Shown here in pieces: positions 1 to 64,000 of a stretch of DNA of 64,000 nt. The notes beneath the pieces are model-generated. The model did no database searches. It worked only from the letters and a program-made list of their open reading frames with translations, and was not told the DNA's origin. The first letter of the stretch is position 1. Every line of letters begins with the position of its first letter. Origin of the DNA: a virus (taxonomy: Duplodnaviria > Caudoviricetes); the IMG/VR virus record IMGVR_UViG_3300048691_000224, one strand, 5' to 3'. The position numbers and the translations under genes were made by a program.

Positions 1-62
1 GCAAAGATGAATTCTTCGGCGGTTGACAAATAATCTAAAAATTCACCACGTAAACTAGCCAT
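1..62 (-). CDS. hypothetical protein, partial (runs off window start)
   Basis: ATG at 62 with AGGAG Shine-Dalgarno about 9 nt upstream; reads MASLRGEFLDYLSTAEEFIF... open to the window edge; not in the ORF track. Confidence 0.5.
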   Translation of the reverse strand, partial: MASLRGEFLDYLSTAEEFIF

Positions 63-81
63 AATTTAAATCTCCTAATTG

Positions 82-182
82 TAGTCTCTATAGGGCTCGA
101 ACCTATTTCATTACCAAGTCAGCGACGCCTGTTTTCTGACTAATCGAAGGGTAATGGTCTTACCGTGTTAAACGAAGAAACC
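82..182 (-). tRNA. tRNA-like cloverleaf with ~27-nt insertion in the anticodon loop (tRNA-Arg(TCG) or tRNA-Glu(TTC) depending on register); no encoded CCA
   Basis: Minus strand: acceptor GGTTTCT/AGAGACT, D arm GTTT-AACACGGTA-AGAC, anticodon stem TTACC/GGTAA enclosing 34 nt instead of 7, T arm ATAGG-TTCGAGC-CCTAT. Confidence 0.7.
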
Positions 183-195
183 TTAAATTCACATA

Positions 196-387
196 TTATT
201 TTACTACGATTTCATGAGAACATGAAGGGCACTTAATGTAATTAAAATAATCTCGATCGCCAGTATAATCTGTTGAATATGATTGTTGTACATCAGAAGG
301 TGTATATTCCAATGTCGAACCGCAGTTCTTACAAACAACTTCTTTAACTACACTTTTATGTGGTTTTGTATCAATAATTCTAATCAT
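196..387 (-). CDS. small zinc-ribbon protein
   Basis: 63 aa with two CxxC motifs (CKNC, CPSC). Confidence 0.7.
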   Translation of the reverse strand: MIRIIDTKPHKSVVKEVVCKNCGSTLEYTPSDVQQSYSTDYTGDRDYFNYIKCPSCSHEIVVK

Positions 388-390
388 AAT

Positions 391-786
391 TCACCAATCA
401 ATATTAATTGCGTACTCACCTGCAGGCAGTAGACCTTTGGCATGTAGATCATTGATAACCATATCAACACTAGGATAAAAATTTCGAGCCCAGAATAAAT
501 CGATATACCACTGAGTATTTTGATCTGGGATACCGTACCATTCTTTTGGGTCACGAGCGAGCCAGGCGCTGAAACTCACACCCCGCTCTTCACCATTAAC
601 TTCATCTGGAATTGTGTCGTTATCATAATCCCCAAGATACCCATCTGATGGAACTGTGATATATTCCAACCCACGAGATTTACAACTATCTTGTTGTTGG
701 AAATTGTAGATGCGTCCATATGTATCCATGACTAATTGGTCAAAATCATCTACATTGATTGTGTGTAGTGTTTTAATTCTAATCAT
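391..786 (-). CDS. hypothetical phage protein
   Basis: 131-aa ORF tightly packed between neighbours in the same orientation. Confidence 0.7.
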   Translation of the reverse strand: MIRIKTLHTINVDDFDQLVMDTYGRIYNFQQQDSCKSRGLEYITVPSDGYLGDYDNDTIPDEVNGEERGVSFSAWLARDPKEWYGIPDQNTQWYIDLFWARNFYPSVDMVINDLHAKGLLPAGEYAINIDW

Positions 787-1115
787 ACATATTCCTTGGT
801 TTGTGTTTCTTCTATCCAGCGGGCCCAGTAGCCATGTGCATTTATGGTTTCGTCTTGCGTCAATGAGCCAGTAGACACCCAGTGAAAGATGCCACCTTCA
901 TTATCAATGTACGCGCGGGACTGATAGGTCTTCACCTTGGGTCGAATACGAAACTCTGCGAGCTCATATCGGCCTTCGTAGTTACTGATGTATGCTCGCA
1001 AAGTTCGTTCGACTGGCGTGGCTGCACTATTGAAACAGTCCCACTGCTCCCCTAGGAACTTAATGTCTAAGACATCACCAGCGAGGATGGCTTTGATGAT
1101 TTCTACTTGGTTCAT
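783..1115 (-). CDS. hypothetical phage protein
   Basis: Start reassigned to MNQVE at 1115, which gives an ATGA overlap with the upstream small ORF. Confidence 0.65.
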   Translation of the reverse strand: MNQVEIIKAILAGDVLDIKFLGEQWDCFNSAATPVERTLRAYISNYEGRYELAEFRIRPKVKTYQSRAYIDNEGGIFHWVSTGSLTQDETINAHGYWARWIEETQTKEYV

Positions 1116-1276
1116 TTGAAAAATCCACCAAAGTATACACACGCCCAAGCTGGGCTAGCGCACACGACACTAACCCAAAAGTTGTAATTTCCGACTTGCG
1201 GCTTACCATGCATGTGTGCTAAAAATAAAGCACCCACAATCTGCAGGCAAATATAAGCTATTGCATAATTACTCAC
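1112..1276 (-). CDS. small membrane protein (54 aa), absent from the ORF track
   Basis: GTG start after GAGGA SD; (M)SNYAIAYICLQIVGALFLAHMHGKPQVGNYNFWVSVVCASPAWACVYFGGFFK, two hydrophobic segments; stop overlaps next ATG. Confidence 0.7.
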   Translation of the reverse strand: MSNYAIAYICLQIVGALFLAHMHGKPQVGNYNFWVSVVCASPAWACVYFGGFFK

Positions 1277-1296
1277 AATCTAATTCCTCTATGTTT

Positions 1297-1557
1297 TTAG
1301 TATACTCGAACAATCGCTACAACTTCATTCAAATCGAGCGTTTCCAACTCAATTAAGTTGCGTGCACTACCAGATTGTACGAAATTGCTGATCGATCGAT
1401 TGCACAGAGACTGAGGGCTTATGGGGCTGTACGAAGAATATGCCTGATTTGGGTATGCCGTGAGGTTCTCGGTGTTAAAATCGATGTCACAAGACTCAAC
1501 TTTGTCAAGCTCGATAATCGCACCAGACTTCATGTAAATTTTTAATGAATATGTCAT
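1297..1557 (-). CDS. hypothetical protein, paralogue of 2283..2513
   Basis: Start MTYSLK with GGAG SD; shares I(Y/F)MKSG..(I/L).LD.V with 2283..2513. Confidence 0.65.
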   Translation of the reverse strand: MTYSLKIYMKSGAIIELDKVESCDIDFNTENLTAYPNQAYSSYSPISPQSLCNRSISNFVQSGSARNLIELETLDLNEVVAIVRVY

Positions 1558-1640
1558 ATTATGATCTCCATTAGTTGTGGGTTCGTTGGATGGGGTTTCA
1601 CATCTCACATACATGAGTCTAGTGAGTTGATGTAGGGTCT

Positions 1641-1669
1641 ATTATATACTAAAATTGGAATAAGGTCAA
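1641..1669 (-). promoter_or_regulatory. sigma70-type early promoter
   Basis: TTGACC-N17-TATAAT on the minus strand upstream of 1557. Confidence 0.7.
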
Positions 1670-1860
1670 CAGATCGAAATCGTGCGTGTCCAAACAAACC
1701 TAGTAGACGCTGGTACCCACTTGACTTCACACCGCTTGTGTTGAGGTTTATGGAAGTCAACACAAATGCAAAACCAACCGCGCTCTGGAGCAAAAGCAAC
1801 AGTGTCTACAAATTTCATGATTTGAACAATTGTCCCGTCGATAGTTTTTGCAATTTGCAT
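1666..1860 (-). CDS. hypothetical protein
   Basis: Start MQIAK with GGAG SD. Confidence 0.6.
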   Translation of the reverse strand: MQIAKTIDGTIVQIMKFVDTVAFAPERGWFCICVDFHKPQHKRCEVKWVPASTRFVWTRTISIC

Positions 1861-1953
1861 AATTATTTTCTCCCAGGTTCGAATTCTATCGCATGCGGAC
1901 ATTACACGATTATTCGTGCTAAGCTCTCACACCTGATCTCTCTAGCAATTTCA

Positions 1954-2160
1954 TCAATAACATCTAGCACACCGAATTTCCACAGTTTGTTGAAAGAAAT
2001 CATACGACACCGATTCGACGATAGTATCGCACAACTGTCGCAACTGTCCTGGTCCTTTTTTGCGCATCGCCACAGTTTCACCAACACGTGGGATTGGAAC
2101 GGCTGTCCCTGTTTCACCACTAATCACTTCACAACCTTCAGCGCTAATATAAAAGTTCAT
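1954..2160 (-). CDS. hypothetical protein
   Basis: 68 aa directly downstream of a consensus promoter with AAGGA SD. Confidence 0.6.
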   Translation of the reverse strand: MNFYISAEGCEVISGETGTAVPIPRVGETVAMRKKGPGQLRQLCDTIVESVSYDFFQQTVEIRCARCY

Positions 2161-2175
2161 CTTGGTTTTCCTTGT

Positions 2176-2231
2176 TTGTTTGATCTTAGGGTCAATTATA
2201 CCCTAATTCTACATCATGTCAACACTTATTT
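2176..2231 (-). repeat. 56-bp promoter cassette, copy 1 (TTGACA-N16-TATAAT at 2195-2222)
   Basis: 53/56 identical to 2525..2580; contains -35 and -10 boxes on the minus strand. Confidence 0.85.
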
Positions 2232-2282
2232 GAGAAATGAGATTTTTACTCACAAAAGTCCACAGTATTGTTAAATTGCGTT

Positions 2283-2513
2283 TCAATAAAATAGTGTGTA
2301 TGTTGGGTTTGAATACGTGATCGCTTCAATTTGCAAGAGCTCAATGGATTGGACCAACAATCTGGTCTTTGCTTGAGTGCTTTGAGCAAGTTTAAATGAC
2401 GAAATCACACTATTCGTATAGTCCACAGTTATTTCCTTGACCCGATCGAGTACCAGTGAGTTTCCAGATTTCATAAAAATCTCAACAGTGTGAATTTTTG
2501 TAATTTTAATCAT
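2283..2513 (-). CDS. hypothetical protein, paralogue of 1297..1557
   Basis: 76 aa, IFMKSGNSLVLDRV motif. Confidence 0.65.
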   Translation of the reverse strand: MIKITKIHTVEIFMKSGNSLVLDRVKEITVDYTNSVISSFKLAQSTQAKTRLLVQSIELLQIEAITYSNPTYTLFY

Positions 2514-2524
2514 TTTGAACTTCC

Positions 2525-2580
2525 TTGTTTGATCTTAGGTTCAATTATACCCTAATTCAACATCAAGTCAACACTTATTT
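2525..2580 (-). repeat. 56-bp promoter cassette, copy 2 (TTGACT-N16-TATAAT at 2544-2571)
   Basis: Direct repeat of 2176..2231. Confidence 0.85.
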
Positions 2581-2585
2581 TGGAT

Positions 2586-3575
2586 TTATGATGCCCAATG
2601 TCCCAGTTTCATTTGTGCACTAAATTCACTATCAACAATTCCTTGTGTAATTGCACTTTCGAGGTACATACTCCCATATTTGCGCAGGGCTTCGTTAAGA
2701 TCGCTGCAAGATCCAATGTCGGGGAAACTCAGTGAGAACCCAACACTAAGGGCTTGCTTAGCCATCACAGCGCCATTTGCATCTTTATTTGGTACGATGA
2801 TTTTTCTACCACGCGCTTGCGTCAATTTGTGAACGTGATACTTAGAGAAAGTGCTCCCCAGTATTGCAACACCATTAGACACCGATAGAGCATCCAATGA
2901 TCCCTCACACACTACAATATCATCTTCCGAGAACCGCGGAATTGAATTGTAATTGAACAACACGTTCGTCTTGGGGTGGATAGGTGATTCCCAACGCTTT
3001 GTGTTGGGGTTGCCTGTTATGTCACGACCTTGAAAAAAAGTTACCTGATTAGCTTGGTTGCGGCACAAAACAATCAACCTGTCTTGCCACTTGCCTCCTA
3101 TTTTATCACTCACCATAAACTCATGACTGGAAGGCTCGAGTGCTCGAGTGCGTAAGTAATCCACATATGTAGTATCTCGAGTTGGATCCAGCGGTCTGAA
3201 GAAGGTCGGTAGTTCAATCTGAGAGGCTTCAGCGAGGTTAGCTGGGATATACTGAGTAGAGTCGACTTGCCGACCACCTGCGGCGAATGCCGAGAATAGT
3301 ACTGATTTTGCGCTATCCAATAACCCAAAGTCTGATAAAACCGTTACCATTTTTTCAGAGAATCGGCTAGCGCCGGCTTTGTATCCAGCTGTGGTAGAGC
3401 AATTAAAACAGTGGTAGCTTGCGCTTCCACCCTCAAATTTCCACCCGCCGCGCGACTTCTTATCATTACACACCGGACAACGCAGTGTATACCACCCAGA
3501 CGGGGAGCGGGATCCTAGGATCCCGCTTGATGTGATTATCTGCTCGAGAGTGTCGTCAGATCCAGGCAGTACCAT
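2586..3575 (-). CDS. DNA primase (T4 gp61/DnaG-like)
   Basis: N-terminal zinc finger (CPVC...HCFNC) and TOPRIM motif VVCEGSLDAL. Confidence 0.9.
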   Translation of the reverse strand: MVLPGSDDTLEQIITSSGILGSRSPSGWYTLRCPVCNDKKSRGGWKFEGGSASYHCFNCSTTAGYKAGASRFSEKMVTVLSDFGLLDSAKSVLFSAFAAGGRQVDSTQYIPANLAEASQIELPTFFRPLDPTRDTTYVDYLRTRALEPSSHEFMVSDKIGGKWQDRLIVLCRNQANQVTFFQGRDITGNPNTKRWESPIHPKTNVLFNYNSIPRFSEDDIVVCEGSLDALSVSNGVAILGSTFSKYHVHKLTQARGRKIIVPNKDANGAVMAKQALSVGFSLSFPDIGSCSDLNEALRKYGSMYLESAITQGIVDSEFSAQMKLGHWAS

Positions 3576-3586
3576 GTGTGTATGTA

Positions 3587-4270
3587 TTATTCAATGGGTT
3601 GATCGGGATTGGGTTTAGCTAATTTTGAAGTTAATTTTTTTGGTTTAGGTTCTTGGAGAGTTGATTGCGCTTGCTTGGCTAGTTCCTTCAGTCGCTTCTC
3701 AATTGTCTCAGAAAGTAACCAAAGTTCTTCACCGTTGTCTATCTTCTTAATCTCATCGCTGGTGAGAAACTTTGAACATATCTTCTTGACGAGATTTGAG
3801 TATTGTCTCTTGTATGCGACAATCTGTCGATCGACGTCCGAACTCTTACCATAGAATCCACCACTGAATGTGTGGAACATCAACATTGTACAATCATGCA
3901 CAACATACTGGTGCCCCGCAAGGAAAATAATTGCAGCCATCGAGCTAGCACTAGAATCTAGCACTGTCGTAACAGTCGCTCGTGATTCAGCAATTGCGCT
4001 ACAAATTGCAATACCAGTATCGAGTCTCCCACCATCCGAATTTAGGTATATCGTGATGTCATCGTGTGGTTCTGCAGTGCGAATCGTATTGATCATCTCA
4101 ACATAATTAGCGGGTGCGCCGATCGGTCCATACAAGTAGTACGGATGTTGTTTTACGGGGATTACCCGCGAAAGACTTTGCTTGTATACGATGTTAATCG
4201 GGGCATCATCTAATTCTGCTTCTTCATCAAGATTGTTATTTTTGGAGATTTTGCTCATTGCCTGATTCAC
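3587..4270 (-). CDS. clpP: ClpP-like serine protease
   Basis: YLNSDGG, ASSMAAIIFLAG (catalytic Ser) and MFH (catalytic His) motifs. Confidence 0.85.
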   Translation of the reverse strand: MNQAMSKISKNNNLDEEAELDDAPINIVYKQSLSRVIPVKQHPYYLYGPIGAPANYVEMINTIRTAEPHDDITIYLNSDGGRLDTGIAICSAIAESRATVTTVLDSSASSMAAIIFLAGHQYVVHDCTMLMFHTFSGGFYGKSSDVDRQIVAYKRQYSNLVKKICSKFLTSDEIKKIDNGEELWLLSETIEKRLKELAKQAQSTLQEPKPKKLTSKLAKPNPDQPIE

Positions 4271-4288
4271 CGTACCTTTGTGTGTAAA

Positions 4289-4843
4289 TTAAGTTCTCAC
4301 ATAGTCGACAAAGACAAAATTATCTCCGTCGAGCTCGCCGGCTTTATTTACAGGCACAAAGTTTGTGGAAATCGCCTTTATGGGGTAGAATACATCGCAA
4401 TCATCTGTGTTCTTGACTACAGTCATGTAACAGTGTGTTGTGAAGGGTAGTGTTTCTACAAACAAATAATACCCTCCAATTACAAATACAGTCTCACCAT
4501 CCTGCATGATGTTTATATCACGCAATTTACCTACGCTGGGAATTTTGGTGGCGTGGGCCGGGGTAAAGTCCTCAGTATTACTAACAACATAACACTTGCG
4601 ACCTGGCAGAAATTCAATACCCTTCTCTTGAGCAATTCGCTCAACATCCAGATACGTCCTCCTCCCCATCACGACAGTGTGCCCCATAGTCAGTTCTTTG
4701 AATCGCTTCAAATCTTCCTTTATGTACCAAGGTTGTTTGCCGTCTTTGCCGATTCCACCGTACGAATTGACACTGACGATGTGCTTGAAGCCGTTATCGA
4801 TAGTTAGTGCGTTAACCGCAGGGGTTACATTTTGAAATATCAT
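4289..4843 (-). CDS. frd: dihydrofolate reductase
   Basis: GIGKDGKQPW..KEDLKRFKELT.G..VVMGRRTY, VIGG, CDVFYP motifs. Confidence 0.95.
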   Translation of the reverse strand: MIFQNVTPAVNALTIDNGFKHIVSVNSYGGIGKDGKQPWYIKEDLKRFKELTMGHTVVMGRRTYLDVERIAQEKGIEFLPGRKCYVVSNTEDFTPAHATKIPSVGKLRDINIMQDGETVFVIGGYYLFVETLPFTTHCYMTVVKNTDDCDVFYPIKAISTNFVPVNKAGELDGDNFVFVDYVRT

Positions 4844-5049
4844 TTAGTTTGGTGGGGAAAATAAATTGTAGTGCCTACAATCCGGGCACCAAGAACACTG
4901 TTCACCATATCAATATTGTGCATTTGGCGTATTTTGCTTTTTACAGTATCTCGTCTGATGCACAGGGCCGCGATTGAATCCATAATCTCAGCGAGTTCAG
5001 TGTTGAGTTGGTCTAGCGGTGTGGGAAAGTCGAATTCTAGTTGTACCAT
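4840..5049 (-). CDS. hypothetical protein
   Basis: Start reassigned to MVQLEFDFP after GGAGG SD. Confidence 0.55.
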   Translation of the reverse strand: MVQLEFDFPTPLDQLNTELAEIMDSIAALCIRRDTVKSKIRQMHNIDMVNSVLGARIVGTTIYFPHQTK

Positions 5050-5053
5050 TTTA

Positions 5054-5533
5054 TCAGTCCTCCAACTTAGAGTGATATTCGCTCGTGAGCACGATTCTTG
5101 GTAGTGTTGATACGTCAGGCAACTCACCTGACCATTCCTTAGACAGTGTGATGTGAGGGAGATACTCATCATAATCATACTCAGCTCCACACTTCATGTA
5201 TTCTTTGAACCTCTTTGTCGCATAGGGACACTTCACACGGACTACCAACAGTTTAGTCTGGGTATTTGGTGTTTCAAACACATCAAACTTAGTCGGCTGA
5301 GCCTCCACATTCTCCAGATCAGTTTTGAGAGTGGTCCAATCATACTCAAATGGTGTCTTTGAGTACGCAGTTGTGATGTGTAGGTCGTACTCATCATCAA
5401 TTTTGATATTATGATTGCGCGCCCAATCTTTGATGGCAGCAATACTGGTATCACTCAGTGAGAGTGCAGCATAATCCCCGGCGGGTTTCTTTGCTTCCAA
5501 TAATATATGGAGTTTCTTGATGAATTCAAACAT
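5054..5533 (-). CDS. 2H phosphoesterase (T4 gp57B/Acb1-like)
   Basis: Two HxT motifs (LHITTAY, PHITLS) about 75 aa apart in a 159-aa protein. Confidence 0.8.
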   Translation of the reverse strand: MFEFIKKLHILLEAKKPAGDYAALSLSDTSIAAIKDWARNHNIKIDDEYDLHITTAYSKTPFEYDWTTLKTDLENVEAQPTKFDVFETPNTQTKLLVVRVKCPYATKRFKEYMKCGAEYDYDEYLPHITLSKEWSGELPDVSTLPRIVLTSEYHSKLED

Positions 5534-6110
5534 TTGTGTCTAGTGCTTTATTGAAAATAGTACGAATCATTCTGACCGCTTTGAGTGCAGCTTGAGCATC
5601 TTCAAGTGAATTGTGCTTGTCACGAACTACATTGAACATCTCAAACAACTCATTCGAGTCCTTGGTGTTATATAGGATAGACCCAACTGAGAACGAATCG
5701 ATGCTGTGCCCCGACAACTTGAGAGCCATGTTGTATTTGTCGAACCAACTTAGTAAGAAATGCCGGTCGAACGTATCTACATTGTGTCCACCAAGCGTTA
5801 GAGCCTTGTTCGTGTCGAAGTTTTCGCTCAAGAATTCACAGAATGCTGCAAGAGCTTCCTCTTCTTCAACACCATTCTCCTCTAGGTACTCTCTCGACAG
5901 TCCGTGTACAGCCTCTGCTTCACTGTCCCACAAACTCATACCATTTGGTTTAATTTCAATATAGAATGAGTTTCCTTCTTTGAGCGTTTTAGTATCTGAT
6001 ACTACCCCTCCAAGGGATACAATTTGGTACTTGTAGCCGTTGCTCCGATCCATGCCGGTATTCCTACTATATCCACTAGTCTCAACGTCAATGAATAAGA
6101 CTTTGCTCAC
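5526..6110 (-). CDS. DEDDh 3'-5' exonuclease (DnaQ-like)
   Basis: IDVETSG, HNVDTFD, HNSLEDA motifs. Confidence 0.9.
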   Translation of the reverse strand: MSKVLFIDVETSGYSRNTGMDRSNGYKYQIVSLGGVVSDTKTLKEGNSFYIEIKPNGMSLWDSEAEAVHGLSREYLEENGVEEEEALAAFCEFLSENFDTNKALTLGGHNVDTFDRHFLLSWFDKYNMALKLSGHSIDSFSVGSILYNTKDSNELFEMFNVVRDKHNSLEDAQAALKAVRMIRTIFNKALDTNV

Positions 6111-6694
6111 AATACGTCCTTATCAAATTCTGTCGTTGGACGAGCAATATTGCTGGTGGCTGTGTCCTTCCAGGATGTACCAAGTTGATTGTTGTACGTA
6201 CCATCATACAACTTAGCTGAATCACTGTCCCACAACACCATCTGGGCTAACCGCATATTCTCTTCAACGGCGATTGTGTAATTGACGTGTAACAGCATTC
6301 CACAGTTTGTTGAAGTGAAGCCGGAATCGTACAAACCACTTACCCCAAAGCAACCATTGCGCACGAATGTACTGCGCAGGTGCAATGTTGCAGCTACCCC
6401 CAAGGGCAATGCACACCCTTCATTAAATGTAACATCATACACAGCCGGGTGCAAGAAGTACGATCGTGGTAGACTAGAATCTGCACCCGGGGTCGATACC
6501 GGTATAATAGGGGTATGATCGAGGTACTGTGTCCGTTGTTTGGATTCTGATAGGGTAACTGGTCGGTGTGGACTAGCCACCCGCGAGATAGATTTGATTG
6601 TCAAATCAATACCATCACTGCCAATTTGTTTGGTAGCGTTTAATAGTTTTGTAACAATCCCGAGGTCGTAGGCTTTTTGTGGTGAAATAATCAT
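6107..6694 (-). CDS. dCTP deaminase / trimeric dUTPase family protein
   Basis: DGIDL, LRST, GLYDSGF, RLAQMV, YDGTY motifs. Confidence 0.8.
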   Translation of the reverse strand: MIISPQKAYDLGIVTKLLNATKQIGSDGIDLTIKSISRVASPHRPVTLSESKQRTQYLDHTPIIPVSTPGADSSLPRSYFLHPAVYDVTFNEGCALPLGVAATLHLRSTFVRNGCFGVSGLYDSGFTSTNCGMLLHVNYTIAVEENMRLAQMVLWDSDSAKLYDGTYNNQLGTSWKDTATSNIARPTTEFDKDVL

Positions 6695-7542
6695 TTTTGA
6701 TACGATCTAAAAATCTCGTCAATAATTGCGAGGTTATGGGAGATGATTGAGTCATCTTTAACGGGGTGAACTGAGAAGTCTACCTCTGGTACATATTTCT
6801 TGTCAACAGGAGTCAGTGATTCACTAAATTGATTGTAAGGAATTCCACAGTGACCAAACCACACAGGATTGGAGCTATCGAGGGTATCAACGAGACCCAT
6901 CCCCAACAGTGCCGGTAACTCCAGTCCAGGATTCAACAAACCCAACCAATGGATGTGTTTGTAGTAGAATGCTTCAGCACGCTCAGTATCTTGTGTTAGC
7001 CAGGTTGCAATACGATCGGCTGCTACAACACGGACGTATGATTTTGGGATGTGGGGAAGTGCAATTGGGTGTGCGAGGATTGACATACCGATCATGTCAA
7101 TTTCAGGATTGAATAGAGCCCACTCGAAGCTTCGTAGCCACCCACCCCAATCACCTGGTGCTGATTGTGGGACGTAGAATGTTTTGAATCCCGCGTCTTT
7201 GAATTGTGGAATATATTTCTTCGCTGCTGTAATTGTGACATCGGATGGTTGCCCAGGGTAATCAGGCAACACTAATACATCAGCTCCTACCGACTTACCA
7301 ATTGTGATTAATCGGTCAGGAGCATATGACTGATTTAACTCGAAAGCTCCATTGTCGCAGATGTATGTTTCGTTGGAATACTTCGACTCCTTATAGAATG
7401 ATGCGTAGCCGGGATCATAGTGAGATGAATTGGGATCAATTAAATGTGCCAAAAGCAAGTGGAAGTCGGAGCCGTTTGCACGGGCAAATTTAGGCAAGTA
7501 TGCCGTTGGTGTGATTGTACAGAATTGTGGATGTTGTTTCAT
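6691..7542 (-). CDS. DpdA-like tRNA-guanine-transglycosylase-fold protein (putative DNA 7-deazaguanine insertase)
   Basis: TGT/DpdA-type motifs ICDNGAF, LPD, IHWLG, DTLDSS in the expected order; folE and queD in the same window. Confidence 0.7.
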   Translation of the reverse strand: MKQHPQFCTITPTAYLPKFARANGSDFHLLLAHLIDPNSSHYDPGYASFYKESKYSNETYICDNGAFELNQSYAPDRLITIGKSVGADVLVLPDYPGQPSDVTITAAKKYIPQFKDAGFKTFYVPQSAPGDWGGWLRSFEWALFNPEIDMIGMSILAHPIALPHIPKSYVRVVAADRIATWLTQDTERAEAFYYKHIHWLGLLNPGLELPALLGMGLVDTLDSSNPVWFGHCGIPYNQFSESLTPVDKKYVPEVDFSVHPVKDDSIISHNLAIIDEIFRSYQK

Positions 7543-7574
7543 GGATGTTTGAATATAGTGATGGGAGTGATCTA

Positions 7575-7603
7575 ATTATGTGGTAATCTAAAGATGGTGT
7601 CAA
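7575..7603 (-). promoter_or_regulatory. sigma70-type promoter for the DpdA-like/dcd/exonuclease/2H/DHFR cluster
   Basis: TTGACA-N17-CATAAT on the minus strand. Confidence 0.6.
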
Positions 7604-7606
7604 AGC

Positions 7607-7816
7607 TCACTTAGTGGGTCTACTCGACTTTACTATTTTAGCAATGGATGTAGGATCAAATAACCCCGAATGTACAACTTCGCCGTCAACCAATATGCAC
7701 CGGGTGGTTCTCGTTGCTCGAGCAAATCTCAAAAATGAGTCGACATCACAATCTGGTAGTGCATATTCGATTTTGTTGGTTATTGAGCTAAACTCTGTTA
7801 CTGTTCTTGATTGCAT
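7607..7816 (-). CDS. hypothetical protein
   Basis: 69-aa ORF in the minus-strand run. Confidence 0.55.
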   Translation of the reverse strand: MQSRTVTEFSSITNKIEYALPDCDVDSFLRFARATRTTRCILVDGEVVHSGLFDPTSIAKIVKSSRPTK

Positions 7817-7826
7817 GTAGTATGTT

Positions 7827-8066
7827 CTAGTTAGTGGTTAATCGAATAGGGTAGAATGTTTCGCATGGAGAATCGGCTCCAATATCTCTACAGGGGTGGC
7901 AACAAAACCACACCTCCCAACCAGACTTATCTTCTTCGGTTGCGCCTGTCCACACCTCCTCTGTGTGCCCAACATCACTACCACAAAACATGCAGGTTGG
8001 GTCAAGGGGGTAGCGAGATTGGTCGATGCGTTGCTGAACTTCAAAAGACATAAAATCTGATCTCAA
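7827..8066 (-). CDS. small Cys-containing hypothetical protein
   Basis: CMFC and CCHPC motifs. Confidence 0.55.
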   Translation of the reverse strand: MRSDFMSFEVQQRIDQSRYPLDPTCMFCGSDVGHTEEVWTGATEEDKSGWEVWFCCHPCRDIGADSPCETFYPIRLTTN

Positions 8067-8073
8067 TGAGTTA

Positions 8074-8433
8074 TTAAACTTTCCTACCCATCGTATGAAA
8101 GTCTTTGCTGTCTGTAATTACTTGGTACGCACCTTTGTTACAGATTGGTGCTATGGTAGCAGTAACTGTTAGCACCGGCTTGTGAATTGGGGTTGTGCCA
8201 TTTCCGACCAGGTCACCATAGGACGAGAGCTTCGGCGACTCTCCACGAGGCGGAGATTTTGGTTGCCAAAAAGAGTTACTATTAGTGGTGGTCTTGGTTG
8301 CCGAGGCGGATGTGTTGGCTCGGTATCGAAGCTTGAGGGCTTCCCATTCGACTAACAACTCTCGCTGCGCTTTTGTTAATTTTTTAGGTTTACTTTTTGT
8401 GGATGTGTATATCATAGTGTATGCAGCATACAC
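8074..8433 (-). CDS. conserved T4-like phage hypothetical protein
   Basis: C-terminal IAPICNKGAYQVI motif recalled from T4-like phage proteins. Confidence 0.65.
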   Translation of the reverse strand: MYAAYTMIYTSTKSKPKKLTKAQRELLVEWEALKLRYRANTSASATKTTTNSNSFWQPKSPPRGESPKLSSYGDLVGNGTTPIHKPVLTVTATIAPICNKGAYQVITDSKDFHTMGRKV

Positions 8434-8442
8434 ACATCTGAA

Positions 8443-8766
8443 TTAGTTGACAACAGACAGTGGAGTAGATGATGCGAGAACGGCTTGTTGTTCTAATTTT
8501 CGGCGAGCCTCAGTGGCTACCCAACTTTTTTCATAAGCGCCTTCATCAAGCAGCTTGAGAGTTCCGATAGCCCGCAACCGCGTCAATCCTTGCAAGACGG
8601 GGTTATTAGACAGGCAATCCGCCAACAGCAGTTCGTACATCTTATTTCGCTGTGTGAGCTGAACCTGAGTTATTTGATCACTGGGTAGTGCATATAGTGC
8701 GATCACGACCCTAAACCAAGCAAAAAATGTTGCTGGAGTTGGGACGATTTTAGTTAGAGAGGCCAT
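8443..8766 (-). CDS. hypothetical protein
   Basis: 107-aa ORF overlapping the upstream gene. Confidence 0.6.
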   Translation of the reverse strand: MASLTKIVPTPATFFAWFRVVIALYALPSDQITQVQLTQRNKMYELLLADCLSNNPVLQGLTRLRAIGTLKLLDEGAYEKSWVATEARRKLEQQAVLASSTPLSVVN

Positions 8767-9124
8767 TTATTTGGACAAAATTTAATGTATCTTCAGGTGC
8801 CCCTACACTCCACACATCAACTGTTTGCTCTCCATCGGGACTCTTGCGAGAGTGTTTGGAAATATCTGTACCAGCAAGAATTGCTGTGTATACCACATCT
8901 TCGCGCTTAGCTAACTTGTTGCTTTTGTATATCCACAGTTCACTGTACCGAGTAGCATCATCTTTGCGTTTATATACCAAGTGAGCGCCTTTAACAGTAC
9001 GGATAGTACCTTGTTTGTTTGGATCATCCTGATCTTCCGTTTGATCATCAACTTGATCTTCTGTGGTGTCAGGGATAGCAGCAAAAGATACGATTGGAGA
9101 TTCTAGGATTTGAAATAATCGCAT
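8750..9124 (-). CDS. conserved jumbo-phage hypothetical protein, possible head-packaged protein
   Basis: GTIRTVKGAHLVYKR...ELWIY...ILAGTDI; late-promoter-like CTAAATA at 9152-9158; N-terminus MRLFQILE/S. Confidence 0.7.
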   Translation of the reverse strand: MRLFQILESPIVSFAAIPDTTEDQVDDQTEDQDDPNKQGTIRTVKGAHLVYKRKDDATRYSELWIYKSNKLAKREDVVYTAILAGTDISKHSRKSPDGEQTVDVWSVGAPEDTLNFVQINGLSN

Positions 9125-9226
9125 AATATTAGATTGTTTTAAGTGTATTACTATTTAGGAGCGTGACTACAAGGATAGTCCGACTAAGTACACCTTGAAT
9201 ATCTCAGCACTCAGCTCAACATACAC

Positions 9227-9559
9227 GTGAAGAAACTACAGACCATTACCCGCAACGGAAAATTACATACCTTTTTTCCGGATGTTTTAATTGACGATCA
9301 CGTGAAAGGTTTTTTAGTAGATCAATCATGCACCCACATAATATTATCACTTGAGGTATTGTGGCAGGACTTTACTACAATCTGCGGAGAGGTGCCGGCG
9401 GCGACACATTACTTCAGTTTGTATATCGCTAGTGTCGTTGAGGAAAGTCTTAGTTCTAAATTTTATACCCACTACGTATCATTACCGACAACACAGGTAC
9501 TCACTAGTGGAGAACCACTAGTGTCGTTTTGCTCGATTGTGAAGAAACATCGCTTGTAA
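9227..9559 (+). CDS. hypothetical protein
   Basis: Only substantial ORF filling the gap; GTG start; convergent overlap with 9518..9835. Confidence 0.45.
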   Translation: MKKLQTITRNGKLHTFFPDVLIDDHVKGFLVDQSCTHIILSLEVLWQDFTTICGEVPAATHYFSLYIASVVEESLSSKFYTHYVSLPTTQVLTSGEPLVSFCSIVKKHRL

Positions 9560-9835
9560 TGATTCGGTAATCACCATGTCGATGTAGCTCTGTCCTAGTT
9601 CTGTCAACTCTCCGACATCATCGATAATACCATACTCAACACACTTCGCTTGAGTTGCAACTACATCCACAACAACGCTCTCAGGGCCTATCGAAATCAA
9701 GTGTTCGGATTCCAAGAGTTTGCCAAAAGACAGTGTCTTGGTGTTAGCATTTACCAAGTTGTAACAATCAATCGCCGAATCTCGTGATTGCCACAGTTGG
9801 GCTAGTAGTGCTAATTGTAAGTCGGACAGTATCAT
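9518..9835 (-). CDS. hypothetical protein
   Basis: 105 aa, ATGA overlap with upstream ORF. Confidence 0.6.
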   Translation of the reverse strand: MILSDLQLALLAQLWQSRDSAIDCYNLVNANTKTLSFGKLLESEHLISIGPESVVVDVVATQAKCVEYGIIDDVGELTELGQSYIDMVITESLQAMFLHNRAKRH

Positions 9836-10203
9836 GGAGTTGGGTGATCGATTACAGCAAGTGTATCTACAACTACATACGCAGTATTGGAGTCTTGTTT
9901 CACTTGATGTGAAATAGACGTCAGTTTGCTTGCAGATTTTTTGCCTTTGAAAATATCGGCGATTGTTGGGACTGTAGTCTTATTTGGCAAGCTATCCAAA
10001 AATTCACCAAATGTTGGCACATCGTGTGCTTCTGTCACTGCTACTTGAGGTTGGTATGATGTGATAATTGGGAATGCTTGTACTACACTCCCTCTAGTAT
10101 CTGCTGAAATAGCATCTGCAATAGAGCGTTCGCTAGTTATGCTGTGGATTGTGTTGTTTACCAACACAACGTATGCTGATGTAGAGTCTGAGAATGATGC
10201 CAT
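9832..10203 (-). CDS. hypothetical late protein
   Basis: 123 aa; GATAAATA late-promoter-like site at 10231-10238 on the minus strand. Confidence 0.65.
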   Translation of the reverse strand: MASFSDSTSAYVVLVNNTIHSITSERSIADAISADTRGSVVQAFPIITSYQPQVAVTEAHDVPTFGEFLDSLPNKTTVPTIADIFKGKKSASKLTSISHQVKQDSNTAYVVVDTLAVIDHPTP

Positions 10204-10255
10204 GGTATGTTACTACTGTAGTTAGTTAATTATTTATCTGCGTGGTGTTAAGAAC

Positions 10256-10570
10256 TCAGAGCCGCAATTCCCACGATTTGTGAAGGATACCTGTGCCGGT
10301 CTTGGATATTTTGTATGATGCTTTCTTGATAAGCATATCCACTAGGTGTTGAGTTTCATCAATCGTTTTCTTGTCGTCCGCAGTGAATGTGAGTGATGTT
10401 CGTTGATAGGGAGGCAACTTCACGATATCCTGAAACTTCTTGCTAGCTGGGATCATCACTTTGAGCTTTTTGTTCATATTAAAAGCAACTATCCCTGTTG
10501 CGAATCCAGCCGCAATTGTTAGCAATGATGTGCTTAGTGCAGATTCCGCGAGTACAGTTTCGAGTCTCAT
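10256..10570 (-). CDS. hypothetical protein
   Basis: 104 aa; N-terminus MRLETVLAE/S followed by a hydrophobic segment. Confidence 0.65.
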   Translation of the reverse strand: MRLETVLAESALSTSLLTIAAGFATGIVAFNMNKKLKVMIPASKKFQDIVKLPPYQRTSLTFTADDKKTIDETQHLVDMLIKKASYKISKTGTGILHKSWELRL

Positions 10571-10582
10571 GTGGTCACAACA

Positions 10583-10876
10583 CTACTTCGATGGGGTTTG
10601 ATTCACCGCATTCAACAGTGATTCTAGCTGGCTAGCGTAAGTCTGCAATTGCACAATTGTGACTCTATACGCAATTACCAACTCTGATACTGAGCTTGTA
10701 GGAGTGATTTTAGCAATTTCTAGGGCGGGGCGGGGTGGCACTACAACCTTGGGTAGATCCAGTGCAACAGGCACTTCAACAACTTGGGTTTCTACTCGAA
10801 CAAACTTAGATTTCGGGAGCGCAAAGCATCCACTGAGTAGTACACACAACACGACGGGTAAAATTATTTTTTCCAT
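10583..10876 (-). CDS. outer-membrane spanin (o-spanin, Rz1-like lipoprotein)
   Basis: Signal peptide with lipobox LSGC, Pro-rich body, overlaps the 3' end of the i-spanin. Confidence 0.8.
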   Translation of the reverse strand: MEKIILPVVLCVLLSGCFALPKSKFVRVETQVVEVPVALDLPKVVVPPRPALEIAKITPTSSVSELVIAYRVTIVQLQTYASQLESLLNAVNQTPSK

Positions 10877-11292
10877 TGTAAGGCCTCTAGGTTTCTTAGC
10901 ACACTAATTGCATCAACACAAGTAAGGGCAATATTTTCATCCTGGCGAATAGTCGCAATCTTGCGGTTGCCATCGACAACCACTCGTTGGTTGGACTTTT
11001 CAGCAGTGGTTACTCTCGTTTGTTGCTCAATAACTTGGGTCTTGAGTTTGTTGACAGCCGCATTTTGGAGTGCTATTGTGTCTCGGAAGCTATCTGCTTG
11101 TTGGGTATTCAACTCTGAAGCAACAATTAAATCTGTTTCTTGTTGTTTAACTTTGACTTCGAGTTTAGATACCACTGATTGTGAGTGTTGCAGCATACCA
11201 TACATGACGATAATGACTATCGAACATACGCCATACCCCCAGGCGGCGAGTGGTACTCGTCTTAATAAAGATACAATTATTGATATACTCAT
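10864..11292 (-). CDS. inner-membrane spanin (i-spanin, Rz-like)
   Basis: N-terminal transmembrane helix then coiled coil; TATAAATA late promoter at 11322-11329. Confidence 0.75.
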   Translation of the reverse strand: MSISIIVSLLRRVPLAAWGYGVCSIVIIVMYGMLQHSQSVVSKLEVKVKQQETDLIVASELNTQQADSFRDTIALQNAAVNKLKTQVIEQQTRVTTAEKSNQRVVVDGNRKIATIRQDENIALTCVDAISVLRNLEALQWKK

Positions 11293-11337
11293 GTGCGTAT
11301 GGCCACTGTTGGTCTGTGGTCTATTTATACAAAAGCG

Positions 11338-12291
11338 TCAAAACGAGAAGTCAGACTCATACGCCTTACTTTGGCGAGTGGGGACTTGTCTGGGAATCGA
11401 ATCGAACATATTATGCAGCATATTGTCAACCAACATACCAACGTGGCGTTGCCTATCAATTTTATCAAAGAATTCATCCTTGAACCACTGAGGAATCATC
11501 TCCTCATCTGTCGGGACAGCAATCGCCTTAAACATACGACCGGCGTGTTCCATTTCATATTTTAGTTTGAAAATCTTAATTTTCATACCACTCGATATTA
11601 ACAGCGACTCAGTATCTCCCGCAGCTTGTCTAAAATCATTATATAAAATTGCTGCTGATACATGGCCGGGTAGGCGTGTAGTTGGGTAGTCTCTAAACGA
11701 GGCTGTGTACTGTTCAATTCCCTTGATACCTTTTGGAAGGCCGAGATCCATTAGATCAATCTCATCAATCATTTCATCACGATATTCCATGATAAAATCA
11801 TCTAGCTCTTCATCAGGGGTTCCTGTAAGCATTTTGTGACACGTAGATCGCAGGAATGCTTTGACGGGGCGGGGGGTCGTAGTCTTGCGCATGTCGACCC
11901 CCATAGCCTTCAGTTCATCCTTGGCCTTGCCTTCTTTGTCGATCACATGGATGACATACCGCTTCTTCTGAATGAAAAATCCTTTATCAGCAACCAATTC
12001 TCTACCAGTTTTAATGTGCTGGTCGAACCCGGGTTGTACCAAGAATGCTGATCGATTGTACGCGGGGAATGAGGCATTGATCTCATGACCTATCTTGTCA
12101 GCAATCTTAACTACAAGGTTTGGATTGGCATTGGGTGGGATTATCTCACTGAGTGAACAATACAAACTGTTGTGCACCAATATACCGTTGGCGAAAAAAT
12201 TATGTACCCCATCAACCTCAATGTCGTACACATCAAGCTCTTGTAGACCCAAATCAATAATTTCAAAATTATCTGTCTCAACTATATTCAT
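11338..12291 (-). CDS. split-intein C fragment (41 aa) fused to the C-terminal part of family-B DNA polymerase
   Basis: VYDIEVDGVHNFFANGILVHN then +1 Ser; followed by PolB motifs KKRY, KAMGVDMRKTTTP, PGHVSAAILYN. Confidence 0.92.
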   Translation of the reverse strand: MNIVETDNFEIIDLGLQELDVYDIEVDGVHNFFANGILVHNSLYCSLSEIIPPNANPNLVVKIADKIGHEINASFPAYNRSAFLVQPGFDQHIKTGRELVADKGFFIQKKRYVIHVIDKEGKAKDELKAMGVDMRKTTTPRPVKAFLRSTCHKMLTGTPDEELDDFIMEYRDEMIDEIDLMDLGLPKGIKGIEQYTASFRDYPTTRLPGHVSAAILYNDFRQAAGDTESLLISSGMKIKIFKLKYEMEHAGRMFKAIAVPTDEEMIPQWFKDEFFDKIDRQRHVGMLVDNMLHNMFDSIPRQVPTRQSKAYESDFSF

Positions 12292-12298
12292 CTATTTT

Positions 12299-13372
12299 TT
12301 ACTCTTCAGGGGGATCACGAGGTGGTAGTTTATATTCTGCACGTATTATGTCAAGCACGTGGCTGGGATCACGATCAAAATCTCGCTCCCACACTACTAT
12401 AGTGCGATAGTTCCGGCTTTGTATGTGGGCAAGTTTTTTAGCGTCTGCGTCCCAACACTGAGATGCGGTTTTTCTGCCTCTACCGCGGAGTGCTTTTGGG
12501 AAGTCGGTTGGACCATATAGCGTTGGATTCCCATGATAGTGATCCCCGTTGAATTCTATACAAATCTTGTGGTTGGTATCAACGTAATCATATTTGTAAA
12601 ATCGTCTACCCAACGGGTCAAATGACCCAAATTCGGTATTTTTTGTGGCGTAATATACGTGCTCATCCGGAAGCTGTAAGTCATTGACTATTAAGTCGAA
12701 CAATACTTGCGACTTTACGGAATAAAAGTTAAATTGATTTGAGAACTTCTCAACCAATTTCTGAGTAGCAAGCTCAATATCCCCATACCGTTGGATATAG
12801 TTGTCAATTGTGTGGGCTTTAGATTTACATAGCGCATCCCATACTACCAACCCCTCATCCACCCCATGCTTGTCCTGGAACCACTGTAGGGATACTCCTG
12901 CAGTTCGTTGCTTCTCGACATAACTGGTCCATCTAAGCAACCCCTCTTGTTCACCATGGCGGGCGATCATTCTTTCTTTAGTCTGCTTTCTGGTTGAGTT
13001 GTATTCATCAAACTGATCGAGGGTCCACCCATGTGTACGCGATTTATACACAAATGTATTTTTTTCAGCCATGAATGCCCGACGTGCGGCCCATTTTGCA
13101 TCTGCGTAAGCGCCGTATGATAATACGTAGCGGTCATATGTGTGGGATAACCCTCCTTTATGCTCAATAACAATCCTCCAATACCGATCAAACATATTAG
13201 GTTCGATCTTATGAATTTCATATTTCAAGAAGTTATACGTAAACTTGTGGTGATTTTTGTTCCCACTATCTTCCAATTGCTTACTCAGTTGCTGGTATTT
13301 AATTAAGTCGATATCTGATATGTCTAGGTTGAATGTAGTTGCTTTATTGCGTAGTGTTCGTAAGGTTAGCAT
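12299..13372 (-). mobile_element. free-standing Vsr/DUF559-like homing endonuclease inside the fractured polymerase gene
   Basis: C-terminal YDYVD...IEFNGDHYH...DAKK...IVVWE; sits exactly between the intein halves; GTAAATA at 13398-13404 upstream. Confidence 0.8.
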
Positions 13373-13374
13373 GT

Positions 13375-15870
13375 TTATGGAGATACAGATTCGGGGGTAT
13401 TTACACTAATCAACTTATCCCCCCTTACTATATTCATCGGTGTTGTGCTTATTATTTCAGTGCCGCGGCGGACTATAATGGAGTGATCAGCTGTTATAGT
13501 AACCGATGCTCCATTTACCCTAACCTCAAACATGCGTTTTTTGACAGTATGTTTCATGACATAATTAATGGGTTTGGTTACTGGGTTGGACCCATCAAAA
13601 CCCACACTCGTTGAGCCGACTACTCGCTTGACATAATTGTTGGTAATCGGGTCGTGTTTTATGAAATCACCTGGCTGCTCCTCGTAAAACTGGGCAATAG
13701 TTTTTTGAATTCCGTTTACATAAATCGCGGTACCCCCAACAACCGAGTCGGTGTCGCCATAGATCAGACATGGGCTTGCAATCTCGTTGTTGATCGCCCG
13801 TGGGTCTTCATCACTAGTAATTGGGTTGATGTTGTAATCTCCATCTATAATTTCACAACCCTTGCGAATTTGGTGCCCGAGTATGCACCTACCTGTTGCA
13901 GTCACTGATTGCCCCATCCGCTTATCATAGAACCGGAAATTTTGATTGAGTAATGCACCGTATGCTGAATTGAGCTTAATTTTCATCGCATATTGCGTCA
14001 TATCTGCGAATTCATACTCTGTCTGCAGTAATGCCGCTTGATGAGCATCAGTCGTTGCTGCTATGGCACCCAATACTTGTTTGGATTGAGCTTGGAATTG
14101 CTTCCTTGTCGAATACCACCTACCGAGTAATGCTGGAATGATGCCTTCAACATCTTGGCGGAAAACTGTACCGTACCCTGAAATGGCATACTTCAGTTCA
14201 ATGAGATGCTCCTTCCACATTCTAGCTGACTTAGTTTCTACTTCCTGAGTTTTTTCCCATCTAAATGTTAATTGGGCGGTTGACCCAGCATTAATCTCAG
14301 TCCACGCAGACTCAAACTCACTGAATTGTCCGATTAACGTCTCGGGTGAAATGTTGACGGTGCGGATTGTATTTGGGTATAGAGAATTTATATCATAACA
14401 AACTATCCAGTTATGCATACCAGTTTGCGGAACTAACACATATGCACCGGCAGCTTGCCCTTGTTCGTCTAGCTGTTTTGTATCAGGGACCCGAACATTT
14501 AACTCGTACCAACAGTAATTATTGATAGCCATCTCTGCAGACCGGACAGTACCCACAATGTTTTTGAAATGGCACGTAGATTCATGAATTAGTGTATTAG
14601 CTAAATTTATAAATTTATACTTCTTATCTAACTCTCGAAGAATTTCAGTGTCACGGCAATTGTACCTCACAAACTTACTAAAGTTGTTGTTGTACAGATG
14701 GTGCAGAGTGCCTTCGTAATCCAACTTCTTGAATCGCTCGCCGAGATGGTCCTGGGAAACAGTTTCCAAGTTCCACGAGTCTCGATCCTCGACTGTAAAC
14801 TTCTTGAATAACTCCATGTAGTCGAGTGTGACGCGGCCATCAAACTGAACAAATAATTGCTCTTGGAAGAATACTTCTTTGGTCTGGAACCACGGCGCTT
14901 TACCTTTTGGAAATGACAGCATCTGCAACCACTCTTTGCCTAACACAATCTCCACTCGTTTAGCGAAGTATGGATCATCAAATCGTGAGGAGTTCCAACC
15001 AGACAACAAATCTGATTGTTGAATTTCCTCAACGGACCGAGTGAGTAGCTCAGTCTCATTTTTACAGAACACAATTGTAACCTTGGAATCAATATCTTCA
15101 AATAAACTGTAGTCAAACAGTTCTTCGACATTGCATCCTGTCCAGGACTTGGGTGGGACAGAAAAGATGACGTACTCGTCTTTCCAGGTGTGGTAGAACG
15201 CAATTGAGTTTAGTGGTGCGTATGGATCGAGTGGTGAGCTGAAACCGATTGGCCCATCGTATGTGTACAATGAATTTTTAACCGCCACCCACTTCTTTAC
15301 CGGCTCATCCCACACCTCAACATCAGGATCGCTCCTATAATCGCGAAGGTCCCAAACTGTAGCTTCGAAGGATTCTGAACCAATATTGCGAAGTTTGATT
15401 TTATGGTCCGCGTCGTACTTTTTGGGCCGGTAATCTACCTCGATGTCATAGTATGTTGTGTTGATGTGAGGCAATTCACATTTATAATACAGCGCACTCA
15501 GCGCCTTTAGTTCAGGTGGAATGTCGCTCTCAAATAAATCAACATCGATTGGTTTGCTATCTAGAAACTTCGACATCTCCTTCTTATTTGAGAATTCTAG
15601 TTCATACAAATCATCACCAAACATTGATTGATATTTGGTAGTTTCATCAATTGCAGTAGTACCAAGCCCCAGAAACTTTTTTAACACTCCATCAGGCGTT
15701 CCTTCTTCTACCGAATCACTAAACTCAGCGTGGGTTGAGTACCAGTCGCTACACTTGATGTAGCAATTGTACAGCGCCCTGACTGTCTTAATCGTCGGGG
15801 CGTGGTTAGGTGTCAGGCGTTGTTCCCAGATGGTTACGTGATCGAAGTGTCTACTAGCTGCAATGTACAT
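13375..15870 (-). CDS. family-B DNA polymerase N-terminal part (gp43-like) fused to split-intein N fragment (123 aa)
   Basis: Exonuclease motifs YDIEV and GWNSSRFD; YDINSLYP, KIKLNSAYG, YGDTD; then SVVGGTAIYV...VTITADHSIIV intein blocks A and B from 13746. Confidence 0.95.
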   Translation of the reverse strand: MYIAASRHFDHVTIWEQRLTPNHAPTIKTVRALYNCYIKCSDWYSTHAEFSDSVEEGTPDGVLKKFLGLGTTAIDETTKYQSMFGDDLYELEFSNKKEMSKFLDSKPIDVDLFESDIPPELKALSALYYKCELPHINTTYYDIEVDYRPKKYDADHKIKLRNIGSESFEATVWDLRDYRSDPDVEVWDEPVKKWVAVKNSLYTYDGPIGFSSPLDPYAPLNSIAFYHTWKDEYVIFSVPPKSWTGCNVEELFDYSLFEDIDSKVTIVFCKNETELLTRSVEEIQQSDLLSGWNSSRFDDPYFAKRVEIVLGKEWLQMLSFPKGKAPWFQTKEVFFQEQLFVQFDGRVTLDYMELFKKFTVEDRDSWNLETVSQDHLGERFKKLDYEGTLHHLYNNNFSKFVRYNCRDTEILRELDKKYKFINLANTLIHESTCHFKNIVGTVRSAEMAINNYCWYELNVRVPDTKQLDEQGQAAGAYVLVPQTGMHNWIVCYDINSLYPNTIRTVNISPETLIGQFSEFESAWTEINAGSTAQLTFRWEKTQEVETKSARMWKEHLIELKYAISGYGTVFRQDVEGIIPALLGRWYSTRKQFQAQSKQVLGAIAATTDAHQAALLQTEYEFADMTQYAMKIKLNSAYGALLNQNFRFYDKRMGQSVTATGRCILGHQIRKGCEIIDGDYNINPITSDEDPRAINNEIASPCLIYGDTDSVVGGTAIYVNGIQKTIAQFYEEQPGDFIKHDPITNNYVKRVVGSTSVGFDGSNPVTKPINYVMKHTVKKRMFEVRVNGASVTITADHSIIVRRGTEIISTTPMNIVRGDKLISVNTPESVSP

Positions 15871-15904
15871 TGATTTGGGTGTTTTGTATACTAAGAAAAG
15901 ATAA

Positions 15905-15931
15905 AACTCACCTAATATTATCAGGTGAGTT
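15905..15931 (-). terminator. probable intrinsic terminator after queD
   Basis: 9-bp stem AACTCACCT/AGGTGAGTT followed on the minus strand by TTATCTTTT. Confidence 0.55.
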
Positions 15932-15959
15932 GTGAGTTGTTAGCTAGATTGTAGTAGGA

Positions 15960-16475
15960 TTAAAATTCAGAGAGTAGATCTTCATTCCACTCTCTGTGAC
16001 CTTCCCGAAAGGCCATATTCGCTTGTGTTTCACGGACCTCAACTTTATAGCACCAGAGCCGCTCAGCTTCGCTTTGCCCCAACATGTCGGGAATGTAAAC
16101 GCCATTGACGTATTTGTATAACATGTCTGCCAATCCTTCACAGCCCAATCTAGGGAGGATCGTTAGCTTAGCAATGCCTGCACTCTGCATTGCTTCATAG
16201 AGCGTAATATATGGATCATCCTGGGCGACTAGTAGTGTATGGTCAAATTGATCTGCCAAAACTTGTTTTAATTCTTTGAGGCCGCCATAGTCACAAACCC
16301 AGTTTCTTTTGTCAAGATCATTTGTACCGAAGTAAAACTTCATTGAAAAACAGTACCCGTGTACAGTGTTGCACCAGGTGTCTGATTTCCACTGGCGATA
16401 TGCACACGGGAATGCGTCAACGTACTCTTTTGTGGATGTGAATTTGTATGCGATTGGCTGATGTTGTGGGGTCAT
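15960..16475 (-). CDS. queD: 6-carboxy-5,6,7,8-tetrahydropterin synthase
   Basis: CAYRQW...CNTVHGY, NWVCDYGGLKELK, FDHTLL, GCEGLA motifs. Confidence 0.85.
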   Translation of the reverse strand: MTPQHQPIAYKFTSTKEYVDAFPCAYRQWKSDTWCNTVHGYCFSMKFYFGTNDLDKRNWVCDYGGLKELKQVLADQFDHTLLVAQDDPYITLYEAMQSAGIAKLTILPRLGCEGLADMLYKYVNGVYIPDMLGQSEAERLWCYKVEVRETQANMAFREGHREWNEDLLSEF

Positions 16476-17437
16476 TGTAATCTTTCTGTAGTATAGTTAA
16501 TAAATTCGCTCAGAACTTCTACTGTTTGTTGCTCCGTGAAGTCAGATCGGACGACAAAGACTTTGTACCCTCGATCTTCAGCCATTTGTATTTTAGCTTG
16601 GTCTTTTGAATATTTTTGTGCATATGTCATGCCAGTTATCTCCATCAGCTCATCAGGAAATTCCTCAGCTTGCTGTTTAGTTGGGTGCCACCGAAATCCA
16701 TCATACTCTAAAATTGATTTGGCTTCACGTACACAGAAATCATAAAAATTAACACCACTCTTAGAACTCAAAAACCACTCACATTTGGATTTGTCGGAGG
16801 AACTTCTGTAATACAGCGAGTAATTTAATAGCCATGGATTTTCCAACAACACTCGATCGATTAGTATTTCAGCTTCCTTCGAATGGCCGATAGACTTGAA
16901 AATTTTCTGGAGGTAACGGGCGTATAATTCGTGACCAAGCTCACCATGCTTGTCGATGTAAATTTGGAGCTTTGTTTTATTACCATATCGCTCTTTTTTG
17001 GTTGCGGATGATTTCGCAGCTCTCGTCGTGATGTGGTATTGCCGTTCTGTCTCAGATAGATTGGACCAATACTTATCAATAGCAGCTTTTCGTTTTGCAT
17101 GCATTGCATCTACCGCAACCTCTCCACCACTTGCTCGGACTAGAGCGACAGTGTTCTTCTTAGCGACAGTGTCCTGCCATTTTTTTCTACCTAACTCTTC
17201 ACCCCACCTAGCAATCATATTTTCTTCCGACTGCCTGGATTTATTCACATGATTATTAAATCTAGTTAAACCATCTAGTGGATATCTCCACACAAACCAC
17301 TCCTTGGTTAGTCGTGTATACGGGTGAGTGGCGTAAGTTTGTGCTCGTATAGCCAATCGCCGTTGGGTAGCCTCAAATTTCTCAACCCCTCGATCGTTAC
17401 CATATTTATCGATGTAGTCTTGTACCGTCATTACCAT
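16472..17437 (-). mobile_element. free-standing Vsr-like homing endonuclease, paralogue of 12299..13372
   Basis: FYDF...ILEYDGFRWH...KDQAK...GYKVFVV; shared ENMIARWGEELG / ERMIARHGEQEG repeat motif. Confidence 0.7.
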
Positions 17438-17476
17438 ATCCGTGCTCCTAATTAAAAGAGTATTTATACACGGATA
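17437..17476 (-). promoter_or_regulatory. late promoter TATAAATA (17461-17468) within a hairpin that occludes the endonuclease SD and start
   Basis: 8-bp inverted repeat at 17437-17444 / 17469-17476; AGGAG SD can pair with CTCTT in the loop. Confidence 0.75.
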
Positions 17477-17522
17477 CTAATTATAGGTAGCACGTTAGGG
17501 TCATAATTATTTGCAGTATACT

Positions 17523-17705
17523 TTAATCAGTTGAGTTATCAGTATGGAGGTCAGGATTCAGATCTTCTTCAATTTCTTCGTGGTCGGACCACTCAACGTT
17601 CGGTTGTTTTGTGCCGAATATTCTATCCCAACCTGTTCGATATGAGTCTGATGCTTTCTTGGAAATCAGTGCGTCACCAGTGATGTCATTGCGGGCTGTG
17701 GTCAT
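17523..17705 (-). CDS. small conserved phage protein (60 aa)
   Basis: Start reassigned to MTTARNDITGD...YRTGWDRIFG, with ATGA overlap on the folE stop. Confidence 0.65.
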   Translation of the reverse strand: MTTARNDITGDALISKKASDSYRTGWDRIFGTKQPNVEWSDHEEIEEDLNPDLHTDNSTD

Positions 17706-18394
17706 GATAATTTTTGACGGGCGATGGCCAGAAATTCTGAGCGGACACTCGAGTCGGTTACAAATTTTCCACTCATCGCACACGTTGTTGTATCCGAAGC
17801 TGTATCTTTTGCTCCCCGTGTTGACATACACAAATGTGCCATGGATGCAAACACAGCGACACTGTCGGATTTTGTGACAAACTTGACAGCTTCCAAAATT
17901 TGATGTGTGAGACGTTCCTGTACCTGTGGGCGGGCGGCGAAAAAGTTCGCAATTCGACTCAACTTTGACAACCCAAGCACTTTATCCGCTGGAATGTAAG
18001 CGATCACAATTGAAGGTTGGTTCAAGCCACCCGCAGGAATTATGGACAAAAGGTGATGTTCACACTGAGAAGCCGCAGAAACTGCGACTGCAACAAATTC
18101 ATCTGGTGCTGACATCTTATTGTCTACGGTCGTGCACTTTGGGAAGTTGTTGTAATCAAGCCCCCACATCATATCATCTACCCACATCTTAGCAACCCGC
18201 ATCGGAGTCTCTGTTAAGCTATCATCCGTCAGGTCTAAACCAAGCACTTCTAACATTGCTTTGGTACTCGCTTCAATAGCGGCTAATTTTTCCGCTCTGG
18301 AAGCGTTCACCTTATCTGTAGTCGGTGTCTCGAGACCGAGAGATTTCAAGTGGGTGTGTACTTGACTTCCAAGTAATTTATCTGTGCTTGCCAT
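17702..18394 (-). CDS. folE: GTP cyclohydrolase I
   Basis: ETPMRVAKM, SQCEHHL, LGLSKL.RI..F..RPQVQERLT, HLCM..RG motifs. Confidence 0.95.
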   Translation of the reverse strand: MASTDKLLGSQVHTHLKSLGLETPTTDKVNASRAEKLAAIEASTKAMLEVLGLDLTDDSLTETPMRVAKMWVDDMMWGLDYNNFPKCTTVDNKMSAPDEFVAVAVSAASQCEHHLLSIIPAGGLNQPSIVIAYIPADKVLGLSKLSRIANFFAARPQVQERLTHQILEAVKFVTKSDSVAVFASMAHLCMSTRGAKDTASDTTTCAMSGKFVTDSSVRSEFLAIARQKLS

Positions 18395-18417
18395 GGTTAT
18401 ATCCTATAATAGTTTTG

Positions 18418-18702
18418 TTAAATCAATTGAATGCCAGAAACCTCTGTGAGGTACTGCTTCTCAAAATCGGGGTGTGGAGTACTTACAACAACAACGTGCT
18501 TGCGATCCAATTCAAAATCTTCTTTGTCATTGTTACTCATCAGTACGGGAATGAGTGCCATGCCGACCCCGCCTCCTTGTTGAGGCATGATGTGGAGTTT
18601 GCGGACTTTTGTCAGCGACAAGACTGTATTGGAGTCGAGTGTCTCTTGTTGCTGAGCAATCCATTCAGCGCCGTTAGTTAGTAGAATTGATACTGTTTTC
18701 AT
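18418..18702 (-). CDS. conserved T4-like phage hypothetical protein
   Basis: 94 aa ending EKQYLTEVSGIQLI. Confidence 0.65.
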   Translation of the reverse strand: MKTVSILLTNGAEWIAQQQETLDSNTVLSLTKVRKLHIMPQQGGGVGMALIPVLMSNNDKEDFELDRKHVVVVSTPHPDFEKQYLTEVSGIQLI

Positions 18703-19249
18703 GTGCTTTCTTTTGTTTTAGTAGGTATCTTAAAATTGTATCGTATTGAAACTTGTTACTAGGATCAAATTTGATATATTTGATATTTTGAGATATAAGA
18801 TGAGTTGTGATCAACTCATCGATCACCTTCGCTTGATCTACATCTTCATTTCTGCCTAGATGACTGTATGGTAGTGAACCACGATCGATGAATAGGTTTA
18901 CATTATTGTAGCTCTTGTACACTTTGTTCACAAGAGCGCTATACTCATCGAATGGGCAATATTTGTCGTATGGGCGTTGGGACGCATACACAACTGGCAA
19001 GTTGATTGGAGAATCACATACTGCAATCTCACACTTACCTACAACTGATCGCAATAGTCGATGTTGTTGAGCAAAGCAATAATCAGGCTGATCAAATACA
19101 TCTGTGTGTCCCCACCAAGCAGCGTCCTTGACAAATTCGTACACATACTCAGTCGTTAATCCAGCTAATTTCAAATCATACGTCAGGCGTAGTGCTGTAG
19201 TTGATTTGCCAGCGCCAGGGCCAGCATACAGGTTAACGACTATTGTCAT
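18674..19249 (-). CDS. P-loop kinase / NadR-like AAA protein
   Basis: Walker A AGPGAGKST; CDSP Walker-B-like motif. Confidence 0.8.
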   Translation of the reverse strand: MTIVVNLYAGPGAGKSTTALRLTYDLKLAGLTTEYVYEFVKDAAWWGHTDVFDQPDYCFAQQHRLLRSVVGKCEIAVCDSPINLPVVYASQRPYDKYCPFDEYSALVNKVYKSYNNVNLFIDRGSLPYSHLGRNEDVDQAKVIDELITTHLISQNIKYIKFDPSNKFQYDTILRYLLKQKKAHENSINSTN

Positions 19250-19452
19250 GTTGTGGTGGGAGTAGTACTAACAGAATCTGTATATTGTCGAATACTCTTG
19301 AACAGTGGAGACTCAGGAGCTGTGGTGTACCAAGACACAGCATTACTAACCGTATTCGCGACCCACGCTTCGTGGACTTGTTTGAATTCTCCCGTAGATC
19401 TTTCCCGTGTCAGATACTTCTCAATATCTGCGTGCGTTATAATGGTGCTCAT
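19246..19452 (-). CDS. hypothetical protein
   Basis: 68 aa with ATGA overlaps on both sides. Confidence 0.55.
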   Translation of the reverse strand: MSTIITHADIEKYLTRERSTGEFKQVHEAWVANTVSNAVSWYTTAPESPLFKSIRQYTDSVSTTPTTT

Positions 19453-20117
19453 TTGATTTGTCCTAATAGTGTATACCGTTGATATGCAGCACAGTATAGT
19501 ATGTTACATGAAATGATGTCAACATGCTTGTGTGCTTGTTCAACCAAATCAAATATTGAATTGCAACAATTGACGTGCCCTTCACAGTCGAATAGATTAT
19601 TGCTCTGCAGCAATATAGTCTGCCCTCGTTGAAGCATACTCAACCACATCGGAAGATCAGGTATGTGTTCGCAACTTGTGTTTATTACTACACCGTAATC
19701 ACCGTACAACTGGAAGTCGTACATATCAACAGTAACAGCAGTAAAACGATTTGGATCACGGATGTACGCGTCTGCGATCGGTGCTACAGTTGGGTCTATA
19801 TCCAATGAAGTAATGTGTAAGTTTTGTTTCTTACTCAACAACAATTTGCTTAGTGTACCATACCACCCACCAACCACCAGAGCTGTGTCGTGGTCGAGAC
19901 CTGTGTTGTATAGCATATCGCAAGCTAATATCTTACTCGCAAGTTGTCCCTCTGATAGTGCGTCTCTGACGGCATCAGCTTGCACTCGCATTGGTTGGTG
20001 GTATAGTTCGCTAACAAGGTCACTGGTTAGGGCAGCAGGAATGTGGTTATCGCTCAATATATCCCAAGAGTAAGAAGTTGTGAGGTGTAGTACTAGATCA
20101 GTGTGTGATGTATTCAT
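19449..20117 (-). CDS. class I SAM-dependent methyltransferase-like protein
   Basis: VVGGWYG (motif I), SLDID (motif II), VINTSCEH. Confidence 0.75.
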   Translation of the reverse strand: MNTSHTDLVLHLTTSYSWDILSDNHIPAALTSDLVSELYHQPMRVQADAVRDALSEGQLASKILACDMLYNTGLDHDTALVVGGWYGTLSKLLLSKKQNLHITSLDIDPTVAPIADAYIRDPNRFTAVTVDMYDFQLYGDYGVVINTSCEHIPDLPMWLSMLQRGQTILLQSNNLFDCEGHVNCCNSIFDLVEQAHKHVDIISCNILYCAAYQRYTLLGQIK

Positions 20118-20829
20118 TGGGTGATTGTGATGTCCATTGGTCTCTCAACCATGTGAAATTATTAATGAGTGTTGGATCTATATTCTGATCATACCACGTT
20201 TGTGCAGCACAAACCCCAGCGTTATATTCCAATTGATATTCAGTATTCGGATCATCCGTACGCCAGAGGCTAAGCCTCGCTATCACATCAGCATATTCTG
20301 TGTTGGTCGATAACTCAGCTAGTGATAGGGTAGTTTCGTAGTGGTGTTGAGCGGTTGCTAGTTTAAACACCTCCCGAGCTGTTGCTCTGAATGTGTGGAA
20401 TGGAGTTTGGTCAAAATGAGTTATACTTGCGGGTGGAGTGTTCATGCATTTTATGCCGAGTCCTCGCGTCGAGCAGAAATCAATCCATGTGGGTGGTTTG
20501 TCTACGGTCATCAACTGAGTGTTGAATAATTTTATACCACCGTAACCATACGTGCTACCGTTCACAATATTTTTTGTTGGCCATATGTGGGTATATCCCT
20601 GATCCCAAGGTTGGACCTCAGTGTCAAACTTAAACGTACTCAATGGTTCATTATCACCATCAATTACATAAAACATCTCAGTGCTAGCAAGCTTGGCGGC
20701 TTCGTAATGTGCCGCTGCTATACCAACCACACCGTGGACGCGTTTTACATATGGGAAGTCTTCCTGGAGTTTTGCATATGTTGAATCAGCGGTTGGTTCA
20801 TCATAACTAATTAGTACAATATCAAACAT
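20098..20829 (-). CDS. GT-A-fold glycosyltransferase-like protein
   Basis: Start MFDIVLISYDE; DxD motif YVIDGDN; NGSTYGYGGIKLF. Confidence 0.6.
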   Translation of the reverse strand: MFDIVLISYDEPTADSTYAKLQEDFPYVKRVHGVVGIAAAHYEAAKLASTEMFYVIDGDNEPLSTFKFDTEVQPWDQGYTHIWPTKNIVNGSTYGYGGIKLFNTQLMTVDKPPTWIDFCSTRGLGIKCMNTPPASITHFDQTPFHTFRATAREVFKLATAQHHYETTLSLAELSTNTEYADVIARLSLWRTDDPNTEYQLEYNAGVCAAQTWYDQNIDPTLINNFTWLRDQWTSQSPNEYITH

Positions 20830-20940
20830 ATAAGCGAGTTCTATAGGCTTATAGCCTACATTCAAAACAAGGAAAAGTTGCAACAGGTGTTAATCACCGT
20901 ACAACTTTTCCTTGTTGGGGGGAAGCTTTAGTTCAATAGG

Positions 20941-22176
20941 TCAGGCGATACCAACAGATGAACTTGCTGGGTATGCTACAGGCGGATTATTGTAGCACAG
21001 TGCTCCAACTCGTGTGAGTGATATTCCACTTGTGAACGAGCCTGTTACTGTAGCTGAGTCGTTGAATGATATGGTTAAAGTTAATACATTTCCTGTTGTA
21101 TTAACTTTGCCTTGAATCAAGACAGATCGAGTAGCTAGTACGTGCGAGAACATTGTTTGATTTGCGGTTGTTAGATCCTCAAACCCAATGGTCGAAGTCT
21201 GAGCTCCTTGAGTTGTATTGCTCTTTGTGACCGTGACGTTTGGAATTGAAGCTAACGCTGTTTGCCAAGCTACGTCAACAGCGCTACTGGTATTAGTAAC
21301 TGCTCCGGTCCAGACAATCTTACCGCCTGTGTTAAAAAATCTACCAACAGAACCGGCGTCTGCCCATGACAAAGTCACAGTGTGTGCGATTGTCCCTATC
21401 CATGCGGCGGTGCGAGCAGCTGATGCATTCGGTGGTGTGATCGTCTCGAAGCACGACGTGTTAATGGTTGGTGACAGTAGCGCTTGATTCAACAGCGTTT
21501 GTAGCTTACTATACTCACTCAATACTGTAGCCAAGCCACAGCGAGCATCCGAACAGAGGCGGAAGTTGTTAAATGCTACAGCATTGATTGTAGCAGTTGG
21601 AACAGATTTTGCATATGCAAGTTGCTTCACTCGATTAATCAGAGTCTGCCACTGAGCGTCGGTAATTCTGTACACAGTAGCCGGTGTCGGAGACGGTAGG
21701 ATTTCAGTCTGACCAACTGCGATTGAGTCAGCGTTTACAAGCGCAACCAGTTCGTCGTACTCACACACACCAGCAACTGCGATGCATACTGTGTTGATCC
21801 AGGCTGCGCCATCATAATAGTATAAACCACCAGTGATGGGGTTGTACCAGAGAGTATTGCTGTTGGCGGGGGCTGTGGGTCCTACGTATACGCCGGATCC
21901 GATTGTGTGCCATAGATTGTCTACACCATAGAATTTGGGTGTACCTGGAGTAGTTCCTGTATCCAACCAAATTTGTCCAGCAATTGGATGGATGGGTGGA
22001 GAATTGCGAGCAAAGTGCTCTAGCATTTGTAAGAAGTTTGTCCAAACAGCTTCTTGGTATACAGGAGATCTGTAACCTAAAAGTGTCAGTGATGTGCTCA
22101 TATCTATACCAAGGGGTTGGATGGATATGGGGGTTTTTGTTGGGTCGCTGTGTTCGACTGAATAGGTTCCTGGCAT
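20941..22176 (-). CDS. virion structural / tail-fibre-like protein
   Basis: N-terminal STSLTLLGY...NFLQMLEHFA...GQIW module; Thr/Ala-rich; CTAAATA at 22211-22217. Confidence 0.7.
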   Translation of the reverse strand: MPGTYSVEHSDPTKTPISIQPLGIDMSTSLTLLGYRSPVYQEAVWTNFLQMLEHFARNSPPIHPIAGQIWLDTGTTPGTPKFYGVDNLWHTIGSGVYVGPTAPANSNTLWYNPITGGLYYYDGAAWINTVCIAVAGVCEYDELVALVNADSIAVGQTEILPSPTPATVYRITDAQWQTLINRVKQLAYAKSVPTATINAVAFNNFRLCSDARCGLATVLSEYSKLQTLLNQALLSPTINTSCFETITPPNASAARTAAWIGTIAHTVTLSWADAGSVGRFFNTGGKIVWTGAVTNTSSAVDVAWQTALASIPNVTVTKSNTTQGAQTSTIGFEDLTTANQTMFSHVLATRSVLIQGKVNTTGNVLTLTISFNDSATVTGSFTSGISLTRVGALCYNNPPVAYPASSSVGIA

Positions 22177-22233
22177 GATGGATGGCAGTTTCTCTGGTTG
22201 TAGTATTGTTTATTTAGTGCGATGAGTGATACG

Positions 22234-22659
22234 TCACGTTGCTAGTGCTATTTTTGCAAGTAATTTTAACTCATCACTGGTAACTCCTAGCTTAGCGCAC
22301 AGTGCGGCTTCTTTCTCAGCTTGCTCTGTAGATAGTTTGAGTTGTTCTTTATCATATACTTTTTGTAGCTTTGCCTGCTCTTTTTGTAGTTTGGTATAGG
22401 TTGTCTTGTCAACTACACCAACCCTTGGAAATTTACCAGGAAAGTAAGTGATCATGTCGGGGGAAGCAATTTGTTGTTGCAGGGTAATATATTCAGCTTC
22501 TGAGATCTCTGTGGGCTTGTACCCCAAAAATACACTACCATCTGTAGTTCGCATTACACCAATCCACTCACCATTGTCATCTTGATTGTAACACGCAAGT
22601 GTTAGACCTGTTCCAAATGAGTCATTGAGTTCACCTAGTGTGTAATATTTTGTTATCAT
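22234..22659 (-). CDS. hypothetical protein
   Basis: 141 aa with a C-terminal coiled coil; follows the tail-fibre gene. Confidence 0.65.
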   Translation of the reverse strand: MITKYYTLGELNDSFGTGLTLACYNQDDNGEWIGVMRTTDGSVFLGYKPTEISEAEYITLQQQIASPDMITYFPGKFPRVGVVDKTTYTKLQKEQAKLQKVYDKEQLKLSTEQAEKEAALCAKLGVTSDELKLLAKIALAT

Positions 22660-24065
22660 AGATATGCTCCTCCGCGTGTTACTTTAACTTTCATTGCCAT
22701 ATTGCCGTGAATTACAGCGTATCCGTTCCAACTATGGGCTTGATATAGAATGCCCCACCATTGAGCGTATACTGTCACCGTTCCACCAGGTGGGATAACT
22801 TTGAAAAATCTCGCTCCTGATACAGTAGATTCTGTGTAGACGTCGAAGCCGCCAGCACTTCGCGTATTGAGGCCCGAAGAGTACACATCCTGTCTCATCG
22901 TGCCTTGTAGATTTGGGTCACCATTACCACTGTATCCAGCAGGCATTGTTATATTTAAATTCTCACCGATTGTATAAACCAAACCAAATGCGGCGTTGGG
23001 TAATCCATAATACAAATTGCCGTGTCCAGTGAGGTCTGCTTCAAATAGTACCGATTGATTTGTCGGATTTGTATATGAATAACTTAGATACGCGGGTGGA
23101 TTGCTGCCAGAGGGAATTGTAACTCCTCCAGCTTCAGTTGCAAAGTCCCTACCTCGGAAGATTGCTACACCATCACCATTCCCTGTGTCGTATTGATACC
23201 ATTGGGCACCGACAGCCAGACAAATCCCAGCACCAATCAGTGTGCTGGGGTTGCTAACCCAAACTGCTGGATAGGGTTGCTCAATCGGCCAGACTAATTG
23301 CCATGTACCAGCTGTGTCGCAGATGTATAACTTATTGACCGCGGTATTGTGCCAGAGCAAACCAATTTCATTTGCTGGTTGATTAGGGCTAACGATTACT
23401 TCCTCAGGAATTGGCCAGACTAATTGCCAGATGTTATTCACATCACAGATTCTGAGTTGATTAGCAGCGGTATTGTGCCAGAGCAAACCAATTTCATTTG
23501 CTGGTTGATTAGGGCTAACGATTACTTCCTCAGGAATTGGCCAGACTAATTGCCATGCGTTATTGGTGTCACAAATATACAACGTATTGGTTGCGGTATT
23601 GTGCCAGAGTAGACCAGTTTCGTACGCTGGTTGAACTGGGCTAACAATCACCTCTTCGGGGGTGGGCCAGACCAATTGCCATGTACCAGCTGTGTCGCAG
23701 ATGTATAACTTATTGACCGCGGTATTGTGCCAGAGCAAACCAATTTCATTTGCTGGTTGATTAGGGCTAACGATTACTTCCTCAGGAATTGGCCAGACTA
23801 ATTGCCAGACTCCAACAGAGTCGTACAATTTCAACTCCTGGGCTCCAGTATCATACCACATCTGCCCCGGGGTTGGGTTGACAGGGGGATAATCACTCGC
23901 GAAGTGCTCCATTGTATGGAGCATATTCTCCCAAATCAATTCTCCGTACACTGGAGATCGATACCCAACCATCTTGAGTGATGTTGAGTGGTCGAAACTC
24001 AGTGGGGGAATTATAATCTGTGGTTTTGTATTGTCGCTATGGTCGACTACGTAGGTTCCTGGCAT
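22656..24065 (-). CDS. tail-fibre-like protein with four 42-aa tandem repeats
   Basis: Same N-terminal module as 20941..22176; repeats WQLVWPIPEEVIVSPNQPANEIGLLWHNTA... Confidence 0.75.
   Translation of the reverse strand: MPGTYVVDHSDNTKPQIIIPPLSFDHSTSLKMVGYRSPVYGELIWENMLHTMEHFASDYPPVNPTPGQMWYDTGAQELKLYDSVGVWQLVWPIPEEVIVSPNQPANEIGLLWHNTAVNKLYICDTAGTWQLVWPTPEEVIVSPVQPAYETGLLWHNTATNTLYICDTNNAWQLVWPIPEEVIVSPNQPANEIGLLWHNTAANQLRICDVNNIWQLVWPIPEEVIVSPNQPANEIGLLWHNTAVNKLYICDTAGTWQLVWPIEQPYPAVWVSNPSTLIGAGICLAVGAQWYQYDTGNGDGVAIFRGRDFATEAGGVTIPSGSNPPAYLSYSYTNPTNQSVLFEADLTGHGNLYYGLPNAAFGLVYTIGENLNITMPAGYSGNGDPNLQGTMRQDVYSSGLNTRSAGGFDVYTESTVSGARFFKVIPPGGTVTVYAQWWGILYQAHSWNGYAVIHGNMAMKVKVTRGGAYL
23287..23807. 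repeat. tandem repeat, 126-bp unit x4 plus a 17-bp partial unit
   Basis: Unit boundary GGCCAGAC(T/C)AATTGCCA recurs every 126 nt; first and last full units near-identical. Confidence 0.95.
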
Positions 24066-24069
24066 TTTA

Positions 24070-24927
24070 TTAATTCACAACCAAATTAGTGAGATATTTA
24101 TGCAGATCAGGCAGTCCGCCAATGGAGGTGCCATCAGGGCACACTATTTGCGGGAAGCTTCGAGCGCTTGGAAACTTCTCACTAAAGTCATCACGCGTGA
24201 AGTCAACATCCAACATCTTGGTTATAAATTGTTTATCCTTGTTTGTCAGTAGCGCTTTAGCTTGATCGCACTGTGGACAGCCGGGTTTGGAATATACAGT
24301 AAATTCTGGAATTCCAACATATCGATCTGCTGAACCAAACATTGGAGCATCATCACCGCTGTATTGGCCCCAGACGTCATCCCAATCACCCTCTGTAGCA
24401 CCTTTGGAATACTCAAATACTTTTTGTTCGAAAAAGTTTCCGTGAGTTACGCTATCAATCATCTGCTCTACCCATGGTAGCGGATTCTTTTTAATTTTGA
24501 ATATCCCCTTTAATCCAAGGGCGATCAATCGGCGATCTGCAATGTACCTAATATACAACTTCACATCAGCTGCCGTAAGGTCTTTCATTTCACCCATCTC
24601 AAACGCGAGATCGATAAACTTATCCTCCAAATCAACCATGCGCTCTGCAATTGTATAGAGTTGACTCTTCAGGCTATCTTTCCAGATGTGTCGATTTTCC
24701 TCAATAAACACACGGAACAACTTAATCATAGCGTCTGTATGACAATTACCAGAAATGGATAGTGTGTTAGCATGTCTAATTTGAAACGCTGTACCAGGGA
24801 CGCTGAGACAAAACACTTCTGTTGACTGAAGTTCTTTGGTCACTTGTACTGCTGATTTGGGGATCGGTGGTAAGCTACCAGCAATCGCCTGAAGCATATT
24901 GATAATATCCGTATTTGTTTTATTCAT
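24070..24927 (-). CDS. nrdB: split-intein C fragment fused to the C-terminal part of ribonucleotide reductase beta, with a C-terminal glutaredoxin domain
   Basis: VFCLSVPGTAFQIRH...ISGN then +1 Cys (CHTDAMIKLF); YIRYIADRRL, NPLPW, NFFE; then YSKPGCPQC and SFPQI. Confidence 0.9.
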   Translation of the reverse strand: MNKTNTDIINMLQAIAGSLPPIPKSAVQVTKELQSTEVFCLSVPGTAFQIRHANTLSISGNCHTDAMIKLFRVFIEENRHIWKDSLKSQLYTIAERMVDLEDKFIDLAFEMGEMKDLTAADVKLYIRYIADRRLIALGLKGIFKIKKNPLPWVEQMIDSVTHGNFFEQKVFEYSKGATEGDWDDVWGQYSGDDAPMFGSADRYVGIPEFTVYSKPGCPQCDQAKALLTNKDKQFITKMLDVDFTRDDFSEKFPSARSFPQIVCPDGTSIGGLPDLHKYLTNLVVN

Positions 24928-25879
24928 TTGTTGTATTCTGAGCACTAGTTAATGTTTTTGCGCGAGCCGCTGCTGCAGCGGCTAGCAGTTTGTCAATGTG
25001 TTTTATGGTTCTACCTAATTTCCACCCAGTTGGTATCTCAGCTAGCCTACCAATAGTTTTAGATTCAGTGCCGTTGGTTATCCACTGCTTATCGCGCTTC
25101 TTTTGGGTCATCCCAGCCCAGAATCCAATTGGAGGATCTATATTAGGCTGAAGCTTCAGATTGGTTGTGCCATCTGTATAGCAAATTACACCCCTAATAT
25201 TTGGGTGATTTGATACTTGCATCCTTTGGGCAGCAGTACGGATTTGGGGTGGGGGTGGATGTTTACCAAATCTCCACCCAACTGGTAGTTGGGCTGTTTT
25301 TAGCATTTGTGTCGACGTTGTACCATCAGTAATCCACCTAAACTTCCCTACTCGAGTTGCTGAGGCCTTGCGCCTAATCTCTATTGCTTCTTCAGTATAC
25401 ACTCGTCCTGTGTTGTTGGGAATACTATGTGGGTGGTCTTGCAACCGCTTGATGTTGCGCCTAGTCACACATTCTAGTTCATCCGCCGAATAGTAACTAC
25501 CACCATTTAATAATCGCCGGGCAGCAGATGTTTTTGCACGCGTAGCGGTAGCTTTTGACCTTGCGGTTTGACGCACATAATCAGGTACACCCGCTAGTGT
25601 GTCTCCACCTTGGCCACCTATTGCTATGTTGTAGGTATCATCCCTTGATACAAAATTAACGTCAACTAGTTGACGTTCTACAGCTCGAGCTTCGTCCCAA
25701 GTGTCACACTCATGCAATGTGATTCTCACAAAGTTATCTCTACCATATTTTTCGACGGCCCTAGCTAACAATATACCCGAACCCAAATACCCATCAAATT
25801 GATCGGCAAACTGCTTGTGGATCCCCACATATATGCGATCATTGATTACGTTAGTTGTCTGGTACACGATATAATTCAT
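24920..25879 (-). mobile_element. GIY-YIG (Seg-like) homing endonuclease inside the fractured nrdB gene
   Basis: YIVYQTTNVINDRIYVGIH...YLGSG; NUMOD-like WITDG / GW..GR repeats. Confidence 0.88.
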
Positions 25880-25893
25880 TCAGATTCAAGATG

Positions 25894-25933
25894 TTACGTG
25901 GTACCATATTTATGTCTTCGTTGTACCACGTAA
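25894..25933 (-). promoter_or_regulatory. late promoter CATAAATA (25907-25914) in the loop of an 11-bp hairpin upstream of the GIY-YIG gene
   Basis: TTACGTGGTAC (25894-25904) / GTACCACGTAA (25923-25933) perfect inverted repeat. Confidence 0.7.
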
Positions 25934-25941
25934 TATTCTCT

Positions 25942-26991
25942 TCAGCTCATGTACTCTAGTAGAAATTCCTTCGCCCACGATGAGTCCATTATTGGGAGCA
26001 GTGGCAATACCCACTCCAAAGACAATACACCTTCTTTGGTGAGTCTACACAATTCCTTATGCTTGTCTGTCAATACTTTCAAGGAGCCACTCTTAGTGCC
26101 CGAGCACACGTAACTAAACTCCTCAGTTACAGATTCAATATCCTTCGCCTGAACGTCCTGTATCCGACCATCACCCATCTCTAAAATCATTCTATGATTT
26201 GGTGATACTGATTGTGAGAAACCTTCACCCTTAAAATGGTACACTGTCGGTACTGTTTTCTTGGTAAGATTGGTTGGAGTCACAAAATTAGTCTGACTGG
26301 TTTCGGTATCATACTCTAACAGTTCAGTAGATAGTGTGACACATTCGATAGGTAACCACCCATCTAGTGTCATAACTTCTGTGCCGGCAACCAAACACTT
26401 CTCATCAAGGATCGACCAAGAGATGTTTGAGCCCATTCCAACCATCGTTCCGTGACGGGGGAAGTTCAATAACATGATGAATGATGAAAATAATTGCATA
26501 CCTTCAGTGAATGCTGAGAATACTGCTAGCTGTTGAGCAATGGACTCGGTGTCAGTTCCGATAAAATTCTCAACATATTCGTATTTTTCACGCATCGCAT
26601 CATATTCTAAGAACTGATTGTAGATTGTGTCAGGCATTCCTAGCGTTTCCACTAGGTTAGAGTATGCTGCAATATGAGTAGCTTCACGAGCCGCAAAACT
26701 TAACAACATCATCCGAACTTCTGGTTGGGGAAATACCGGTAGATAATTCATCACATATGCATTTGCTACACTGATGTCACCTTGAGTGAAAAATCTGAAG
26801 ATGTGGGTCAAGAAGTTTTGTTCAGACTGTGTTAATTTGGTGTTCCAATCTTTAACATCCTCCAGGAGAGGGGCCTCCCAGTGACCCCAATGCATGCGTT
26901 CGTGATCCATCCACGTTTCGTAGCACCACTGGTAGTTGAATGGCTTGTACGATGGACGTGGGTCTGTTAATTTTAATTTCTTTTTGGACAT
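25942..26991 (-). CDS. nrdB: ribonucleotide reductase beta N-terminal part fused to split-intein N fragment (151 aa)
   Basis: FFTQGD, REATH, FTEGMQLFSSF, WSILDEK; then CLVAGTEVMTLDGW...VSPNHRM intein blocks from 26397. Confidence 0.92.
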   Translation of the reverse strand: MSKKKLKLTDPRPSYKPFNYQWCYETWMDHERMHWGHWEAPLLEDVKDWNTKLTQSEQNFLTHIFRFFTQGDISVANAYVMNYLPVFPQPEVRMMLLSFAAREATHIAAYSNLVETLGMPDTIYNQFLEYDAMREKYEYVENFIGTDTESIAQQLAVFSAFTEGMQLFSSFIMLLNFPRHGTMVGMGSNISWSILDEKCLVAGTEVMTLDGWLPIECVTLSTELLEYDTETSQTNFVTPTNLTKKTVPTVYHFKGEGFSQSVSPNHRMILEMGDGRIQDVQAKDIESVTEEFSYVCSGTKSGSLKVLTDKHKELCRLTKEGVLSLEWVLPLLPIMDSSWAKEFLLEYMS

Positions 26992-26997
26992 AGTAGT

Positions 26998-28824
26998 TTA
27001 TTGGCAGGCGATACACTCTGTAGAATCAACAGCTTCTGTGGTAGGAGACTGTTCGTCGATTTTAACTCGTTTGATTGTTTTGGAGATTTTTTCAGTAGAT
27101 TTAAGTTTCTCACTTCTAAGGTAATATAGCGTCTTCAATTCTTGTTTCCAAGCATTGAAGTGAATGTCGTGCAATACCTTAGTAGTCACGTTAGGTTTGG
27201 TGAACACATTAACACTCTGCGCTTGGTCGATGTGGGGTTGACGATCAGCAGCGAGATCAATGATATGTTGTTGGTCAATTTCCATTGCTGTCTTGAACAC
27301 GTCTTTTGTATGTGCGTCAAATAAATCAGAGTGTTGGATTGACCCATCGTGTGCATTGATGTCCGACCAAATATCATCACGGTCCAACTTTTTATCTGCA
27401 GCACACAGAGCAATAATCAATTTATCAAGGTATGGGTTGCGATGGAAGTTGAATCCAGAGAGTGTGTCCTGACGATAGCAGTTGGCTCTGAACGGTTCGG
27501 CGCTTGGTGAAGTGTTTCCTAGAATCAAACTAGACGACGCATTTGGCGCAAGTGCGCATCTGTGAGAGAATCTAAGTGGTTTGGTCATGTCCCCACCACC
27601 TTCGATATAGTCGAGGTTTGCTCCACGCTCTACCCCAAGTCTCTCTGAGGATTCGAGTGATTGATCGTCTAGCTGTTTGAATATTTGGATATTCATTGCT
27701 CGCGATTCGGGTGATCCAAACGCAACATTATTTTTTTGGAAATATGCGTGCAGACCAAGCAAACCCAAACCAACTGATCTCTCTCGTTGAGCTGAGAAGC
27801 GAGCTCGAGCAATCGAATCTGGCGCATTATCTATAAAATATTGCAGCACATTATCCAACATTTCCATAACATCAGATATAAACAAGTTGTCGTTCTTCCA
27901 CTCATCGTAGTACTCCGCATTTACAGATGATAGTACGCAGATTGCAGTTCGATTTTCATCGACAGGTAGTGTTATCTCAGAGCACAGATTCGACTGTCGG
28001 ATTTTCAATCCTAATTTTTTTTGCCAGTGAGGGAGCTTCTTATTTGCGGTGTCGATGAACAGAAAATATGGTTCGCCGGTTTCTTTGCGGAGTTTGAGCA
28101 GTTGAGACCAGAGAGCTTTGGCAGATACCACCTTAGTAACTTCTTTGCTGAATGGATCAATCAGTGGCCAATCATCATTAGCATTACTGTCCTTCATACA
28201 TCGTTCGATGATGTGCATGAAAGCATCTGGGATATTGACTGCGTGATTCAAATTTGTGCAACGTGTATTAGCATCGCCAGTAGGTTTTCTCATTTCTAAG
28301 AATGGGATAATCTCGGGGTGTGAGATATCCAAATACATGGCGAAACTACCTCTGCGCGTAGATCCTTGTTTGTAGGCCATACTCGCGCTGTCATACGTCT
28401 TCATATGGGCAAGTACGCCAGTAGATTTATCGTCGCTAGTACGAAGGCCAACACCTACGCCAACGCCTCCCCCAAGCATACTCAGAATACAGGTTTCTTT
28501 ATAGGTATCAACCAACCCATCAGATGAATCAGGCAAAAAACTAAGGTAGCAGCTAACAGAAAGACCTTTCTTGTTGCGGCCATGTGATAAGATTGGCGTT
28601 GAATAACTCAACCAGTGTTTACTAGCGTAATTGTATAACCGCTGAGCGTGTTCAGGATTGCTAGAAAACTGCTTGGATACTTTAGCGAACCGCTCTTGTG
28701 GACTGACCTCGTCGGAGGTCATATATGATTCTCTGAGCCTCTGTAGACCGAGTTGATCAAACAATGAATCGCGTGAGTAGTCTACGGTAATGCCTGCTAT
28801 TGCAGGTGGGAGAGTGGTTGTCAA
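26998..28824 (-). CDS. nrdA: class I ribonucleotide reductase alpha subunit (no ATP cone)
   Basis: SCYL, GGGVG, QSNLCSEI, LAPNASSS, DQAQSVN, KTLYYLRS, C-terminal CIAC. Confidence 0.95.
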   Translation of the reverse strand: MTTTLPPAIAGITVDYSRDSLFDQLGLQRLRESYMTSDEVSPQERFAKVSKQFSSNPEHAQRLYNYASKHWLSYSTPILSHGRNKKGLSVSCYLSFLPDSSDGLVDTYKETCILSMLGGGVGVGVGLRTSDDKSTGVLAHMKTYDSASMAYKQGSTRRGSFAMYLDISHPEIIPFLEMRKPTGDANTRCTNLNHAVNIPDAFMHIIERCMKDSNANDDWPLIDPFSKEVTKVVSAKALWSQLLKLRKETGEPYFLFIDTANKKLPHWQKKLGLKIRQSNLCSEITLPVDENRTAICVLSSVNAEYYDEWKNDNLFISDVMEMLDNVLQYFIDNAPDSIARARFSAQRERSVGLGLLGLHAYFQKNNVAFGSPESRAMNIQIFKQLDDQSLESSERLGVERGANLDYIEGGGDMTKPLRFSHRCALAPNASSSLILGNTSPSAEPFRANCYRQDTLSGFNFHRNPYLDKLIIALCAADKKLDRDDIWSDINAHDGSIQHSDLFDAHTKDVFKTAMEIDQQHIIDLAADRQPHIDQAQSVNVFTKPNVTTKVLHDIHFNAWKQELKTLYYLRSEKLKSTEKISKTIKRVKIDEQSPTTEAVDSTECIACQ

Positions 28825-29065
28825 GGGTTCAGACTTTCAGGTTAAGGGATGGTGTGGAATCTAATAACAAATCAAATGCGTGAAGAGATTTCTCGTATGT
28901 GATCGGATCACATGAAGTGGATCTATTTAGTACACATGAGTGTGAACTATGCTCCAAAATTAACATGTTTACTACAATATAAATATACGGGAGTATTCAC
29001 TCAGTAAACACGATACTAAATTCGCGTTTATCACATATCAACAACTCAGTTCTGACAAGGAAACC

Positions 29066-29392
29066 ATGGAACAACAAACCCAATATCAACAACGCCCAGC
29101 TTTCAATTCCGAGGCAATGACGAATAAGCTATCAGCAATGTTTCGTAGTGCTACTCGAGCACTACCACACTCTTCCCCTAATTTGAGAAAGCTTCAGGTT
29201 AAATTTACATACTTTATTGACGACATTCAACGTGGGCCAGCATATGACCAGTCAAAGTTGAGTATGTTTGTACTACAATGGGTAAATGACTTGACGCGAT
29301 CTCTCCAAGAAGCTCAAGGTACTAGTGGAGTAGACTCGTGTGTTCGCAGACTTATGGTACCTGAGTACGAGCACCGAAATTACTACATCTAA
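29066..29392 (+). CDS. hypothetical late protein
   Basis: 108 aa; TATAAATA at 28978-28985, AAGGA SD and its own terminator. Confidence 0.7.
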   Translation: MEQQTQYQQRPAFNSEAMTNKLSAMFRSATRALPHSSPNLRKLQVKFTYFIDDIQRGPAYDQSKLSMFVLQWVNDLTRSLQEAQGTSGVDSCVRRLMVPEYEHRNYYI

Positions 29393-29397
29393 CATCA

Positions 29398-29426
29398 ATA
29401 AAAAGCCGCTTCAAGCGGCTTTTTAT
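29398..29426. terminator. bidirectional intrinsic terminator
   Basis: ATAAAAAGCCGCT-TCA-AGCGGCTTTTTAT between convergent genes. Confidence 0.9.
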
Positions 29427-30313
29427 GTAATAACAAGATTTTTAATCGATTGCCTGAGAGCCTCAGCTTTTGCTCGGGCAGATGATTGTGCTGCTTGAGA
29501 CTCTTCGTTGATGTCTCGCCTAATTGGGTACTCTATGTTTCCACACATATTTGAGATATCAGGATTCTGCTCAAAGGGGACACCTAAGTCCAGGCGGAAC
29601 GCATCATAATCGAATGTGAATCTCAATATTGAGTTGTCGGTAGCTTCCATAGACAATTCATCCAACTCAAGCGTTGCTACTCTAGGGTTTATGAATGTGT
29701 ATTTGTTGAACGTGCGGCCGAATCGATACACGTGATACAATTCAATAGATTTAATTAATTGTGGTGGGGTTCCACCACCTGGCAGTCCTAAGGGCCCCGA
29801 ACTAACACTGTATAAGTTTGCTGGTGTTTCATTGGGGTTGGTAGGTTCGTCATACTCAGCTGCCCCAAAGTTATACAGATACTGCCCCGATTCCAACAAT
29901 GAGCTTGTATCTGAATTAGATAGTGGACTCTGAAGCCTTAGTACATTAGCGTAAAAGTTCATCATCTGATTTTGAGAATCGTCCAGAAATGACATAGACA
30001 TATTGTCATAAGTGGTTTTTTTCAATACACCAGTCCGCATTCCATAGAGGTTCACATCACCATATTCAAACTTCGGCTTTGGTCGAGTCATCGTCTGAGT
30101 CAGTAGCGAGAACTTATCCACCCCAACAATTGTATCATAAGGAGCATTGAATGTTATCATCGTAACAAACAAAAACTTATGTTTGGGGAAAAACTTATCA
30201 AGATCTCGGGCATATGCAGATACGTCCCTAGTAGCACCCGGCGCTACTTCAGGGGCACGTGCCCCCGAAACGAACGATCGTTGGGCTACTGTTGGTATTC
30301 TAGGGTCTGCCAT
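29423..30313 (-). CDS. tail tube / tube-initiator-like protein (gp19/gp54 fold)
   Basis: TMTRPKPKFEY...TTYDNMSMSFLDD...FTFDYD pattern; located in the baseplate cluster. Confidence 0.65.
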   Translation of the reverse strand: MADPRIPTVAQRSFVSGARAPEVAPGATRDVSAYARDLDKFFPKHKFLFVTMITFNAPYDTIVGVDKFSLLTQTMTRPKPKFEYGDVNLYGMRTGVLKKTTYDNMSMSFLDDSQNQMMNFYANVLRLQSPLSNSDTSSLLESGQYLYNFGAAEYDEPTNPNETPANLYSVSSGPLGLPGGGTPPQLIKSIELYHVYRFGRTFNKYTFINPRVATLELDELSMEATDNSILRFTFDYDAFRLDLGVPFEQNPDISNMCGNIEYPIRRDINEESQAAQSSARAKAEALRQSIKNLVIT

Positions 30314-30345
30314 TAGGGTGATAACTTACAAATGTGGTCTATTAT

Positions 30346-31767
30346 TTAGCGCCTCCATCGCTCATCACGAACTTTGTGCTCGCGACCGACCATTGGATCA
30401 TCATACTCATATTTTGGCTCAAGTGAATTATCATTCATTGTTCCAGTTCGAGCCCACGGTTCATGGTGAGGATATCGACTTGGCCAGAAGCAGTCAAGTG
30501 GATCAGCTTTCGGTGCTGTAGGGGCGGTTGGTCCATTCATATCAATGCGGGCGGCGGTTTCAGTGATATTCCCACCAGCTTTTTCAGTGATATTCCCACC
30601 AGCTGATTCTGTGATGTTTTTACCAATATTATCAAGCATACTACCGCCGGCGGTGTGCATTATATCACCCCCAGCTGTCATTTGAATATTCTTAACCGCA
30701 TCGAGAAAAATGCTGCCCTCCGTCTTCAGATGAATGCTATCATATGCAAATAAGCGTACGGTAGCTTCACCTATTAAATTAATATCTGGTGCATTGACAG
30801 AGATCTTAGTTGTCGAGAATAATTCAACACACCCATCTTCGTCAAACTCCATCCAATTGTTGCCTTTGCATGTATTGATGTAGATGCGCTCATTTGTATC
30901 ATCCAAGATAATCTGGTGGCCAGCCGTGGTACGGAATCGCATTCTACAGTTCTCGATTCGATCATCCATCGTAATAGAGTGAAACCCCGGAGTAGTCCAT
31001 GTGTACACGGAACTGTCAGGAGAGTCAGCGTTGGTTCTATCCATCGTCTCAGCCATCCCTTGGACTACAAAAATTACGGTACCATCCTCTTGCTCGAATT
31101 CGACAATTTCGTCGTCTGTAACATTACACGGACTTGGGTCTAGATAATTATCGAAAATTGCAGTGGCTTGATAGTCAGCGCCGCGGGTGCGCCACTCAAA
31201 ATTGTGATCTCTACGTTCGAACGCTTCTGTTTGATTATCGAAGATCGGTTGGATTGGTTCTTCTGTTCCACTCAATGGACCATATGGCGCACCAAGTGGG
31301 TGTGGAACATTACCTTCTTCATCCTCATAGAAAAATCTACCGTGAGGGAGGGTGTTTGTTGTGAATTGGTCGTAGATGCACCCAATCCAGATTCGTTGAG
31401 TTGGATTTCCATCGATGCACATTACGACGACTGTTGCACCAGGCTTCGGTATATTCCACATGCCGTAAGTGACAGGCCCATTAGTTAAGTTCTTCTCTAG
31501 TTCATAACTTGGGCCACGCTTCAAAATTGAAGTCGATGTTCCTGCTAATGGTGAACAATATGTGCAGAGTGGCAGATCTTCATATTCATCTTGAGCAAGA
31601 TCGACTGGATCCCCTAGTTCGGGGCAATGGACGTACAATCGACCCATCTGTTGAGGATCATTGGTACTAACAACACGGCCGGTTGTTACACCATAAAACA
31701 GTGCGCCGCCCCTAGAGGCGTCGCTATTGACATATTGAGTTCGTTCGGTATTAAAAAATTCTGCCAT
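30346..31767 (-). CDS. baseplate hub spike (gp5/VgrG-like OB-fold, no lysozyme domain)
   Basis: GRVVSTNDPQQMGRL, PKPGATVVV, TTAGHQIILDD, beta-helix repeats. Confidence 0.85.
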   Translation of the reverse strand: MAEFFNTERTQYVNSDASRGGALFYGVTTGRVVSTNDPQQMGRLYVHCPELGDPVDLAQDEYEDLPLCTYCSPLAGTSTSILKRGPSYELEKNLTNGPVTYGMWNIPKPGATVVVMCIDGNPTQRIWIGCIYDQFTTNTLPHGRFFYEDEEGNVPHPLGAPYGPLSGTEEPIQPIFDNQTEAFERRDHNFEWRTRGADYQATAIFDNYLDPSPCNVTDDEIVEFEQEDGTVIFVVQGMAETMDRTNADSPDSSVYTWTTPGFHSITMDDRIENCRMRFRTTAGHQIILDDTNERIYINTCKGNNWMEFDEDGCVELFSTTKISVNAPDINLIGEATVRLFAYDSIHLKTEGSIFLDAVKNIQMTAGGDIMHTAGGSMLDNIGKNITESAGGNITEKAGGNITETAARIDMNGPTAPTAPKADPLDCFWPSRYPHHEPWARTGTMNDNSLEPKYEYDDPMVGREHKVRDERWRR

Positions 31768-31768
31768 A

Positions 31769-34177
31769 TTACTTCTGTGTTTTTTGAGTTTTCTTGTACG
31801 GGATGTACTGTTTGTTGCCTAGGTATCTGAGAATGCTTTTTTTACCCTTTGGGTTGAAAGCAACGTGAATCCAAACACTCTTGTTGGGGGGTTGCTCAAA
31901 AATGACTTGACTGAAAGGCAACCCAGATGCTAATATCTTTTCCATAAATGCCTCAGCATCGGACGCTGCAAAGCCAGGACAAACGATGTCAGCGGCTAAG
32001 CCGGATACGTGATCAGACTTTGCAGCACCTTTCACCTTGGCGTTAACTGTAGGAGATCTGTATCCACTGTTAATTTGAATCGGGAACCCAACAAATTTCT
32101 GCAGCTGCTGGAGGTACCCAATTGTAGATACGATGTTATCCAAAATCTCCTGCGATGGTGGAAAGTTATCCTTCTGCCAGTTGGCAACCTGTCTAGTAGC
32201 TAACATTCGTCCGAGTGTAAAGTCCTCCGTAATCTTGGTCTCTGCTGATACACTATCTATTAAGAACTTTCCACTCAATGATGATGTGGGTACTACACCA
32301 GGAATAGCTTTGATCTCTGATGTCACAGTATCTTCACGAGCAGCCTCAAGCTCAACAGGGACATCTTTCTTGCTCTGAGGTTTACCAGCAGCTTCCCCAG
32401 CAGATGGCTGATCATCTCGTGTCGGAACTATCTCTCCCGTCATAGGGTACCCAATAATCTCCAGCTCGTGCCTAAATTTACCATCTGCAAATATTGACTT
32501 CACTTGGAGAATTTGCCAGACCCCTTCGTACCAAAAAGCATCATATGTAGGAATTTCTTCTCGACTTGCTCCCGTCTTGGTATAAGTCGAGGGCATCTTG
32601 ACGTGTATTTTAATATACGGAAGTGCGGTGTGTAGTCCGATATCAATGGTCTCATCGATCACATTCCCCGGCTCCAGGTTAAATAATGAGATCCAAGCTG
32701 GATTTCCCCGAATTCCCAAAGTCGCGGCAGATTTTGCTACAGTGATAGATGTTGATTCGGAAAGTAAGTTTTTATACTGCGTTATCGCAACATCCATGTC
32801 TGAATTTCGCTGACGAACCGAATCCGACATTGCCCCCACCCCAACAAGAGTATTGTCAGGGATTTGCTTAGCTGGATCTTTTTCATTTGTCAGAAACCCC
32901 GACTCCTTTGCTCGCGCTGTTCCATCTCGAGTGAGTGATGGTGATCTATATGAGGTGCTAAGACTTTGATTCGTGGTCACAGTTTGAAACAAAGGGAATC
33001 CTTCATCTACTACCATATCAAAATCTGTGATGTCTATATTCTTTCCTGTAAAAATATAGTCAAAGTGTAATACATTACTCGTTTCTTGGAGGTTTTTATC
33101 TTCAGAGATCTGTTTGTGTTCACCCACAACATACGAAGGTGTAATCCTATACACAACATCGAGTGAGTCTTTCATCGTGTAAATGGTTGATACTATTCGA
33201 TATGTAAACGATTTGCCTGGGATTTTCTCATTCGCTTGCTGTAGGTACTGCTTGCAGGATTCAAATACCAATCGAATTGCACCTTCGATTGCGATCTTTT
33301 GTCCTACAGATATTGCGTTTGTTTGCCCTGAGCCCTGAGATCGTGGGGATTTATCTTCTGTTATCGCCCAATCAGAAGCTTCAGCGATTGATGGGTCAAA
33401 TTCAATTGTATATGTTGCTACTCGTTTGTTACCAACACTACCAAACATCGTCTTGCAATTCTTCAACGCATCTTGAGTGTATGCGTCCGCTATTGTATCA
33501 AGCGCATCACCAACGCTACCACTACCACGAATGTTGATTCCACCTGCTGATGTGGATATGTTTGGGTGCATTGCTCCACTGTTAATTATGGGAAGTAGCG
33601 ATAGTGAGTAGACAGTACCCTGTTCATCAATTCGTGCGCGAGATTTCAGTATGTTAAAATATAGCGGTGCAACATTCCAAACTGTTTCTACAGTTCCTTC
33701 GTCGGTGTAACCGACGAAGACAGTCTTTATCACATTAGTGTTGTCCTGAGCAAGCCCACCGAGCGTGCGGTTGGCTTCACGAAAAATATTTGCAAACCGG
33801 ATACCTGCAGGCTCTTCGACGACAATGTCGGCTTCTTGGACCGTGGCATTTGAAGTCCCCATACTCATTTGATTTGATATAGGGTTGGCGGTAGTGATCA
33901 TACTCGTTATACGAAGATCAGCATCTTGTGCTTCGTTTATCAATATAATGAAGTCGCCACCAGCAGGGGTGGCGGCTAAGCGGTTGCCAAATTCATCCTT
34001 CGGTGTGGGTTGTGATACTATTTGTTGGAGGAGTTCAACATCAGAGAATACCTCTTCAGCTCGACGGGTTGAATTTGCCATACCCCATATGTGGAAATAC
34101 GAGTATGATCTGTACTTGTCAAGTGGGTTAGTGAAGCGAGCTTTGGTAGCTGCTGGAGCAGAGTCTAGTATACGCAT
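31769..34177 (-). CDS. baseplate hub (gp27-like) with C-terminal peptidase M15A domain
   Basis: Hub-like IRGNP...EGVWQILQVKSIF..G.F; C-terminal INSGYRS...SDHVSGLAADI...WIHVAF. Confidence 0.75.
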   Translation of the reverse strand: MRILDSAPAATKARFTNPLDKYRSYSYFHIWGMANSTRRAEEVFSDVELLQQIVSQPTPKDEFGNRLAATPAGGDFIILINEAQDADLRITSMITTANPISNQMSMGTSNATVQEADIVVEEPAGIRFANIFREANRTLGGLAQDNTNVIKTVFVGYTDEGTVETVWNVAPLYFNILKSRARIDEQGTVYSLSLLPIINSGAMHPNISTSAGGINIRGSGSVGDALDTIADAYTQDALKNCKTMFGSVGNKRVATYTIEFDPSIAEASDWAITEDKSPRSQGSGQTNAISVGQKIAIEGAIRLVFESCKQYLQQANEKIPGKSFTYRIVSTIYTMKDSLDVVYRITPSYVVGEHKQISEDKNLQETSNVLHFDYIFTGKNIDITDFDMVVDEGFPLFQTVTTNQSLSTSYRSPSLTRDGTARAKESGFLTNEKDPAKQIPDNTLVGVGAMSDSVRQRNSDMDVAITQYKNLLSESTSITVAKSAATLGIRGNPAWISLFNLEPGNVIDETIDIGLHTALPYIKIHVKMPSTYTKTGASREEIPTYDAFWYEGVWQILQVKSIFADGKFRHELEIIGYPMTGEIVPTRDDQPSAGEAAGKPQSKKDVPVELEAAREDTVTSEIKAIPGVVPTSSLSGKFLIDSVSAETKITEDFTLGRMLATRQVANWQKDNFPPSQEILDNIVSTIGYLQQLQKFVGFPIQINSGYRSPTVNAKVKGAAKSDHVSGLAADIVCPGFAASDAEAFMEKILASGLPFSQVIFEQPPNKSVWIHVAFNPKGKKSILRYLGNKQYIPYKKTQKTQK

Positions 34178-34219
34178 ATGTAGTCGACAGATCTTTCCTG
34201 TACCCGCAGTCGGGTGCTG

Positions 34220-34501
34220 TTAATTTATACGGGTAGGGTGAGGTAATACAATTACTTTACCTGGGAACAATTCTTCCACCGGATCAATAATATTGTTATA
34301 TTGCAGCAACAGCCACAATAAATTATCTTTACCATATAACTTATAGGTGACTTGACTTGGTTTCAACGCTTCGACAACTGACATTTTAATATACACGTCA
34401 TCAGAGCGGAACGGGAGTATCTTCCGTGTCCAGAAGCCGACACCAACGGTGTTGGTGTCCACGACCCCCCCAAAACCATATCTCGTTTTATCTGTTACCA
34501 T
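34220..34501 (-). CDS. baseplate wedge protein (gp53/LysM-like)
   Basis: PSQVTYKLYGKDNLLWLLLQYNNIIDP...GKVIVLP. Confidence 0.8.
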   Translation of the reverse strand: MVTDKTRYGFGGVVDTNTVGVGFWTRKILPFRSDDVYIKMSVVEALKPSQVTYKLYGKDNLLWLLLQYNNIIDPVEELFPGKVIVLPHPTRIN

Positions 34502-36516
34502 CCTAACATCCTACCTTGCTTGAATGCTGCAATGTCAAAACTCTCAACTTCCCTAGGTGAGTGTGTCTCTCTCAAGGTCATTGATATTGTCATTACAGCT
34601 GGGAACGGAATACCCTCAGATGTTGGTATGTAGTCGACGTCATTTGGATAATCGTACGTCAGACTCTCAATCACAACTGGGATCTTATTTATATTTTGAG
34701 CGGATGTTGAATTTCCAGGGTCTGAATATCCATATAGGTACAACACCATCGGAGGAGCACCCAACATACTTGATTCGGTTGTTGCTGCTGCTTTAGAAGC
34801 GGCGATTCGGTTGGCTACAGCTTCTGTCTTTTGTGCTTGAGCTGCTTTTCGTGCAGCTTGAGCCGCAGAATCTGCAGCACTTTCTGTCGCTGTTTGGTCT
34901 GGTTGAATTGGACTCTCAATATTCCCATAGTATGCACCAGTCGCATCTGTGTGCCCCGTCAATCCAGGGGTGGAATCTGTAGTAGTGGGCGCAAGTTGTT
35001 TAGTGATATTTGTGGGTTGAGATCGGGCGCTACGAGCTGACGTAGATAGTTTAGCAGGTGGAGCGCCGGCGGCCCCTTTGTCCACTGTGGCGTTTTGAGA
35101 ATCGTTGGCTTGCGGTAGTTTATTTGCTGGAATTAGTGTAGGGTTCGCTACTTTCTCATTATTGGCAATTATTGGTACAGCTGAAGATGAGTTGGGGGTA
35201 GCATTTGAAGCGGTGGGTTGTGATGCGGCAGTTTTGTTGCGAGCGTCAGATACCGCTGACTCAGCGGCCCACTTTGCTGCTTGTTGTTTGCCGTACTCTA
35301 TCGCTTGTTGCGTCTTTTCTGCTTGCGTCATTCCTGGTGTGATCGTAGGTTCGACTGCTGTTTGAATTGCTGGGGGTGTTGGTGTAGTAGCAACAGGTTC
35401 TGCTGTTTCAGTAGCACCGCCATCACCCCCCACAGTACCAAAATATGGTTTAAGCCAACTTCTCAGTTTGTTGAGATCCCTCAAATTTTCGCTAGCTTCC
35501 TCAAATGTCCTAGAAAATAGATTGATATCAGTGATTGTATAGTTGCGAGTAGGGTTACCTTTGAAAAAAGTAAAACTCGTTGGCATATGTGTGGGAGACA
35601 TCTCTGTGTATGTTGCCAAATCGCCCGTACTGATTCGAGGTTGGGCTTTGAATACAAATTTATCACCAGGACTCAATGTGGGTACCAGGTACACTTTACC
35701 AAAGTCGGGGTCAGATACTGCTGCTGCTTGTGCAACATTGTTCACTGGTTCAGCAGCGCGGGATTGGTTTTCTGCTTGTCTAAAACTATCTCGTGGGGTA
35801 ACCTCGGCTGCGTTTTGTTCTCTGATTTCCGAACGTCTGAAATCAGAGTTGTCAGCGGGCGACGTGGTATTATCATTCTCAGCGACTACACTCGATTGGT
35901 CAGAGTTTGAACCTGCTTGATTTTGGGCTGCCAATTCTGTCTGAGCTGCATTAGGAGCACTCTCAGCGCTTGCATTTTGAGCTGCTATCTCAACCTGACG
36001 AAAGCTCACCTGCGGTTCAGCTACATCACTCGATGCTGGAGCTGTCGAGGAAACAATATTCTGCTCAAAGGCTGCAGTAGTTTGTTGCGTAAAATTTGAA
36101 AATTGGGAACTCGCTAAATTTGTAGCAGTTCCTAGCGATGATATCGATGATCCTAGCGTATTGACGAAGGAGGTTGTCAGTCCATTTACTATTGGTCCGA
36201 CGGCGGTAGTTGCTAAACCTAGCGCGGCGGAGTTACCAATGATATCCGAGCGCAATCCCGTAAACACTGCTCCCGTAACTGCGTTTTTAAATGCGGCGGT
36301 TCCTACATCAACGATAGACCCTACTGCAGGAGCTAAGCTACCCAAGCTTTCAGTCGCAACTGAACTCGCAATCTGAACTATTTGGTCGTGAGATTGAGTG
36401 GGGAGACGAAGTGTATTAACTCCAGTTAATACCTTTGGGACACTTAGTGATACAACTGACCGCTTGAATGGTGCACGGAGTTGATTCAGTCCATCGGTGT
36501 ATATTTTTGATGCCAT
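34495..36516 (-). CDS. baseplate / tail-tube cap-like protein (gp48-like) with long low-complexity segments
   Basis: Conserved-looking blocks LRSWLKPYFG, GAPPMVLYLYGY, IPVVIESLTYDYPNDVDYI. Confidence 0.65.
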   Translation of the reverse strand: MASKIYTDGLNQLRAPFKRSVVSLSVPKVLTGVNTLRLPTQSHDQIVQIASSVATESLGSLAPAVGSIVDVGTAAFKNAVTGAVFTGLRSDIIGNSAALGLATTAVGPIVNGLTTSFVNTLGSSISSLGTATNLASSQFSNFTQQTTAAFEQNIVSSTAPASSDVAEPQVSFRQVEIAAQNASAESAPNAAQTELAAQNQAGSNSDQSSVVAENDNTTSPADNSDFRRSEIREQNAAEVTPRDSFRQAENQSRAAEPVNNVAQAAAVSDPDFGKVYLVPTLSPGDKFVFKAQPRISTGDLATYTEMSPTHMPTSFTFFKGNPTRNYTITDINLFSRTFEEASENLRDLNKLRSWLKPYFGTVGGDGGATETAEPVATTPTPPAIQTAVEPTITPGMTQAEKTQQAIEYGKQQAAKWAAESAVSDARNKTAASQPTASNATPNSSSAVPIIANNEKVANPTLIPANKLPQANDSQNATVDKGAAGAPPAKLSTSARSARSQPTNITKQLAPTTTDSTPGLTGHTDATGAYYGNIESPIQPDQTATESAADSAAQAARKAAQAQKTEAVANRIAASKAAATTESSMLGAPPMVLYLYGYSDPGNSTSAQNINKIPVVIESLTYDYPNDVDYIPTSEGIPFPAVMTISMTLRETHSPREVESFDIAAFKQGRMLGW

Positions 36517-36518
36517 GG

Positions 36519-37115
36519 TTACGCGGTCACATTCTGTTGACTGTCGTATCGGCGCTTAAGTAGGTCGAATAATTTCTGAGCCTTGGGTTCACTACTTGGG
36601 ACAATTTGTTTAAATTGATTAAAATCATCTGCAACAACAGCGGCTCGGGCTTTGGAAGATGACAGTCCTTCAGTCCCATCAGAGTCTGGATCTCGTGCCA
36701 GGGCAACAACTTCAACAGGATCAGTCTGAGTGTCCGCAAATACGCGGGCAGCCATGCTCTTATACGCCGACAACCTATCAGATCCACACACAATCAATCC
36801 ACAACGCCGGTTAGAGTCAGATACTTGAAGTAGTGCATCGAATGCATTCTTCACAATAACAATTTCAAGATCACCATATAGATCCTTAATCTGATCAAGC
36901 CGTTCTTTACCTGTCAGTAAGCGATCGGGAGCAAATCGACCAACATCAACAATGCACACCATCGGTGTGAGTTTTCGGGCGGCGCACTCTCGAATCAACC
37001 TATCAACCATCTGTTTGTGCCCTTTAGTTACGGGAGAGAATTTTCCTATCACGAGGCCGACACCTGTAGCAGAAGATTCCTTCAGTGTTGATGTATTCAG
37101 GTAGGATATAAACAT
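36519..37115 (-). CDS. HIGH-family nucleotidyltransferase (cytidyltransferase-like)
   Basis: IGKFSPVTKGH, CGSDR, SSSKAR motifs; GTAAATA at 37149-37155. Confidence 0.8.
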   Translation of the reverse strand: MFISYLNTSTLKESSATGVGLVIGKFSPVTKGHKQMVDRLIRECAARKLTPMVCIVDVGRFAPDRLLTGKERLDQIKDLYGDLEIVIVKNAFDALLQVSDSNRRCGLIVCGSDRLSAYKSMAARVFADTQTDPVEVVALARDPDSDGTEGLSSSKARAAVVADDFNQFKQIVPSSEPKAQKLFDLLKRRYDSQQNVTA

Positions 37116-37225
37116 AGATTGATAGAGCTCAGATGATACATTGTTGTGTATTTACTAAATTTAGTTGACCCCAGTCTTGTCCCTGCTGTATATAATAACC
37201 TGTACACCAAGGAATTATATACATT

Positions 37226-37873
37226 ATGGCAACTAAGAAACTCAAGCAACCAAAACAACCCACACCACCATTAGAAGGCATCGATGACGACACAAGTATA
37301 CTGGCTATTGAGCTACTTGAAGAGGAAATGCTTTCCAGTGATTTGATCACGACTGGGTCAGTTGTTGGTGACACCGTTGCTATGCCGGCAGAAAAGGTTA
37401 AGCGTCCACAAGCATATGTTAACAACAAAGCACTACTAGAAGAATTTGACATCAGCATTAAACAAGATCAGATGACACCAAAGTTAGCAAAGATGGTAAT
37501 GATGATATGTCAACGTTATGCGAGAAAGGTTAACTTTAGTAGCTACACATATAATGAAGATATGCAGGGGTTTGCTATGATGAATCTCGTAAAATCGTGG
37601 CGCAGTTTTAATCCTGAGAAATCTCAGAACCCTTTTGCTTATTTTACAACTTGTGTAACCAATTCTTTCTTGCAATATTTAAACCACGAACGCAAGCATA
37701 GAAACATTCGTGACGCACTGTTGGTTGACAACGGTTTGGATCCATCATATACTTTCACTGAAGCATATAATACCTCAGAGTCTCAATCTGAAGTTGTTTC
37801 CCAACAACCCGAACCGCCAACACTCAACGATGTCGTCGTCAAAAAACCCAAAAAAACAAAAACAATTAAATAA
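37226..37873 (+). CDS. late-transcription sigma factor (T4 gp55-like)
   Basis: YVNNKAL...NFSSYTYNEDM...FNPEKSQNPFAYFT. Confidence 0.9.
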   Translation: MATKKLKQPKQPTPPLEGIDDDTSILAIELLEEEMLSSDLITTGSVVGDTVAMPAEKVKRPQAYVNNKALLEEFDISIKQDQMTPKLAKMVMMICQRYARKVNFSSYTYNEDMQGFAMMNLVKSWRSFNPEKSQNPFAYFTTCVTNSFLQYLNHERKHRNIRDALLVDNGLDPSYTFTEAYNTSESQSEVVSQQPEPPTLNDVVVKKPKKTKTIK

Positions 37874-37874
37874 A

Positions 37875-38906
37875 ATGCTTCTGTTTACCGACTACCATGT
37901 CGGTAAATCTCGTGATTTATTCTACACAACCAACACTCTTGAATATATGGAGTGGTTGGTTTCCCTCGTTGAGGGAGATCCGACAATCGATAGCATTGGA
38001 TTCTTAGGAGATTGGCACGAATCTCGAAGCCACATCCACGTCGATACTCTAAACCTTTCATATAAATTGGCAACAAGACTCAACAATCTTGGGCTCCCAA
38101 TCTACTTTGTCGTAGGTAATCACGATTTATTCAACAAACACTCACGAGATATCCACAGTTGTGTATTTTTCAATAAGTTTGAAAATTTCACGATAATTGA
38201 TCAACCTACCATATTCCCAGAATTTGATAAGAGTGCTTTGTTTTCACCGTATCTCTTTCACAATGAGTATGATTTTTGCCTATTGAAGCAGCCTGCTAGC
38301 CACTTGCTCGGCCATTTCGAATTTAAAGATTTCGTGATAACTGGATATAACACCAAGATGGATCACGGGCCAGACGCTCAACAGTTGTCGGAATACATAA
38401 GTGTGTTGTCAGGACACTTTCACAAGAGGCAGACTACAGGGAATGTTACATACATTGGCAACACATTCCCAACCTCATTTGCGGACGCAAATGATACAGC
38501 TCGAGGAGCATGTGTCTACCAATTCGATACCGGACAAAAGACGTACCATAACTGGATGGGGGGCCCCAGATACTACAAGACTACACTGAGTGAGTTAGCA
38601 AGTGGTAAAGTGAATCATGAGGTAAACGAAAAGACATTTGTGCGGTGTATGGCAGATACCCACATTACATACGAGGAACATAATATACTCAAAGACATGT
38701 TTATTAAGCAGCTCGGCATCAAGTCTCTAGCTATCGAAGAGGATAAGACTGAAGCAAAGCAAATACTAGGTGAAACCTTATCAGGAATATCACAAGACGA
38801 ACTTACGAAATCTACAGTAGATGAACTTGTCCACAAGATGCTAAGTCAAATTGCAGTTGAAAAGATTGATAATAAAGCGCTAATTGAAATATACAAAACC
38901 CTCTGA
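37875..38906 (+). CDS. recombination endonuclease subunit (gp47, Mre11/SbcD-like)
   Basis: FTDYH, LGDW, GNHD, GHFE, SGHFH metallophosphoesterase motifs; start MLLFTD. Confidence 0.92.
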   Translation: MLLFTDYHVGKSRDLFYTTNTLEYMEWLVSLVEGDPTIDSIGFLGDWHESRSHIHVDTLNLSYKLATRLNNLGLPIYFVVGNHDLFNKHSRDIHSCVFFNKFENFTIIDQPTIFPEFDKSALFSPYLFHNEYDFCLLKQPASHLLGHFEFKDFVITGYNTKMDHGPDAQQLSEYISVLSGHFHKRQTTGNVTYIGNTFPTSFADANDTARGACVYQFDTGQKTYHNWMGGPRYYKTTLSELASGKVNHEVNEKTFVRCMADTHITYEEHNILKDMFIKQLGIKSLAIEEDKTEAKQILGETLSGISQDELTKSTVDELVHKMLSQIAVEKIDNKALIEIYKTL

Positions 38907-38924
38907 TAATATATCCTACACACA

Positions 38925-40679
38925 ATGCTAGTAATTAAATCAATTTCTTTCCGCAATTTCCGCTCTTATGGCAAGATTGCTACGAATATCAACTTCAATG
39001 TCCCCGGAACAACATTAATCATTGGTAAAAATGATGATGACAAGACCACAAACGGGCAAGGTAAGACGTCTATCTTATTCTGCCTGACGTGGTTATTCTA
39101 CGACAAGGTGTTGGACTCTCTCACAAAAGATGAGTTGATCAACAACATCAATAAACAAGATTTGCATGGTGCTGTCGACTTTTCCATAGACGATGTGTCA
39201 TATCACATCGAACGTTGGCGGAAGGGTGGAAAAGGATTCCGCGAGAATGGCGTCAGCATTTCAGAGAATGGTATCGATATCACTCCAGCAAGTGCTGATC
39301 ACACCAACACACTAATCGAGAAAATTGTTGGGATTGACTTCGACTTGTTTTCGCGCATCGTGGTGTTCAGTGCAACGAACAAGAGTTTTTTCGACTTACC
39401 TACTAATTCTCACTACGAATCAAACCAGACGGATATGATCGAGCAGTTGTTTGATTTACAATCACTGTCGCTCAAGGCGCAGACACTCAAGACGCAGATC
39501 AAAGTTACTGAACAATCACTGTCTACCCAACAGACTATAATTGAGGCAACAGCCAAACAAATAGATACTCACCACGATTTGATCTCAAAAGCAAAGGCAA
39601 GGTCAATTAGTTGGGAAAACCAGTCAAAGATTGCTATCAATCAACTAACTACCGACCTAGATTCAATCAAGGGTGTGGACTTTGAGTACGAGAAAAAGTT
39701 ACACGCTACTGTAAATGAACTCCAAAAGGTAAAATCTGACACTAAGCGTGGTGTCGATAAAGTAACATCAACAATATCCGACCTGATTCGTGAATCCAAA
39801 AAACTAAAAAAGGAAGCTGCGGCGTTGGCAGAGTCTAAGTGCCCATATTGTGAACAGGAATTTAAGGGCTCTAAGGAGAAGCAGGCTGATGTTGCTGCAA
39901 AGCTGAGTCAATTGGAGACGGACATTCTGAACTGCGATTCTGAATCAGTCGAAATGAAGACTAAGTTAGACACTGTAACAAGACTACTGGAGGCTGCCCA
40001 ATCGAAGTCAACGGTTGATGATTTCAATCATCTAGTAGAATTACACACACAACACCAACAACTTCAGACGAGACTAGAAGGGTTGCGAGCTCAGTTAAAC
40101 CCACACCTCGACACACTTCAGGAATTGCTTGACGCACAACCTGAGGAAGCAAACTTTGATTCAATCAACACACTTTCGAAGTTGAATGAACACCAAGCGT
40201 TCTTATTAAAGTTGCTGACGAAGAAGGATTCTTTTGTTAGGAAAGCTCTCTTGTTGAAAAACATTCCATTTTTAAATGGCCGAATGGCCACATATCTCGA
40301 AGCACTTGGCTTGCCTCATGGTGTAGAGTTCACTCCCAATCTTAATGCGTGCATTACTCAGTTTGGTAGAGAGCTGTCGTACGGATGTTTGAGCAATGGG
40401 CAAAAGGCTCGAGTCAACTTTGCACTTAGTTTAGCGTTCTGTGATGTACTACAGAAGATCCACCGCAAAATTAATATTCAGATATTTGATGAGGTGTTAG
40501 ATATTGGGCTTGACTCACACGGCATCAGTGCCGCATCGCGCCTGTTGAAACGCAAGGCTCGGGAAGAGAACCTTGCTGTATTTGTAATATCTCACAGAGA
40601 CGAGATCTCAAATGCTTTTGATAACACACTGATTGTCAGGCAGACTGACGGATTTAGTCACATCGAAATTACTCAGTAG
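38925..40679 (+). CDS. recombination ATPase subunit (gp46, Rad50/SbcC-like)
   Basis: NGQGKTS, coiled coil with CPYC hook, LSNGQ signature, IFDE Walker B. Confidence 0.93.
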   Translation: MLVIKSISFRNFRSYGKIATNINFNVPGTTLIIGKNDDDKTTNGQGKTSILFCLTWLFYDKVLDSLTKDELINNINKQDLHGAVDFSIDDVSYHIERWRKGGKGFRENGVSISENGIDITPASADHTNTLIEKIVGIDFDLFSRIVVFSATNKSFFDLPTNSHYESNQTDMIEQLFDLQSLSLKAQTLKTQIKVTEQSLSTQQTIIEATAKQIDTHHDLISKAKARSISWENQSKIAINQLTTDLDSIKGVDFEYEKKLHATVNELQKVKSDTKRGVDKVTSTISDLIRESKKLKKEAAALAESKCPYCEQEFKGSKEKQADVAAKLSQLETDILNCDSESVEMKTKLDTVTRLLEAAQSKSTVDDFNHLVELHTQHQQLQTRLEGLRAQLNPHLDTLQELLDAQPEEANFDSINTLSKLNEHQAFLLKLLTKKDSFVRKALLLKNIPFLNGRMATYLEALGLPHGVEFTPNLNACITQFGRELSYGCLSNGQKARVNFALSLAFCDVLQKIHRKINIQIFDEVLDIGLDSHGISAASRLLKRKAREENLAVFVISHRDEISNAFDNTLIVRQTDGFSHIEITQ

Positions 40680-40689
40680 GTGATTTAAC

Positions 40690-41187
40690 TCACGCAAAAA
40701 ACTCTGTCAACGGCAGAGTGAGCAAATCATCGAGAGTGTATACAAACATATCCTTGTACTTGAACCTACAAGGAATTCCCTCGTGGTGTTTTGTGACTAG
40801 TACAATTTCCGGAACATTGTTATACTTGATAATTAAGAGAGGTGCCTTGCCTGTCTGAGAGCTATCTTGAGTTACTTGAGCTAACCACCCATCCCACTGC
40901 TTAATCTCTCCACTAAACAACACACCCATCGATGGTGGAGTTTTGTAGTGTTTACACTCAATGGAGAATAAAAATGAAACAGGACAAATCAAATCTCCAA
41001 AAGTGGCCATGCTTGTATCGTGAGTACCGACGCGCTGCTTATTAGAACCACCAAAGAAACTACCTGAATCTGGGTTTCGGCGAAACCCCTTCTCCATTTG
41101 CAGATGCTCTGAGAATTGCTCGGAGAGTCGGTTTGCAATTCTCCGCTCGAAGGTAGATCCCTTATTCTTACTATTAATCTTTGTCAT
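40690..41187 (-). CDS. PD-(D/E)XK nuclease, Holliday-junction resolvase-like
   Basis: KGSTFER...GDL...SIECKHY; CTAAATA at 41214-41220. Confidence 0.75.
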   Translation of the reverse strand: MTKINSKNKGSTFERRIANRLSEQFSEHLQMEKGFRRNPDSGSFFGGSNKQRVGTHDTSMATFGDLICPVSFLFSIECKHYKTPPSMGVLFSGEIKQWDGWLAQVTQDSSQTGKAPLLIIKYNNVPEIVLVTKHHEGIPCRFKYKDMFVYTLDDLLTLPLTEFFA

Positions 41188-41282
41188 AACTCACCGTGGG
41201 TATTGTAGTGTGATATTTAGTTAAGTAGTTCAGCGGGCGACCCTAGAGTTACTTAACTGTTCTGACCAATATATTATGCATG

Positions 41283-41290
41283 TATAAATA
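41283..41290 (+). promoter_or_regulatory. T4-type late promoter
   Basis: Perfect TATAAATA. Confidence 0.7.
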
Positions 41291-41847
41291 ACAAATCGAT
41301 TCTTCACTAGAATTGATATACAATCTGAAAATTTGAGGGGAGCACGACTCTATTAGCGGTGAGGTGCCCTTGAAGGATGTGTTGAGAGTGACTACTTCGA
41401 TGTAGGGTGAATTTGTGGGGGTCCACAACATAAGACGTATAAACAGTCGTCAGTTCACCGGAGATACAAATTTCTCCTATATTAAACCCAACTATGTCGT
41501 AACTTCTAAACTCGAGAGACCGACCGATAAACTGTGTTGCTGCTCTTGATTGTGCCGTTGTGACCCAACGAACAAAATAGCACAAGTAATATCTGATGTA
41601 ATTTGCGGTCAGATACGAGAATAAATTCAATTTATTCCGAATTGCAAATCGGCATGCTGTCACCCGCGTGTACGTTAGGGGGGATTATAAAACTGGTTTT
41701 GTAATTTCACGCCTTAGTAATTGAATTACAAAAAAAAATTGACGTAGTGCTAACGAAGTCACCGATAAACGGAATCAACGGAGTTGATGCAGTGCGGGAG
41801 GCAAGGGATGTAATGTGAATAAGTACTAGATTAGGAATAAATCAATT

Positions 41848-42219
41848 ATGCGTAGTTTATACCGAGGATTCTCGCTGCACGAGTTCCGCCAAAAGCACAG
41901 CACTAAGTTAGTAGATCTCGACTTAGTTAAAATGAATTTACTTACTCACATCTATACCAGCAAAGGTGAGAGATTAAAAATGACAAAGTTTGGAACAAGG
42001 ATTCCAGGTTTGTTATTTGAACCAATGACAAAGGAAGCAATAGATATAGTGCGCGAGGACTTGACTTATGTATGCAACTACGACCCGCGCGTAGAACTCA
42101 AAAATTTGTCTGTCGTTCCAAATTGGAATGCACATGCAATCATTGCAACAATAGAGTTGAACTACATTGAATTAAATCTAATTGATGTACTTTCTCTGCA
42201 CCTGGAATTTGGTGGTTAA
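41848..42219 (+). CDS. baseplate wedge subunit (gp25-like)
   Basis: TSKGER.KM..FGTRI..LLFEP, YDPRV motifs. Confidence 0.9.
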   Translation: MRSLYRGFSLHEFRQKHSTKLVDLDLVKMNLLTHIYTSKGERLKMTKFGTRIPGLLFEPMTKEAIDIVREDLTYVCNYDPRVELKNLSVVPNWNAHAIIATIELNYIELNLIDVLSLHLEFGG

Positions 42220-42293
42220 TCCACACTCCAACAAGTTGTACTGAATTCAATCGGGCAACTTACCTAGTAGGTACCTAGAGCTAGTAATTACTA

Positions 42294-42466
42294 AAGATAG
42301 ATGAGGACTTCGTTAGCACTACATCCTCATCTATCTTGCGTTTTAAGTTACATTGAACTTTGGTTTTACTTCACTACGTTACACAACCCCAAAGTTCAAT
42401 GTAACTTAAAGTTTTTATCCCTCGGGGATATGAGTGATTTGTTTGGATAAATAACAAATCACTCAT
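42294..42466. repeat. three consecutive perfect inverted repeats (14, 22 and 14 bp)
   Basis: Arms at 42294-42307/42324-42337, 42342-42363/42389-42410 and 42430-42443/42453-42466. Confidence 0.95.
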
Positions 42467-42513
42467 GCCGCGCACATGTCAAATAAGTACGGCGGAACTT
42501 ACATATTACCTAA

Positions 42514-45500
42514 ATGCCAGCTGCTCCAAATACTAACTTTGCCGAACAATGGCAGTCAACATACGATGTTTTAAAGAAGTCAATTTCTTATAAACAGTTT
42601 GATTATGATGAAATCAAACAAGTTCTCATAAGCTATCTCCGAACATATCACCCAGAGTATTTCAACAACCTTATTGAAACGGATGAAATGCTACCCTTAA
42701 TAGAGTTATTCGCATATGTAGGGGAACTGTTTGCATATAGGGTAGACGTAAACACACAAGAACACATACTGGGTAATGTTACCCGCAAGTCCTCAGCCCT
42801 GCAACTAGCAGCGATGATGGGGTACACACCCTCTCGTCGGACCCCAGCAACTGGTCTGGTTAAAATAGATACCCTAACTACAACTGAATCAATTATCGAC
42901 CAACAGGGTGTGGATTTAAAAAATAAAGCTGTTAAGTGGAACGATCAAACCAATTCAAATTGGCAGCTTCAGTTTGAATTAATCCTCAACAAAATTGTCA
43001 ATAATAAGACCGGAATCATAAACGACTCAGACAAGCTGAATCTTGATGGTACGATAGTCGAGAAGTTCTCACTTAATGTTGCACCAACGGCGAATGGTGT
43101 GTACAGGTACACAGTCAACCTCGATAAACTAAATTTGCCGATGGAGCTCGTTCCGGTAAAATTAACTGAGAGTGCTATTGCTGAGTACCCAGCATCGGGG
43201 GATAGATCACTCGACATTCTTAGGCTCAATGATGGATTTGGAGTAGGGTCAAGAAACACTGGATACTTCTTCCTAACCAAGCAAGGACACTTATCACCAA
43301 CCCCCTTGTTCTTTGATGGCGCAACGGTAAACCACACAGATGCGCTCCGGATCAATGGCATCAATGATACAGACGTCTGGCTTGCGGAATTGACCTCGAG
43401 TGGTGATTTCGTTCGCCATTGGACTCAAGTTGACAATATTGCATACAATAGCCCAACAAACGACCGCAATGTATTTCAGGTTGAGACTCTTGAGGGTGAT
43501 GGGATTCAATTGGTATTTGGAGATGGTAACTACTCTAATGTACCCACTGGCCATTTTACTCTCTGGACTCGTGCTAGTGAGGCTCTCACACAATCAATCC
43601 CCGTGTCGGTGATACAGAAGCGAGTGATGATTCTTGAGTACCAAGACTTGTATGGTAACAAACAACGTTGTACAGTACAATTCTCTCTAACGACTCCAAT
43701 TGAGAATCAATCCGAGTCTGAATCGATTAGAAAACTTCAGCGGGCAGTTCCTGGTGTGTACTACACTCAGGACAGGATGGTTAATGCTCAAGATCACGAG
43801 GGGTACCTACTCCAAGATCCATCCATCGTAAAAATTAAGGCGGTCAATCGAAGCTTCACAGGTCAGTCGAAATATTCAGGCTGGAACGACGGTAGTGAAG
43901 TGTATGAAAATGTAAAAATATTCAGCAATGATGGTGCATTCTACTTCAAGCCAACCATCAAGCTAAAAGAAGTTCTCAATCCTAATAACTCAATCCCAAC
44001 AATTGTGTTCGCCCTCACACACGTGGAGCCATTACTAGCTGCACCTGACCTCTGGTTGGGTATTGTGCAGAGAAATGCGGCGAATGTACAAGTTAGGACG
44101 TACCTTACAATACCAGAGCGCTCTCAACTGGTCAACGCTCTAGATTTGCTAACTAGCGGTGGCACAGTCGGCTTCAAGTGGGACATTACGACAAACACTT
44201 GGATAATCGGACTGAACCTGACTGTAACTCCTGATATTACAATCAATGTGATGACATCGACACGGGGTTGGGTAATAACCTCATATACCGCCGCGACTAT
44301 ATTCTCCAGCGCAACAACTAAATTTTGGAACTACTCGCTAGGATCTCAATTAGATTACGATACCTTATTGCCAACAGCTGACCGAATTACAATTCTGAAA
44401 GCTAACGTCAACAAAACAAAAAATGGTGTGCTTACAGATGATGTTGTGTTTAAGGTCGCTGGCAATGTAGTCACATATTCTTCGCTGCCGAATCAAACTA
44501 CTGTAGATTTATCAAAAGTAGAACTAATCGGTTCAGATTCGAATGGAGATGGGTTCCCAGAAGACCTTGCAGCTGAGTCACTACTAAACTCGATATACAC
44601 CTTCGCGGTACCACAAAATAGTGCCATCGATTTAACACTACCCGACAAGTACCTACGGGGATTTGGTGACGTCAGTGCAGTGTACGGAAACTCGGATCCG
44701 GTAACGTGGGAAGAAGATCCGACTGGTATGTCAGGCCAACTAGTCAACATAATTAAAATTGCTGATACGAGATCTAACACTCAGATCACGGTGGTTGTAC
44801 GCGACTTTGTGTACTTGTCTCGGCCCAATACCAACTCGGATTTCATCATCCAAGAGGACACAGATTCTGTCAGATTAAACTACGCTTACGACTTCGCTCA
44901 TAACCTATACATTCGTTACCCTGGACGAAAAGATTTGAACTTTTTGTGGGAGCACTACACAGACTCATTCAACTTGGTAGATCCGGTACACACCAACGTC
45001 AACGATTTGTACATAATCACCAAACAGTACTACGTTGATACTCTGAACTGGCTCCAATCAGACGCCCCTCAACCAGAAGTGCCTAGTTACTTCCAACTCA
45101 AGACGTCGTATTCTGCCTACCTACAGAATGCAATGATGTCTGATGAGGTGATACTTCGCCCCGGTAAATTCAAAGTATTGTACGGTAAAAATGCTCCACC
45201 ACAAAGTCGTGCAAAAATTCAACTCGTTGTCAACAACCTATCAACATCTTCGGATATGGTCAAGACTGATGTGATATCGCTCATTCGTCAATACTTCGAC
45301 ATCTCCAATATCGCATTTGGTGATCAATTGTTTTTCTCGAGCCTGGCAGCATATGTTCAGACCAACACCAAATACGACATCCGGTCGATGTTGTTAGTGC
45401 CACTGTATCCAGAATTTCAATTTGGAGATTTGTATCAAGTGCAAAGCGCTGCTGATGAAATCTTAATTGCAGATGTGTCGGCAGTGGATATTCAAATAGT

Positions 45501-45534
45501 TGATACATTAACAGCTACAAACCTCAGACAGTAA
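42514..45534 (+). CDS. baseplate wedge subunit (gp6-like)
   Basis: YDEIKQ.LISYL, QLAAMMGY.P.R, LVFGDG, QDRMV..QD motifs. Confidence 0.85.
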   Translation: MPAAPNTNFAEQWQSTYDVLKKSISYKQFDYDEIKQVLISYLRTYHPEYFNNLIETDEMLPLIELFAYVGELFAYRVDVNTQEHILGNVTRKSSALQLAAMMGYTPSRRTPATGLVKIDTLTTTESIIDQQGVDLKNKAVKWNDQTNSNWQLQFELILNKIVNNKTGIINDSDKLNLDGTIVEKFSLNVAPTANGVYRYTVNLDKLNLPMELVPVKLTESAIAEYPASGDRSLDILRLNDGFGVGSRNTGYFFLTKQGHLSPTPLFFDGATVNHTDALRINGINDTDVWLAELTSSGDFVRHWTQVDNIAYNSPTNDRNVFQVETLEGDGIQLVFGDGNYSNVPTGHFTLWTRASEALTQSIPVSVIQKRVMILEYQDLYGNKQRCTVQFSLTTPIENQSESESIRKLQRAVPGVYYTQDRMVNAQDHEGYLLQDPSIVKIKAVNRSFTGQSKYSGWNDGSEVYENVKIFSNDGAFYFKPTIKLKEVLNPNNSIPTIVFALTHVEPLLAAPDLWLGIVQRNAANVQVRTYLTIPERSQLVNALDLLTSGGTVGFKWDITTNTWIIGLNLTVTPDITINVMTSTRGWVITSYTAATIFSSATTKFWNYSLGSQLDYDTLLPTADRITILKANVNKTKNGVLTDDVVFKVAGNVVTYSSLPNQTTVDLSKVELIGSDSNGDGFPEDLAAESLLNSIYTFAVPQNSAIDLTLPDKYLRGFGDVSAVYGNSDPVTWEEDPTGMSGQLVNIIKIADTRSNTQITVVVRDFVYLSRPNTNSDFIIQEDTDSVRLNYAYDFAHNLYIRYPGRKDLNFLWEHYTDSFNLVDPVHTNVNDLYIITKQYYVDTLNWLQSDAPQPEVPSYFQLKTSYSAYLQNAMMSDEVILRPGKFKVLYGKNAPPQSRAKIQLVVNNLSTSSDMVKTDVISLIRQYFDISNIAFGDQLFFSSLAAYVQTNTKYDIRSMLLVPLYPEFQFGDLYQVQSAADEILIADVSAVDIQIVDTLTATNLRQ

Positions 45535-45556
45535 GGTTATCAGAATCATCGCACTC

Positions 45557-45593
45557 TATAAATACTACACTCCTTGATCGTGGTGTAGTATTT
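45557..45593 (+). promoter_or_regulatory. late promoter TATAAATA overlapping the left arm of an 11-bp terminator-like hairpin
   Basis: AAATACTACAC (45560-45570) / GTGTAGTATTT (45583-45593) followed by TT. Confidence 0.7.
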
Positions 45594-45655
45594 TTCTGTG
45601 CGTCCACTACGTATCTAGCCCTAGTACTCCGATACTCACTAAAGGTGCCTGAATA

Positions 45656-48600
45656 ATGTTTGAAGAATTTGGTAGCGACTATACACGCAAGAACTTGGAT
45701 TTAGATTCGCTGCTCCCTGGTGTGAATCAGTCTGAAGTATCTAGTAGCATGTTATCTACGGTATTTCAACGATGGCTTACCAAACCTGAAGTTACAAATG
45801 TTGCCGGTACGATTGGATTTCCACTGACAAATGTATCTGAAGCTATCCTGGAAACTACAACAGGCCGCCAAGCCTACCAACTGTCGCCAGTATACTCAGT
45901 ACAGTATGGAACAGAAGAAACGATCTTAAATTGGGCTGACATTCTGCGCAAAGCTGCCCATACTGGCATTGATCCTACTAGATATCGTGAATGGGGCAAG
46001 GTTAGTCAAATGAATTTTGCTCCACCCATCGCGCTGGATAAATTTATCCACTATAACGACTATTTCTGGGCAAACCCTGACAACGTCACTGAGAAACCAG
46101 ATTACGTCACGATTACACGTGATGTGGCTGTACCCAATGCTTGGAGTGCATCCAATAAGTGGTACACTCAAACTCAGATCGAATCCCCATTCTTGTATGG
46201 GTTGTCGACAAATCCCACAGCATCATGGACAGGAATTGCAAAACAAGCAGTTCTACCTATAATTGAGTTTGATGACATCGAGCTCAATGCCTGGTCACAA
46301 GTACACAGGACCTGGAATCACCGACAAACACTTTCAGATCAGTGGACGACATCAATTACAGATCCGACTGATCTACAAATTCAAGATCCGTTGTTTCCAC
46401 TATTGTGGGAACTTGTTGATGAGAGAGTATCACCATGTGTGCACCAACCACTACTACTGACTCCACACGCCTCACAACTCATCACTCAACCAACAACTCA
46501 AGTATACTGCCCAGCCTTTCTATTTGGACAGGATGCTATCATAGTTCATCACAATGGGAAGCGCGTATTCAACTATATTGAAGTTGAAACTCCTGGGTCC
46601 CAATATAGTACAGAAATTCAATTTCTGACCCCTGTTGTTGGTAGCGTGGAAATTTTCCACGGAGCTCAAACCGCGGCAGACGTTGGTAGAGAAGATGTGG
46701 TTACAAAAGTGCTATCATCAGCGGCTGTATTCACAGACTTTGCTGGTATTGAAGTCTCGGGTACTATTAGAAAAAATCTAACCAAGTATCGATACACTGA
46801 CCAGGTAAAGTCTGCATACTCTCAACAACCCAGGTTTAATTTGTATGATGTTGCTACGAGTGAGTTGCACTCAATTGGTACCATATGGGAATATGTTGGA
46901 GACCCCGATGCGGGAGTTACACCTCAACTCAACAAACGCATTTGGGTATCAAATGGCCGTGAAGACTTCAAGTTTTCGACTGACCTCACTACAACCACAA
47001 ACGAGTTGTTGGCCTTCAAACACAGTTCAAACTTCAGCACAATCTGGAGAGGGCCACACCAATATGTTCCACGCTATGTGAATCAAGATAGGGTTGCTGA
47101 TGGCGAACTGCCTGGAGTTTCTGTCCCGCCTGGGTCGGGGACTTGGGAACCATCACCACTGCTGGCAGCGAACCCTATGCGCGAAACTCGCCGAGTTGTT
47201 AGATATAGTGAGATTGCTCCCCATTTCAAGTCAATTAGCGAACATCAACCACCCACTGGTGGTGCTCCGACAGATTGGTCGCTCGGTGGAATCATTAAGA
47301 TAGCGCACGGTGGAGAAATTCATTGGATATCGTCAATGATTGCTAAGCACATTGCAATGCCTAATCTGATTAACTTCATTATCGATCAAACCTACGCACA
47401 CACAGCATTCGTCGAGCAGCAGGCTACATTATTGTTGGCGGATCTAATTGCTACTGCGGAACACAACGCTGAAACGATTGCGGCTGTAATATACAGTTCG
47501 ATTAAAACCGCTGCAGTGACTAGCGGTACAAATGATTTAGTGTTCCAAGATTCAGCAACCTATAATGTGACCACGGGCGTGGGCTTTCCAAATTTAGTAC
47601 CGTCGCTAGCTATGTATGGCATTGTACCACTCACTACTCCAACTCTGGTCGCAGACCCATCACTTGGTGTAATATCACTAACCTCCCACACAGGATCCAA
47701 GCGTATCCTAGCAGTCAACAAAGCCAGGCATGACTCGGTAGTATCTAGTGTAGTAGCGACAGGATCTGTTGTGACAGCAAATGTCCCACCACTTCCTATA
47801 GCTAGAAATGCTCTCTGGTTGAACACATCAACCAACCAACTAATGAGTTTGGTAGTCGACTACATCGCAACTTCAGCACCACAAGGCCTAATCCCAACTG
47901 GTAAGTTCTGGTTAGAAACGCCAACAAATGTACTGTACCAAATGACTAATTTGGGTTGGGCAATCGTACCTACCATTCGTGCGTGGCACACCCTCGACAC
48001 TGCTGTCATACTAGCGCAAGTGCAGCTATTGTTTGAGACAGACCTGCACAAGCGAACCCTGGAGCGTAATCCACAACCACTTTCGTTACTGGATATTAAC
48101 ACGCAGCACACAGCACTCGAAGCTAGTGGGTTGACCAAAGCATATCAAACCGCCTACAAGCGATTGGTACGCACCCGAAATCAGACTAATGCACTAACTC
48201 GATCGTATGTTGCTACAAAGGCGTTTACGTGGTGGTACGGCAATACATTCACCCCCGCTATCAACGCACCTTACCCAACCATTCCCGTCGAGTGGGCAAA
48301 TACTACATTGGAGATTTACTCCAATCTATATGGAACCTCATACCCGCACCGCGAACCATGGCGTCTGCAGGGTTACATAAACGAACCCACCTGGTGGAAG
48401 GTTGAGTACTCTGACCAATCTCGGTTTCGAGTGTGGACTCAGACAATGTGGGAAAATATTGCTCAAGGGATTGTCCCACCTGGATATCCTCTGCCAGACG
48501 ATGTTGCTATTTCAAGTGGAGTAGCAGGCGAAGTATTGGGTTGTGTTAGAACATCAGTCAATACAACTGACTATACAACTTCTGATGGAATTTTACCAGA

Positions 48601-50695
48601 CGGTCTGCTTCCGCCTTATTGGGTGCCCGTATCACCGACTGATCAACAAGTAGACGGGCAGCAGTTATTGACAAATATATCTGCGATAGGATCCACCACT
48701 CCTCCATCAGTACTCCCATATAGAGCAGGTAGCAACTTGGAGTTTATCTGGAGATGGTCTGACGACTTCGTCAGAGCTCAACTACAAACAGCACACGCAG
48801 CAGATCCTTTTGAATTCTACAAATTGGTGGTCATGCAAGCTGACACCATTGTAGTTGGTGGGTTAACAATCAATACCAATACTCGCAATGTCCACTCTCA
48901 ACTAGACTCCCTACTTGGTGACAATCTCCACTCGGACAGATCACTAATGAGTCTTGTTGTACTCTTCAGCAGATACAACAATTTGTTGAGCGTCAACGAT
49001 TCACCCCTACTTGCTTGGAAGTCTTGGACTACCAAGCTTGCTTATCAAACAGGCTCACTAATAGTTCCTCAGACTCTCCGAATATATGAAGAGTGTTCAC
49101 CACTGACAAACTACAAACTTGCACTCAAGCGCACCGAGAATGTAAAAACTATATCATTCTCAAATCTTATCGTGACACTCAATAAGGCAGGATCCCCACT
49201 CACGCTACCTGCAGGTACTGGAGACGATTGGGAATATAAGATCGATACTTCTGAGTCCATTGTGGAAACCCGCCGCCGGTACGGAATGTTGAGACGCTCC
49301 GTGACATGGAAGCCTTCCCTACTCGCATTTCAATGTGTGGGTAGTGCACCTTGGATTACAGGAGAAACAATTACTATAGTAATTGATGGAGTGTCTAGTG
49401 TATTATATGTGCGCAATATGCCGCATATTACAACCTCTTCACACAGCTTTTTCCAACTATGTGACGACATCGACCAAGCACTAATATCCCAAGGGACTAC
49501 AGCAGTGTTTGGAATGAACGAATTCGTTGCAGAAGCTAAATCTATAGAGTCAACATTTCACTCAGCTGTTGATAATGTGAAGCGAGTTTGGGAGTATATT
49601 GTTCCGGATAGAAATGAAATTATCCCATTTGAGTTTCCAGTAGTTGTTACCGGTGTACAGAATCTAATTGACTTCATTCACTCGTATGTGCGGTTCATGG
49701 AGGATGATGGTGTTGTGTTTGCTTATGGCGGAAACCCAACGTACGATCCTGATACTCAAGAATTGGTAGACTGGAACCAGCAAGTTAGACGAATGTTGAG
49801 TACCATATACAATTCATATGGACTGTCAAATCGGAGATATGTACCTGAAGATTCATACAATACTCGACTAGCACTAGATATTCCGTATGTAGAACTCAAT
49901 CCATTCCGTGATCGAATCTGGGTGAATACTCCCGAAGGTGTGATATGTAACATTTACAATACTCCATACACTACCGAACTGCAATCCACAGCGGCAATAT
50001 ATGATGATATTGGCGATCCGATCACCTCTGATGTAGTTCCGCTGCGTACTGACAGAATCACTACATTCTTTTACGAAAATAAGAATCGTGTAGGCAATGC
50101 AGTACCAAATCAAAACAAATTCCAACATATTGGTTCAGGTAAAGTGTCTGTTGATTACTATGAACACGCGCTACTCTTCGATGCTCAGACTGCTGGTGGG
50201 CTCGTTATCTATGATCCATTTCTAAATATCCAGAAACCTACAATGAGGTTGGAATTTCAGCGCAGTTCTAGACACTTCTACCGCCCAACCATGGGTGGAT
50301 TTGTAGTAACCCCTAACACTACTCTACCAAATCTGGAAACAACCGCCCAATACCAACGCCAGGATTGGAATGTTAATAATAGCAATGAGTTGATCCAGTC
50401 TACTACAGACGTTCGCACAGGCATGGGTAAGCTTCCGCTCTCATATTTTCAGAATGTCCCAGTTACATCCAAGACTGAGTTTCAATTTTGGCAAAAGATG
50501 ATCCGCCAAAAGGGTACCAAAGGTGTTGTGGATGTTTTCACTAAGCATACTCTGTATGACCAAAAAGAAGTAGATGAGTTTTGGGCATGGAAGTTAGGTA
50601 CTTTCGGCACCGTCCATCAGAGAGATCAAATAGCTTTCAACATCACTTCAGATGATTTATTGAATGATTTTTGCAACTTCAGGTTCAGTACGTGA
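45656..50695 (+). CDS. large virion / baseplate protein (1679 aa)
   Basis: Follows gp6-like gene; jumbo-phage-type blocks PHREPW...P.WW, MIRQKGT, EFWAWKLG.FG. Confidence 0.75.
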   Translation: MFEEFGSDYTRKNLDLDSLLPGVNQSEVSSSMLSTVFQRWLTKPEVTNVAGTIGFPLTNVSEAILETTTGRQAYQLSPVYSVQYGTEETILNWADILRKAAHTGIDPTRYREWGKVSQMNFAPPIALDKFIHYNDYFWANPDNVTEKPDYVTITRDVAVPNAWSASNKWYTQTQIESPFLYGLSTNPTASWTGIAKQAVLPIIEFDDIELNAWSQVHRTWNHRQTLSDQWTTSITDPTDLQIQDPLFPLLWELVDERVSPCVHQPLLLTPHASQLITQPTTQVYCPAFLFGQDAIIVHHNGKRVFNYIEVETPGSQYSTEIQFLTPVVGSVEIFHGAQTAADVGREDVVTKVLSSAAVFTDFAGIEVSGTIRKNLTKYRYTDQVKSAYSQQPRFNLYDVATSELHSIGTIWEYVGDPDAGVTPQLNKRIWVSNGREDFKFSTDLTTTTNELLAFKHSSNFSTIWRGPHQYVPRYVNQDRVADGELPGVSVPPGSGTWEPSPLLAANPMRETRRVVRYSEIAPHFKSISEHQPPTGGAPTDWSLGGIIKIAHGGEIHWISSMIAKHIAMPNLINFIIDQTYAHTAFVEQQATLLLADLIATAEHNAETIAAVIYSSIKTAAVTSGTNDLVFQDSATYNVTTGVGFPNLVPSLAMYGIVPLTTPTLVADPSLGVISLTSHTGSKRILAVNKARHDSVVSSVVATGSVVTANVPPLPIARNALWLNTSTNQLMSLVVDYIATSAPQGLIPTGKFWLETPTNVLYQMTNLGWAIVPTIRAWHTLDTAVILAQVQLLFETDLHKRTLERNPQPLSLLDINTQHTALEASGLTKAYQTAYKRLVRTRNQTNALTRSYVATKAFTWWYGNTFTPAINAPYPTIPVEWANTTLEIYSNLYGTSYPHREPWRLQGYINEPTWWKVEYSDQSRFRVWTQTMWENIAQGIVPPGYPLPDDVAISSGVAGEVLGCVRTSVNTTDYTTSDGILPDGLLPPYWVPVSPTDQQVDGQQLLTNISAIGSTTPPSVLPYRAGSNLEFIWRWSDDFVRAQLQTAHAADPFEFYKLVVMQADTIVVGGLTINTNTRNVHSQLDSLLGDNLHSDRSLMSLVVLFSRYNNLLSVNDSPLLAWKSWTTKLAYQTGSLIVPQTLRIYEECSPLTNYKLALKRTENVKTISFSNLIVTLNKAGSPLTLPAGTGDDWEYKIDTSESIVETRRRYGMLRRSVTWKPSLLAFQCVGSAPWITGETITIVIDGVSSVLYVRNMPHITTSSHSFFQLCDDIDQALISQGTTAVFGMNEFVAEAKSIESTFHSAVDNVKRVWEYIVPDRNEIIPFEFPVVVTGVQNLIDFIHSYVRFMEDDGVVFAYGGNPTYDPDTQELVDWNQQVRRMLSTIYNSYGLSNRRYVPEDSYNTRLALDIPYVELNPFRDRIWVNTPEGVICNIYNTPYTTELQSTAAIYDDIGDPITSDVVPLRTDRITTFFYENKNRVGNAVPNQNKFQHIGSGKVSVDYYEHALLFDAQTAGGLVIYDPFLNIQKPTMRLEFQRSSRHFYRPTMGGFVVTPNTTLPNLETTAQYQRQDWNVNNSNELIQSTTDVRTGMGKLPLSYFQNVPVTSKTEFQFWQKMIRQKGTKGVVDVFTKHTLYDQKEVDEFWAWKLGTFGTVHQRDQIAFNITSDDLLNDFCNFRFST

Positions 50696-50774
50696 TAGTT
50701 TTGATTAAATACACCTAACATCAGAACTCACTACCGAACTCTGTCACCAGTCTGACTGAGTAAACACCGACACT

Positions 50775-53312
50775 ATGGCTAAAAATCCCGGAATATCAAA
50801 CCTCAATGAGGTTCGTGAACAACTCGCAGAGCAATCACCGGCGCTAAGTGTGGCGTATTCGGAGATAGACACCGATTTCCCAGTGTCTGATATATTCAGT
50901 ACCGATCAAGCTAGGTGGATTGACTATCCAAATTACTCCAATAGAATCGACACTACTGTTGGTGTCCAATTTGCCGCCGAAATCCTTCCACCTAACGTTT
51001 ATGTAATCGATCGCAGCGCTAGCGCTACTAATTTGACCACAATGTCATTCGCTTCCCGACTAGCTCATGGCCTGCTCGGTGATCAAGTTGATGTCAAGTT
51101 GTTCATGTTTGATACTGTATTACGAGACACTCAGGTTGTATCGTCAGATATCCAGCGGATATTCACATTTACTAGCAATATTCCAATAAACACCATAAAC
51201 ACCCCATTTACATCCAAACTGTATGTTGGGTCTACTGAGATTACAGGTTTCACACTCAACGGACTAACGGTCACACTCGCCGCCCCGGTAGCAATTGGTG
51301 TTGAATTGACGCTACTACTAGCAGTGGACGCGAGACCAACAGTAATACAACTAAATGACCCATCGGATTATGTAGTTATTAACAACGAACTAATTCACTG
51401 GACATATGACATCGCGACCTGGGTACCAGCTTCTGGCATTGCGTTCGTTGTAATTCAACCAATGCTGCCGAGATATTCAAAATATGCTCCAATTCGAATC
51501 ATAAACAACCACGATAAATCTATCGTGAAGTCGCTCAACCGGTGGGATCCTAAATTCAACCTACATTCTCGTTCGATTAATCAAATTGATGTAACATCAG
51601 ATACTGACCCAGCCATATACTCAGTCGACAAATTAGTGACGAGCGACGGCTCTCCTGGCAATCAATGGACATCACACCAGCAAGGTACATACTGGTGGGC
51701 TACCAACACAAGGTTGTACCGCCCTTATAACGATACTCACATTGCATCATTCGATCAAGCTACCTCGAGTTGGGGTCAGCTACACGAAGGTACTGAACTT
51801 GTGGTGTACCAATGGGTAGCATCAAACAAGCAGCCGTCTGCAGTCAAAGATTCTACAGAACCATATAGTAGGATACTATCCAAAACGCGAAAGTATAATG
51901 ATGTTGTGTTATGGGACGCAGGTACAACGCAAACAGTCTTCACATCTCTGACACCAATATTGTTCACAACCGGTAAACTGGTGTCTGTATACGAACGGGT
52001 AGGAACTGCCGGAAATAAAGTATCTACGGGAATCACACTAGGGCTGCCGTATGTTATAACCGTACTAACCCCAACTACTTTCATACTGGAAACAGAAGCC
52101 GGGGATCCGGTGATTAGTTTGACGACACCCATCGGCGACTTTCGGATCGCAGATAGTGATTGGGACGCATATCCCAGCATTGTCGAACCACCAGTTACAG
52201 AGAGATTTTACTGCTTCGACAATTCAGTGTTCCCAAACACTTATGTGAATCCAAAGTTTTATTTTCAACACCCCACGATGATCCGCCGCCTACCAGATGA
52301 TGATAATGTTATCGTCTGGGTTAATGGCCTCGAATCCCCTTACGTACTTGATCAGGACGACCTATCTGTTACGATACTGAATGATGTTGGTGAGCCATCT
52401 ACCGATCTTGGTCCGCAAGACATAATCGATGTGCAGCTGCTGGAACCAACACCAACAATACGAAAGACCACCACAGATCTAATTGACACCAATAATATGA
52501 TCACGTACTACGTCAGAGACTTCCCGTACTCTGAACGAGATGATGGTGTGACTACAACATACTACTTCTGGATTCGGAAGTATGATGTTATTCCAACGGG
52601 GAAAACTCTCACCACTACTGATGTTGAACTCGACTTAGCTGTGGGGGACAGTAGAGAGTTTTTCGTGCTACGCAACCCAAACCGCACAGCTACAGGTGAG
52701 TTCGTGTATGACATTATTACCACTAAGGGATTATTTGATCTGAATAGTCCTAAACCTCACGCATACTCCATTGCACTTGATTTGGATCCAAATATTCGTG
52801 CACGGTATGAGTCTGATACTAATCAGAAAGTTGCACATGATCAGTGGGTACTATTCCGACCCAAACAAAAAAATAAGATACTGCCAGCAATCTGGGCGCG
52901 AATAACTCAAACAATATCTGGTATAAACTCAGATGGTGAGATAGTACCGAGCTCAAGTAGAGCGACATACGACTTCTTGAACTCCACCCAAACTCAGTAT
53001 GGGTCGGGGCACGATCAGGTGATGTTTAGTACAACAGAGGCTCGTGAGCTATTTTTAGATTATATGCGAACTGCAAGTCTTGTAACAGAAGACCGCCACA
53101 CAATTCTCGAAATATTGGCAAGACCGTTAAATACCCCACACGATTACAATAGTGCATTGTTGATGATGTATCAGGCGTGCTTTCCAAGTACGATAAATGA
53201 TCTAACATTTTTGATAATTAATGTTGCAATGTATAAAGGGCACGAGCTTGTGGATTTAATGAAAACTAGTTACATATCACTAAATGCCTCACAGGAAGTT
53301 ATCTTAGGGTAA
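50775..53312 (+). CDS. virion / baseplate protein (845 aa)
   Basis: RWDP, DPAIY, GTYWW, WGQL..G...VYQWV, YYFW motifs; TTAAATA at 50705-50711. Confidence 0.7.
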   Translation: MAKNPGISNLNEVREQLAEQSPALSVAYSEIDTDFPVSDIFSTDQARWIDYPNYSNRIDTTVGVQFAAEILPPNVYVIDRSASATNLTTMSFASRLAHGLLGDQVDVKLFMFDTVLRDTQVVSSDIQRIFTFTSNIPINTINTPFTSKLYVGSTEITGFTLNGLTVTLAAPVAIGVELTLLLAVDARPTVIQLNDPSDYVVINNELIHWTYDIATWVPASGIAFVVIQPMLPRYSKYAPIRIINNHDKSIVKSLNRWDPKFNLHSRSINQIDVTSDTDPAIYSVDKLVTSDGSPGNQWTSHQQGTYWWATNTRLYRPYNDTHIASFDQATSSWGQLHEGTELVVYQWVASNKQPSAVKDSTEPYSRILSKTRKYNDVVLWDAGTTQTVFTSLTPILFTTGKLVSVYERVGTAGNKVSTGITLGLPYVITVLTPTTFILETEAGDPVISLTTPIGDFRIADSDWDAYPSIVEPPVTERFYCFDNSVFPNTYVNPKFYFQHPTMIRRLPDDDNVIVWVNGLESPYVLDQDDLSVTILNDVGEPSTDLGPQDIIDVQLLEPTPTIRKTTTDLIDTNNMITYYVRDFPYSERDDGVTTTYYFWIRKYDVIPTGKTLTTTDVELDLAVGDSREFFVLRNPNRTATGEFVYDIITTKGLFDLNSPKPHAYSIALDLDPNIRARYESDTNQKVAHDQWVLFRPKQKNKILPAIWARITQTISGINSDGEIVPSSSRATYDFLNSTQTQYGSGHDQVMFSTTEARELFLDYMRTASLVTEDRHTILEILARPLNTPHDYNSALLMMYQACFPSTINDLTFLIINVAMYKGHELVDLMKTSYISLNASQEVILG

Positions 53313-53319
53313 TCATCAG

Positions 53320-54171
53320 ATGAGCTCACTACTATTCTCCCCGTCGTGTCTTAGTCCTATTCAAGGGTTGGTTGACTTTACGCTAGACGCAAAGCCCTTC
53401 CATACCAAAATCTTATCAGCTGGAATTCAAATAAATTTCTCCGATGATTTGAATGTCGCTCCAGAGGAAGACTTCTTTTCGATTGTGCACCTCGGCTTCA
53501 ATCTACACACAGATAATTGTGACCAACCCCCTGATTGTTGTGTCATACAAGGTCTGGAGACGACCGTTCTTGAAGATTTGGGAATTGAGATGGATTCCCC
53601 AATATACTCAATTATCACTGACCCCAGAGGCTTGGATATTAATCCCGAAACGAACGCACCATATCGAAATCCACTATGGTACATCGGACTGAGTTCTGGG
53701 GGAGTTCCTGTGTTTTACGACTTCCCGATGTGTGATGTTGAACCAACGATATCAACTACCATGCCTGGTTGTGAAATTGGATTCGAGGTATATCCATATG
53801 AAACTACTGGATACGAATTTGGAGATCCGCTGTGTGAGGTTTATTGCGAACCTCAACCAGCATGTGAGACAGGGCTTGAGGGTGAGTTACTTGAATCAAA
53901 CCTACTCGAGTCGGGGACAATTGATTGTGAAGCCGTGTGTGGATACCAGCCAAGTATGAGGATTGGTCTTGAACTAGGAGAGTTGGAAGAATTTCCCATC
54001 GAGTATGCAGATCCAATCCCAACCGAAATTTGGTCTAACAACTATCACGGCCCTTGCACGGTACCTTCTACATCACCTTGCCCTGACATCTCTCATACGA
54101 CTGTATCAGCTGCAATGGTGGAGTTTTTCCAGGTTATTGAAGATGGTGTACTATTACTAGAGATTGGTTAA
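53320..54171 (+). CDS. highly acidic Cys/Pro-rich virion-associated protein
   Basis: 283 aa with 13 Cys and only 2 Lys + 3 Arg; KPFHTK motif near the N-terminus. Confidence 0.65.
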   Translation: MSSLLFSPSCLSPIQGLVDFTLDAKPFHTKILSAGIQINFSDDLNVAPEEDFFSIVHLGFNLHTDNCDQPPDCCVIQGLETTVLEDLGIEMDSPIYSIITDPRGLDINPETNAPYRNPLWYIGLSSGGVPVFYDFPMCDVEPTISTTMPGCEIGFEVYPYETTGYEFGDPLCEVYCEPQPACETGLEGELLESNLLESGTIDCEAVCGYQPSMRIGLELGELEEFPIEYADPIPTEIWSNNYHGPCTVPSTSPCPDISHTTVSAAMVEFFQVIEDGVLLLEIG

Positions 54172-54173
54172 AA

Positions 54174-54641
54174 ATGATACTCGAATCCACAATTCAACAA
54201 GTTCAGCAAGCTACGACAACCATGCCAAGTGATCGCGATGAGCGATCGAAAGGCGTCAAGTTAGTTGGATCGGTTGAGTGTAGTGCAGTTCCACCTGGAG
54301 TGCTATTCTCCGCTACTACGGCGACCAAACAACGTGTACATCTCAGAGTGCTTGACACTATTGAACAACCTGATGGCGTGCAGGTGCAACTTGTAGATGG
54401 TGAGTCGATAAACATACACCCGATCGACTCGAGGGGTGATAAAATACAACTTAATTGTACTTGTGAAGATTTTACATTTCGACTGGCACGAGCGAATTCG
54501 AGTGTAGGGGTTTTGTTTGGATCAATTAGCAAACCGTATATCAAGAAAACTAGTTCCCCTGTAAGCAACACATCCATTGGTATGTGTAAACACCTTATGA
54601 AATTAATTGCTACCCTCACAGCAAGTGGTATAATCAAGTAG
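54174..54641 (+). CDS. SWIM-type zinc-finger protein
   Basis: CTCEDF...MCKH (CxC..CxH). Confidence 0.7.
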   Translation: MILESTIQQVQQATTTMPSDRDERSKGVKLVGSVECSAVPPGVLFSATTATKQRVHLRVLDTIEQPDGVQVQLVDGESINIHPIDSRGDKIQLNCTCEDFTFRLARANSSVGVLFGSISKPYIKKTSSPVSNTSIGMCKHLMKLIATLTASGIIK

Positions 54642-54719
54642 TGATTTTGTAGTGATCTAGTAGAACGCACGATCTTTTGGCTAAATACACCACATCACTG
54701 AATATGTTGGTATTTGAAT

Positions 54720-56177
54720 ATGTTAGTTCCATTCCGTCAAGGTATTGTAAATTCTCAAAAACAAGGCTTAGTTCCTGGCTTTTTATCGGTCCAGGCTGGT
54801 AATATTACACTATTAGCTGACAACACTCCTTTGATAATGTGCTTTGCGCACGGCGCGAGTGATTATCTAATTTCCGTAGACTCAACCAAATTAAATGCTT
54901 GGACTGGATTCGGATCATCAAGCTATCCAACAGGGGTATCTTACTGGTTATATATTGACGTCGATCCAGCTACTGGTTTGATAACATACGGCCAGGTCCC
55001 AACCGCCCAAACCAACGCATCTAAAGCTCCTACAAACCCACTGCCTAACCAACACTGGTATGATATGAACAGTTCCAAGATGAAAGTTTGGACAGGCAAT
55101 ACATGGCAAGTTAGAATTCGACTTTTTGTTGCAGAGTTCACCAACTCCTCAACAATTTCATACATCCCGTATGGTACCCAAGTGGGTAAATCAACGAGCG
55201 TCAATGCAGGCCGCATTGCTTTTGACTCATATAGCAAGCCAATCAGAAAGAGTACGGGTGAATTTTTTACAACTGAAGACTCAATCTATGTAAATGGAAT
55301 CGTATCTGCACCTAACTCTTATGAGACCCGCCGTCTTGCTGTTACCGCCCTGGAGCCAATTCCAGCGAGATCGATCGTGGCACTTGCACAGTTCGATAAA
55401 GTTGTTGTAGCTCGATATGAAGATACTGGGACACGAGTACTAGGATTTGCAAACAATGCAATGGCTATTGGCCAGACAGAAGAAATTGTATTAAGTGGTG
55501 TGATCGAGAATACCGCATGGAACTTCTCGACAGTGAATGATAATATATGGGTAGAGCTTGGCCAGCCGGTTGTAGTGAGTCCTTTTGCAGTTACGTCTGG
55601 TCGAGGAATTCAACAGCCAATCGGTAAGGTAATTGCACCACAAAAGATTCGTTTTAATCCTCCAAATTTCCACATACCTACCGTGGCTGGTACCCCAACC
55701 GCTGGACCGACAAATATATGGATTACAACAATCGACACCAGTAATGCAGCAAACTTGCTGAGTTACGGTACCTATGACACGCACAAGTTCACTGGAAATA
55801 CAGTATCGAGTACTGCAATATTACCACCATCAGCACCACATCGGATGAAGTTAACCCCCGGGTACTATACATTTACATTCAATGGTGCGCTCTCAGCAGA
55901 TTTCATCGGCAATCCCCGAACTACCATCGCAGTTTCCAACGCTCCAACCGCGTGGCCACTACTGCCGGCCCAAGGATGGACATCTCAAAATACTGGTGGT
56001 GTATCGGACACGGAGACGGGTTTGACTGAAGTTGTTGAGTCGGTTACATACACAACGACCCTACTGGTGGTTGACGAAGTAGAGTTTGCGATTCAAAATA
56101 CATTAAACCCAAATACGCTAGTTCGAACTTCAGTCACAGGAACGTTGATTATCGAGCAACTCAATGTAACCATTTAA
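54720..56177 (+). CDS. virion structural protein
   Basis: FRQGIV N-terminus, QHWYD..S.KMKVW.G..W module; CTAAATA at 54681-54687. Confidence 0.7.
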   Translation: MLVPFRQGIVNSQKQGLVPGFLSVQAGNITLLADNTPLIMCFAHGASDYLISVDSTKLNAWTGFGSSSYPTGVSYWLYIDVDPATGLITYGQVPTAQTNASKAPTNPLPNQHWYDMNSSKMKVWTGNTWQVRIRLFVAEFTNSSTISYIPYGTQVGKSTSVNAGRIAFDSYSKPIRKSTGEFFTTEDSIYVNGIVSAPNSYETRRLAVTALEPIPARSIVALAQFDKVVVARYEDTGTRVLGFANNAMAIGQTEEIVLSGVIENTAWNFSTVNDNIWVELGQPVVVSPFAVTSGRGIQQPIGKVIAPQKIRFNPPNFHIPTVAGTPTAGPTNIWITTIDTSNAANLLSYGTYDTHKFTGNTVSSTAILPPSAPHRMKLTPGYYTFTFNGALSADFIGNPRTTIAVSNAPTAWPLLPAQGWTSQNTGGVSDTETGLTEVVESVTYTTTLLVVDEVEFAIQNTLNPNTLVRTSVTGTLIIEQLNVTI

Positions 56178-56196
56178 CGATAGTAAATCAAATATC

Positions 56197-56239
56197 CGAA
56201 AAACTAGAGGAGTAAATAACACACTCCTCTAGTTTTTCG
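56197..56239 (+). terminator. 17-bp perfect hairpin with late promoter GTAAATA at the stem/loop junction
   Basis: CGAAAAACTAGAGGAGT-AAATAACAC-ACTCCTCTAGTTTTTCG. Confidence 0.85.
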
Positions 56240-56266
56240 TTGTATAACAATACAATCCACATATAC

Positions 56267-57100
56267 ATGTCTATCAATCCACTATTAGAATCAACATCAT
56301 TTCGTCTACCCGGAGAGACTGTTAAGTTACCTAGCTTGGCTCTGTTCTATGACAACACTGTAGTAGATGATACTGTCCTCGTCGAGGGTGAAGTGTACGT
56401 ACAACCCATGACGACGTATGAAGAGTTACTGATGAAAACTCCTGAGTTGATCTACAGCGGTCAGGCTCTAACTCAAGTATTCGGCAAGTGTATTCCTCAA
56501 ATCAAACAACCAATGCAGCTATTAGCTAAAGATGTTGACTTCTTGTTGATAGCGCTCCGCAAAATTTCCCTCGGGTCTGTCGTAACAATCACACATACCC
56601 ACACGTGCGATGATGCTCATGAACATAACTACAACGTAGATGTGAGTAGCTTTATTAAGGACACTAATAATGTCGACCCATCGACAGTAACCACACTATT
56701 TGAAACTACCCTAGATAATGGTCAAATTGTGAAACTTAAACCTTACACAATGGGTGCAGTGTTATCACTATCCCAAACGGCCGTTGCTCAACAAGACAAA
56801 TTAGAAGCAATGTCTGAACTTGAGTTAGTAAATTACATGCGTGATAGCATACTGTTGAATATACTGCCAGCAATTGTATCGGTTGGTGATGTTACAGATG
56901 AAAATCATATTCTGGAGTGGTTGAATAATTTACCGATGGCTTGGATCAAGCGACTCAACGCTACAATTGAGAACACTAACGCTTGGGGAGTAGATTTTAC
57001 TACAGAACAAGTTTGTAAAGATTGTGGTGAGTCATTCACGACTATTGTCCCTTTGAATCCACTAAGTTTTTTTACGGAACCCTCAGGTCTGGAGATGTAG
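56267..57100 (+). CDS. baseplate hub assembly / tail assembly chaperone (gp26-like)
   Basis: VQPMTTYEELLMK, DVDFLLIALRKIS.G, CKDCG, ends PLNPLSFF; immediately precedes the tape measure gene. Confidence 0.8.
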   Translation: MSINPLLESTSFRLPGETVKLPSLALFYDNTVVDDTVLVEGEVYVQPMTTYEELLMKTPELIYSGQALTQVFGKCIPQIKQPMQLLAKDVDFLLIALRKISLGSVVTITHTHTCDDAHEHNYNVDVSSFIKDTNNVDPSTVTTLFETTLDNGQIVKLKPYTMGAVLSLSQTAVAQQDKLEAMSELELVNYMRDSILLNILPAIVSVGDVTDENHILEWLNNLPMAWIKRLNATIENTNAWGVDFTTEQVCKDCGESFTTIVPLNPLSFFTEPSGLEM

Positions 57101-57303
57101 ACCGCATCCGAGAGCTGTTCGCGGCTCTTGAAGATGAAGCGCGAGGGTTAATCAAGACTGTTATAGATTTGGTGTACTTCATGCGTGGTGCAGTATCTTA
57201 CGAGGAAATGATGCGCCGTTGCTTTGCTGAACGGCAACTAATTGGCGAATTTCTCAGTGAACGCCTAACTACAGAGTCTAACAAAGAGTTCCAGGTCTAT
57301 TAA
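57067..57303 (+). CDS. -1-frame extension of the chaperone (gp51-like C-terminal part), probably reached by programmed frameshift
   Basis: T7 run at 57067-57073; the -1 frame reads FFYGTLRSGDVDRIRELFAALEDEARGLIKTVIDLVYFMRGAVSYEEMM...QVY*; no ATG before 57181. Confidence 0.75.
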   Translation, partial: FFYGTLRSGDVDRIRELFAALEDEARGLIKTVIDLVYFMRGAVSYEEMMRRCFAERQLIGEFLSERLTTESNKEFQVY

Positions 57304-57387
57304 CCAGCAAAGCGCACCGGTTACTAAATATAGAATGCGCTCGCTACTGCATTACACTGGTTAAACCGAGCTTATTTGATACAAAAC

Positions 57388-60282
57388 ATGGCTACAACTC
57401 CGCAGAATCAATTAGGGAATACATTATCAGCTGCTGATGTGAAGGAACTCACACGCGCCATGGCTAGACTGTCAACAATAATGACAGGCCAAATTAAGCC
57501 CCTGGCTAAGGCACTGGACCTACTATCAGGACTTACGACAGATTCCGTAGGGGTTGGTCGACAGGTACTCAAATCGGACCGTGACACAAGAAAGGTCGAT
57601 CAGAAGCTGATTGACTCTTTGGTTAACCTCACGGAGTCAAATGAGCAAGACAAACGAAAATTAGCAGAAGCTGTTGCACTTGCCCAGCAGACTCTGCAAC
57701 AAGCTGCTGCTAATACCCGCACCGCCGCTGAGAGAGCTCTGAAAACAGCCGAAGCTGATTACCTCAAGTTCCACGATCAGATGAAGCAGGTGATGGAGCC
57801 GATCATCCAGTATACCGACGATTCGAGTGAGCAGTTTGCAAAACAACTTGAATTAGAAAAACAGTCCGTAGAACTAAAAATCAAGGAATCTACCTCTCGT
57901 AAGGAACGAATATCGGCTGAGAAACAACTGTCGACGATTCAAGCTCAAATCGCCGAAAAAAATGAATCTGATGCTACGACTCGACTAACCGCCACCAAGG
58001 CTGCATATGCAGCCCACAGTTCGTTAGCGAACCAAACGGCTCAAAAGCGAGCTCAACTTGAGTACGATACAGCAAAAGCAAATAGCGCTCGAGCAGCTAA
58101 ACTAGCAGCGCCCAATGGCGCTCTTGTCCCGGTATTCGAAACTCTGGCTAAGCGAGTAAAGGAATTTGTAGCTGGACTATCTCTTGCAAGTGCTGCAACG
58201 TCAGTATATGGTGATATGATCACTCAGAGATCAACAGGCGGCGCAAATTCGATAATCGGTGGGAATGATAACAACAGTAGCATATTAGGCAACTATGGGA
58301 CTGCGGCTGCACAGGGTATAAACACAAAGACGTTGATGGAGATCCGACAATCAACACGCGCGGCTGAACTGAGTGCTGGATCCCAAGCAAAGTTTGACCA
58401 AGCACTATTCGGAAACTTGGCAGGGCTGTACGATATTACAGAGAGTCGTAATGAGGCTGCCCAGATAGGAGCAGGAATTCTATCCGCAACTCAAGAGGTG
58501 GGAATCTCAGCCCCTGTTGGCGGCAAGTTGCTTGGTGATCTGACAGAGCAGTTCGGCAAACTGAGTCGATTGACAGGACTGAGCACGATATCCATAGCTA
58601 AGATGACTGAGGGCATCACAAAGGATTCAGATCAGCGAGAAATCATGTTGGGTATGGGCGAGAAGCAAAAGTCCATGTACCTACTAGAGCAAGTGCAGAG
58701 AATGGCTCAGTATAAACAGGCCGGTTATTCGATAGAGCAAGCTCAGGAACTAATACGACTGCAAGCTCAACAACACAATAAAAAAGCACTGTCTAAGTTC
58801 ACAGACTACTACACTCAACAGTTACACGTGTCGCAAATAGAAAAGGGACTACGAGATACTGGTAATGGGGACCGCGCTGCGAAGGTTGCCGCCGCCCAAC
58901 AGCGAGACCGCGAGTTGGAAATGCGAGGACGAAATGTCCAAGCATCGTCTCCTGAAGGACAACAAATTATCAAGGAGCGTGCGGAACTCAAAGGCATCAT
59001 TGGTGAACAAGCTAAATTCCTGATTAACTCTCAAACCACGGCAGGTGATACCGGTAAGAATGTAGCTGTGTTACAACAGTGGCAGGAATCATTAGATAAA
59101 CTCAAGGGTACTGATGCAGCATACGGGATAGTAAATCAAGGCGCCAAAGACGTTGACCAAACAGCTGCAAAAGCAGCATCACCCAGTGGATCAGCAGCAA
59201 CAAATGGGGTTACGACTTTAGTTGACCGTGTATCCAGCATATTAACAAATCCAATCCTACAAGGCGCAGGCGGCCTTGCATATTTTACCTCCACAATGTT
59301 TTTTCACGGTGTCGCGATCAAATACATGATGATGAAAATGAGAACATCTGTAGGTAGTTTAGCAAAAGGTGCGCTGGATAGTGTGAAAGGTGGTGCTGGT
59401 AAAGTTGGTGAAATAGCTAGGAAAACAGGGAGCAAGATAGGCTCCGCAGCTAAAACAGCTTGGGATGCGACAAAAACAGGTGGTGGATATCTCGCAGATG
59501 TAGCCAAGTCAAGTGGGAGCAAGATAGGCTCTGCAGCTAAAACAGCTTGGGATGCGACAAAAACAGGTGGTGGATATCTATTAAACGCCGCCAAAGTAGG
59601 AGGAAGTTCGCTAGTAGGGAATGCTGGAAAGATCGCATCTATTGGATCCAAACTATCATTAGCTGGAATAGCCTCATATATTGGTGGTGAGTTTTTGGAC
59701 GATAGAGCGAAAGCTGAAACAGCAAAGGGAAATATCAAAACTGGTGCGGCCCTCGATACAGCAGGGTACGCTTTGCAAGGTGGAGCGCTTGGTGCGACAA
59801 TAGGGTCGTTCGTACCAGTAGCTGGTACTGCAGTTGGTGCAGCAGTTGGTGCGGGTATGGGAGGGGCATATGGTCTGTACCAAAATTGGACTAAGTCACC
59901 AACAAGCCCAAAGTTGGGTGATGTCCCTACTGATGTCCAACCAGGTAAGATAGCAACTCCATCCCAACCGCTGATGAGCTCAGCATTAGCGGACAAGAAA
60001 GCGGACGCAATCTCCAGTTTAACATCCGCCGCAAAAACCCTACCTGGTGCTAATGATGGAACATCAACTAGTACAAAAACCCCCGACGAGCCTAGTAGGG
60101 ACCAAAGCCTTGTGGCCATAGAACAATTGACAGCGCGAGTAGTACAGTTACTAGAGTTGATGATTAATAAACCTGAATCTGAAAGTCAGACTAAGTTGAC
60201 CAATGAGTATATGCGAAACGGGTCTAATCTTCGCATCGCCACTGCTATGTACAGCCAACCAGTAATCAATGTTCCCTCATAG
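57388..60282 (+). CDS. tape measure protein
   Basis: 964 aa, Ala/Gly/Gln-rich helical and coiled-coil character, GAxxG repeats; follows the chaperone gene; CTAAATA at 57324-57330. Confidence 0.8.
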   Translation: MATTPQNQLGNTLSAADVKELTRAMARLSTIMTGQIKPLAKALDLLSGLTTDSVGVGRQVLKSDRDTRKVDQKLIDSLVNLTESNEQDKRKLAEAVALAQQTLQQAAANTRTAAERALKTAEADYLKFHDQMKQVMEPIIQYTDDSSEQFAKQLELEKQSVELKIKESTSRKERISAEKQLSTIQAQIAEKNESDATTRLTATKAAYAAHSSLANQTAQKRAQLEYDTAKANSARAAKLAAPNGALVPVFETLAKRVKEFVAGLSLASAATSVYGDMITQRSTGGANSIIGGNDNNSSILGNYGTAAAQGINTKTLMEIRQSTRAAELSAGSQAKFDQALFGNLAGLYDITESRNEAAQIGAGILSATQEVGISAPVGGKLLGDLTEQFGKLSRLTGLSTISIAKMTEGITKDSDQREIMLGMGEKQKSMYLLEQVQRMAQYKQAGYSIEQAQELIRLQAQQHNKKALSKFTDYYTQQLHVSQIEKGLRDTGNGDRAAKVAAAQQRDRELEMRGRNVQASSPEGQQIIKERAELKGIIGEQAKFLINSQTTAGDTGKNVAVLQQWQESLDKLKGTDAAYGIVNQGAKDVDQTAAKAASPSGSAATNGVTTLVDRVSSILTNPILQGAGGLAYFTSTMFFHGVAIKYMMMKMRTSVGSLAKGALDSVKGGAGKVGEIARKTGSKIGSAAKTAWDATKTGGGYLADVAKSSGSKIGSAAKTAWDATKTGGGYLLNAAKVGGSSLVGNAGKIASIGSKLSLAGIASYIGGEFLDDRAKAETAKGNIKTGAALDTAGYALQGGALGATIGSFVPVAGTAVGAAVGAGMGGAYGLYQNWTKSPTSPKLGDVPTDVQPGKIATPSQPLMSSALADKKADAISSLTSAAKTLPGANDGTSTSTKTPDEPSRDQSLVAIEQLTARVVQLLELMINKPESESQTKLTNEYMRNGSNLRIATAMYSQPVINVPS
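59428..59579 (+). repeat. 65-bp direct repeat x2 (87-nt / 29-aa period) in the tape measure gene
   Basis: GSKIGSAAKTAWDATKTGGGYL twice; one nucleotide mismatch. Confidence 0.95.
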
Positions 60283-60345
60283 TTTTTGCGCCCAACAATA
60301 GTAGAGCTAAATAAGTTCTACTATCTCACGCACATCAATCCAAAT

Positions 60346-61869
60346 ATGAATGAAAACGCTAAGTTTTCGGGGTACTTCAAGTTAGTAAACATTGAACCGA
60401 CTCCTACCCAACTCCAGGATAACATTACCTTCGATACAATGTCGATGAGTACTGTCACAGGCTGGTACAACAACATTGTAACCGGATCAGGTAATCGCTT
60501 GAGTCGATATGCTGAGTATGATCTAATGGATTCAGATGTTGATGTGTCAAGAGCACTTGATATCATCGCAGAAGAGATGACCAATGAGAACGATGGCGAA
60601 ACACTCTCAGTAGAGCTGGAGACTGATGTTGTTGATGAAATTGGACAAGTCACTCTGAATACTGCCCTGCGCCGCTGGTGTAAGATGATTGGGTTGGAGG
60701 CTAAACTATTTGACATTGCCAGGCATCTGATCAAGTATGGGGACGTTGTCTTTAACAAAGTTGATACCTTTTCCCCTTGGGAATATGTCCCCATCAAGAA
60801 TGTATCAGGAGCATACGTCGATCAGAATAACGCAAGTCTCATAATTGGGCTCGTGGTAAATCAAAACTTTAAAAGCACAGTACCAAAGACGCTGGGAGTA
60901 AACTCTAATACCCTGGAAATTACTCCTATGAGCAAATTGGTGAGATTCACCCTAAACAATGGAATGAGTGAATCAGCACCTTTTGGGTTGTCGATCCTCA
61001 ATTCAGTATATCGAGCTTATCAACAAAAAAAGCTGATCGAAGACTCCATCATCATATACCGTGTTCAACGAGCTCCGGAGAAACGTGTGTTTTATATCGA
61101 TGTTGGTAAAATGCCACCTCCAAGGCGTAAAGCGTACCTGGAGCAGGTTAAGTTGGAGATGCGTCAAAAGAAGATTCCAACAGTTAATAATTCTAGCGAC
61201 TCGGGAATCGACAATATGTATGATCCTCAAGATATGATGGAAGATTTCTTCCTTGCGACATCAGGAGAGGGTGGAAGAGGAAGTAAGATTGAGGTACTGC
61301 CTGGCGGTGCGAATCTGGGTGAACTCTCTGACTTGAATCACTTCTCTGATAAACTGGCTCAAGGACTAAGAATTCCAGTCAGTTGGACCAGAGATGGTAC
61401 GAATGGCCCTACAGTTACCAATGATGGTAAGGTTGGCGCTGCGTTCATCCAAGAAGCACGGTTCGCTAAGTTTACTGAACGATTGCAAACTGCACTCCAG
61501 ATCACCATCGACGCAGAATTCAAAGCATTTGTTAAGAGTGTTGGAATTAAGATCGACCCCCACTACTTCTCGGTTGTACTACCTAAACCTAGCAACTTTG
61601 ACTCTTATCGTCAAGCTGAGAAGGATGCTGCTCTACTCAACTTGCTAAGCCAGACAAGTACTGTAGCAACCCTGTCCCCACGATTCGCAGCAAGGCGTTA
61701 TCTGCAAATGACACAGAATGAAATAATTGAAAATGAGCGCATGTTGCGTGAAGAGCGTGGAATTGCGTTGGATGATCCACAACTCATTACAAAACTATAC
61801 TCACCTGACTCAGTAGTAGCAGGCGATTCAGAAGCACCGGCGGACAGCATCGAATTAGATGCAGCATAA
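60346..61869 (+). CDS. portal protein (gp20-like)
   Basis: IEDSIIIYRVQRAPEKRVFYIDVGKMP, EDFFL, GSKIEVLPGGANLGELSD motifs. Confidence 0.95.
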   Translation: MNENAKFSGYFKLVNIEPTPTQLQDNITFDTMSMSTVTGWYNNIVTGSGNRLSRYAEYDLMDSDVDVSRALDIIAEEMTNENDGETLSVELETDVVDEIGQVTLNTALRRWCKMIGLEAKLFDIARHLIKYGDVVFNKVDTFSPWEYVPIKNVSGAYVDQNNASLIIGLVVNQNFKSTVPKTLGVNSNTLEITPMSKLVRFTLNNGMSESAPFGLSILNSVYRAYQQKKLIEDSIIIYRVQRAPEKRVFYIDVGKMPPPRRKAYLEQVKLEMRQKKIPTVNNSSDSGIDNMYDPQDMMEDFFLATSGEGGRGSKIEVLPGGANLGELSDLNHFSDKLAQGLRIPVSWTRDGTNGPTVTNDGKVGAAFIQEARFAKFTERLQTALQITIDAEFKAFVKSVGIKIDPHYFSVVLPKPSNFDSYRQAEKDAALLNLLSQTSTVATLSPRFAARRYLQMTQNEIIENERMLREERGIALDDPQLITKLYSPDSVVAGDSEAPADSIELDAA

Positions 61870-61901
61870 CTTTTTACACACCCACTAAGGATACTAATCA
61901 C

Positions 61902-62075
61902 ATGGATACTAATGTAAAACAACAATACTCTGATTTAATAGACACCATTGTTCGTCAAGGGGACCCCTCTGCTGCAATCGCAGCTGTTCTGGCCGCTCGG
62001 CTACCCGACGTTGTTCAAACTGTTGGAGTGACTATCGATCCGACGGCTCCTCGTGTAAACCTCAACCCAGCGTAG
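61902..62075 (+). CDS. small protein at the prohead-core (gp67-like) position, absent from the ORF track
   Basis: 57 aa MDTNVKQQYSDLIDTIVRQGDP... between portal and protease. Confidence 0.55.
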   Translation: MDTNVKQQYSDLIDTIVRQGDPSAAIAAVLAARLPDVVQTVGVTIDPTAPRVNLNPA

Positions 62076-62111
62076 TAAATACCCCATACTACACATAAAG
62101 AGTTCACTAAA

Positions 62112-62750
62112 ATGCATACTACCTTCTTACGCGAGATTTACACTCCTGATCAAACACAATTCGTATCCGAATCCGTCCTGGACGCCAAGGGAGAGAAATT
62201 CTGGTACCTAGAAGGTATTGTGATGCAGTCTGAAATGAAAAACCGCAATGGTAGAAATTACCCAAGACAGGAAATCTCCAATGCAGTCGCAACTCTACAA
62301 GAATCAATCAACAACAAGCAGTGCTATGGTGAATTGGATCATCCACTAGATTCGCGGATCAGTGTTGAGTTAAAAAATGTTTCTCACATCTTCGAGAAAC
62401 TAATGATGCGAGACAACGATGCGGTCGGCCGCATTAAAATCCTTGGCACTCCAATGGGTCAAATTGCTGCTGCAATTATTGAAGGCGGTGGACAACTTGG
62501 AGTATCCTCTCGAGGTACGGGTGATGTTGTTGAGGGTGGGAGCGTCCGCAATTTTGTGGTCTCATGTTTAGACATCGTAGCAACACCAAGTGCTATGGGT
62601 GCTGTTCCCATGTCCATCAAGGAAGCACTCGAAGATTCGATCTCTGGTCGCCGTGTACAGACCCTAGCAGAAGCACTCCAAGAGGATAAATCTGCCCAGA
62701 AATACTTCAACACAGAAGTGCAAAAATTTCTGCGCTCGTTCTTAGGATAA
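62112..62750 (+). CDS. prohead protease (gp21-like)
   Basis: NRNGRNY, GELDHP, LGVSSRGTG, DIVATPSA motifs. Confidence 0.95.
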   Translation: MHTTFLREIYTPDQTQFVSESVLDAKGEKFWYLEGIVMQSEMKNRNGRNYPRQEISNAVATLQESINNKQCYGELDHPLDSRISVELKNVSHIFEKLMMRDNDAVGRIKILGTPMGQIAAAIIEGGGQLGVSSRGTGDVVEGGSVRNFVVSCLDIVATPSAMGAVPMSIKEALEDSISGRRVQTLAEALQEDKSAQKYFNTEVQKFLRSFLG

Positions 62751-62757
62751 TGTCGCA

Positions 62758-63543
62758 ATGTCGACCCTGAAATTCTCAGAATACCTAGCAGAGTCGGCAG
62801 TCAACTCACTCCCATCCGTCACAATCCTCCCAGGTTCGCACGTGGACGCAGTTAAAAATGCCATGCCTGAATATGGTGACGCAGTTCGGTGTGCGAGCAA
62901 TGGTGCAGTGTTATATCGTGCTGTTAAACTATCGATGAATCATTCGTATGCGGTCGATCCAAAAACTGGTACCAGAACATCGACAAATGAACACAATCAC
63001 CACACCGTACTGATGTCGGATATTCTACCATCGTGGGCAAGCTATCCCAGGCGAGACAAATCTCTGTGCTGTACCAATAGTGAATATGTTGCGTTAAATT
63101 ATGGCCGTCAAGTGTTTGTCACACTACCTCACAATGGCACAACTCTTGCTGTCGCACCGCTAGGGGACATGTGGGAATCTTTCTCCATTACAAACCTAGA
63201 GAATTTGGCGTGGGATATAATCGACGCGACCGCCAAAACTATATCAACCAGTTCATACAAAGCTGCTAGGTACCACGCTGAGTACCTTGAGACTCTAATC
63301 GACATAAGTTCTATCCTAGAAATTGTTGGAGTACGAGCTAATAAGGCTGAGCTCGCTGAGTGGTTGAGTACACACAACCTCATGGCAAAGTTTGACAAGT
63401 ATCTCAACCCCGAAACTAATGGGTTCAAGTTGATTAGTATATCCGAGCTGCCGACTTTAACTAAGCGCTCTCACGAGATTTGGTTCTCATCACCAGCCAT
63501 CCTCATTCCAGGTGATAATTTCACCGCACCAACAAACCAATGA
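62758..63543 (+). CDS. hypothetical protein, possible ADP-ribosyltransferase fold, putative internal head protein
   Basis: N-terminus MSTLKFSEYLAE/S; LYRA, CCTN and HEIWF in R-S-E-like order. Confidence 0.6.
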   Translation: MSTLKFSEYLAESAVNSLPSVTILPGSHVDAVKNAMPEYGDAVRCASNGAVLYRAVKLSMNHSYAVDPKTGTRTSTNEHNHHTVLMSDILPSWASYPRRDKSLCCTNSEYVALNYGRQVFVTLPHNGTTLAVAPLGDMWESFSITNLENLAWDIIDATAKTISTSSYKAARYHAEYLETLIDISSILEIVGVRANKAELAEWLSTHNLMAKFDKYLNPETNGFKLISISELPTLTKRSHEIWFSSPAILIPGDNFTAPTNQ

Positions 63544-64000
63544 AATTCTCAGACTACCTATCCGAATCGATCAACGATACAGGAATATTTAAAGCAGTAT
63601 TCTTTGCTGGTTCCCCGGGGGCTGGCAAGAGTTATGTATCCAAACAAATTACATCTGGTGGCGTAGCGCCCCGGTTAGTGAATACCGACAAAGCCTACGA
63701 ACACCTGGTGCACACTGCAGGAGCACAGTTTTCTGGAACTGCTGATGAATATGTCGATAAAGCAATGCAACTGACGCAGACGTCTCTCGTAAACTACATC
63801 AATGGTGTACTTCCGATCTACATTGACGGAACTAGTAATAGCCCCAGTTCACTTTTTCAGCGGATGGGTATTCTAGAATCTTTTGGATATGATGTTGGAA
63901 TGGTGTTTATTAATACCGATCTTGACGTTGCGTTAGATAGGGCAGCAAGTCGCGAAAGGTTTGTTCCACCTGATTTTATCAAGTCTGTCCATGCTAAAGT
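63540..64000 (+). CDS. P-loop kinase (zeta-toxin/AAA_33-like), partial
   Basis: MKFSDYLSESINDTGIFKAVFFAGSPGAGKSY...IDGT; open to the window end; not in the ORF track. Confidence 0.8.
   Translation, partial: MKFSDYLSESINDTGIFKAVFFAGSPGAGKSYVSKQITSGGVAPRLVNTDKAYEHLVHTAGAQFSGTADEYVDKAMQLTQTSLVNYINGVLPIYIDGTSNSPSSLFQRMGILESFGYDVGMVFINTDLDVALDRAASRERFVPPDFIKSVHAK

Follow-up and report, generated by a model that had tools for sequence, protein, structure and literature searches.

A probable split intein in the second ExxH motif of a freshwater phage NrdB-glutaredoxin, with a GIY-YIG endonuclease gene between its halves

An uncultivated freshwater myophage possesses an nrdB-grx gene broken into two minus-strand ORFs, with an endonuclease gene between them. 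We conclude, with a probability of about 0.87, that this locus is a genuine fractured gene in which a split intein lies inside the second ExxH motif of ribonucleotide reductase (RNR) beta as part of a mobile cassette that also carries a GIY-YIG gene. It is located in a 64,000-nt stretch of DNA (IMG/VR record IMGVR_UViG_3300048691_000224), referred to below as the window. This type of arrangement is already known from a homologous case that has been published and crystallized: the AceL NrdHF split intein (6ZGQ; Hoffmann et al. 2020, ChemBioChem), whose RNR-beta gene is likewise fractured, its halves separated by a GIY-YIG gene (PMC7891396). The phage locus has four features that the AceL publication lacked, namely an empty-site allele, the co-existence of both alleles, vestiges of a LAGLIDADG endonuclease and a Cys1 sister intein.

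All genes of the locus lie on the minus strand. [quoted passage not shown] The ORF 26991..25942 encodes a 198-aa N-extein (26398..26991), which includes the first ExxH motif (REATH) as well as the second motif's Glu, and a 151-aa intein-N (25945..26397; detected by phmmer against 6ZGQ). Here WSILDEK is followed by CLVAGTEV, with the Cys1 codon starting at 26397, exactly as the original prediction had read it. CLVAGTEV represents block A, SPNHRM represents block B (Ser B:7, His B:10, Met B:12), and the stop codon occupies 25944..25942. A 62-nt spacer leads from this stop to the start of the GIY-YIG gene and holds a hairpin with a perfect 11-bp stem and an 18-nt loop (25894..25933), whose strand-folding z-score of −1.67 is weak alone and statistically not distinctive.

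The free-standing GIY-YIG homing endonuclease gene (24920..25879; 319 aa) is followed by the ORF 24927..24070, encoding intein-C and the NrdB C-terminal part with glutaredoxin. The 61-aa intein-C (24745..24927; supported by MAFFT alignment and by its predicted complex with intein-N) contains block F, EVFCLSVP, with Cys40 at F:4, and block G, SISGN (Ser G:5, Gly G:6, Asn G:7). The C-extein (24070..24744, stop codon included) begins with Cys+1-His in CHTDAMIKLF and carries a C-terminal glutaredoxin domain with a CPQC motif (about 24300..24139; PF00462); translation of this gene confirmed the predicted order of VFCLSVP, ISGN and CHTDAMIKLF. The endonuclease TAA stop overlaps the ATG of the C gene (24927) in AATGAATAA, as had been noticed earlier. 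The ORF list offers an alternative GTG start at 24945, and the homologues begin at ATG. By inspection, no Shine-Dalgarno-like sequence was found upstream of any of the three genes, and a promoter and terminator scan returned the same counts as shuffled sequence.

The position of the break is defined by several comparisons. The PF00268 profile is interrupted at a single position, with positions 4–193 matching the N gene and 193–281 the C gene. The C-extein matches residues 201–326 of 9DWS (E 3e-33), and in the alignment with this protein E197 of the N gene and the His of the C gene correspond to E200 and H203, in agreement with the proposed break in the second ExxH motif, whose two central residues it separates (EK/CH). 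The junction DEK/Cys1...Gly-Asn/Cys+1-His is fixed because the sister phage L004, which is 99.3% identical, possesses an uninterrupted 422-aa NrdB-Grx (P0008), which reads DEKVH at the insertion site. The 198 N-extein residues, identical to P0008 residues 1–198, and the 224 C-extein residues add up to the same 422 aa that had been estimated for the spliced protein, and the exteins are identical to P0008 except for three residues next to the site. An intein start at Lys, the site used in AceL, was rejected, as it gives ExH instead of ExxH; since the intein-less allele keeps DEK, the Lys before Cys1 belongs to the extein. Chance is excluded by this empty-site allele together with the homology to a crystallized intein.

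The latter homology is evident for intein-N, which matches 6ZGQ with an E-value of 1.7e-18 and about 43% identity; CLVAGTEV and SPNHRM correspond to it column for column. In a MAFFT alignment including the 6ZGQ construct (P0029), cis relatives and P0007, all relatives retain SPNHRM, the F:4 Cys and the S/T-G-N end with a +1 nucleophile. The intein-C segment from EVFCLSVP to SISGN/C aligns with AceL and with cis and split relatives, Cys40 falling on AceL Cys124 (Ala in the crystal construct). The Cys1, Gly-Asn and Cys+1 junction chemistry put forward originally is consistent with this block alignment and with the intein-less allele. In block G the penultimate residue is Gly where His is usual, and Ser stands at G:5 in place of Thr; AceL is also devoid of the penultimate His, yet splices (PMC7891396). 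Intein-C alone produced no match in a sequence search of the PDB, and the PHROG intein models, like those of Pfam, matched neither half.

The intein halves are predicted to associate: the modeled complex reached an ipSAE of 0.75 against 0.01 for the best control, part of which may be memory of a similar complex already solved. Of 78 solved complexes 51 attain this ipSAE mark, and of 108 mismatched pairs 2 do so. The 50-aa tail of intein-N has no confident placement in this model, and charge complementarity is weak (−9 for the intein-N core, about 0/+1 for intein-C). By analogy with AceL, whose trans-splicing half-time is about 3.8 min (PMC7891396), we infer protein trans-splicing of the NrdB halves. 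The N and C polypeptides would be made separately from one operon, and the intein halves would associate into a HINT fold. Trans-splicing would then release the intein and join ...ILDEK to CHTDAM..., and the di-metal site of the resulting 422-aa NrdB-Grx would be complete.

A competing explanation, which we regard as unlikely, is that the locus is a decaying remnant incapable of splicing, leaving NrdB either dead or working as a non-covalent two-chain enzyme, like NrdA of phage Aeh1 split by mobE. Splicing of this particular copy is presumed from its relatives, the penultimate His is missing, the Pfam intein models score neither half, and non-covalent RNR genes-in-pieces are documented (PMC3045599, cited in PMC2677866). 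However, Ser B:7, His B:10, Met B:12, the F:4 Cys, the terminal Asn and the +1 nucleophile are kept, and these are all the residues that matter in the characterized homologue. The halves are conserved across loci at 33–47% identity with frames open in every case, the allele is present in at least 21 freshwater runs, and the window contains no second nrdB. An unspliced 212-aa insert between the Glu and the His of one metal-binding motif would also be hard to square with an active site.

The protein encoded between the halves is a putative GIY-YIG endonuclease, as the original prediction proposed: it scores 28.0 bits with PF01541 (cut-off 22.6) and matches PHROG 314 'homing endonuclease' with an E-value of 2.6e-33. 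It consists of an N-terminal catalytic module and three WITxG...PxGW..G repeats, and a sequence search against the PDB returned no match. The residues Y..Y.G, FD.Y.GSG, E, N and GG are invariant across seven cassette homologues, and both its activity and its target are presumed by analogy. Homologous endonuclease genes with 31–45% identity occupy the same position in the IMG/VR loci L011, L016 and L018 and in the AceL locus L019. The three-gene cassette is found in L011, L016, L018 and L019–24, and the layout is common to about 19 IMG/VR loci. Among deposited phages, megablast yielded no close DNA relative, blastn only short matches to the nrdB exteins, and tblastn with the N gene no phage covering the intein part.

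Excision of the GIY-YIG gene from the RNA by a group I intron, or its skipping by translational bypass, which would yield a contiguous cis-splicing intein precursor, is very improbable. GIY-YIG genes are frequent in phage group I introns, and contiguous relatives with both vestigial LAGLIDADG pieces joined do exist (P0035, P0043, P0047). Nevertheless, a search for RNA splicing of the halves, the scenario named at the outset as refuting a split intein, gave it no support. With gathering thresholds Rfam had no hit anywhere in the window, and a relaxed search of 23900..27200 (E ≤ 1) was equally empty. The endonuclease gene is preceded by only 62 nt of non-coding sequence and followed by none, its end overlapping the conserved intein-C frame; a ribozyme core has no room there. 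Contigs from RNA libraries run unbroken from the intein-N stop into the GIY-YIG start and from the GIY-YIG end through intein-C into the extein, with no joint skipping the gene, although their coverage is sparse and they may stem from contaminating DNA. Finally, in every split relative intein-N ends in a stop codon and intein-C starts with ATG.

The comparison with the sister phage, the nearest record (G001), also illuminates how the genuine fractured gene may have arisen. The flanks of the two phages are 99.2–99.4% identical, and the alleles differ by 1,668 nt here against 15 nt in L004, which corresponds to a 1,653-bp cassette (intein-N, GIY-YIG gene and intein-C) and a recoded 15-nt extein stretch. 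An upstream recoded tract (26401..26440) holds seven silent differences within 43 nt of the insertion, compared with about 10 in the other ~1,900 nt upstream. The downstream tract (24730..24744) comprises five extein codons, reading CHTDA instead of VHADS in the intein-less allele, and the 300 nt beyond it are the same in both alleles; the spelling CHxDA is common to an intein-bearing relative (L005). Recoding is confined to positions −43 to +15 nt around the site. Judged from sequence, the recoded flanks are a probable homing or co-conversion footprint, and the cassette has probably been mobile recently. Mobility would come from the GIY-YIG enzyme and not from the intein: we infer that the enzyme cuts intein-less alleles near the insertion point, and repair from an occupied allele would copy the whole cassette with a short flanking stretch of extein.

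Both alleles co-occur in the same freshwater samples. In DNA run X13 the intein-less contig has a depth of 18 and the intein-specific contigs a depth of 3.5–7. This co-occurrence might point to an assembly chimera of intein-bearing and intein-less strains, which is scarcely credible given that contigs of many independent runs contain a fraction of 0.9–1.0 of the words sampled from the stretch, both junctions lie within short contigs and unrelated IMG/VR contigs share the layout.

Residues ~100–151 of intein-N are the vestigial motif-1 and motif-2 helices of a LAGLIDADG endonuclease. Alignment of this tail with full-length LAGLIDADG inteins of NrdB by hhalign assigned motif 2 a probability of 96.3% (E 1.5e-9) and motif 1 one of 82% (E 1.1e-5). 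The AF2-predicted structure of the insert in a full-length relative retrieved PI-SceI, the TliVMA intein and I-DmoI with Foldseek at E-values of about 1e-5 (1.4e-5). Pfam LAGLIDADG_3 is found in the relatives at sub-threshold level only, and a profile of their endonuclease region gave no significant match to PDB sequences (I-CreI, E 0.67). By these signatures a decayed LAGLIDADG intein endonuclease surrounds the GIY-YIG gene. The ancestor of the cassette would have been a full-length LAGLIDADG intein of NrdB, whose endonuclease decayed to two vestigial helices, with the GIY-YIG gene now lying within the vestige.

The intein keeps the block-F Cys, the obligatory nucleophile in the class-3 AceL relative, so that both class-1 and class-3 chemistry come into question. 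We lean slightly towards a reaction that starts from Cys1 by the class-1 route. [quoted passage not shown] The small share that is left goes to a reaction using both routes or following an unclear one. Class-3 inteins such as MP-Be DnaB and Msm DnaBi1 (Tori et al. 2010; PMC2807308) resemble this intein in Cys F:4 and Thr/Ser G:5; they have no position-1 nucleophile and usually have Trp B:12, whereas this intein combines Cys1 with Met B:12. It departs from the WCT triplet (Trp B:12, Thr G:5) by its Met, which AceL shares, and by a Ser in place of the Thr. The F:4 Cys, Met B:12 and Ser/Thr G:5 do match the AceL 'MCT' triplet, in which the Cys is essential (PMC7891396), and the cis relative P0035, with the same Ex/CH junction, has Pro1, which makes position 1 unusable, and keeps the F:4 Cys.

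However, the published definition of class 3 requires the absence of Cys, Ser or Thr at position 1, so an intein with Cys1 does not belong to it. A regular-expression census of cis relatives points the same way: some Cys1 inteins at the NrdB site have Gly at F:4 (P0042, P0080, P0104), and all those lacking a position-1 nucleophile keep the F:4 Cys, which fits a Cys that is essential only without a position-1 nucleophile. In addition, the P1C mutation in the class-3 MP-Be DnaB intein led to less splicing and to double cleavage (PMC2807308).

The family occurs at the same NrdB motif in three states, in cis and split forms: Cys1 with F:4 Cys and Cys+1 at Ex/CH (this copy), Pro1 with F:4 Cys at the same junction, and Ala1 with F:4 Cys and Ser/Thr+1 at E/xxH (AceL). 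A shift of both splice junctions by one residue goes strictly together with the change of the first residue. We tentatively speculate that the family records a class-1 to class-3 transition in nature, a doubtful reading on present evidence. Beyer et al. 2020 consider class 3 unlikely to evolve directly from class 1 (PMC7664689).

AceL is the closest of the known systems. It shares an RNR beta host with a glutaredoxin-like domain, the same ExxH motif and fractured layout, a homologous GIY-YIG gene between the halves (31% identity), Ser B:7, His B:10, Met B:12, F:4 Cys and a Gly-Asn end without penultimate His. The differences are as follows: AceL has Ala1 and Ser+1 at E/SxH, whereas this copy has Cys1 and Cys+1 one residue downstream, at EK/CH; G:5 is Thr in AceL and Ser here; intein-N and intein-C measure 98 and 48 aa in AceL and 151 and 61 aa here; AceL has lost the vestigial LAGLIDADG helices; and its glutaredoxin domain is N-terminal, not C-terminal. 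A class-3 mechanism is demonstrated for AceL; this copy may follow either route.

The fractured genes surveyed by Dassa, London, Stoddard, Schueler-Furman and Pietrokovski (2009, NAR; PMC2677866) likewise comprise two co-directional ORFs, each with an intein half, separated by a free-standing GIY-YIG or Vsr-like endonuclease gene, with a hairpin just upstream of it and its stop overlapping the downstream start, in a setting of phage-like DNA-metabolism genes. Their hosts are NrdA, NrdJ, gp41, IMPDH, DnaE, ligase and terminase, and that survey contains no fractured nrdB. The cis-inteins at the second ExxH of NrdB (metagenomic P0034, P0035, P0043, P0047, P0076, P0089 and others) have the same HINT blocks, F:4 Cys, S/T-G-N end and two junction types, but are single polypeptides. 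P0043 and P0047 share even the Cys1, Ex/CH junction and the vestigial domain while being contiguous, and the ~320-aa cis-inteins have an intact two-motif LAGLIDADG domain and no free-standing endonuclease gene. Aeromonas phage Aeh1 provides another phage RNR gene split by a free-standing homing endonuclease gene (nrdA/mobE; Friedrich 2007; Crona 2011, PMC3045599); in that phage the large subunit is affected, the enzyme is of the HNH type and the pieces are non-covalent with no intein, unlike this copy.

The window also contains the second, independent fractured gene of the original prediction. The PolB gene (15870..11338) has Ser1, His-Asn and Ser+1 junctions, a cysteine-less intein and an unrelated, Vsr-like endonuclease ORF. 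BLASTP between the PolB and NrdB intein halves found no match, and the two inteins are plausibly orthogonal. The NrdB intein is a further natural split intein for the protein-ligation toolbox. Such loci are easily overlooked in annotation, as the standard models miss both halves and one source labels the C gene 'glutaredoxin' only.

The LAGLIDADG vestiges flanking the GIY-YIG gene are direct evidence, at the sequence level, for the takeover of a decayed intein endonuclease by a free-standing one. They refine the 2009 gene-breaking model, which begins with an endonuclease-free mini-intein, whereas the intein invaded here retains LAGLIDADG remnants. The near-isogenic empty-site allele reveals the likely GIY-YIG target and makes homing of a whole fractured-gene cassette directly testable; with both alleles in the same lake samples, its spread or loss is traceable in time series. 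Being a Cys1-bearing sister to AceL, the one split class-3 intein known, this intein is useful for understanding how intein mechanisms interconvert. If the proposed class-1 to class-3 transition is true, the block-F Cys could already be a working or alternative branch nucleophile in a Cys1 intein; alternatively, the three cysteines, in a glutaredoxin-fused protein, could form a redox trap gating RNR maturation. Such a transition would contradict the view of Beyer et al. 2020, and the family would offer a natural, fast and split system for testing it.

The nrdA–nrdB locus comprises four co-directional ORFs on the minus strand. They encode NrdA (28824..26998), a 349-aa fusion of the N-terminal part of NrdB with intein-N (26991..25942; positions 4–193 of the Pfam RNR small-chain profile), a 319-aa endonuclease with an above-threshold Pfam GIY-YIG domain (25879..24920) and a 285-aa protein combining intein-C, the C-terminal part of NrdB and a terminal glutaredoxin domain (24927..24070; profile positions 193–281). 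The N gene product reads ...WSILDEK, then CLVAGTEV..., and the C gene product ...EVFCLSVP...SISGN, then CHTDAMIKLF; the conserved start of the C gene, an ATG at 24927, overlaps the stop of the GIY-YIG gene in AATGAATAA. In an alignment with the solved NrdB 9DWS, Glu197 and the C-gene histidine correspond to the Glu and His of the second ExxH motif. Taken together, the ORFs, the break in the Pfam profile, the overlap and the 9DWS alignment place every element of the original prediction where it had been located; the fracture of NrdB is real, and its interpretation as a split intein with an intervening endonuclease gene is right in substance. A statistically weak hairpin with an 11-bp stem (25933..25894) lies just 5′ of the endonuclease gene. 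None of the nrdA, intein-N, GIY-YIG and C genes has a recognisable Shine–Dalgarno sequence (24928–24961, 25880–25913 and 26992–27025 examined), and the nrdA start is apparently TTG in both the window phage and its sister phage.

A search with the C gene retrieved P0008, the uninterrupted 422-aa NrdB-Grx of this sister phage (contig L004), which reads ...SWSILDEKVHADSMIKLF... at the site and is otherwise identical to both window exteins. The two DNAs are 99.2–99.4% identical on both sides of the cassette, with 26397..24730 of the window (1,668 nt) corresponding to 15 nt in L004; the empty site thus delimits an inserted cassette of 1,653 bp (26397..24745). By the same comparison, Lys198 belongs to the extein, the intein begins at Cys, and the +1 residue is Cys as well. 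The first five extein codons 3′ of the cassette are recoded from VHADS in L004 to CHTDA in the window, a CHxDA spelling also found in another intein-bearing relative, and the 300 nt beyond them hold no differences between the two phages. On the upstream side, seven silent differences are packed into the final 43 nt before the insertion site, versus about 10 in the other ~1,900 nt on that side. Together, these differences would represent a classic homing footprint with co-conversion of flanking exons or, equivalently, changes conferring target-site immunity.

Intein-N matches one solved structure, the "AceL NrdHF-1-1 intein" (6ZGQ, E 1.7e-18), which originates from a phage-like contig of an Antarctic metagenome and whose halves measure 98 aa (Int-N) and 48 aa (Int-C) (PMC7891396). 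AceL has Ala1, Glu-1 and Ser+1 at its junctions, Met at B:12 and Thr144 at G:5, lacks the penultimate His, and belongs to class 3, its block-F Cys124 being essential; it splices with a half-time of ~3.8 min, and the Kd is 82 nM (PMC7891396). A locus of this type has therefore already been published and characterised. An HMMER search with the intein-N profile against 1.8 billion representatives gave 532 matches, including the AceL crystal construct (P0029) and contiguous NrdB inteins of 138–335 aa; roughly ten of the matches are N-halves of split NrdB proteins that bear the same intein-N of ~150 aa. The blocks SPNHRM, (F/Y)xC(L/V)xVP and S(V/I)(T/S)GN are common to all relatives aligned with MAFFT. 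About 19 related loci are present in IMG/VR, among them the AceL locus itself (L019-24), Ala1-type loci with a long tail (L016 and L018) and L011, a 139-kb contig bearing a complete Cys1-type locus and, downstream of it, a neighbouring gene homologous to the one in the window. The GIY-YIG genes of these cassettes are homologous (31–45% identity, invariant residues kept), so the cassette either has a common origin or moves as a unit. Inteins are frequent at the second ExxH of RNR beta, where three kinds of junction occur: E|C, Ex|C and E|A (the bar marking the junction). Some proteins carry two or three inteins, such as P0050, which has another one in the first ExxH. In another IMG/VR phage contig (L025 2345-5119), a gene for intein-C and the C-terminal part of NrdA lies directly upstream of a fractured nrdB-N/GIY-YIG pair; this one genome apparently has both its RNR subunits fractured.

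AceL and the other Ala1 members have junctions of the form DE|A...GN|(S/T)xH, whereas in the window copy and its Cys1 relatives they are DEx|C...GN|CH. The two types differ by a one-residue shift at each junction, in strict coupling; one member with an Ex|CH junction is cis and has Pro1. Across the NrdB inteins (P0018–P0166), residue 1 and the place of the +1 nucleophile co-vary with this slide at both junctions. The window intein combines Cys1 and Cys+1 with a retained F:4 (block-F) cysteine, Cys40 of intein-C. A regex census of cis relatives found the same three cysteines to be the commonest state (19/37), with Gly at F:4 in some Cys1 inteins and the F:4 Cys kept in all members without a position-1 nucleophile. 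This pattern is consistent with the F:4 Cys being essential in class-3 members only, and for this reason we lean towards a class-1 splicing route for the window intein.

The two intein halves are predicted to bind: with five extein residues each, they scored 0.75, whereas none of three controls exceeded 0.01; a homologous complex has already been solved, however, and its structure may have contributed to this value. Of 78 solved complexes, 51 attain this mark, compared with 2 of 108 mismatched pairs. The predicted interface is the HINT core, with the intein-N tail outside it. Every residue with a demonstrated role in AceL is either kept or exchanged conservatively in the window intein.

Compared with AceL, intein-N has 50 additional C-terminal residues and intein-C about 25 additional N-terminal ones. 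These are not junk: ten split relatives, at 22–52% identity, all keep the W, W and Y positions. In hhalign comparisons with NrdB inteins of ~320 aa, the second half of the tail aligns with their motif ...DWV..L...S..WA.EFIEEL.HWDG (96.3%, E 1.5e-9), and the first half aligns with their LT..ERFLIA.QADG (82%, E 1.1e-5). When the endonuclease region of a full-length relative was modelled with AlphaFold (pLDDT 79.5), Foldseek paired it with PI-SceI, the TliVMA intein and I-DmoI (E about 1e-5, probability 1.00). The tail is therefore a remnant of two LAGLIDADG helices with the beta-sheets deleted; intein-N ends midway in the second helix, ahead of the catalytic DG, and the same remnant is unbroken in the contiguous inteins P0035, P0043 and P0047. 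In the most economical history, a full-length LAGLIDADG intein would have lost its endonuclease to decay, a free-standing GIY-YIG gene would then have invaded the remnant, causing the fracture, and stepwise trimming would have followed, reaching completion in AceL. The 2009 gene-breaking model took an endonuclease-free intein as its target (PMC2677866), and the window locus thus adds a predecessor state. The hairpin 5′ of the endonuclease gene and the overlap of its stop with the downstream start are likewise details of the fractured genes described there (PMC2677866).

RNA splicing, by which the endonuclease gene would be removed and the halves joined into one contiguous intein, had been named in the original prediction as a scenario against it and was not borne out. 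Parts of the locus occur in three metatranscriptomes. A contig of RNA library X24 runs unbroken from the intein-N stop through the spacer to the endonuclease start, those of X22 and X23 run from the endonuclease 3′ end through intein-C into the extein, and in X22 the N junction is crossed as well; one X23 contig represents the intein-less allele. No joint excising the endonuclease gene was seen among the contigs placed on the locus, where coverage is sparse and RNA libraries can hold DNA. As there is also no Rfam match and the non-coding space is too small for a ribozyme, RNA-level removal is very unlikely. At least 21 metagenome runs from freshwater contain the locus. DNA run X13 yielded a 4.7-kb contig (depth 18) that skips from 24729 to 26398 with the intein-less 15 nt between, along with contigs of depth 3.5–7 that cover the endonuclease gene, intein-N and the N junction, so the two alleles are found together in a single sample.

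The window derives from an uncultivated freshwater myovirus with gp5-like and gp53-like baseplate genes and a PolB 33–40% identical to those of jumbo phages; sequence searches did not find the NrdB intein in deposited phages. A second fractured gene with an unrelated intein and endonuclease, also claimed earlier, was confirmed in PolB (11338-15870, minus strand), which is interrupted at YGDTD|S, with PHROG 262 continuous over the break (profile position 582/583). Its split intein lacks cysteine (Ser1, block B TADH, a His-Asn end in ...VHN|SLY, Ser+1), has halves at 13375-13746 and 12169-12291 with zero detectable similarity to those of NrdB, and flanks a 357-aa ORF of Vsr-like/EDxHD type (PHROG 22677, ...EFNGDHYHG... 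motif). In the sister phage nrdB is intact and nrdA is fractured (L004 2882-5994, equivalent to the window around 28550) by a different split intein: NrdA-N ends ...GLAVS, followed by intein-N CFESNTLVE..., and intein-C ends VVHN|CYLSF. The homing-endonuclease gene between them is of HNH type (PHROG 655, E 4e-24), encodes 326 aa and runs on the opposite strand. The window nrdA is contiguous at this point (...LSVSCYLSF...). Within this lineage, the gain or loss of fractured genes evidently takes very little time. Just downstream of nrdB, in a structural, tail-fibre-like gene (22656-24065, minus strand), a 126-nt (42-aa) unit is repeated in tandem 3.9 times (23314-23809); the product of this gene has 469 aa in the window, 401 in the sister phage and 804 in L011, and it is in this region that the window and the sister phage differ most in sequence, the majority of their differences clustering there.

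The window locus is thus not a new kind but a member of the fractured-gene/split-intein family, with a homologous intein, AceL, crystallised and biochemically characterised in the same host gene and with the same endonuclease family. What it adds is a near-isogenic empty site with its putative co-conversion tract, a vestigial LAGLIDADG, the combination of Cys1 with a block-F Cys, and a one-residue slide of the junctions relative to its class-3 sister.

Follow-up and report, generated by a model that had tools for sequence, protein, structure and literature searches.

The window analysed here, a stretch of 64,000 nucleotides of viral DNA, carries a gene of the T4 gp26/gp51 family whose 3' end overlaps a second reading frame in the -1 register. 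A run of seven T residues lies at the point where the two frames meet, and a long gene that resembles tape-measure genes follows on the same strand. The features to which we refer throughout are listed below.

56267..57100, + strand: frame-0 short-form gene, encoding a 277-aa member of the T4 gp26/gp51 family (PF12322 T4_baseplate; phrog_150 baseplate hub)
57028..57030, + strand: TGA that closes the -1 frame upstream, from the sequence and its translation
57067..57073, + strand: slippery heptamer T_TTT_TTT, with frame-0 codons AGT TTT TTT (next ACG), read directly
57073..57303, + strand: -1 extension, 76 codons plus TAA (57301-57303), the gp51-like C-terminal helical domain of the predicted long form
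57078..57149, + strand: candidate stimulatory RNA structure, from the minimum free energy (MFE) fold, starting 4 nt past the heptamer
57388..60282, + strand: tape-measure-like gene, 964 aa, the presumed chaperone client, from composition, synteny and a language-model lead

The short-form gene starts with the ATG at 56267 and stops with the TAG at 57098-57100. The C-terminus of its 277-aa product is ...PLNPLSFFTEPSGLEM, the terminal residues of this frame-0 product also being given as ...CKDCGESFTTIVPLNPLSFFTEPSGLEM. In Pfam the protein matches PF12322 with an E-value of 9e-14 and 52.1 bits against a cut-off of 24.5, and in PHROGs it matches phrog_150 (baseplate hub) with an E-value of 1.4e-15. 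The PF12322 match covers residues 42-269, which correspond to profile positions 15-218 of 219, so that the end of the domain coincides with the second Phe of the slip site. We found 98 homologues of the 277-aa protein, and in an aligned sample of 16 diverse ones H112, C114, C250, C253 and F268-F269 are invariant. Cys pairs equivalent to those of the 277-aa protein occur in both T4 gp26 and T4 gp51, and the split His/Cys cluster and the C-terminal aromatic pair that closes the PF12322 domain are both present in the protein studied here. The homology to this family is thus shown. The window contains one PF12322 core and one extension. A blastn comparison of the locus with GenBank phages matched nothing. 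As part of the main reading set out below, we consider it very likely that the gene derives from a freshwater giant myovirus.

The anatomy of the frame junction can be read directly. The heptamer T_TTT_TTT has the phase X_XXY_YYZ, which means that both Phe-tRNAs can re-pair after a shift of -1. Since the -1 frame is closed by the TGA at 57028-57030, just 14 codons are open before the junction codon at 57073. The codon read after a slip is the TAC at 57073, so the long product would comprise 269 + 76 = 345 aa. From the slip point, the extension translates as YGTLRSGDVDRIRELF...EFQVY (76 aa); the predicted fusion junction is ...PLNPLSFF/YGTLRSG... (the slash marks the slip), and the predicted junction tryptic peptide of the window's phage ends in ...PLNPLSFFYGTLR. 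The sole ATG within the extension lies at 57181, where it encodes the M of FMRG, and a TTG is found at 57169. A first-pass annotation, made from sequence alone, had described a gene ending AGT TTT TTT ACG...TAG with a T7 run, a -1 frame that opens after a TGA at about 57028 and runs to the TAA at 57303, a 76-aa tail whose conserved-looking part lies upstream of the only ATG, and the possibility of tandem Phe-Phe slippage on T TTT TTT. All four of these statements held, as judged by the sequence, the translation, the alignment described below and the phase of the heptamer, respectively. The product sizes that it had given, 277 aa and about 345 aa, also held as predictions; the proteins themselves have not been observed.

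The same annotation had named a homopolymer error as one way in which its reading could be refuted. This refutation failed. The T run was 7 nt long, without differing letters or gaps, in three independent freshwater DNA runs (X5, X6 and X8), and the same T7 was present, again without indels, in a contig from one metatranscriptome library (X23). Taken together, these contigs exclude a miscount of the homopolymer. It should be noted that finding contig X23 in an RNA library does not prove that the region is transcribed. Likewise, because contigs lose rare variants, contigs that span the T run are uninformative about minority slipped transcripts.

The site is conserved in a set of 76 distinct relatives, which consists of metagenomic giant phages together with the phages XacN1, RaK2, 121Q, PA5oct, CBB and Atu_ph07. 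An in-phase T_TTT_TTN is located at the last PF12322 profile position in 71 of the 76 (50 have TTTTTTT, 20 have TTTTTTC and 1 has TTTTTTA), which upholds the conservation of the slippery run in orthologues that had been put forward earlier as a check. Given a conserved xFF, the Phe codon usage and the third-position T frequency of the same genes would lead one to expect such a heptamer in only about 17.5%. The core proteins are 25-50% identical, so that synonymous sites should have drifted freely. The five non-canonical relatives fall into two kinds: the run is in another phase in L012, L063 and L078, which leaves a P-site slip or a mismatched slip as the sole options, and no run is present in L032 and L075. 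All five retain an intact -1 extension, and the heptamer does not explain by which route it is expressed.

The layout of the reading frames around the run is conserved as well. A scan of IMG/VR returned 80 loci, in nearly all of which the -1 frame stays open for another 75-82 codons beyond the run; the +1 frame usually closes early, and in all loci but one it has fewer than 22 codons. The -1 frame of the relatives opens a median of 11 codons upstream of the junction. In 55 of 66 distinct loci a frame-0 stop follows 0-2 codons past the run, which means that the stretch behind it is non-coding in frame 0. When the 76-aa extension was used as a tblastn query, XacN1, CM1, RAS14, Xoo-sp13 and RsoM2USA were matched. 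Each of these five matches begins at query residue 1, in the -1 frame at a T7 or T9 run, and falls inside the 3' end of a gene annotated as 'baseplate hub subunit'. PA5oct, Atu_ph07, CBB, 121Q and RaK2 have NNT TTT TTC, followed in the -1 frame by an extension of 71-76 codons. The recurrence of the site, its phase and the -1 ORF in about 70 distinct related genomes is far beyond chance.

The extension itself behaves like a protein-coding sequence. An alignment of 50 extensions contains almost no indels and is conserved from the first post-slip codon, with the consensus Y.TL..G....I..MF..L..E........I.L.YFMRG...Y......T..ER.....FI..RLE.E. Residues 1-14 and 15-36 are equally conserved (majority frequency 0.43 versus 0.45). 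In the window, the 32 codons that precede the TTG at 57169 are conserved as protein without containing a start codon. An AlphaFold2 model of the extension, built with this alignment, has three helices and a pLDDT of 86. A search of 1.84 billion proteins with the extension profile gave 611 matches at E <= 1e-3, most of them ORFs of 40-99 aa that had been called from whichever ATG, GTG or TTG existed; many relatives carry a Met as residue 15 of the extension, and gene callers start there. The annotation of every giant-phage genome that we examined misses the long form, the extension being either a small orphan ORF or not called at all. Pfam, PHROGs and NCBIfam contain no family for the extension, and a Foldseek comparison of its model with viral structures gave no match below an E-value of 2. 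Although no product has been seen, we regard it as very likely, as part of the main reading, that the extension is a translated protein domain.

The RNA downstream of the heptamer is predicted to be structured. The candidate at 57078-57149 is a three-way structure of -33.6 kcal/mol (z -3.1 versus shuffles), with an outer stem (57078-57084/57143-57149), a first hairpin (57086-57091/57098-57103) and a second hairpin (57105-57117/57122-57136). Both hairpins that had been proposed in the first-pass annotation, GGTCT/AGACC at 57086-57103 and AGAGCTG-TTCG-CGGCTCT, are part of this MFE fold and are thus retained, inside a larger structure. In one close relative (L006), two synonymous changes put A-U in place of a G-C pair in the first hairpin. 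The spacer of 4 nt in the window is shorter than the usual 5-9 nt. Averaged over 65 loci, the 60-nt stretch behind the site is more stably folded than windows from the gene body (mean z -1.42), with z below -2 in 35% of the loci, and the stem often begins about 5-7 nt past the site. A family-wide consensus RNA structure was not obtained, with 0 pairs in the alignment.

Further evidence for a long form comes from proteins in which the two parts are joined without a frameshift. Seven of the best 150 extension-profile matches are 320-346 aa long and consist of a PF12322 core that runs in frame into the extension. The junction of these natural fusions, ..NFRNKL.., matches the ..FF/R.KL.. predicted for RaK2-like phages, minus one Phe. 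The contig of one fusion carries two tandem PF12322 genes, the first encoding a 294-aa short form that ends in ..SFFND and the second a 346-aa long form without a T run. The complete genomes of XacN1, PA5oct, 121Q and RaK2 have one PF12322 gene each, and that of T4 has two. Lineages without the slip encode a short and a long paralogue, which is no more than an indirect sign that two products are needed.

The two T4 proteins show a comparable division. T4 gp26 (208 aa) matches the PF12322 profile over its entire length and ends soon after ..EFF.., and in T4 gp51 (249 aa) the profile match (residues 1-201) is followed by a tail of 48 aa. A newer Pfam release places a second family, PF28602, on gp51 homologues, where it presumably spans the gp51 tail. 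In hhalign, the extension profile aligned with the gp51 family over the C-terminal 34 columns (E 1.4e-4, probability 52%), and the profile of the natural fusions aligned with it collinearly from N- to C-terminus (E 5.7e-5, probability 66%), taking in the ..LL.(S/N)P(E/D)EI.. stretch right after the junction. Support was obtained from family profiles alone, since hhalign with the single extension sequence was not significant against either T4 gp51 (E 0.08) or T4 gp26 (E 0.17). Based on these data, the short form would have its T4 counterpart in gp26 and the long form in gp51, a proposal for which the statistics are moderate (probability 52-66%) and with which the architecture of the proteins is consistent. 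The literature counts both gp26 and gp51 among the hub assembly chaperones; gp51 is described there as an essential protein that is not found in the particle and whose function is unknown (PMC3004832).

The 964-aa product of the downstream gene is presumed to be the client on which the chaperone acts. This protein has coiled-coil-like and Gly-rich hydrophobic segments, is long and helical and contains an internal repeat. It matched no family in Pfam, PHROGs or NCBIfam, and a tblastn search of phages with it gave no match. In language-model feature space it neighbours tape measure clusters (score 0.93), which we treat as a lead only, and its residues ~310-460 resemble a long ORF located beside the chaperone gene in relatives. 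Its identity as a tape measure is inferred from composition, synteny and the language-model lead only. Beyond it lie a T4-type portal gene (gp20) and then a prohead protease gene; the three genes upstream of the chaperone gene belong to no Pfam, PHROGs or NCBIfam family.

The position of the tape-measure-like gene varies between relatives. It lies directly downstream in the window and in L005-L008. In most other relatives, an ORF of 700-990 aa that is weakly similar to the 964-aa protein adjoins the chaperone gene divergently; a divergent ORF of >=250 aa was found next to the chaperone gene in 67 of 79 loci, and that of RaK2 is annotated as similar to tape measure protein. In the Bacillus phage HSE3 the sheath and tube genes are followed by a gp26-like gene, then by a small ORF that resembles the extension and finally by the tape measure gene, which puts the gp26-like gene in the classical place of a tail assembly chaperone; the full order sheath-tube-chaperone-tape measure was found in HSE3 only. 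The small ORF of HSE3 is in the +1 frame, has its own ATG and aligns with the extension in hhalign (E 1.9e-5). The earlier claim that the frameshift gene sits just before the tape measure gene therefore held in part, for the subclade L005-L008 and HSE3; elsewhere the arrangement is mostly divergent.

Structural comparisons connect the PF12322 core to tail assembly chaperones. The AlphaFold2 model of the core has a pLDDT above 90. The long form was folded from an alignment of cores with only seven natural fusions, for which reason its extension has moderate confidence. When the top 934 PDB chains from Foldseek were re-aligned to the core, the best was the HK97 tail assembly chaperone 2OB9 (Z 6.6, rmsd 4.7 A, 98 of 107 residues), the next having a Z of 4.3. 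Among 48,161 representative chains, the top three for the core were 3KLU (YqbN, Z 6.0), 3FGX (Z 5.5) and 2OB9 (Z 5.3). YqbN is a protein of a B. subtilis prophage which we take to be an XkdN-type tail assembly chaperone (Pfam PF08890). The alignments of 2OB9 and 3KLU with the modelled core include 83-98 residues; however, sequence identity is only 10-13% and the core is more than twice the size of these proteins. As the Z values of 5.3-6.6 are below 8 and may reflect a common arrangement, we regard them as supporting evidence and not as proof. A Foldseek search of Swiss-Prot models with the long form gave nothing meaningful, and a profile search of the sequences of solved structures gave chance matches only. 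A complex prediction for the core with residues 200-700 of the tape-measure-like protein scored 0.01, which is no evidence either way.

Two further claims of the first-pass annotation can be judged at this point. It had placed the frameshift in a T4-like gp26/gp51 pair, which is partly correct: there is no separate gp51 gene at this locus, and the -1 extension is the gp51-like tail. The link that it had drawn from T4-type hub assembly factors to tail assembly chaperones has support from the membership in PF12322, from the correspondence of gp26 and gp51 to a short and a long form, and from structural matches that include tail assembly chaperones.

We conclude that a -1 ribosomal frameshift of the lambda G/GT type very likely operates in this gene of the T4 gp26/gp51 family of tail/baseplate-hub assembly chaperones. 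We put the probability at roughly 0.8; no protein product has been shown. In this model, the majority of ribosomes would read AGT TTT TTT ACG and terminate at 57100, yielding the 277-aa short form. A minority would slip by -1 with two Phe-tRNAs on T_TTT_TTT (57067-57073), probably aided by the RNA structure 4 nt downstream, and would then read TAC GGA... to 57303. The resulting 345-aa long form would consist of the core and the 76-aa three-helix domain. The existence of two products, their ratio and the slip of the ribosome are all inferred. If lambda G/GT and T4 gp26/gp51 are a guide, both forms may act on the neighbouring tape-measure-like protein and the hub in tail initiation, and the extension may add an extra contact; the binding partners, including the tape measure, and a need for the two forms in tail assembly are likewise inferences. 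The own ATG of the +1 ORF in HSE3 and the frequent Met at extension residue 15 indicate that separate expression of the extension is possible in some lineages. The reading of the site as a programmed -1 frameshift, proposed in the first-pass annotation, is thus supported by comparative evidence, with no product seen and without an experimental separation of ribosomal from transcriptional slippage.

The best surviving alternative, which we nevertheless consider unlikely, is transcriptional slippage. In this case the polymerase would add a U on the T run, and a minority of mRNAs with U8 would encode an identical 345-aa fusion. In favour of this possibility, the site is a homopolymer, and some relatives have T8 or T9. 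Bacterial polymerases are known to slip on runs of T8/T9 length, a subject reviewed in PMC5009743. A low yield might also suffice, as lambda uses about 30:1 (PMC5009743). However, 20 of 74 distinct genes have only TTTTTTC, and six T residues are a poor substrate for polymerase slippage and yet a valid heptamer for the ribosome. Moreover, it is not the length of the run that is conserved but its phase and the T at the third position of the preceding codon (X_XXY_YYZ). The enriched downstream structure, often 5-7 nt past the site, suits a ribosomal stimulator. Finally, the contig from the RNA library has U7, though minority variants would be invisible there.

A second alternative is that no recoding takes place and that the -1 ORF is a separate small protein, acting in trans and translated from the TTG at 57169, the ATG at 57181 or a non-canonical start. 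The extension-like ORF of HSE3 with its own ATG in the +1 frame speaks for this possibility, as do the ORFs of 58-75 aa that are routinely called here and the Met at extension residue 15 of many relatives. Against it, the 32 codons before the TTG at 57169 are conserved as protein although they lack a start, the start of the extension always coincides with the in-phase heptamer, naturally occurring in-frame fusions share the junction, and the tail of T4 gp51 is fused to the core. We therefore judge this alternative to be very unlikely. An artefact, in which a homopolymer miscount has split a single 345-aa gene or the frames overlap by chance, is all but excluded: assemblies do commonly carry homopolymer errors, but T7 was found without indels in four runs from different samples, and the same split is present in about 70 independently assembled genomes as well as in isolate genomes finished by different groups.

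Full-text searches retrieved no report of a frameshift in gp26/gp51-family genes; subscription journals were mostly not covered by these searches, so that prior publication remains possible. The paper on the omics of PA5oct does not mention one either. The kind of system is already known from lambda G/GT, and it is the PF12322 family that has not previously been listed as having a frameshift. The finding matters because the G/GT frameshift is among the most conserved recoding events in viruses. This locus and its approximately 70 relatives make it appear that T4-related giant phages use such a frameshift too, within the family of gp26 and gp51, even if the products are as yet unobserved. For T4 gp26 and gp51, whose roles have been vague for decades, a testable function is offered.

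The closest known system is lambda gpG/gpGT, the prototype of a -1 frameshift that is conserved in the chaperones of long-tailed phages (Levin, Hendrix and Casjens 1993; Xu, Hendrix and Duda 2004; via PMC5009743). The two have in common a slip, predicted in the present case, near the 3' end of a chaperone gene that adjoins a tape-measure gene (here a putative one), a heptamer in phase, a short and a C-terminally extended product with a common N-terminal part, both inferred here, and conservation despite low sequence similarity. The present system differs from lambda G/GT in its family (PF12322, about 270 aa, with conserved His/Cys), in its heptamer (U_UUU_UUU or U_UUU_UUC), in the short extension of only ~76 aa, in the frame-0 stop that follows 0-2 codons past the site in most relatives, and in the tape-measure-like gene, which in most relatives is divergent instead of downstream. 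Phage P2 gpE/E+E' and other myovirus chaperones likewise form such a pair via -1 frameshifting (PMC5009743), but these proteins are small and are not known to be related in sequence to the PF12322 gene. Sites of transcriptional slippage on A/T runs, as in IS elements and the dnaX genes of some bacteria (PMC5009743), also have a homopolymer at the frame junction. Unlike at those sites, the phase and the six-T variant are conserved here, which points to the ribosome.

T4 itself deserves particular attention, as the G-T frameshift has been reviewed as conserved 'except T4' (PMC5009743). The T4 proteins resemble the products proposed here in that they too belong to PF12322, gp26 ends a few residues past the ..FF.. 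motif like the short form, the additional C-terminal tail of gp51 aligns with the -1 extension, and both genes adjoin hub and tape-measure genes. T4 differs in having two paralogous genes and no slippery run, gene 26 reading TTC TTT at this position, and the gp51 tail of ~48 aa lacks most of the first long helix of the extension. A bolder reading, towards which we lean without considering it settled, is that in the T4 superfamily the PF12322 proteins are the equivalents of G/GT, and that T4-type phages are no exception to the two-form rule. A -1 slip on U_UUU_UUY would then be one way of encoding the two forms, and a pair of paralogous genes, as in T4 (26 and 51) and some other lineages, the other, so that a slip site and a gene duplication would represent two evolutionary routes to the same pair of products. 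If this is true, the role of a GT-like adaptor would fall to gp51, which has long been called an essential 'catalyst' and whose function is unknown. The present data suggest that the exceptional status of T4 amounts to no more than its use of two genes for the two forms.

The -1 extension remains intact in five relatives that lack a canonical in-phase heptamer (loci L012, L032, L063, L075 and L078). Three of these (L012, L063 and L078) do contain a T run, which is in a phase different from the canonical one; the sites of the other two are listed here, together with features of two further relatives.

L032, 3762-3800: non-canonical site TCT TAT TTT
L075, 3783-3830: non-canonical site CTA TTT TCC
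L090, 2689-2913: extension-like ORF gp075 of Bacillus phage vB_BceM-HSE3 (MF418016.1)
L092, 820-2744: tandem PF12322 gene pair on a Logan contig of SRR5080639

It is conceivable that the L032 site reflects a single-base error. In phage HSE3 the genes are ordered chaperone, gp075, tape measure gene. Relative to the gp26-like gene, gp075 occupies the +1 frame, and it possesses an ATG of its own; the chaperone gene lacks a T run (the corresponding site reads TTC TTT CGT). It follows that gp075 is either expressed separately or depends on a different (+1) recoding event.

An alignment of the extension proteins of relatives (A3) showed that most carry Met at extension residue 15 (..I..MF..), the residue being Leu in the window. 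Gene callers take this Met15 as the start, which yields a 62-aa ORF. Some lineages could use this Met as an alternative internal start, unless the position is merely a conserved hydrophobic one.

Two features of the window precede the chaperone gene.

53320-56177: three genes encoding 283, 155 and 487 aa
56190-56240: inverted repeat of high GC content, CTAGAGGAG ... CTCCTCTAG, and then TTTTT, between the 487-aa gene and the chaperone gene

Searches of Pfam, PHROGs and NCBIfam gave no significant match for any of these three genes; if the classical gene order applied, the tube and sheath would be expected among them, an expectation that no family match supports. Judged from sequence alone, the repeat with its TTTTT resembles an intrinsic terminator, so that the chaperone gene possibly begins a new transcription unit.

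Within the Gly-rich hydrophobic part of the tape-measure-like protein P0003 (window 57388-60282), at approximately residues 680-740, a stretch of about 28 residues is duplicated in tandem almost perfectly, the unit ..SGSKIGSAAKTAWDATKTGGGYL.. being present twice.

In Pectobacterium phage CBB (L087, NC_041878.1) the gp26-like gp250 is annotated as 'structural protein'. Should virion mass spectrometry be the source of this annotation, the short form may remain in the particle, in which respect it would differ from lambda gpG. In L092 the short form (294 aa) ends in SFFND and has lost the Cys motifs; its gene retains TCT TTT TTC, but no -1 ORF follows this site. The L092 long form (346 aa) carries the extension fused in frame. 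This tandem pair resembles the two-gene layout of T4 and is found outside the T4 group.
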